Assembly (NCBI RefSeq): GCF_006345805.1
Contig: NC_043007.1
Location: forward strand, 19,344,001-19,408,000
Length of the DNA: 64,000 bases
Origin: Octopus sinensis
Taxonomy: Eukaryota
Direction: 5' to 3'
The notes under the pieces were generated by a model. It had not been told where the DNA came from, did not search any database, and worked only from the letters and a program-made list of their open reading frames with translations. Shown one piece after another: positions 1 through 64,000 of this stretch. The position numbers and the translations under genes were made by a program. The first letter of the stretch is position 1; each line of letters begins with the position of its first letter.

Positions 1-989
1 ATCCTTTTTTGTTTTTTTTGTTTGTATTTACTTATAGTTTGAAGGTCAAGAAATCGTAAAATACCAAAACAAACAAAAGTGTAATGCATAATATATTCAA
101 TCACTAAAAACATAACAAGTGATGCAACTGTATTATTATCTCTACCTTAGTGAAAGTAGAGGTATTGTTTTCAGTTGTCTTTGTTTGTTTGTCTGTCCTT
201 GGACAAGATATCTCAAGAACCACTGGATGGATTCAGATGAAACTTTCAAGGATGTTTGGTCTCGTGCCTGGCACAAACTGATTAGATTTTGGGATCGATC
301 TGGTATTGGACAAAGATACTGGATTATTTTTCCGTTTATTTTTTACTTAATTTTTGAGAGCGGTCAGGTTAATTTTTAGTATTCTTGTTTGTGAGATCAG
401 TCGAGTTTATTTCAGATATTCTCATTTTACAAATCACTTCTGGCTAATCATTGAGACGACATTGGTGTTGCCTTGGCGGAGATTTGTGCTCTCTGAGTGC
501 TCTTTTTATTATCATTATGATAATCATTAATATTACTACATGCAAGGGCCTTTAATGCTTGATAGCTCTCTCATACATGCAAACATACACACTATCTCCC
601 CTCTGTACATACATATACATATGCTTACACACACACACACACACAATCATCATCATCATCATCATGTAACTTCACTTTCCATCCTGGCATGGGTTAGATG
701 GTTTGATTGGAACTAGTTCCAGTATGATTTGGCATGGTTTCTATGGCTCTATGCCCTTCCTAATGCCAACCACTCCAAGAATGTAATGGATGCTTTTAAT
801 AATGTGTGTATATTGATATATATACATGTCATTATATGAGTATTTTTTTATAAATATTTTATATATATGGATGTACACATCTTCATCATCATTTAACGTC
901 CACTTTTCCATGCCTGCATGGGTCACATGGAATTTGTTGAAGCAGATTTTGTACACATCCATACAGTGGGACTGAACCTGAAACCAGAG

Positions 990-1358
990 AGTTGGGAAGC
1001 AGGCTTCTTTATCCATACAACTGAGACCCCCTTCGGTCATGACTGACCATGGGATTACACCTAGGAAGTTACCCTCCAAAGTACAAGTCTGGGCAAGGTT
1101 GTTTATGGAAGACCAGCAGCCGCCCATGCATACCAGCCTCCCCTCTCCATGCCACCAGTGTTATCCAAGGGAAAGGCAAAGGGGCCGATACAGCTTGGCC
1201 CCTGTGACGTTGCAACTCATTTCTACAACTGAGTGAACTGGAGTAATGTGAAATAAAGTGTCTTGCTCAAGAACATAACACACAGCCCGGTCCGGGATTC
1301 GAGCTCACAACCTCACGATCGTAAGCTCGATGCTCTAACCACTGAGCCATGTGCCTTC
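990..1358 (-). mobile_element. tRNA-derived SINE with conserved central domain (superfamily not resolved); related fragments at about 37890-38165 and 56660-56950
   Basis: Minus strand starts ggcacatggctcagtggttagagc (A box) ... gagctcgaatccc (B box), then ttcttgagcaagacactttatttcaca shared by the other copies. Confidence 0.7.
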
Positions 1359-2236
1359 ACATCCATACAACTACACCCATATGTTATGTATATTTACACA
1401 CACACACACACAGATATACATCATTTTTGGATACTGAAACTTTACAAGTTATCGTCTGAAGTATCTTTTCTCTAATCTAAACACAATTATGAAACGGTAA
1501 ATAAACATACGGTGGACGTTTTTGAATAATGCAAGTTCCGATTGTATAAAATGGCGCAAAAGGTTGTGTAATGCAGACTGTTAGTTGTGAAAGAGGAAGG
1601 AGAATGTACCATCACTTAGAGGTGGGATGATGGGGTTACGCAAAATTATGTAGATATGTTTTTTGGAAATTCGGAAAAAATATGAAAAAAATGTGAGTAT
1701 ATGTGTGAGAATATAAAAAAATATTAAAAAATTGCATGCAAGTTAAAGAATCTAATTTTGCAAGAAAAATAACTCAAAAATTCGAGATGTTTCTGCAACA
1801 CATAAATCTCCAAAAAATGGAATCAGTAATGGAGAAATCAAGATTCATATTGTTCTGAAATTAGTAATAATTTCAAAGGTCATCTATTTAATGGTGTACT
1901 TTTGGAAAGTGAGAATTGTGAGGTATGTTATGACAACTTGTGTCTCAGGTTTTCATGACTGTTTTGAAAAAAAAAAAGTTGTAATTCATTTCATGAATTT
2001 GAATGAAAGCTGCCTGATACATTAGGAAGAAGTATATTCAGTGATTGATCATTTGATTTCAAAATACTCACAGCTTTCTTATAGAAACTAAAAGGGCTTC
2101 CAAAGGCTAATTGTAAATTTGTTTAAGAGTTTCTTGAATAAATATACAAATATATTTATAGTTTAAATGTATGAAGAAACATTGCCAAAGACTTTTTAAA
2201 TTCAATATTTTTCCATTTATCAATTAATTATAATTA

Positions 2237-2340
2237 TAAAGTTTTCAATAGAAACTCAGCTAAGGTAACCTAAAGTTTTCAATAGAAAGTTAGTTAAGGT
2301 AACCTAAAGTTTTCAATAGAAAGTCAGTTAAGGTAACCTA
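2237..2340. repeat. 34-bp unit x3 (taaagttttcaatagaaagtcagttaaggtaacc)
   Basis: Three adjacent near-identical copies. Confidence 0.9.
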
Positions 2341-2802
2341 ATGGTGGTGTAAAAATTTTGCGAAATTAGTTATCCACTTTAAACCAAAACAACTCTTTAA
2401 CACTAATAATACATTTTTTCTACTGAATTCCACTGGTCCTTCTTAATGGTAAATGCCCCTTGAAAGCCTTCATGCATTGTTACACCGTAATTTATAGTTT
2501 TTTTAGAATGCATTTTGGGATAACGAGATACATAAGCTTTTAAGCAGCAGATAAAGGGATTATATGTTTGATGTACTTGTTGCTTGAGAACTTCTATATC
2601 TTCTGTACTTATCTATCTAAGCTATACTTCATTCTTGACTTGTTGAACTTATTTAAGGTTTCCTGGTTTCTCATTTTATGGTGGTTTAGTTGTATATATT
2701 ACACCATAGATTTATATTGTGTGATTATCTTTCACAGGAATTCTAATACTGATAAGAGTAATAGTTATGTCAGGGTTTTGAGTTTATAAAAGTTTTGTCA
2801 CA

Positions 2803-2839
<37 letters not shown>

Positions 2840-4655
2840 AATATAACACATGTATTGTATGTGTTGATGTCTATACAAATATATTAAATGTGTTTGTATA
2901 AGCATTACATATATTAATATATATGTAATATTTCATATATATATACACTATATGCAATAAATGTGTTTTATGTATAAAAAATATATTAAACATGAATGCG
3001 TGTGTGCGTGTGTGAGTGTATTTATATATAATTTAGGCGACAGATACTGAGGCAACAAATACTAGCAGCCAAGCGCAGCACACAAGCTCATAGAAAGCCA
3101 AAATACATTGGAACTAAATAGCAATAATGGCATTGGTGAGGTGGGGGTGGGGTTGTGAAGACAGACAAGAAAGAGAGAGAGAGAAAGAGAGAAAGAGGCT
3201 GAAGGAGAATAGGAAGCAAAAAGGGAGAGAGAGTGAGAGAGAGAAAGTAAGGGAGTGATTGGAGAGAGATGAATATCAAAGGTATGTAGATATGTTTTGG
3301 GATTAATAGACACTCAAAGAGAATGGTAAATTATTGATGGTAGGGGTTATGGTGTGGGAAGCAAACCATTAGTTGTAGAGGAATCGTCCAGTGAGGTCAA
3401 CAGTCAGGAAACCGAAGGACATCATTTGATAAATGAGAAGAATTGGCAAGAACTTTTGGGAATAGACAGGCTCCCTACAGTCTATTTGGTTTTCTTGCCT
3501 AAAGTACAGACATTGCCTTTATTACATAATGGTAAAGTTTGGCATGGCGTTAATAATTCCAGTGCTTTAGATACTGAGTTCATTTCCTCCTGTACTTTTG
3601 AGCACTTTGAGCAGCAAGTTTGACTCCGCTGGTTTTTGTTGGAGGCAGGTTTCTCTGCCTCTGACCATGTGATAATTGACCCCTTTTGTGCAAATTATGA
3701 ATGTTCTATGCCATGTGCTTCCCAGTTTTTTTTTCCTTTTTCCATCTGATGTCATCTTTTTGAAAGCTGTTCTGGGAGGCAATTGACAGATTCACCTATC
3801 TGGGTAATAGCATCAGTAACAAAGGCAATATTTAGACTAACATCAACCATGGAATTGGCAAAGCTGTGACCGTATTCCAGAGAATGTGTGTTAGTTAATC
3901 CTCCAATACAGTTGGCTTACTCAGGGTTGGTAACAGAGCCGGTTTCAGCTGGGTTGGTAACAAGGGTTAAGCATAAAAAATGTAAGTTATTTGTAGTGGG
4001 CTATTTTATAGCCATGTTTTAAGGTTTATACCATTCTTTAAGAATTCATTTTGAAATTTTATTTTTGTGGGGAAATGACTAAATGAAGATGTGTACAGTG
4101 TAATTTTAGAGACCAGAAGGAATGGTTTGCTGAACGCCCCCCAGCCCCACAAAAAAACTAATGAGTAAGCCTTGATTTTGAAGCCTGTTTTGGACTTCAT
4201 GAAACTTCATAAAGAATGAAAGGCATTGGAGTTAAGTAATGTTTTTAAAGGAAGGGAAGACATGGCAAAGGGTAGCAGAATAGGGGAGAGAGATATGGAG
4301 GGGTGTAAAGGAAAAGAGAGAGGGAGAGAGAAGGAGGGGGTGAGAAAAGAGAAGAGAGATAAAGAAGAAAGAAAAAAAGAGAGAGTGGGGAGATATATCC
4401 TTACTCCCGAAAATTCTTAGAAACACAAGGAAGGAGGGTTTGAATGAACAAGTAGGGGTCACAATGAAAAACGTCTCCAACTCCCTACCTTGTCCCCTCA
4501 CCTCTCCATCCCCTCACCACTATATATTGACTCACTCATATATAATATATATATATATAAAAGAAAATAAATTAAAAAAAAAAGACATTGCGGGTACGCA
4601 TGGCACGAAGAATTTACAGAAATAGCAGCACATCAGCAGAAACAGATTGGCTCAC

Positions 4656-4667
4656 TTTGTCAAAATC
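4656..4667 (-). CDS. PLCB4: Candidate 12-nt in-frame microexon (DFDK) in the PLC-beta X-Y linker
   Basis: Minus strand tcttttcctgcag|GATTTTGACAAA|gtgagc; phase 0-0 matches the upstream exon; flanks are unique and CpG-rich. Confidence 0.6.
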
Positions 4668-4745
4668 CTGCAGGAAAAGATTTTGATCCAGTACCATAAG
4701 GCTCCGCCGGGGGTGGGGACGGGAGAGAAAGAGGGATAGATAGAT

Positions 4746-4780
<35 letters not shown>

Positions 4781-5189
4781 AAGAGAAGAGGGACAGGTTT
4801 GAAAAAAGAAAAGAAAAAGAGAAGAAAGATATATGTTAATAAAGAAGAGCGTTAAATTGTGTAAAATGTGATTAAAAACAACAATAACAAAAAAAAAAAC
4901 TAAAACATAACTTTCAAAAATAACTTAAATAATAATTCATAATGATTTTATAAAATTAAAAAAAAACAACAAAACTGTGAAACAGGTGTTAAGAACTGTT
5001 AGGTTTAAAATGCCAAAATGTGAATAAAATTAGGGAAAATGTGACAAAGTAACAAAGAAGTTAGATGTGAGTGAAACAAAATGTAAAGATATTTAATAAA
5101 GTTATGTGAAACGTTGAAGACACATCAATGTGTTTTAGAAAGGAATAAAAAAAAATTAATATAAAAGATGCTAAAACACAGAAAAATAA

Positions 5190-5365
5190 AATGTGAAATT
5201 GAGATCAAGAATACGTGAATAATATGCTAAAAATGTGAAAAATATGCTAAAATGTGAAAGATATGCTAAAAATGTGAAAAATATACTAAAATGTGAAAAT
5301 ATGCTAAAATGTGAAAATATGCTAAAAATGTGAAGAATATGCTAAAAATGTGAAAAATATACAAA
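5190..5365. repeat. About 19-20-bp minisatellite (aaatgtgaaaaatatgct)n
   Basis: Visible tandem units. Confidence 0.8.
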
Positions 5366-6540
5366 AGAAGATGTGGATTATTATACATACATAAAACAGA
5401 TGTGAATTACATAAAACAAAGATGCAAATAATATAGAGAAAATATGTGAATTATATTAAAAAAGAAATATAAAAAATATATACAAAAGATATGTGAGTTA
5501 TATTTAACATAGATGTGATTTATATGCAAAAAATGTGAATTAAATGCAAAAAAGAGGTATGTGCAAAACAACAGGTAACTAATTAGAAAGTTAAAGTACA
5601 ATCTTTACAAAAAATAAATGAATAAGAAAATAATGATGATAATAAATAATAATAAATAATATAGAAAATTAAATTAAGTAGGAACAAATTTGAAGTCAGT
5701 GAGGAGAGCTGAAATGTGTGAAGATTGATAAGCTAATAAGAAATTGTGAAAAGTGTGCGTGAAACAAGGAAATTATGAAGTAATGAGGATAGATAGGGAG
5801 TGTGGGATAAGAGGTGGAATGTGTGAAGTAAAGGGATGAATTTGTGGGACGAGGCATGGTATTTATGTAATAAGGTGTGATATGTATAGGGTAGTGTGTG
5901 AAATGGTGTTGGTGTGAAATGTATGGGGTGATGTGTGAAATATGGGCAAGAAGATATGAAATGTTCAGGATGAGGTGTGAAATCTGTGGAGGAAGATGTG
6001 AAATATTTGTATGAATGGGTGTGAAAGAGGGAAATATATGGGGTGAGATGTGAAATGTTCTTGGTAATTAGGTATGGAATAAGGAAAGAAAGAAACATTA
6101 GGATTATGAAAACAAGAGGAAGTATAAAAAAAAACCCCACTCAATCAGCAGGATAGCTCCCTACAACACTCACTCACACAGAAAAAATATATTAAAAAAC
6201 TTATGATGGATAGAAAGTGTAATGCGCTAAAAATTGGCTGCAAACATAAACCCAATGGAAGTGAAATACATGTTTTCACCACTAATTTCAATTTAATATG
6301 TTAATATATCATACTGTATTCATCTATGTGTCTGCATGTGTGTGTGCATGCACACCTGTGTCTGTGCACATGTATTTATGTAGGTGTGTATGAGTATTTA
6401 TGTTTGTATATATATATATATATAGGTTTGCATATATGCATATCTGTGTGTGTGTGTATGTTTGTGTATACATATATGTATGTATGTATATATATATATA
6501 TTGTGTGTGTGCATGTGTATGTATATATATATGTGTACAT

Positions 6541-6596
<56 letters not shown>

Positions 6597-6616
6597 AGTG
6601 AGAAATATGTTCACAT

Positions 6617-6647
<31 letters not shown>

Positions 6648-7619
6648 GTGTGTGTGTTGTGTGTGTGTTTGCATATGTGCATATCTGTATGCATGTGTAT
6701 GTGTGTGTATATATACACACACATACAATTGTATGTAATTCACTTTTGAGTTCTCATTTGTGTTTAGCAGAGACTAGGAAGCCTAAAATGATTTTTTTCC
6801 CATTCGTTTCTGCTGATTTTTGCTTTGATTTGTTGAAAACAGGGGCCACGTGGATGAAGAAGCAAGTCACAGGATGAAGTGAGAAGCCAGACCACTTCCG
6901 TTGTGGGACAGGTATTTCCGTGACTCTGTGTTTGAGGTAATTTTATTGAGTCTATTCCATATTTAGATGCAGGGGTGGCTGTGTGGTTTAGAAATCTGCC
7001 TTACAGCCACACGGTTTTGGGTTCAGTCCCATTGTGCAGTGGTACCTAGGACAAATGTCTTCTACTATACACTCAGAGTGGCTAATACCTTGTGAGAGAA
7101 TTTGGTTGATGGAAACTATATTGAAGCCCATTATATATATATATTGGTCTGCTCGCTTAGCCAGTGGGGTGGCATCATTGAAAGCTAAAACAATGTGAAG
7201 CGCATTGTGACCAGCGATGTGTAGCAACATCTGATGGCCTGGTCGGTCACAAAAATATATATATATATTTATGATCATGTGTGTGTGTGTGTTTATGTGT
7301 ATGTACATACATACACACACACACATACATGCATGCATGCATATATATAATGGGCTTTTTTTTCAGTTTCTGTCTTCCAAATTTGGTCACAAGGTTTTGC
7401 CTGGTTTAGATCTATAGGAGAGAACACCTGTCAAAGGTGCCACTCAGTGGAATCGAACCTGAGACTATGTGGTTGGAAAATGAACTTATTCTCGTAGCTA
7501 TGCTTTTAGAACATCTGCCTCCATTAGTCATTGGGTTTCTTAGGTAACAGAACCTGTCTACTATGTCTGGAAGAAAAATATTATCAGTGAAGAGCTAAAA
7601 CATGATCAATATCACCAGG

Positions 7620-7651
7620 TTATATGTAATATATGTCTATATATATATATA

Positions 7652-7703
<52 letters not shown>

Positions 7704-7711
7704 TAATATAA

Positions 7712-7755
<44 letters not shown>

Positions 7756-7920
7756 ATATATAATATATATATATATATAATATATATATAATATATATAG
7801 TATATATATATATATATATTATATCTTATATATATATTATATATATATACTATAAGTATATATATATATATATATATATATATCTATAAGTATATATATA
7901 TATATATATATAGATATATA

Positions 7921-7993
<73 letters not shown>

Positions 7994-8025
7994 TATATAA
8001 TAATAAATATAGGGAATAAATCCAA
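7620..8025. repeat. Long interrupted (TA)n microsatellite; many similar tracts occur across the window
   Basis: Direct inspection. Confidence 0.95.
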
Positions 8026-8151
8026 ATTTACAGGGAAAAAATCAGATTAGGATTAAATCGATTTTATAGTAAAATATTATAAAATTTATTCGAGACAAAA
8101 CCACTATTTTGCAAAACAAACTTCATAATTTGACACTGAATTATTGGAAGT

Positions 8152-8194
8152 CCACCTGAAGATTGTCGATCAAGACAAGAAACGATTGTAGTGG
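8152..8194 (+). ncRNA. Hammerhead ribozyme motif (type I, minimal) inside a repeat with a 36-bp inverted duplication
   Basis: CCAC-CUGAAGA-UUGUC(gaucaa)GACAA-GAAA-CGAUUG-UA-GUGG: helix I 4 bp, helix II 5 bp, complete core, GUA cleavage triplet. Confidence 0.7.
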
Positions 8195-8301
8195 CGGTTT
8201 TTTTGACTATTTTTAAAATTTATGTATTGATTAAGTCTTTCCTTGTTTGTTTTGCAAAATAGTGGTTTTGTCTCGAATAATATTTTATATAAGTATATTA
8301 T

Positions 8302-8335
<34 letters not shown>

Positions 8336-8343
8336 AGTATATA

Positions 8344-8382
<39 letters not shown>

Positions 8383-8440
8383 TATATATATATATATATA
8401 AGTATAATTAGTATATATATATATATATATAAGTATATAA

Positions 8441-8475
<35 letters not shown>

Positions 8476-8677
8476 GTATATATATATATATATATATAAT
8501 ATGATCTATATATATATATAGAAATTATTAAAGTCATAAATGATTATTAGTAGTCAACAAACACAATATTAAAAACTTTTAAGAAATAAAATCTACACTC
8601 TTGTAATAATAAACATGCAACATTTAACATAACAATACATACATATATATATATATATATACATACACATACATACA

Positions 8678-8757
<80 letters not shown>

Positions 8758-9905
8758 TATACACACATACATACATGTATGTATATATATATAAGCTCGA
8801 GTACATGGAACATACATACATATATATATTTAATTATCACAAGCTGTAGTACATGTTGCATTTCTTCAAGTTCCATAAGTGATGATGCTGATGATGATGA
8901 TGAGGGTAATGGTGATGATGACAACGACGATGATGATATTTAATGATGCCAAGTTGCGAGTTAGGAATATGGCTAGGGATCACCAGGAAATCATGTTAGA
9001 ATGATATAGGTATGGTGTTACCTATGTAATGTGCTCCTTCTTCTGGAATGTTGTCCATCCTAAACAAGAGCACATTACAAGGTGATTATTACCACCATAC
9101 CTATGTAATTCTAACATCAATTTAGGTTTTATCTAAGGTACCAACGAGTACTTTCTGACAACTCAGATTTTCTATTATGAATAACTCTGTCTTTCTGTAC
9201 GACACAACTTGTATGAATAATAGAAAAAAAAACTATAATCCATTTTAACATCTAATCTCCTCCATTTACATAAATATGAATGAATTAGTTGAACTGTGTT
9301 TAATAAGTTAAATCATATATTTAATATTTGTATATGTATGTAAATATATATCGTTGCTATTATGTTAAACTGTTGTATGTTCAAATTTTCCCAAATGTGT
9401 TCTTTTCAATATTTATTTTTGCTTGCAATAGCCGATTCTTTTGGTCAAACTATCGTATCTCCAGCTGCTTCAGATGCCAAGATATGAAAATTGCCAATGT
9501 GTAGTACAATGGTTTAGCATTTTACAAAAGTGTAGTAAGTCCCACATATGACGGTTTTGCAAAAATATTTCTGACTGAAAATATCCTACATGCATGGAGT
9601 TAGGATTTTATGCCCCCAACAAAGTATTATTGTTCAGCTGAAACTGTTGCTAAGGTAATAAGAAATGGAATGGGGAAACTATTTTTTCGTTTCCTAAAAA
9701 AAGCAACGTTTTGGACATTCAAGTTAATCAACATCCAAGTTAATCATCATCATCATCATCAGACAAAAGAGAAACAAACTGAAACAGAAACATGGCAATG
9801 CTCTAAAGTAATGTTAATTAGCAGGAATCATCGTTGCATGCAGCTCCTGACAGTGGTTGACATACAGTAGTAGTAGTGTGATAGTAATAATAATAATAAT
9901 AATAA

Positions 9906-10317
9906 ATGCCCTGATGCAGTACCAGGCAGTGGCTCTCGTGGCTCCTGATCTTAACTGATTGGAAGTGTTATCATGTACATTGTTATGTCTTGGTATAAAA
10001 GATGGGCAACAGCAAATATTCTGCTCAATGCCACAGATTTGCTTGTCAGTTGTTCGACCTTAACCAGTTGAGAATGTCCCTTAGTGGCTGACGATATGTG
10101 CATCTCTGATCACGAGCAGAAGTAGTGGGGGAGCATCATAGCCATGTGTTGAGAGGGATTCTTTGGGTTTTGAACAATTCACCTTTGGAAACATGGGTGT
10201 TTCGTTCAACATCCTTAAACAATCCTTATTCAGGGACCTTTTAAACATGATGGGTTACTCGACCAGAAAAAAATTCTAACTGGGCCCCACCTGCAAGGTC
10301 ATGTGCTGTTTATCTTG
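9906..10317 (+). mobile_element. Interspersed repeat, about 410 bp; inverted partner at 20052-20463 (full copy about 19915-20463)
   Basis: About 90% identity by eye to the reverse complement of 20052-20463. Confidence 0.85.
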
Positions 10318-12221
10318 CCCAGCATGCTAACAATTCTGCCAGCTCACCGCCTTAAAGTGATAGAATTAATGTAACCCTGAACAGACAATATAAGAATAAA
10401 TGCATTATATATTTTTCCAAACACTCTTTGAGTGGAGTGAGGCAGTTGAAGAATGCTGGGATCATAATCCAGAAGTCTGTAGATCAAAACCATACACTGT
10501 GAAGAAATGGATACTGTTTTAGATATTAATACTTCATCACTGAGTTGTCTCTAAATGTACCAACCATATACATGTATATACAGGGGTAGGTACAAATTAT
10601 ATTATGTAACTGAAATTTATACAGGTTCAACACGTATCTGCTTCTGCCTTCTGCCACCAACTACTAAAATATGAAATAGGTGAGTATCCTGCTGTTTAAG
10701 ATGCAATCTAAGGCAAGCAGAGTTATGTCCCTTGTCAAGTAGCAACTCACAATGGCTGTAGGAATGATGCTTGAGCTAACTTAGGGCTCTGACCCTTAAC
10801 CACTCAGGCATAAGATTTGAACTCAGAATGGAGAGAACTAGAACAAGTACTGGAAGGCATCTTCTCCACCACTCTAGCACATACACACAAGTCAATCACC
10901 GTGAATCATGATGGGATCTACTGTCAATCAAAGAGACTGAATAAACCAGAATTTGCTTCTGTACATACTGGCAGACATTTAAGCTGAACTTGTGGTACTG
11001 ATTTGCCAATGGATAGTCTTATAAACATGATGAACACTGCCTTTCCTTCGAGGAAGTAGTTGAAACTCAAACTGTTTTAAAATGATCAGGTTAACCAGCA
11101 TGGATTATTTCCAGAAAGGTGTGGTAGATTCGAAACTAAATCACAGGGCAGCTGTGTAAACATCACGGTTAAGACACAGCTGTGTCACATGATCGGCCAA
11201 TTGATCAGTATGAAGCCATCACACATGATTCAACTTTCTAGAACTTCCGCATTGAATCCTATAAATACATGGTATTTTGGTGGTAATCAGGGTAGCCACC
11301 TGACATTTTCATACAACAGTTTAGAAAACATGTTTTGTTGTCGTGAATATAGCGTGATTATTTTCCAGTTGGGATGGGCCCGCCATAGGTTGATACAAAC
11401 CAGTTAAATAGTCGTAGATCCAAGTAGTATATCTTTCCAGCTGAGTAACTGTTGCTGTTATTTTGCCATTAAATGTTTGTGACTGTTGTTAATTACTTCT
11501 ACATGCAACCCTAGAAAGACATATTTTCTTTCTGCACAAACATCAAGTATTAAAAACCACACCTTGTGACATTAATTAGATTTGTTGACGACTTCTGATT
11601 CTCTCTCACGCCTACTTGTCCTAGAAACAACACACCTATGCGCAGAGCTATTAGTATTTTAAAAACGGTAATTCCTAAATCAAATCAGAAGGCCACAAGC
11701 TATGTGGGTAAATTACGGTCAAATATAGAATCAGTCTTTTGTTCTCAACTGGTCTTTATTTTATTGATCTTGGGGGAAGATGGAGGCAAAATTCTTTCTG
11801 ACAGGATTTGGATACGAAATGTCAAAGAGAGGTAATTGAGAAAAACCAAAATAACAAAGCATTTTTCCTTCCACTCTACGAAATCTACCACTGAATCAAG
11901 AAATTGGTTGATTCCCACTTTTTCTTTTTTTGTATTTTTTTTGTTTTTTTGAAGATAAAACAAACATCAAAAACTGATTTCTCAAGCAACGGCATCAACA
12001 AGAACAGCAGCAATATAAATCATTTGTAATGGACAATGTTTGCTTCTTGGTATTAACAAACAAGCAAATAAAAAAACTATATATATATATGCATAATGGG
12101 AAGAATAAGTACTTCAAAGCAGCAACGAAAAACAGCCCAAGATCACAATTTCATTCAGGAAGTTGAATGCATTTAATCATGAATGATGCAAAAATCTCTA
12201 AATTGTCTTTGAAAATGAAAT

Positions 12222-12263
<42 letters not shown>

Positions 12264-12275
12264 AATATATGATAT

Positions 12276-12324
<49 letters not shown>

Positions 12325-14201
12325 TATATATATAGAATATACATATAATGTATGTGTATATGTATATATATATATATAATATATATATATATATATACAC
12401 ACACATTTTATATATATATATAATATATATATATACATATATAAGAGACCAAAGTGTATGTACACCACTATATGTATATAAAAAAGAATACAAAAAATGG
12501 AACAAGAATGCAACAGGTGACAACAAAACATCCAGACAGTTGGACGATACAAAAAGGGACAAGTAAAAATAAAGACAGGTCATTTGGACTCGAATTGACC
12601 TATCCTTGCTTTTTCTTGTCCTTTTTTGTATAATCCAACTGTCTGGATGTTTTGTTGTCGCCTGTTACGCTCTTGTTCCATTTTTTGTATTCTGTTATAT
12701 ATATATATATTTGGTTAAAGGGGATTCATATAGAATCAAGGCACATCACAGTGAAGTGCACCCCAATTATAGGTTAGACTGCAAGATGTAAAATGGGATA
12801 TAGTTAAGTAATCTATTATCATTGGATGGAATGCATTGATGAAGAGAAGTTCACCGTTGTTTGGTAATTTGTCACTTCAATAGTATCCTAAAGTATTGAA
12901 AGAGGAATGGAATCTTAGGTGTAGTGCAAAACATAATAAAAACAGACAAATGGGTTGTCTGGTATGGCTACAATTGTTTCGTTCTCTTTATTATGGCTTA
13001 AATATGCTACAGTCAGGTGTGTAGCCTGTACAACATTCCATATGATTATGTAATATATTATGCAACTCTCAACTCATCAGGTTTACCAAATATATGAATG
13101 AGCAGTGACATGCTGATGAATCAACTGTTCATCATCAAGTGAAATTTCGAATCAGAATTACCAACATTTAAGAAATGCTAAAGTGGGCGGGACTATGATC
13201 AATCAATCATTAGGGTGGATAGCAGAATGAGGTTGTAAATTAAAGAATAATTAAACCATAATATCTATTCTAAAGATGTTATTAACATTAGTGACCTTAC
13301 TTATAAAGACTCGTACTGGCAAAACAGTCTTGTATACCAGCAGATAGCAGGTGCCAAGCATGACATTTGACCCTATCAAAGCAGTTAAAAACAGTTGCCA
13401 GCATTCTTCTTTAAAAAAACAAACAAAAAATCCATTTACTGTGTTATATTGTTTAGTATATTAAAGATTGACATGGTTAATAAGTTCCTGTAGTTCTTAT
13501 TCATTTACTTAATTCTACTTGATTAAAGTGGTCTGATTAATTAGTGCAGAACTAATAGAATATCACCTTTAATTAAAGGAGATTCAGCTATTTATTATTC
13601 AGGGAAAATAGCTTAAGGAAAACTGAGAGTAATGGCACAAGTATCTGTATAATTTCAGTGGAGAGGATAGGAAAAGAAAGAGAGAAAATATATTTGGTAA
13701 ACCTGATGAGTTGGGAGTTAGATAATGTGTTATATAATCTTATAGAATGTTGTGCACACTACATACCTCGCTGTAGCATGTTTATGTTGCTATAAAGAGA
13801 ATGAAACAATTGTAGTCATACCAGGCAGCCCATTTGTTTGTCTTTATGATTCATGTATATTTATGTATATCTAATAAATATATAGATGTTTGTATGTGTG
13901 TGTTTATGTATTTCAGTGCAGTTTACGGTCCAAAGATCGAGCATTAGAAAACAAAAAAAGCCGCAGCAATCCATTAGGTGAAAGACTTGATCAATCAACA
14001 AAATTAAACCCAGTTCGACATGGAAATCCATGTACACATGCAAGCATACATATTTATACGCATGCACACAAATACAGATAAATGCACACATATACATACA
14101 TAGATATGAATATTTACAGACATACATCTATACACCTATATATACGTGTACATACCTCTACACATGTACATACACATATATGCATGTATATATATACATA
14201 A

Positions 14202-14325
<124 letters not shown>

Positions 14326-15127
14326 GATGAACAATACAAGCTACTAAGTTTGGGCAAACACATGCAGATTCTTTTTTGCTTTTGTTTTTTCTACAGAAAT
14401 GTGGCAGCAAACAATATATATATATATTTGTGTATATATATATATATATACAATTCTGCAAATCAGGCAAGGCAGTGAGGGGCTGGGGTTAAGGTAAACG
14501 TACCTCAGGAGAACTTATTGAGGAGCAAACCTCAGGAGAATTTTGGTTCAGGGATCCAATACTTGCATCCTGGAATGACAAAAAAAGAGCAAGAGAGCTG
14601 TGAAGAGGCCATGAAGAGGTAAAGGGATATCAGCCATCACAGCGGCAGAAGGGAGGAGATAGCCGTCCATTGCAGCAAGAGATGAGATGGCAAGGCAAGT
14701 TATTGGGAAGCAGCCAGGCTTAATGGTTAAGGTGATGATATCTGGTTGTGGTGGGAGGTCAGTTGTCATGAGATAATTGTGGTGATGGATTTGCTAATGA
14801 AAAAGAGATCAATCAATAAGATTAATAAGAAAATTTCCCAGACTATTGAACTTCATTTTAAAGATGAAATCAAACTCTAGATTATCAGATATGTTTGGAG
14901 CATATTTGACCTGTAAAAAGGCCGTTTACACTGAGGTTTGCCATGGAGAAAAATTCACAATTTAAGCAAAAGATTTAAAACATCAAATTCACTTTGGAGC
15001 AGCCCTTATGAACTGAAATATGTATTTTGAGCTTTTTATACTCTCATCATGTACCAAGTGGGACAACTCTGAAATGACAGGGAGTCTTGGCTTACTCATA
15101 ATAAATTAATAGAAAATATATGCTGCC

Positions 15128-15435
15128 TGTGGAGGTGCAATAACCCAGTGGTTAGGGCAGCGGACTCACGGTCTGAGGATTGCAGTTTCGATTCCCAGAC
15201 CGGGTGTTGTGTGTGTTTATTGAGCGAAAACACCTAAAAAAAGCACCACGAGGCTCCAGCAGTGGGTGGTGGCGACCCCTGTTGTACTCTTTCGCCACAA
15301 CTTTCTCTCACTCTCTCTTCCTGTTTCTTGAGTAACGCTGCGATGAACTGGCATCCCGTCCAGCTGGGAGGAACACATATGCCATAGAAACCGGGGAAAC
15401 CGGACCCATGAACCTGGCTAGGCTTGAAAAGGGCG
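15128..15435 (+). mobile_element. tRNA-derived SINE (second copy about 41570-41870)
   Basis: cagtggttagggcagcggactc A box, gtttcgattccc B box; body shared with the 41570 copy. Confidence 0.75.
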
Positions 15436-16104
15436 ACAAAATATGCTGCCTGCGTGTTATGTCCATCAGACTGGAACAAAATTCATGGATGGTACATGAA
15501 GCAGTGATTTGAAATAAGTAAATCCAATTAATTCGAATATATTTTGGGCAGATTTAACCTGTGAAAAGGCCATTTTCATTATGGCCTGCCATTTGTCCAA
15601 AGACAATGATTTTTATTGGCTAAACTGGCAAAATGACTAATCCTAAATACAACAATATCTGTTTCAACACGCGATTTCACATCAAAAATCTTGCAAAACA
15701 AATATATAAACGTAATAATGATTTCAGTATTTGCCTAAAATGAGAATTATTTCTCCATGGTGAACCACAAACTGCCATTTTTAAAACGAACTAAATCCCA
15801 ACCTTTCATCAAAATTCAAAGTTAATTTAGTTCCAAACACCAATTTAATAATGATGGTTATTTTGCTTAAATACTTCATTATTTTCAAAACTGATTGGAA
15901 CAGAAGTAGTGTATTTCTATAGAAATTTGCTAATGAAAGGCTTAAATCAATCATAATCTTTGATCTTGCTGAAGCTCCTTTATATAAAAGTTAATGACCA
16001 AAAGAATACGTTATCAGTTGTCCTGTGTGTTACATGGAAATTATGGGTGAGGTTAGGTGAGCTGAAGCTAAGGTACATTTTGGTTTAATTAGGACAAGAA
16101 TTCA

Positions 16105-16387
16105 TTATTTACATTTGACGAATATTTGTCCTCATCTTGTTTGTTGTTAAACACAACATTTCTGCTGATATACCCTCCAGCCTTCATCAGGTGTTTTGGG
16201 GAAATTTTGAACCTGGGTTCTTATTCCTAAGGTATTTTTCGATGTTATTATTATTATCATTATTCAGGTCACTGCCTGGAATCAAACTCGGAATCTTGGG
16301 GTTAGTAGCCTGCACTCTTAACCACTACGCCATACGGCATAGTGGTTAAGAGCATGGGCTACTAACCCCAAGATTCCGAGTTCGATT

Positions 16388-16426
<39 letters not shown>

Positions 16427-16611
16427 CAATAATAATAACATCGAAAAATACCTTAGGAATGAGAAGCCAAGTTTGAAATTTCCTCAAGACACCTGATGAA
16501 GGCTGGAGGGTATATCAGCCAAAACGTTGTGTTAACAACAAACAAGATGAGGACAAATTTTCGTTAAATGTAAATAATGGACATAATTCCTCATCTCTCA
16601 TTTATAGAACT
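16105..16611. mobile_element. Inverted (back-to-back) dimer of a tRNA-headed, hammerhead-bearing short retroelement (Penelope-like tail), with 13-bp TSD
   Basis: The two arms are reverse complements centred on 16332-16335. TSD ggacaagaattca at 16092-16104 and 16612-16624. Hammerhead motifs at 16151-16194 (-) and 16488-16533 (+). Confidence 0.8.
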
Positions 16612-17480
16612 GGACAAGAATTCAGTTCTCATTTGAACTATTTCATTTAAACTTCTTCTCATGCCAGCAATATTTGGCCAGAGAAAATAGCTCTTGGAGA
16701 AGGATGGTCTCTGACATTCAGGCTCTTGCCTTTGGTGGGACCAATGGTGCTCTTCACACACAATATAAAGATTTAGTCCCTAAAGTTGACTCCAATGACT
16801 GAGAAAGGGTTACAAAATGGATGGAGAGCACCAGAGAAAGAGAGAGAGAGAGAGAGGGAAGGAGAGAGAGGGAGATTTTTATTTATTTATATATTTGTTA
16901 GTGATGTAGTTTGATGAGTATGAGAACCACGGGTCTCCGTAAAAGGTATTGAAAACCCTCTCAACTTAGCCAACACAGCCACGACTTACTTCCACGCTAA
17001 ACACTGAAAAATATTTTCATTGTTTGAAAATTTGAAAACAAAACAAGAAGAATATAAAATCTTTTCAAAGAACATACTGGAAATAAAAACTAATATTATA
17101 CACAGGAAATATACAATAATAATCATAGCTTTGATATTGTTGGTATTGAAAGAAGACTGAACGAGGAGGGGAAAAAAAATACTATACAGGGACGGAAAAA
17201 AGCAGGTCCACAGTTGCTTAATATGAGTGGAATGTTCTTTTTTAAACCTAAGTAATTCATAACTAAGGGATCTGCATGAGATACCTTGTTTATTGGAAAC
17301 CCTTTTTTTGAATTTCTGGCAACTTATGTTAAGCAACTGTATTCCTTCTTTGCCTCATCCCTGTATAAAGAATGATGCTAAACTGAAGTAAAATGTGTGT
17401 TTTAATTATTTAATATTAGTTGGTTTGATTAAGAAGTATTAATTAGTTAATTAGAGATGTAAATTGAAGTATGTAATTAC

Positions 17481-59020
<41,540 letters not shown>

Positions 59021-59406
59021 CTGAAGAAAAAGAAATGAAACAAAAGACAAAAATAAGTGGAAGTTTCGAGTCAGCACTTTTGGTGGGTAGGGGCGAAGGG
59101 AGTGGTGGTGGTGGTGGTGGTGGTGGTGGTGGTGGTGTGGTGGTGGTGGTTGTTAGAATTTCACTGAAGAAATGAAAGGACAAAACTGGACTTTGATGGG
59201 ATAAACCTTTCTGTTCCCCAATCAAAATGAGACTACCCCAGGTTCTCTGAGATAAAAAACAAACAAACAAACAAAACTTTGTGTGGTAAGAAGCTTGCTT
59301 CCCATCCACATGGTTCTTGGTTCAGTCCTACTGCATGGCACCTTGGGCAAACCAAAGCTTTGTGAGTGGATTTGGTAGACGGAAACTGAAAGAAGCTCGT
59401 CATGTG

Positions 59407-59443
<37 letters not shown>

Positions 59444-59620
59444 ATATTTATGTGTTTTACAAAGAGTAAAAGTGTGGAAACTCAGAGTAGCGACAGAGTG
59501 GAATATCAGCACTTCACAACAACAACACATATTTAATACTCTTCCTGTTTTTGCAACAACACACACACACACACACACACTACCACACATATAGACTGAC
59601 AGGCAGATAGATAGAGAGGC

Positions 59621-59656
<36 letters not shown>

Positions 59657-60236
59657 ATAACAATATGATAAATAGATAAAACATATGCATATATACATAC
59701 ATATATGTACGTACTTACATCTATATGTATATATACATGCATATATGAGTACAGGACACCACAAATAAACGTAGAACACAACGAGAAACTAAAACATAAA
59801 ATCAAACAAGGAAACGGACTTTTTTTAACAATGAAAAAACAGAGTACAGGACAAACAATACAAGGAAAAATCCCCTTCATCAGCTGCCCCTGGTTCGACT
59901 CAATGCGTGTTTCGAAGGTAAGGGCAGAACACGACCCGGCCGAAGCAGTCCTTCCTGCAAAGGGAATTAAATAAAGTTCTTTTGCAGAGGGGTGGAGAGA
60001 AAGACAGAGAGAGATAGACAAATAGACAGACACACAAACATATATATCTCAGTTTAGTTTTTCCTTGGGGTTGCCAGATTGGACCAATCTTGAGTATAAC
60101 CAACCGAAATTGCAAAGATAATCTGGAACTCGACTGAGGAAAGAAAACTCTGAATGACACACCCTTGTTTTTTTCTTGTCCCTTTTTTGTATCATCTGTC
60201 TGGATGTTTTGCATTCTTGTCCCATTTTTTGTATTC

Positions 60237-60280
<44 letters not shown>

Positions 60281-60443
60281 TTCTAATATAAGGATAAACT
60301 TTTATTAAAAAAATTTTATCAGTGGCCAGCGTATGAAAAATACCTTTTAAGGTGTAATAATACAAGTGAAAATATTTTATGTGGTTAGACGATTTAGCAT
60401 CTATTTTTAGCATATTGGCAAAGAAATTTTTTTTTTGCCCTTT

Positions 60444-61782
60444 ATCATCATCATCATTGTTTAATGTCCGCTTTCCATGCTAGCATAGGTTGGACGATTT
60501 GACTGAGGATTGGAACCAGATGGCTGCACCAGGCTCCAATCTTGATCTGGCAGAGTTTCTATAGCTGAATGCCCTTCCTGATGCCAACCACTCTGAGAGT
60601 GTAGTGGGTCTTTTATGTGCCACCGGCACGAGGGCCAGTCTGGTGGTACTGGCAATGGCCACGCTCGAAAATGGTGTTTTTTAACTTGCCATCTGCACAG
60701 GAGCCAGTCCAGCAGCACTGGCAACGACCTCTCTCGAATGTTTTTTCACATGCCACCGGCACAAGTGCCAGTAAGGTGATGCTGGTAGTGATCACGCTCG
60801 AATGGTGCTTTTTACGTGACACCGGCATGGAAGCCAGTTAGCTGCTCTGGCAACGATTATGCTCAGATGGTGCTCTTTGCACTCCACTAGCACAGATACC
60901 AGTCATTGAATTTGATTTCGATTTCACTTGCCTCAACAGGTCTTCACAAGCAGAGTTTAGTATCCAATGAAGTAAAGGTATGCATAAAGTGGGCTGGTTA
61001 CACCCCTGGCATAGGCCACGAGGTTATGGTCTCATTTGGCTTGCCGGGTCCTCTCAAACACAGCATATTTCCAAAAGTCTCGGTCACTAGTCATTGCCTT
61101 GGTGAGGCCTAATGTTTGAAGGTCGTGCTTCATCACTTCATCCCAGGTGTTCCTGGTTCTACTTCTTCCAAAGGTTCCCTCAACTGCTAGGGTGTGACAC
61201 TTTTTCACACAGCTATCCTCATCCATTCTCACCACATGACCATACCAGCGTAGTCATCTCTCTTGCACACCACAACTGATGCTTCTTAGGTCCAACATTT
61301 CTCTCAAGGTACTTACACTCTGTAAAGCACACTGACATTACACATCCATTGGAGCATGCTGGCTTCATTCCTCGCGAGCTTACGCATGTCCTCAGCAGTC
61401 ACAACCCATGTTTCACTACCATGTAGCAAGGCTGTTCATACACATGTGTCATACAGTCTACTTTTTACACTGAGCGAGAGGCCCTTTGTCACCAGCAGAG
61501 GTAAGAGCTCTCTGAACTTTGCCCAGGCTATTCTTATTCTAGCAGCTACCCTTTCAGTGCACCCTTCCCCGCTACTGACTTGGTCACCTAGGTAACGGAA
61601 GCTATCAACTACTTCTAGTTTTTCTCCCTGGAATGTGGCAGAAGTTGTTCTCTGCGCATTTTCAGTGTTTATTGCTCCTGAGCATCTGCCACATACAAAA
61701 ACTATCTTCCCAGTTAGCCTTCTTTTGATATTGCTGCACCTCTTATGTGCCCATAGCAAATACTGGGTACATCTTATAGAGG
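60444..61782 (-). mobile_element. 5'-truncated RTE-clade LINE (ORF2 C-terminus plus 3' UTR), degenerate
   Basis: LWAHKRCSNIKRRL...CGRC, LEVVDSFRYLGDQVS...RIRIAWAKFRELLPLL, GRSRTRNTWDEVMKHDL...DRDFWKYAV; (ATG)n tail. Confidence 0.88.
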
Positions 61783-62179
61783 GTAAATATACATATATAA
61801 ATACTTGTGAAGACCTGTTGAGGCAAGTGAAAATCAAAATTGAAATCAATCAACATCAATGGAAATTATAGCTGTGATACCTGTGCCGGTGGCACATAAG
61901 AGAACCATCCGAACATGGCCGTTGCCAGCGCCGCCCCGACTGGCCTCTGTGCCGGTGGCACGTAAAAAGCACCGTCCGATCGTGGCCATTTGCCAGCCTC
62001 GTCTGGCACTTGTGCAGGTGGCACGTAAAAAGCATCCACTACACTCACGGAGTGGTTGGCATTAGGAAGGGCATCCAGCTGTAGAAACACTGCCAGATCA
62101 GAGGTGGCCTGGCGCAGCCTCCTGGCTTCTGAGAACTGTCCAACCCATGCTAGCATGGAAAACGGACGTTAAACGATGA

Positions 62180-62237
<58 letters not shown>

Positions 62238-62625
62238 ATAGTTAAATAGATAGACAGACAGATAGATACAGGCATAGCTAGATAGACAGAGAGTCAAAAA
62301 GATAGCTAAATAGATGAATAGACAGAGAGATAGGTATGCGCATGCGCACACACAAACTACAGTTTATACAGCTTATATAATTGTCATATGAAAAGTGTCA
62401 CAACAGAAGAGTGGGGGTGGGAGCGGGGGGTGGGAATGGGGGGGGGGGAGGTGTCTGCACACATTCAGGAAAAACGAAAAATAAAAAAAAGAAAGGGGAA
62501 AAAGAAAAAGAAACATATCTTTGTGTCCGTATATAATAATGTATACACCTTCCTATTGCCGTGAGGAATATTCAACCATATTATATGTGAGCCTGTGTGT
62601 GTGTGTGCGCACACGCATGTGTATG

Positions 62626-62676
<51 letters not shown>

Positions 62677-63134
62677 TATATATATATATATATGGGTATA
62701 TAATATATATATATATATGGGTATATATATATATATATATATATATGGGTATGTATGTGTATGTATATAAGTATATAAATATATGTGTTTGTGTGTGTGA
62801 GTATATATACACATATATATATACATATGTGTGTTTGTGTGTGTGTGTGTGTGTGTTTATTTGTGTATGTGTATAAATATATATATACACACATACATAC
62901 ATACATACATTCATACATACACACACAGAGTCATAGTATGGAGAGAGGAAGGACAAGAGATCTAACTGAGCCGATAATAAGAGGAGAGTGTTTATTGATG
63001 GTGGTGGTGGTGGCGGTAGTATTAGTGGTGGTGGTGGTAATACCAACAGCTGGAGTGGTCCCAGCAACACTGTCACCGGCAATGTTTATACAGGAGGGCC
63101 AGGCGCACTACACACACACACACACACACACACA

Positions 63135-63165
<31 letters not shown>

Positions 63166-64000
63166 CACACACATATGCACACGCATTGCAGTTTATATGT
63201 AATGATATATAATCCATACATATACACACATATACATACATGTAAGCAAACAGACAGACAGACACACACACACACACATGTACACACATATGCAAATACA
63301 GCTGCCACAGGCAAAAACTTACGCATTCATGCAAACACACACACACACACACAAATAGACTCAAGCAAAAACATATACTCTTTATCTTTATTCTTTCTTA
63401 CATATATCTACATACATGTATATACACATATACATACACACAAATACACACACACACACACACACATATGTATATATACACATATATACACACATATGCA
63501 TACATACATATACATGAATATATATATATATATATACATATGTTTATACATTTACATACATATGCATACATATATACACATACATCAACACATATATATA
63601 TATAAATATATTCATACATACATACATACATACATACATACTACATACATACGCACTACATACATACATACACACACACTACATACATACATACACACAC
63701 ACACACATACATACATACATACATATATATATACATACATATATAAACAAACATGCATACATATACATACATATGTATGTATGTATATACATATATGTGT
63801 GTGAAAGTATATATATACATAAATACATATCTATATATTTATGTATGTATGAATGTATGTATATATATATGTCTGTGAAAGTGTGTGTGTGTATGGATGT
63901 ATATATGTATGTATATACATATAAATGTATGTGTAAGTGTGTGTATATATATGTGTGTGTGTGTTTGTGTATATATATATGTGTGTGTATATATATATGT

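What the first reader, a model, noticed from the sequence alone, without database searches (positions are those of the whole stretch)
4656..4667. Candidate 12-nt microexon (DFDK) in the autoinhibitory X-Y linker of PLC-beta
The minus strand reads tcttttcctgcag|GATTTTGACAAA|gtgagc: a good acceptor with UGC next to the AG, a consensus donor, and a frame-preserving phase 0-0 that matches the preceding exon (...SSSGKK|). It lies about 12.8 kb downstream of that exon. The X-Y linker controls PLC-beta autoinhibition, and UGC-containing acceptors typify Srrm/eMIC-regulated neural microexons. This could be a neural- or retina-specific activity switch that annotation would likely miss.
Basis: partly seen in the sequence, partly recalled or inferred. 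Interest (0 to 1): 0.72.

Follow-up and report, generated by a model that had tools for sequence, protein, structure and literature searches.

The report
Unverified 12-base microexon candidate in PLC-beta
A 12-base stretch with strong splice signals sits in frame inside a long intron of an octopus-like PLC-beta4/norpA gene; it could add four amino acids (DFDK) to the enzyme's self-inhibiting linker, but with no RNA or cross-species data available it is about even odds that it is a real exon.

Summary
The sequence is exactly as reported: minus strand tcttttcctgcag|GATTTTGACAAA|gtgagc, exon 4667..4656. The host gene is a PLC-beta of the beta4/norpA type on the minus strand. The preceding linker exon (17602..17481) ends in phase 0 (...SSSGKK|), 12,813 nt upstream, so inclusion would add DFDK in frame.

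Both splice sites score as well as this gene's real exons. No other pair this strong occurs on either strand of the window. Shuffles give 0.07 such pairs per 64 kb and 0.01 frame-preserving, stop-free ones. That is above chance for one window, but hundreds of such decoys are expected genome-wide.

The upstream intron partly matches the published Srrm/eMIC microexon code: UGC at -5, a dense UCUC tract and few AGs. The 3' splice site, however, is strong and compact, which is atypical. (CT)n tracts are common on this strand, and a constitutive exon also has a UGCAG acceptor.

The decisive tests could not be run. The next (Y-domain) exon lies outside the window. No cephalopod transcript or orthologous intron was reachable. 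One distant cephalopod-like contig confirms only the ...SGKK|gt junction.

Verdict: credible but unproven. Real cassette microexon about 0.45, chance pseudo-exon about 0.42. Tissue specificity and an effect on autoinhibition are conjecture.

The parts
4656..4667 (-). Candidate 12-nt cassette microexon GATTTTGACAAA; in phase 0 it encodes Asp-Phe-Asp-Lys
   Evidence: Sequence read. Frame derived from the exon chain. No second copy in the window.
4668..4680 (-). Candidate 3' splice site tcttttcctgcag: a 9-nt pyrimidine tract, then UGC at -5..-3 overlapping the CAG
   Evidence: The acceptor score of 11.98 bits is exceeded only by the real exon at 59020 among this gene's 11 acceptors.
4650..4655 (-). 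Candidate 5' splice site AAA|gtgagc (GTRAG consensus; -1 is A and +6 is C)
   Evidence: The donor score of 7.59 bits sits at the median of this gene's 12 real donors.
4696..4700 (-). Possible branch point cuuAu (yUnAy), with the A about 30 nt upstream of the AG. There is no AG between it and the acceptor.
   Evidence: Motif scan. A prediction only; no CURAY-type strong branch point was found within 260 nt.
4721..4807 (-). CU-rich tract, with (CT)n on the sense strand, 54-140 nt upstream of the candidate. There are 33 UCUC/CUCU tetramers in the upstream 150 nt. The only AG in the 234 nt upstream is at -36.
   Evidence: Only 1.1% of sense-strand positions have 30 or more such tetramers in the upstream 150 nt.
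17481..17602 (-). Upstream X-Y linker exon (E)[40 protein letters not shown], ending in phase 0. It would be the splice partner of the candidate.
   Evidence: An orthologous exon ending ...SGKK|gtgagt is found in contigs L001-L003.
20720..20830 (-). Linker exon (K)[36 protein letters not shown], phase 1 to 1
22299..22389 (-). Last X-domain exon [30 protein letters not shown], phase 0 to 1
1..4655 (-). Rest of the same intron. It contains no Y-domain exon, so the downstream constitutive exon lies beyond the window and the intron is at least 17,480 nt long.
   Evidence: ORF scan. tblastn with five PLC-beta4-type fragments that reach the Y domain found no match below 17.4 kb.

Best explanation
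The 12-mer is a real, alternatively included cassette microexon of an octopus-type PLC-beta4/norpA gene.

Proposed mechanism. In cells that express the microexon machinery (an Srrm234-type protein with an eMIC domain), the factor binds the UGC between the short pyrimidine tract and the AG. It helps U2AF/U2 assemble on an exon too short for normal exon definition, and the GUGAG donor recruits U1. Elsewhere the exon is skipped together with the 17.5-kb or longer intron, possibly helped by PTB-type repressors on the upstream CU-rich tract. Inclusion inserts Asp-Phe-Asp-Lys after ...GLSSSGKK. That position is in the disordered part of the X-Y linker, just upstream of the segment that in other PLC-beta enzymes covers the active site. 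The insert could therefore alter basal autoinhibition or a linker-mediated interaction.

Shown here: the sequence, the frame, the gene context, the splice-site strength, the rarity against shuffles, and a partial match to the published cis code.

Inferred: that the exon is used at all, its regulator, its tissue distribution, and any effect on the enzyme.
For: - Exact sequence and phase 0.
- Splice-site scores equal to or better than the median of this gene's real exons.
- It is the only pair of this strength in 128 kb of both strands. Shuffles expect 0.07 pairs of any length and 0.01 frame-preserving, stop-free pairs per 64 kb. The pattern test expects 0.01.
- It is not part of a repeat copied elsewhere in the window. 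The only other relaxed-threshold decoy (37351..37331) belongs to a repeated element.
- UGC at -5, a UCUC-rich tract upstream and a nearly AG-free 234 nt match features reported for eMIC-dependent microexons in flies and mammals. UGC is present in 74-79% of human SRRM3/4-dependent microexons, against 12-21% of random AGs here.
- The host is a signalling gene of the class in which neural small exons evolve recurrently.
- The exon boundary after ...GKK is conserved in a distant relative.
Against: - There is no expression evidence of any kind, and no orthologous intron could be examined.
- The downstream exon is outside the window.
- The 3' splice site is strong and compact: a branch-point-like motif at about -30 and the pyrimidine tract abutting the AG. 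eMIC-dependent microexons typically have weak 3' splice-site regions with distal branch points.
- The CU-rich tract lies upstream of the predicted branch point and of an AG at -36. It is an ordinary (CT)n microsatellite of a kind that is 12 times commoner on this strand than on the other.
- UGCAG also precedes the constitutive linker exon.
- Strong sites alone do not make a 12-nt exon recognisable. By my extrapolation, a 2-3 Gb genome would hold a few hundred equally good in-frame decoys.
- The scoring matrix is generic and recalled from memory, not trained on cephalopods.
Confidence: 0.45

Rival explanations
1. Chance pseudo-exon. A short pyrimidine run plus CAG happens to lie 12 nt upstream of a GTGAG in a long, repeat-rich, pyrimidine-skewed intron. 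The unit is never, or only at noise level, spliced into mRNA and is removed with the intron.
For: - Extrapolating the shuffle rate of 0.01-0.07 per 64 kb gives hundreds of such units in a genome of this size, so a scan of many windows will surface some.
- At slightly relaxed thresholds, decoys occur at about the chance rate: 2 observed against 0.58 expected on the sense strand, and one of the two is repeat-derived.
- The supporting cis features are cheap here. (CT)n tracts and long AG-free runs are frequent on this strand (26 AG-free gaps of 150 nt or more). UGC near an AG is found at 12-21% of sites.
- The strong compact acceptor does not look like a typical eMIC target.
- Nothing resembling DFDK occurs at this position in the 17 PLC-beta4-type linker fragments retrieved.
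Against: - It is the single best pair in the window on either strand, and it is frame-preserving and stop-free.
- It lies in unique sequence, not in a recognisable repeat.
- UGC, a CU-rich tract and AG depletion occur together, as the literature predicts for this exon class.
Confidence: 0.42
2. The acceptor or donor is used, but not as a 12-nt coding cassette. For example, it could be a longer cryptic or poison exon using another donor. Or it could be an alternative terminal exon reading DFDKVSQSVSADVLLFL* and giving a truncated, Y-less product that is presumably degraded.
For: The acceptor is among the strongest in the window. If the donor is ignored, the frame reads on for 13 more codons to a stop.
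Against: The GTGAG donor directly after the 12-mer is much better than the next GTs downstream. No polyadenylation evidence was sought or seen. A protein with only the X domain has no known role.
Confidence: 0.06
3. Recursive-splicing site or recursive exon used as a stepping stone to remove the long intron.
For: It sits 12.8 kb into an intron of at least 17.5 kb and has a strong acceptor.
Against: After joining to the upstream exon, the junction would read AAAAAA|GATTTT, which does not rebuild a GT 5' splice site. The defining feature is therefore absent.
Confidence: 0.02

Closest known systems
Srrm3/4 / Srrm234 (eMIC-domain)-dependent neural microexons of vertebrates and insects
   Same: The length is 12 nt, a multiple of 3. 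It sits in a signalling gene and inserts a few charged or aromatic residues in a surface or disordered segment next to a domain. There is a UGC between the pyrimidine tract and the AG, a CU-rich tract upstream, few upstream AGs, and a long host intron.
   Different: The 3' splice site is strong and compact rather than weak with a distal branch point. The CU-rich tract is an ordinary microsatellite lying upstream of the nearest branch-point-like motif and of one AG. Neural inclusion, regulator dependence and conservation are all untested.
Alternative in-frame internal segment of vertebrate PLCB4
   Same: It is the same orthology group (beta4/norpA type). The review read states that PLC-beta4 variants differ by an internal segment. 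From my memory, and unverified, the human isoforms of 1175 and 1187 residues differ by 12 residues placed in the X-Y linker right after ...ANSVKK. That would be the junction homologous to ...SSSGKK| here.
   Different: The vertebrate segment would be 36 nt, not 12, with no sequence resemblance to DFDK. I could not confirm its position with the tools, so the parallel is a lead and not a result.
Drosophila norpA retina versus non-retina isoforms (mutually exclusive exon 4)
   Same: It is tissue-specific splicing of the rhabdomeric phototransduction PLC-beta (established knowledge, from memory).
   Different: It is a mutually exclusive pair of normal-sized exons near the N-terminal region, not a microexon in the X-Y linker.
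X-Y linker autoinhibition of PLC-beta (PLC-beta2, PLC-beta3 and cephalopod PLC21 structures 2zkm, 4qj3, 3qr0, 3qr1)
   Same: The candidate would alter the linker that occludes the active site in these enzymes. The structures appear among the best sequence matches. The linker's role is established knowledge.
   Different: Squid and cuttlefish PLC21 are a different paralogue from the gene here. Their linkers do not align with this one beyond KILIKNK. The effect of a 4-residue insert is unknown.

Membership tests
PLC-beta, beta4/norpA subtype (host gene) | PI-PLC X catalytic domain plus PLC-type EF-hands | tested here: met
   Pfam PI-PLC-X 2e-61, EF-hand_like 3e-14 and PLCB1-4-like_EFh 1.5e-12 on the concatenated exons.
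PLC-beta, beta4/norpA subtype (host gene) | Closer to beta4/norpA-type than to beta1-3/PLC21-type sequences | tested here: met
   83-85% identity to beta4-type X domains, including one named beta-4. Alignments to PLC-beta2, beta3 and cephalopod PLC21 chains are visibly weaker.
PLC-beta, beta4/norpA subtype (host gene) | Y domain, C2 domain and the G-alpha-q-binding C-terminal domain | not testable with these tools
   These exons lie beyond position 1 of the window.
Cassette microexon | Length of 3-27/30 nt, a multiple of 3, with an open frame in the phase of the flanking exons | tested here: met
   12 nt, phase 0 after ...GKK|, no stop.
Cassette microexon | Flanked by competent 3' and 5' splice sites | tested here: met
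   Scores of 11.98 and 7.59 bits, within or above the range of this gene's real sites. This shows consensus only, not use.
Cassette microexon | Present in mature mRNA | not testable with these tools
   No cephalopod transcript-derived protein or contig was reachable.
Cassette microexon | Conservation of the exon and its flanking intron in related species | not testable with these tools
   The only related contigs (L001-L003) cover 2.2 kb of unalignable intron and hold no DFDK-like unit.
Srrm/eMIC-dependent neural microexon | UGC motif close to the 3' splice site, between the pyrimidine tract and the AG | tested here: met
   UGC at -5..-3. The background is 12% of AGs within 12 nt, and the same motif is present at the constitutive linker exon.
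Srrm/eMIC-dependent neural microexon | Long UCUC-rich pyrimidine tract upstream (bipartite UCUC...UGC enhancer) | tested here: inconclusive
   There are 33 UCUC/CUCU tetramers in the upstream 150 nt (top 1.1% of positions). The tract ends about 50 nt from the UGC and is a common (CT)n microsatellite.
Srrm/eMIC-dependent neural microexon | Long AG exclusion zone with a distal, strong branch point | tested here: inconclusive
   The nearest AG is at -36 and the next at -234. Only weak yUnAy motifs occur at -33 and -81, and there is no CURAY.
Srrm/eMIC-dependent neural microexon | Weak 3' splice-site region | tested here: not met
   Only one of the gene's 11 real acceptors scores higher.
Srrm/eMIC-dependent neural microexon | Neuron-restricted inclusion that depends on the eMIC domain | not testable with these tools
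   This needs RNA-seq or minigene assays.
Recursive splice site / recursive exon | The acceptor is followed by a sequence that rebuilds a GT 5' splice site after the first splicing step | tested here: not met
   The exon starts GA, so the junction would read AAAAAA|GATTTT.

The most novel reading that the evidence does not exclude
The 12-mer is a conserved coleoid microexon, included under Srrm234/eMIC control in photoreceptors and/or neurons. It inserts DFDK next to the autoinhibitory lid of the PLC-beta that drives rhabdomeric phototransduction and so sets basal or Gq-stimulated activity. It sits in the same linker intron where vertebrate PLCB4 carries its own small alternative exon. That would make this junction an ancient or convergent hotspot for tuning PLC-beta4-type enzymes by splicing.
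Probability: 0.12. Interest if true: 0.55.

Novelty: new member of a known kind. Interest (0 to 1): 0.33.

Why it matters
If real, it would be a tissue-specific switch in the self-inhibiting linker of the PLC-beta type used for invertebrate vision and neuronal Gq signalling. It would also add a cephalopod example to the neural microexon programme, in a gene family where small tissue-specific exons evolve repeatedly. It would give a simple, testable handle on how linker length and charge tune PLC-beta autoinhibition, by comparing the enzyme with and without four residues. If it is not real, it is an instructive strong decoy. It shows that consensus splice sites, UGC and a CU tract can co-occur by chance in pyrimidine-skewed, microsatellite-rich cephalopod introns.

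Tried and rejected
- **Downstream exon in the window.** I looked for the downstream Y-domain exon in 1..4655 to close the exon triplet. None was found.
- **Protein database, X domain plus linker.** This returned only short non-cephalopod PLC-beta4-type fragments.
- **Protein database, linker plus DFDK.** No hit.
- **Protein database, two-species linker profile.** No candidate.
- **Representative library with the single linker exon.** This gave P0122, a genomic ORF from a distant relative. Its contigs L001-L003 align only over the exon (71% nt) and hold no DFDK-like unit in 2.2 kb of intron.
- **Exact look-ups of two window ORFs beside the candidate.** Not on record.
- **Metagenome scans.** The spliced junction and the genomic site both gave 0 hits, as expected for that collection.
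- **PDB.** Squid and cuttlefish PLC21 turned out to be the other paralogue, so they say nothing about this linker.
- **Literature.** Nothing was found on a PLCB4, norpA or cephalopod linker microexon. The recalled vertebrate 12-residue insert could not be confirmed.
- **Repeat origin.** Rejected within the window.
- **Non-coding RNA at the site.** Rejected; the only Rfam hit is a 5S-like element at 42.3 kb.
- **A coding gene on the opposite strand at the site.** Rejected; only short low-complexity ORFs.
- **Recursive splicing.** Rejected on sequence.

Full report
**1. What is in the sequence**

On the minus strand the window reads ...ggcggagccttatggtactggatcaaaatcttttcctgcag|GATTTTGACAAA|gtgagccaatctg...

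**2. Host gene**

Stop-to-stop ORFs and tblastn with PLC-beta fragments show a PLC-beta gene on the minus strand. It runs from about 59 kb down past position 1. Exons whose boundaries I placed on AG/GT sites are:
- exons starting at 59020, 39274 (39274..39174), 36782 (36782..36728) and 31677 (31677..31569);
- 30032..29822;
- 27745..27652;
- 25999..25920;
- 23856..23772;
- 22389..22299;
- 20830..20720;
- 17602..17481.

Two further exons, ending at 48799 and 40383, have only their donors placed.

Pfam finds PI-PLC-X (2e-61), the PLC EF-hand-like domain and the PLCB1-4-like EF-hand in the concatenated translation. The X domain is 83-85% identical to beta4/norpA-type fragments from many animals, one of them named beta-4. 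Alignments to PLC-beta2, PLC-beta3 and the squid and cuttlefish PLC21 chains in the PDB are visibly weaker. The gene is therefore the beta4/norpA-type paralogue, not PLC21.

The composition points to a cephalopod genome: AT-rich, packed with (TA)n, (CA)n and (CT)n microsatellites, with very long introns. The only related genomic hit behaves like a distant cephalopod. This attribution is my inference, not a tool result.

**3. Frame and distance**

Exon 22389..22299 ends ...GAA AAA A|gtgagt, which is phase 1. Exon 20830..20720 is 111 nt and runs phase 1 to 1. Exon 17602..17481 is 122 nt and runs phase 1 to 0, ending ...TCG GGG AAA AAA|gtaatt, that is ...GLSSSGKK|.

The 12-mer would therefore be read GAT TTT GAC AAA, giving DFDK. 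It is 12,813 nt downstream of that exon.

No Y-domain exon exists between the candidate and the window edge. The intron is thus at least 17,480 nt long and the downstream partner exon is unknown. A 12-nt exon preserves the frame whatever that partner's phase is.

**4. Is it more than chance?**

I scored all AG and GT sites with a generic metazoan position matrix. The frequencies are from memory, so the absolute values are approximate.

| Site | Candidate score | This gene's real sites |
|---|---|---|
| Acceptor | 11.98 bits | 11 sites, 1.2-13.6, median about 9.7 |
| Donor | 7.59 bits | 12 sites, -0.2-10.4, median about 7.5 |

- At the candidate's own thresholds there is no other acceptor/donor pair 3-30 nt apart on either strand.
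- At thresholds set to the real-exon medians there are two pairs on the sense strand and none on the antisense strand. The second pair (37351..37331, 21 nt) belongs to a repeated element with another copy at 19834..19854.
- In 300 shuffles that keep dinucleotide content in 500-nt blocks, the mean was 0.07 pairs per 64 kb at the strict thresholds and 0.01 frame-preserving, stop-free pairs. At the relaxed thresholds the means were 0.58 and 0.15.
- The pattern tool gave the same picture for Y7-N-CAG-N12-GTRAG: one match, the candidate, against 0.01 expected.

The unit is unusual for one window (p roughly 0.01-0.06). Multiplied over a genome of a few gigabases, the same rate predicts a few hundred in-frame decoys of equal quality in sense-strand introns. 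That number is of the same order as, or larger than, the count of real microexons likely to have sites this strong. This last step is my extrapolation.

**5. Cis-regulatory context**

The literature read here describes eMIC-dependent microexons as follows:
- long pyrimidine tracts enriched in UCUC;
- long AG exclusion zones;
- strong but distal branch points;
- hence weak 3' splice-site regions, together with a bipartite UCUC...UGC enhancer.

These features come from the fly/mammal comparison and the human mutagenesis study.

The candidate compares as follows.
- It has UGC at -5..-3, directly between a 9-nt pyrimidine tract and the AG.
- It has 33 UCUC/CUCU tetramers in the upstream 150 nt; only 1.1% of sense-strand positions reach 30.
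- It has a single AG (gGAGc, at -36) in the 234 nt upstream.

Several points weaken these matches.
- The acceptor is strong and compact, with a yUnAy motif (cuuAu) at about -30 and no CURAY-type site.
- The CU tract is an ordinary (GA)n/(CT)n microsatellite. It lies upstream of that branch-point-like motif.
- CU-rich tracts are 12 times more frequent on this strand than on the other, and 26 AG-free runs of 150 nt or more occur on it.
- UGC within 12 nt precedes 12% of all AGs.
- The constitutive linker exon has the same cctgcag acceptor, with an even longer AG-free zone of 238 nt.

The match to the eMIC code is therefore partial. One tested feature, a weak 3' splice site, is not met.

**6. Other readings of the site**

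- The candidate region has no second copy in the window; only the microsatellite upstream matches elsewhere.
- No Rfam family matches at the site.
- Only short, low-complexity ORFs occur on either strand.
- It cannot be a recursive splice site, because the exon starts GA and would not rebuild a 5' splice site.
- If the donor were ignored, the frame would run DFDKVSQSVSADVLLFL*. That would be a truncating terminal or poison exon, which I consider unlikely.

**7. Attempts at decisive evidence**

- The large protein database holds no cephalopod PLC-beta4 transcript product. The X-domain query returned only short fragments from other phyla. The linker queries returned nothing.
- The representative library, queried with the single linker exon, gave P0122. 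This is an 83-residue ORF reading ...[42 protein letters not shown]|VSPS....
- P0122 lies on three Logan contigs of 2.2-2.7 kb (L001-L003). In them the orthologous exon is flanked by ...caaacag| and |gtgagt.
- Only the exon aligns to the window (71% nt identity). The 2.2 kb of intron downstream contains no AG-GAYTTYGAYAAR-GT and no acidic-aromatic-acidic-K unit with splice sites.
- This confirms that the ...SGKK| phase-0 junction is conserved. It says nothing about a site 12.8 kb into the octopus intron.
- Two flatworm- or nematode-like fragments also read through a junction after ...KK.
- Metagenome scans for the spliced junction and for the genomic 23-mer were empty.
- Exact look-ups of neighbouring window ORFs were not on record.
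- No paper in the library mentions a microexon in PLCB4, norpA or a cephalopod PLC.

**8. Protein context**

The insert would fall after an acidic or Ser-rich, Lys-terminated stretch of the X-Y linker. It would lie before the unseen exon that, in the orthologous fragments, carries ...Y(Q/T)GxTTN(I/V)HP-LSS-VNY..., the entry into the Y domain.

In solved PLC-beta structures, the C-terminal end of the linker lies over the active site, and removing it raises basal activity. This is established knowledge; the structures are listed. A four-residue insert at this point could plausibly change the reach or charge of that lid. Nothing here tests that.

I recall that vertebrate PLCB4 isoforms differ by a 12-residue segment placed right after ...ANSVKK, which would be the homologous junction. 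The review confirms only that an internal segment is alternative, and I could not verify its position. This remains a lead.

**9. Weighing**

For a real exon:
- the window-level rarity;
- unique sequence;
- correct frame;
- a partial eMIC-type context;
- a gene class prone to small tissue-specific exons.

Against:
- no expression or conservation data;
- a genome-wide decoy expectation in the hundreds;
- an atypically strong acceptor;
- supporting features that are cheap in this sequence environment.

I put a real, alternatively included microexon at about 0.45. A never-used pseudo-exon is at about 0.42. Other uses of the sites are at about 0.06, and recursive splicing at about 0.02.

**10. Novelty and interest**

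If confirmed, this is a new member of a well-known kind, a frame-preserving microexon in a signalling enzyme. It would have some added interest because of its position in the autoinhibitory linker of the phototransduction-type PLC-beta and a possible parallel with vertebrate PLCB4. As it stands it is a well-formed but unverified prediction. Public RNA-seq would settle it in minutes.

Noticed in passing
window 42313-42431 (+): A full-length 5S rRNA match (Rfam RF00001, 70 bits against a gathering score of 38) followed by a T-run. It lies antisense inside a PLC-beta intron. It may be a dispersed 5S gene or pseudogene, or the head of a 5S-derived SINE.
   Followed up: partly
window 17481-17602 (-) and its upstream 240 nt: The constitutive-looking linker exon has a 238-nt AG-free zone upstream (T-rich sequence and a (TA)n run), UGC at -5, and the weakest GT-A donor in the gene (AAA|gtaatt, 3.3 bits). 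It carries more of the 'regulated exon' features than most exons here and might itself be alternatively spliced.
   Followed up: partly
window 37331-37351 (-), related copy 19834-19854 (-): A second microexon-like unit (cttttctactctag|GCACAAGGCCCGAAATTTTGG|gtgagg, 21 nt, open frame) lies in another intron. It belongs to a repeated element with a second copy in the window, so it is probably a transposon-derived decoy.
   Followed up: partly
window 18505-19346 (+ coordinates): A recent tandem duplication in the intron before the linker exon: two 300-nt copies 99% identical, 542 nt apart, each preceded by a (TA)n run.
   Followed up: partly
whole window, minus versus plus strand: There is strong strand asymmetry across the gene. 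Cumulative GC skew rises almost monotonically on the plus strand. UCUC-rich tracts cover 4.3% of sense-strand positions against 0.34% of antisense positions. This fits transcription-coupled mutation bias or oriented (CT)n microsatellites.
   Followed up: no
L001-L003 (Logan ERR12921336, ERR12945498, ERR12921339), exon about 237-362: Genomic contigs from a distant relative carry the orthologous linker exon (59% identical over the aligned exon residues, 71% nt) with the same ...SGKK|gt phase-0 end. Their introns are unalignable to the window. The species was not identified.
   Followed up: partly
window 61035-61849 (-): ORFs such as ...LRWYGHVVRMDEDSCVKKCHTLAVEG...RTRNTWDEVMKHDL... resemble, from memory, the C-terminal tail of non-LTR retrotransposon ORF2 proteins. 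There were no Pfam hits at E<=0.01.
   Followed up: partly
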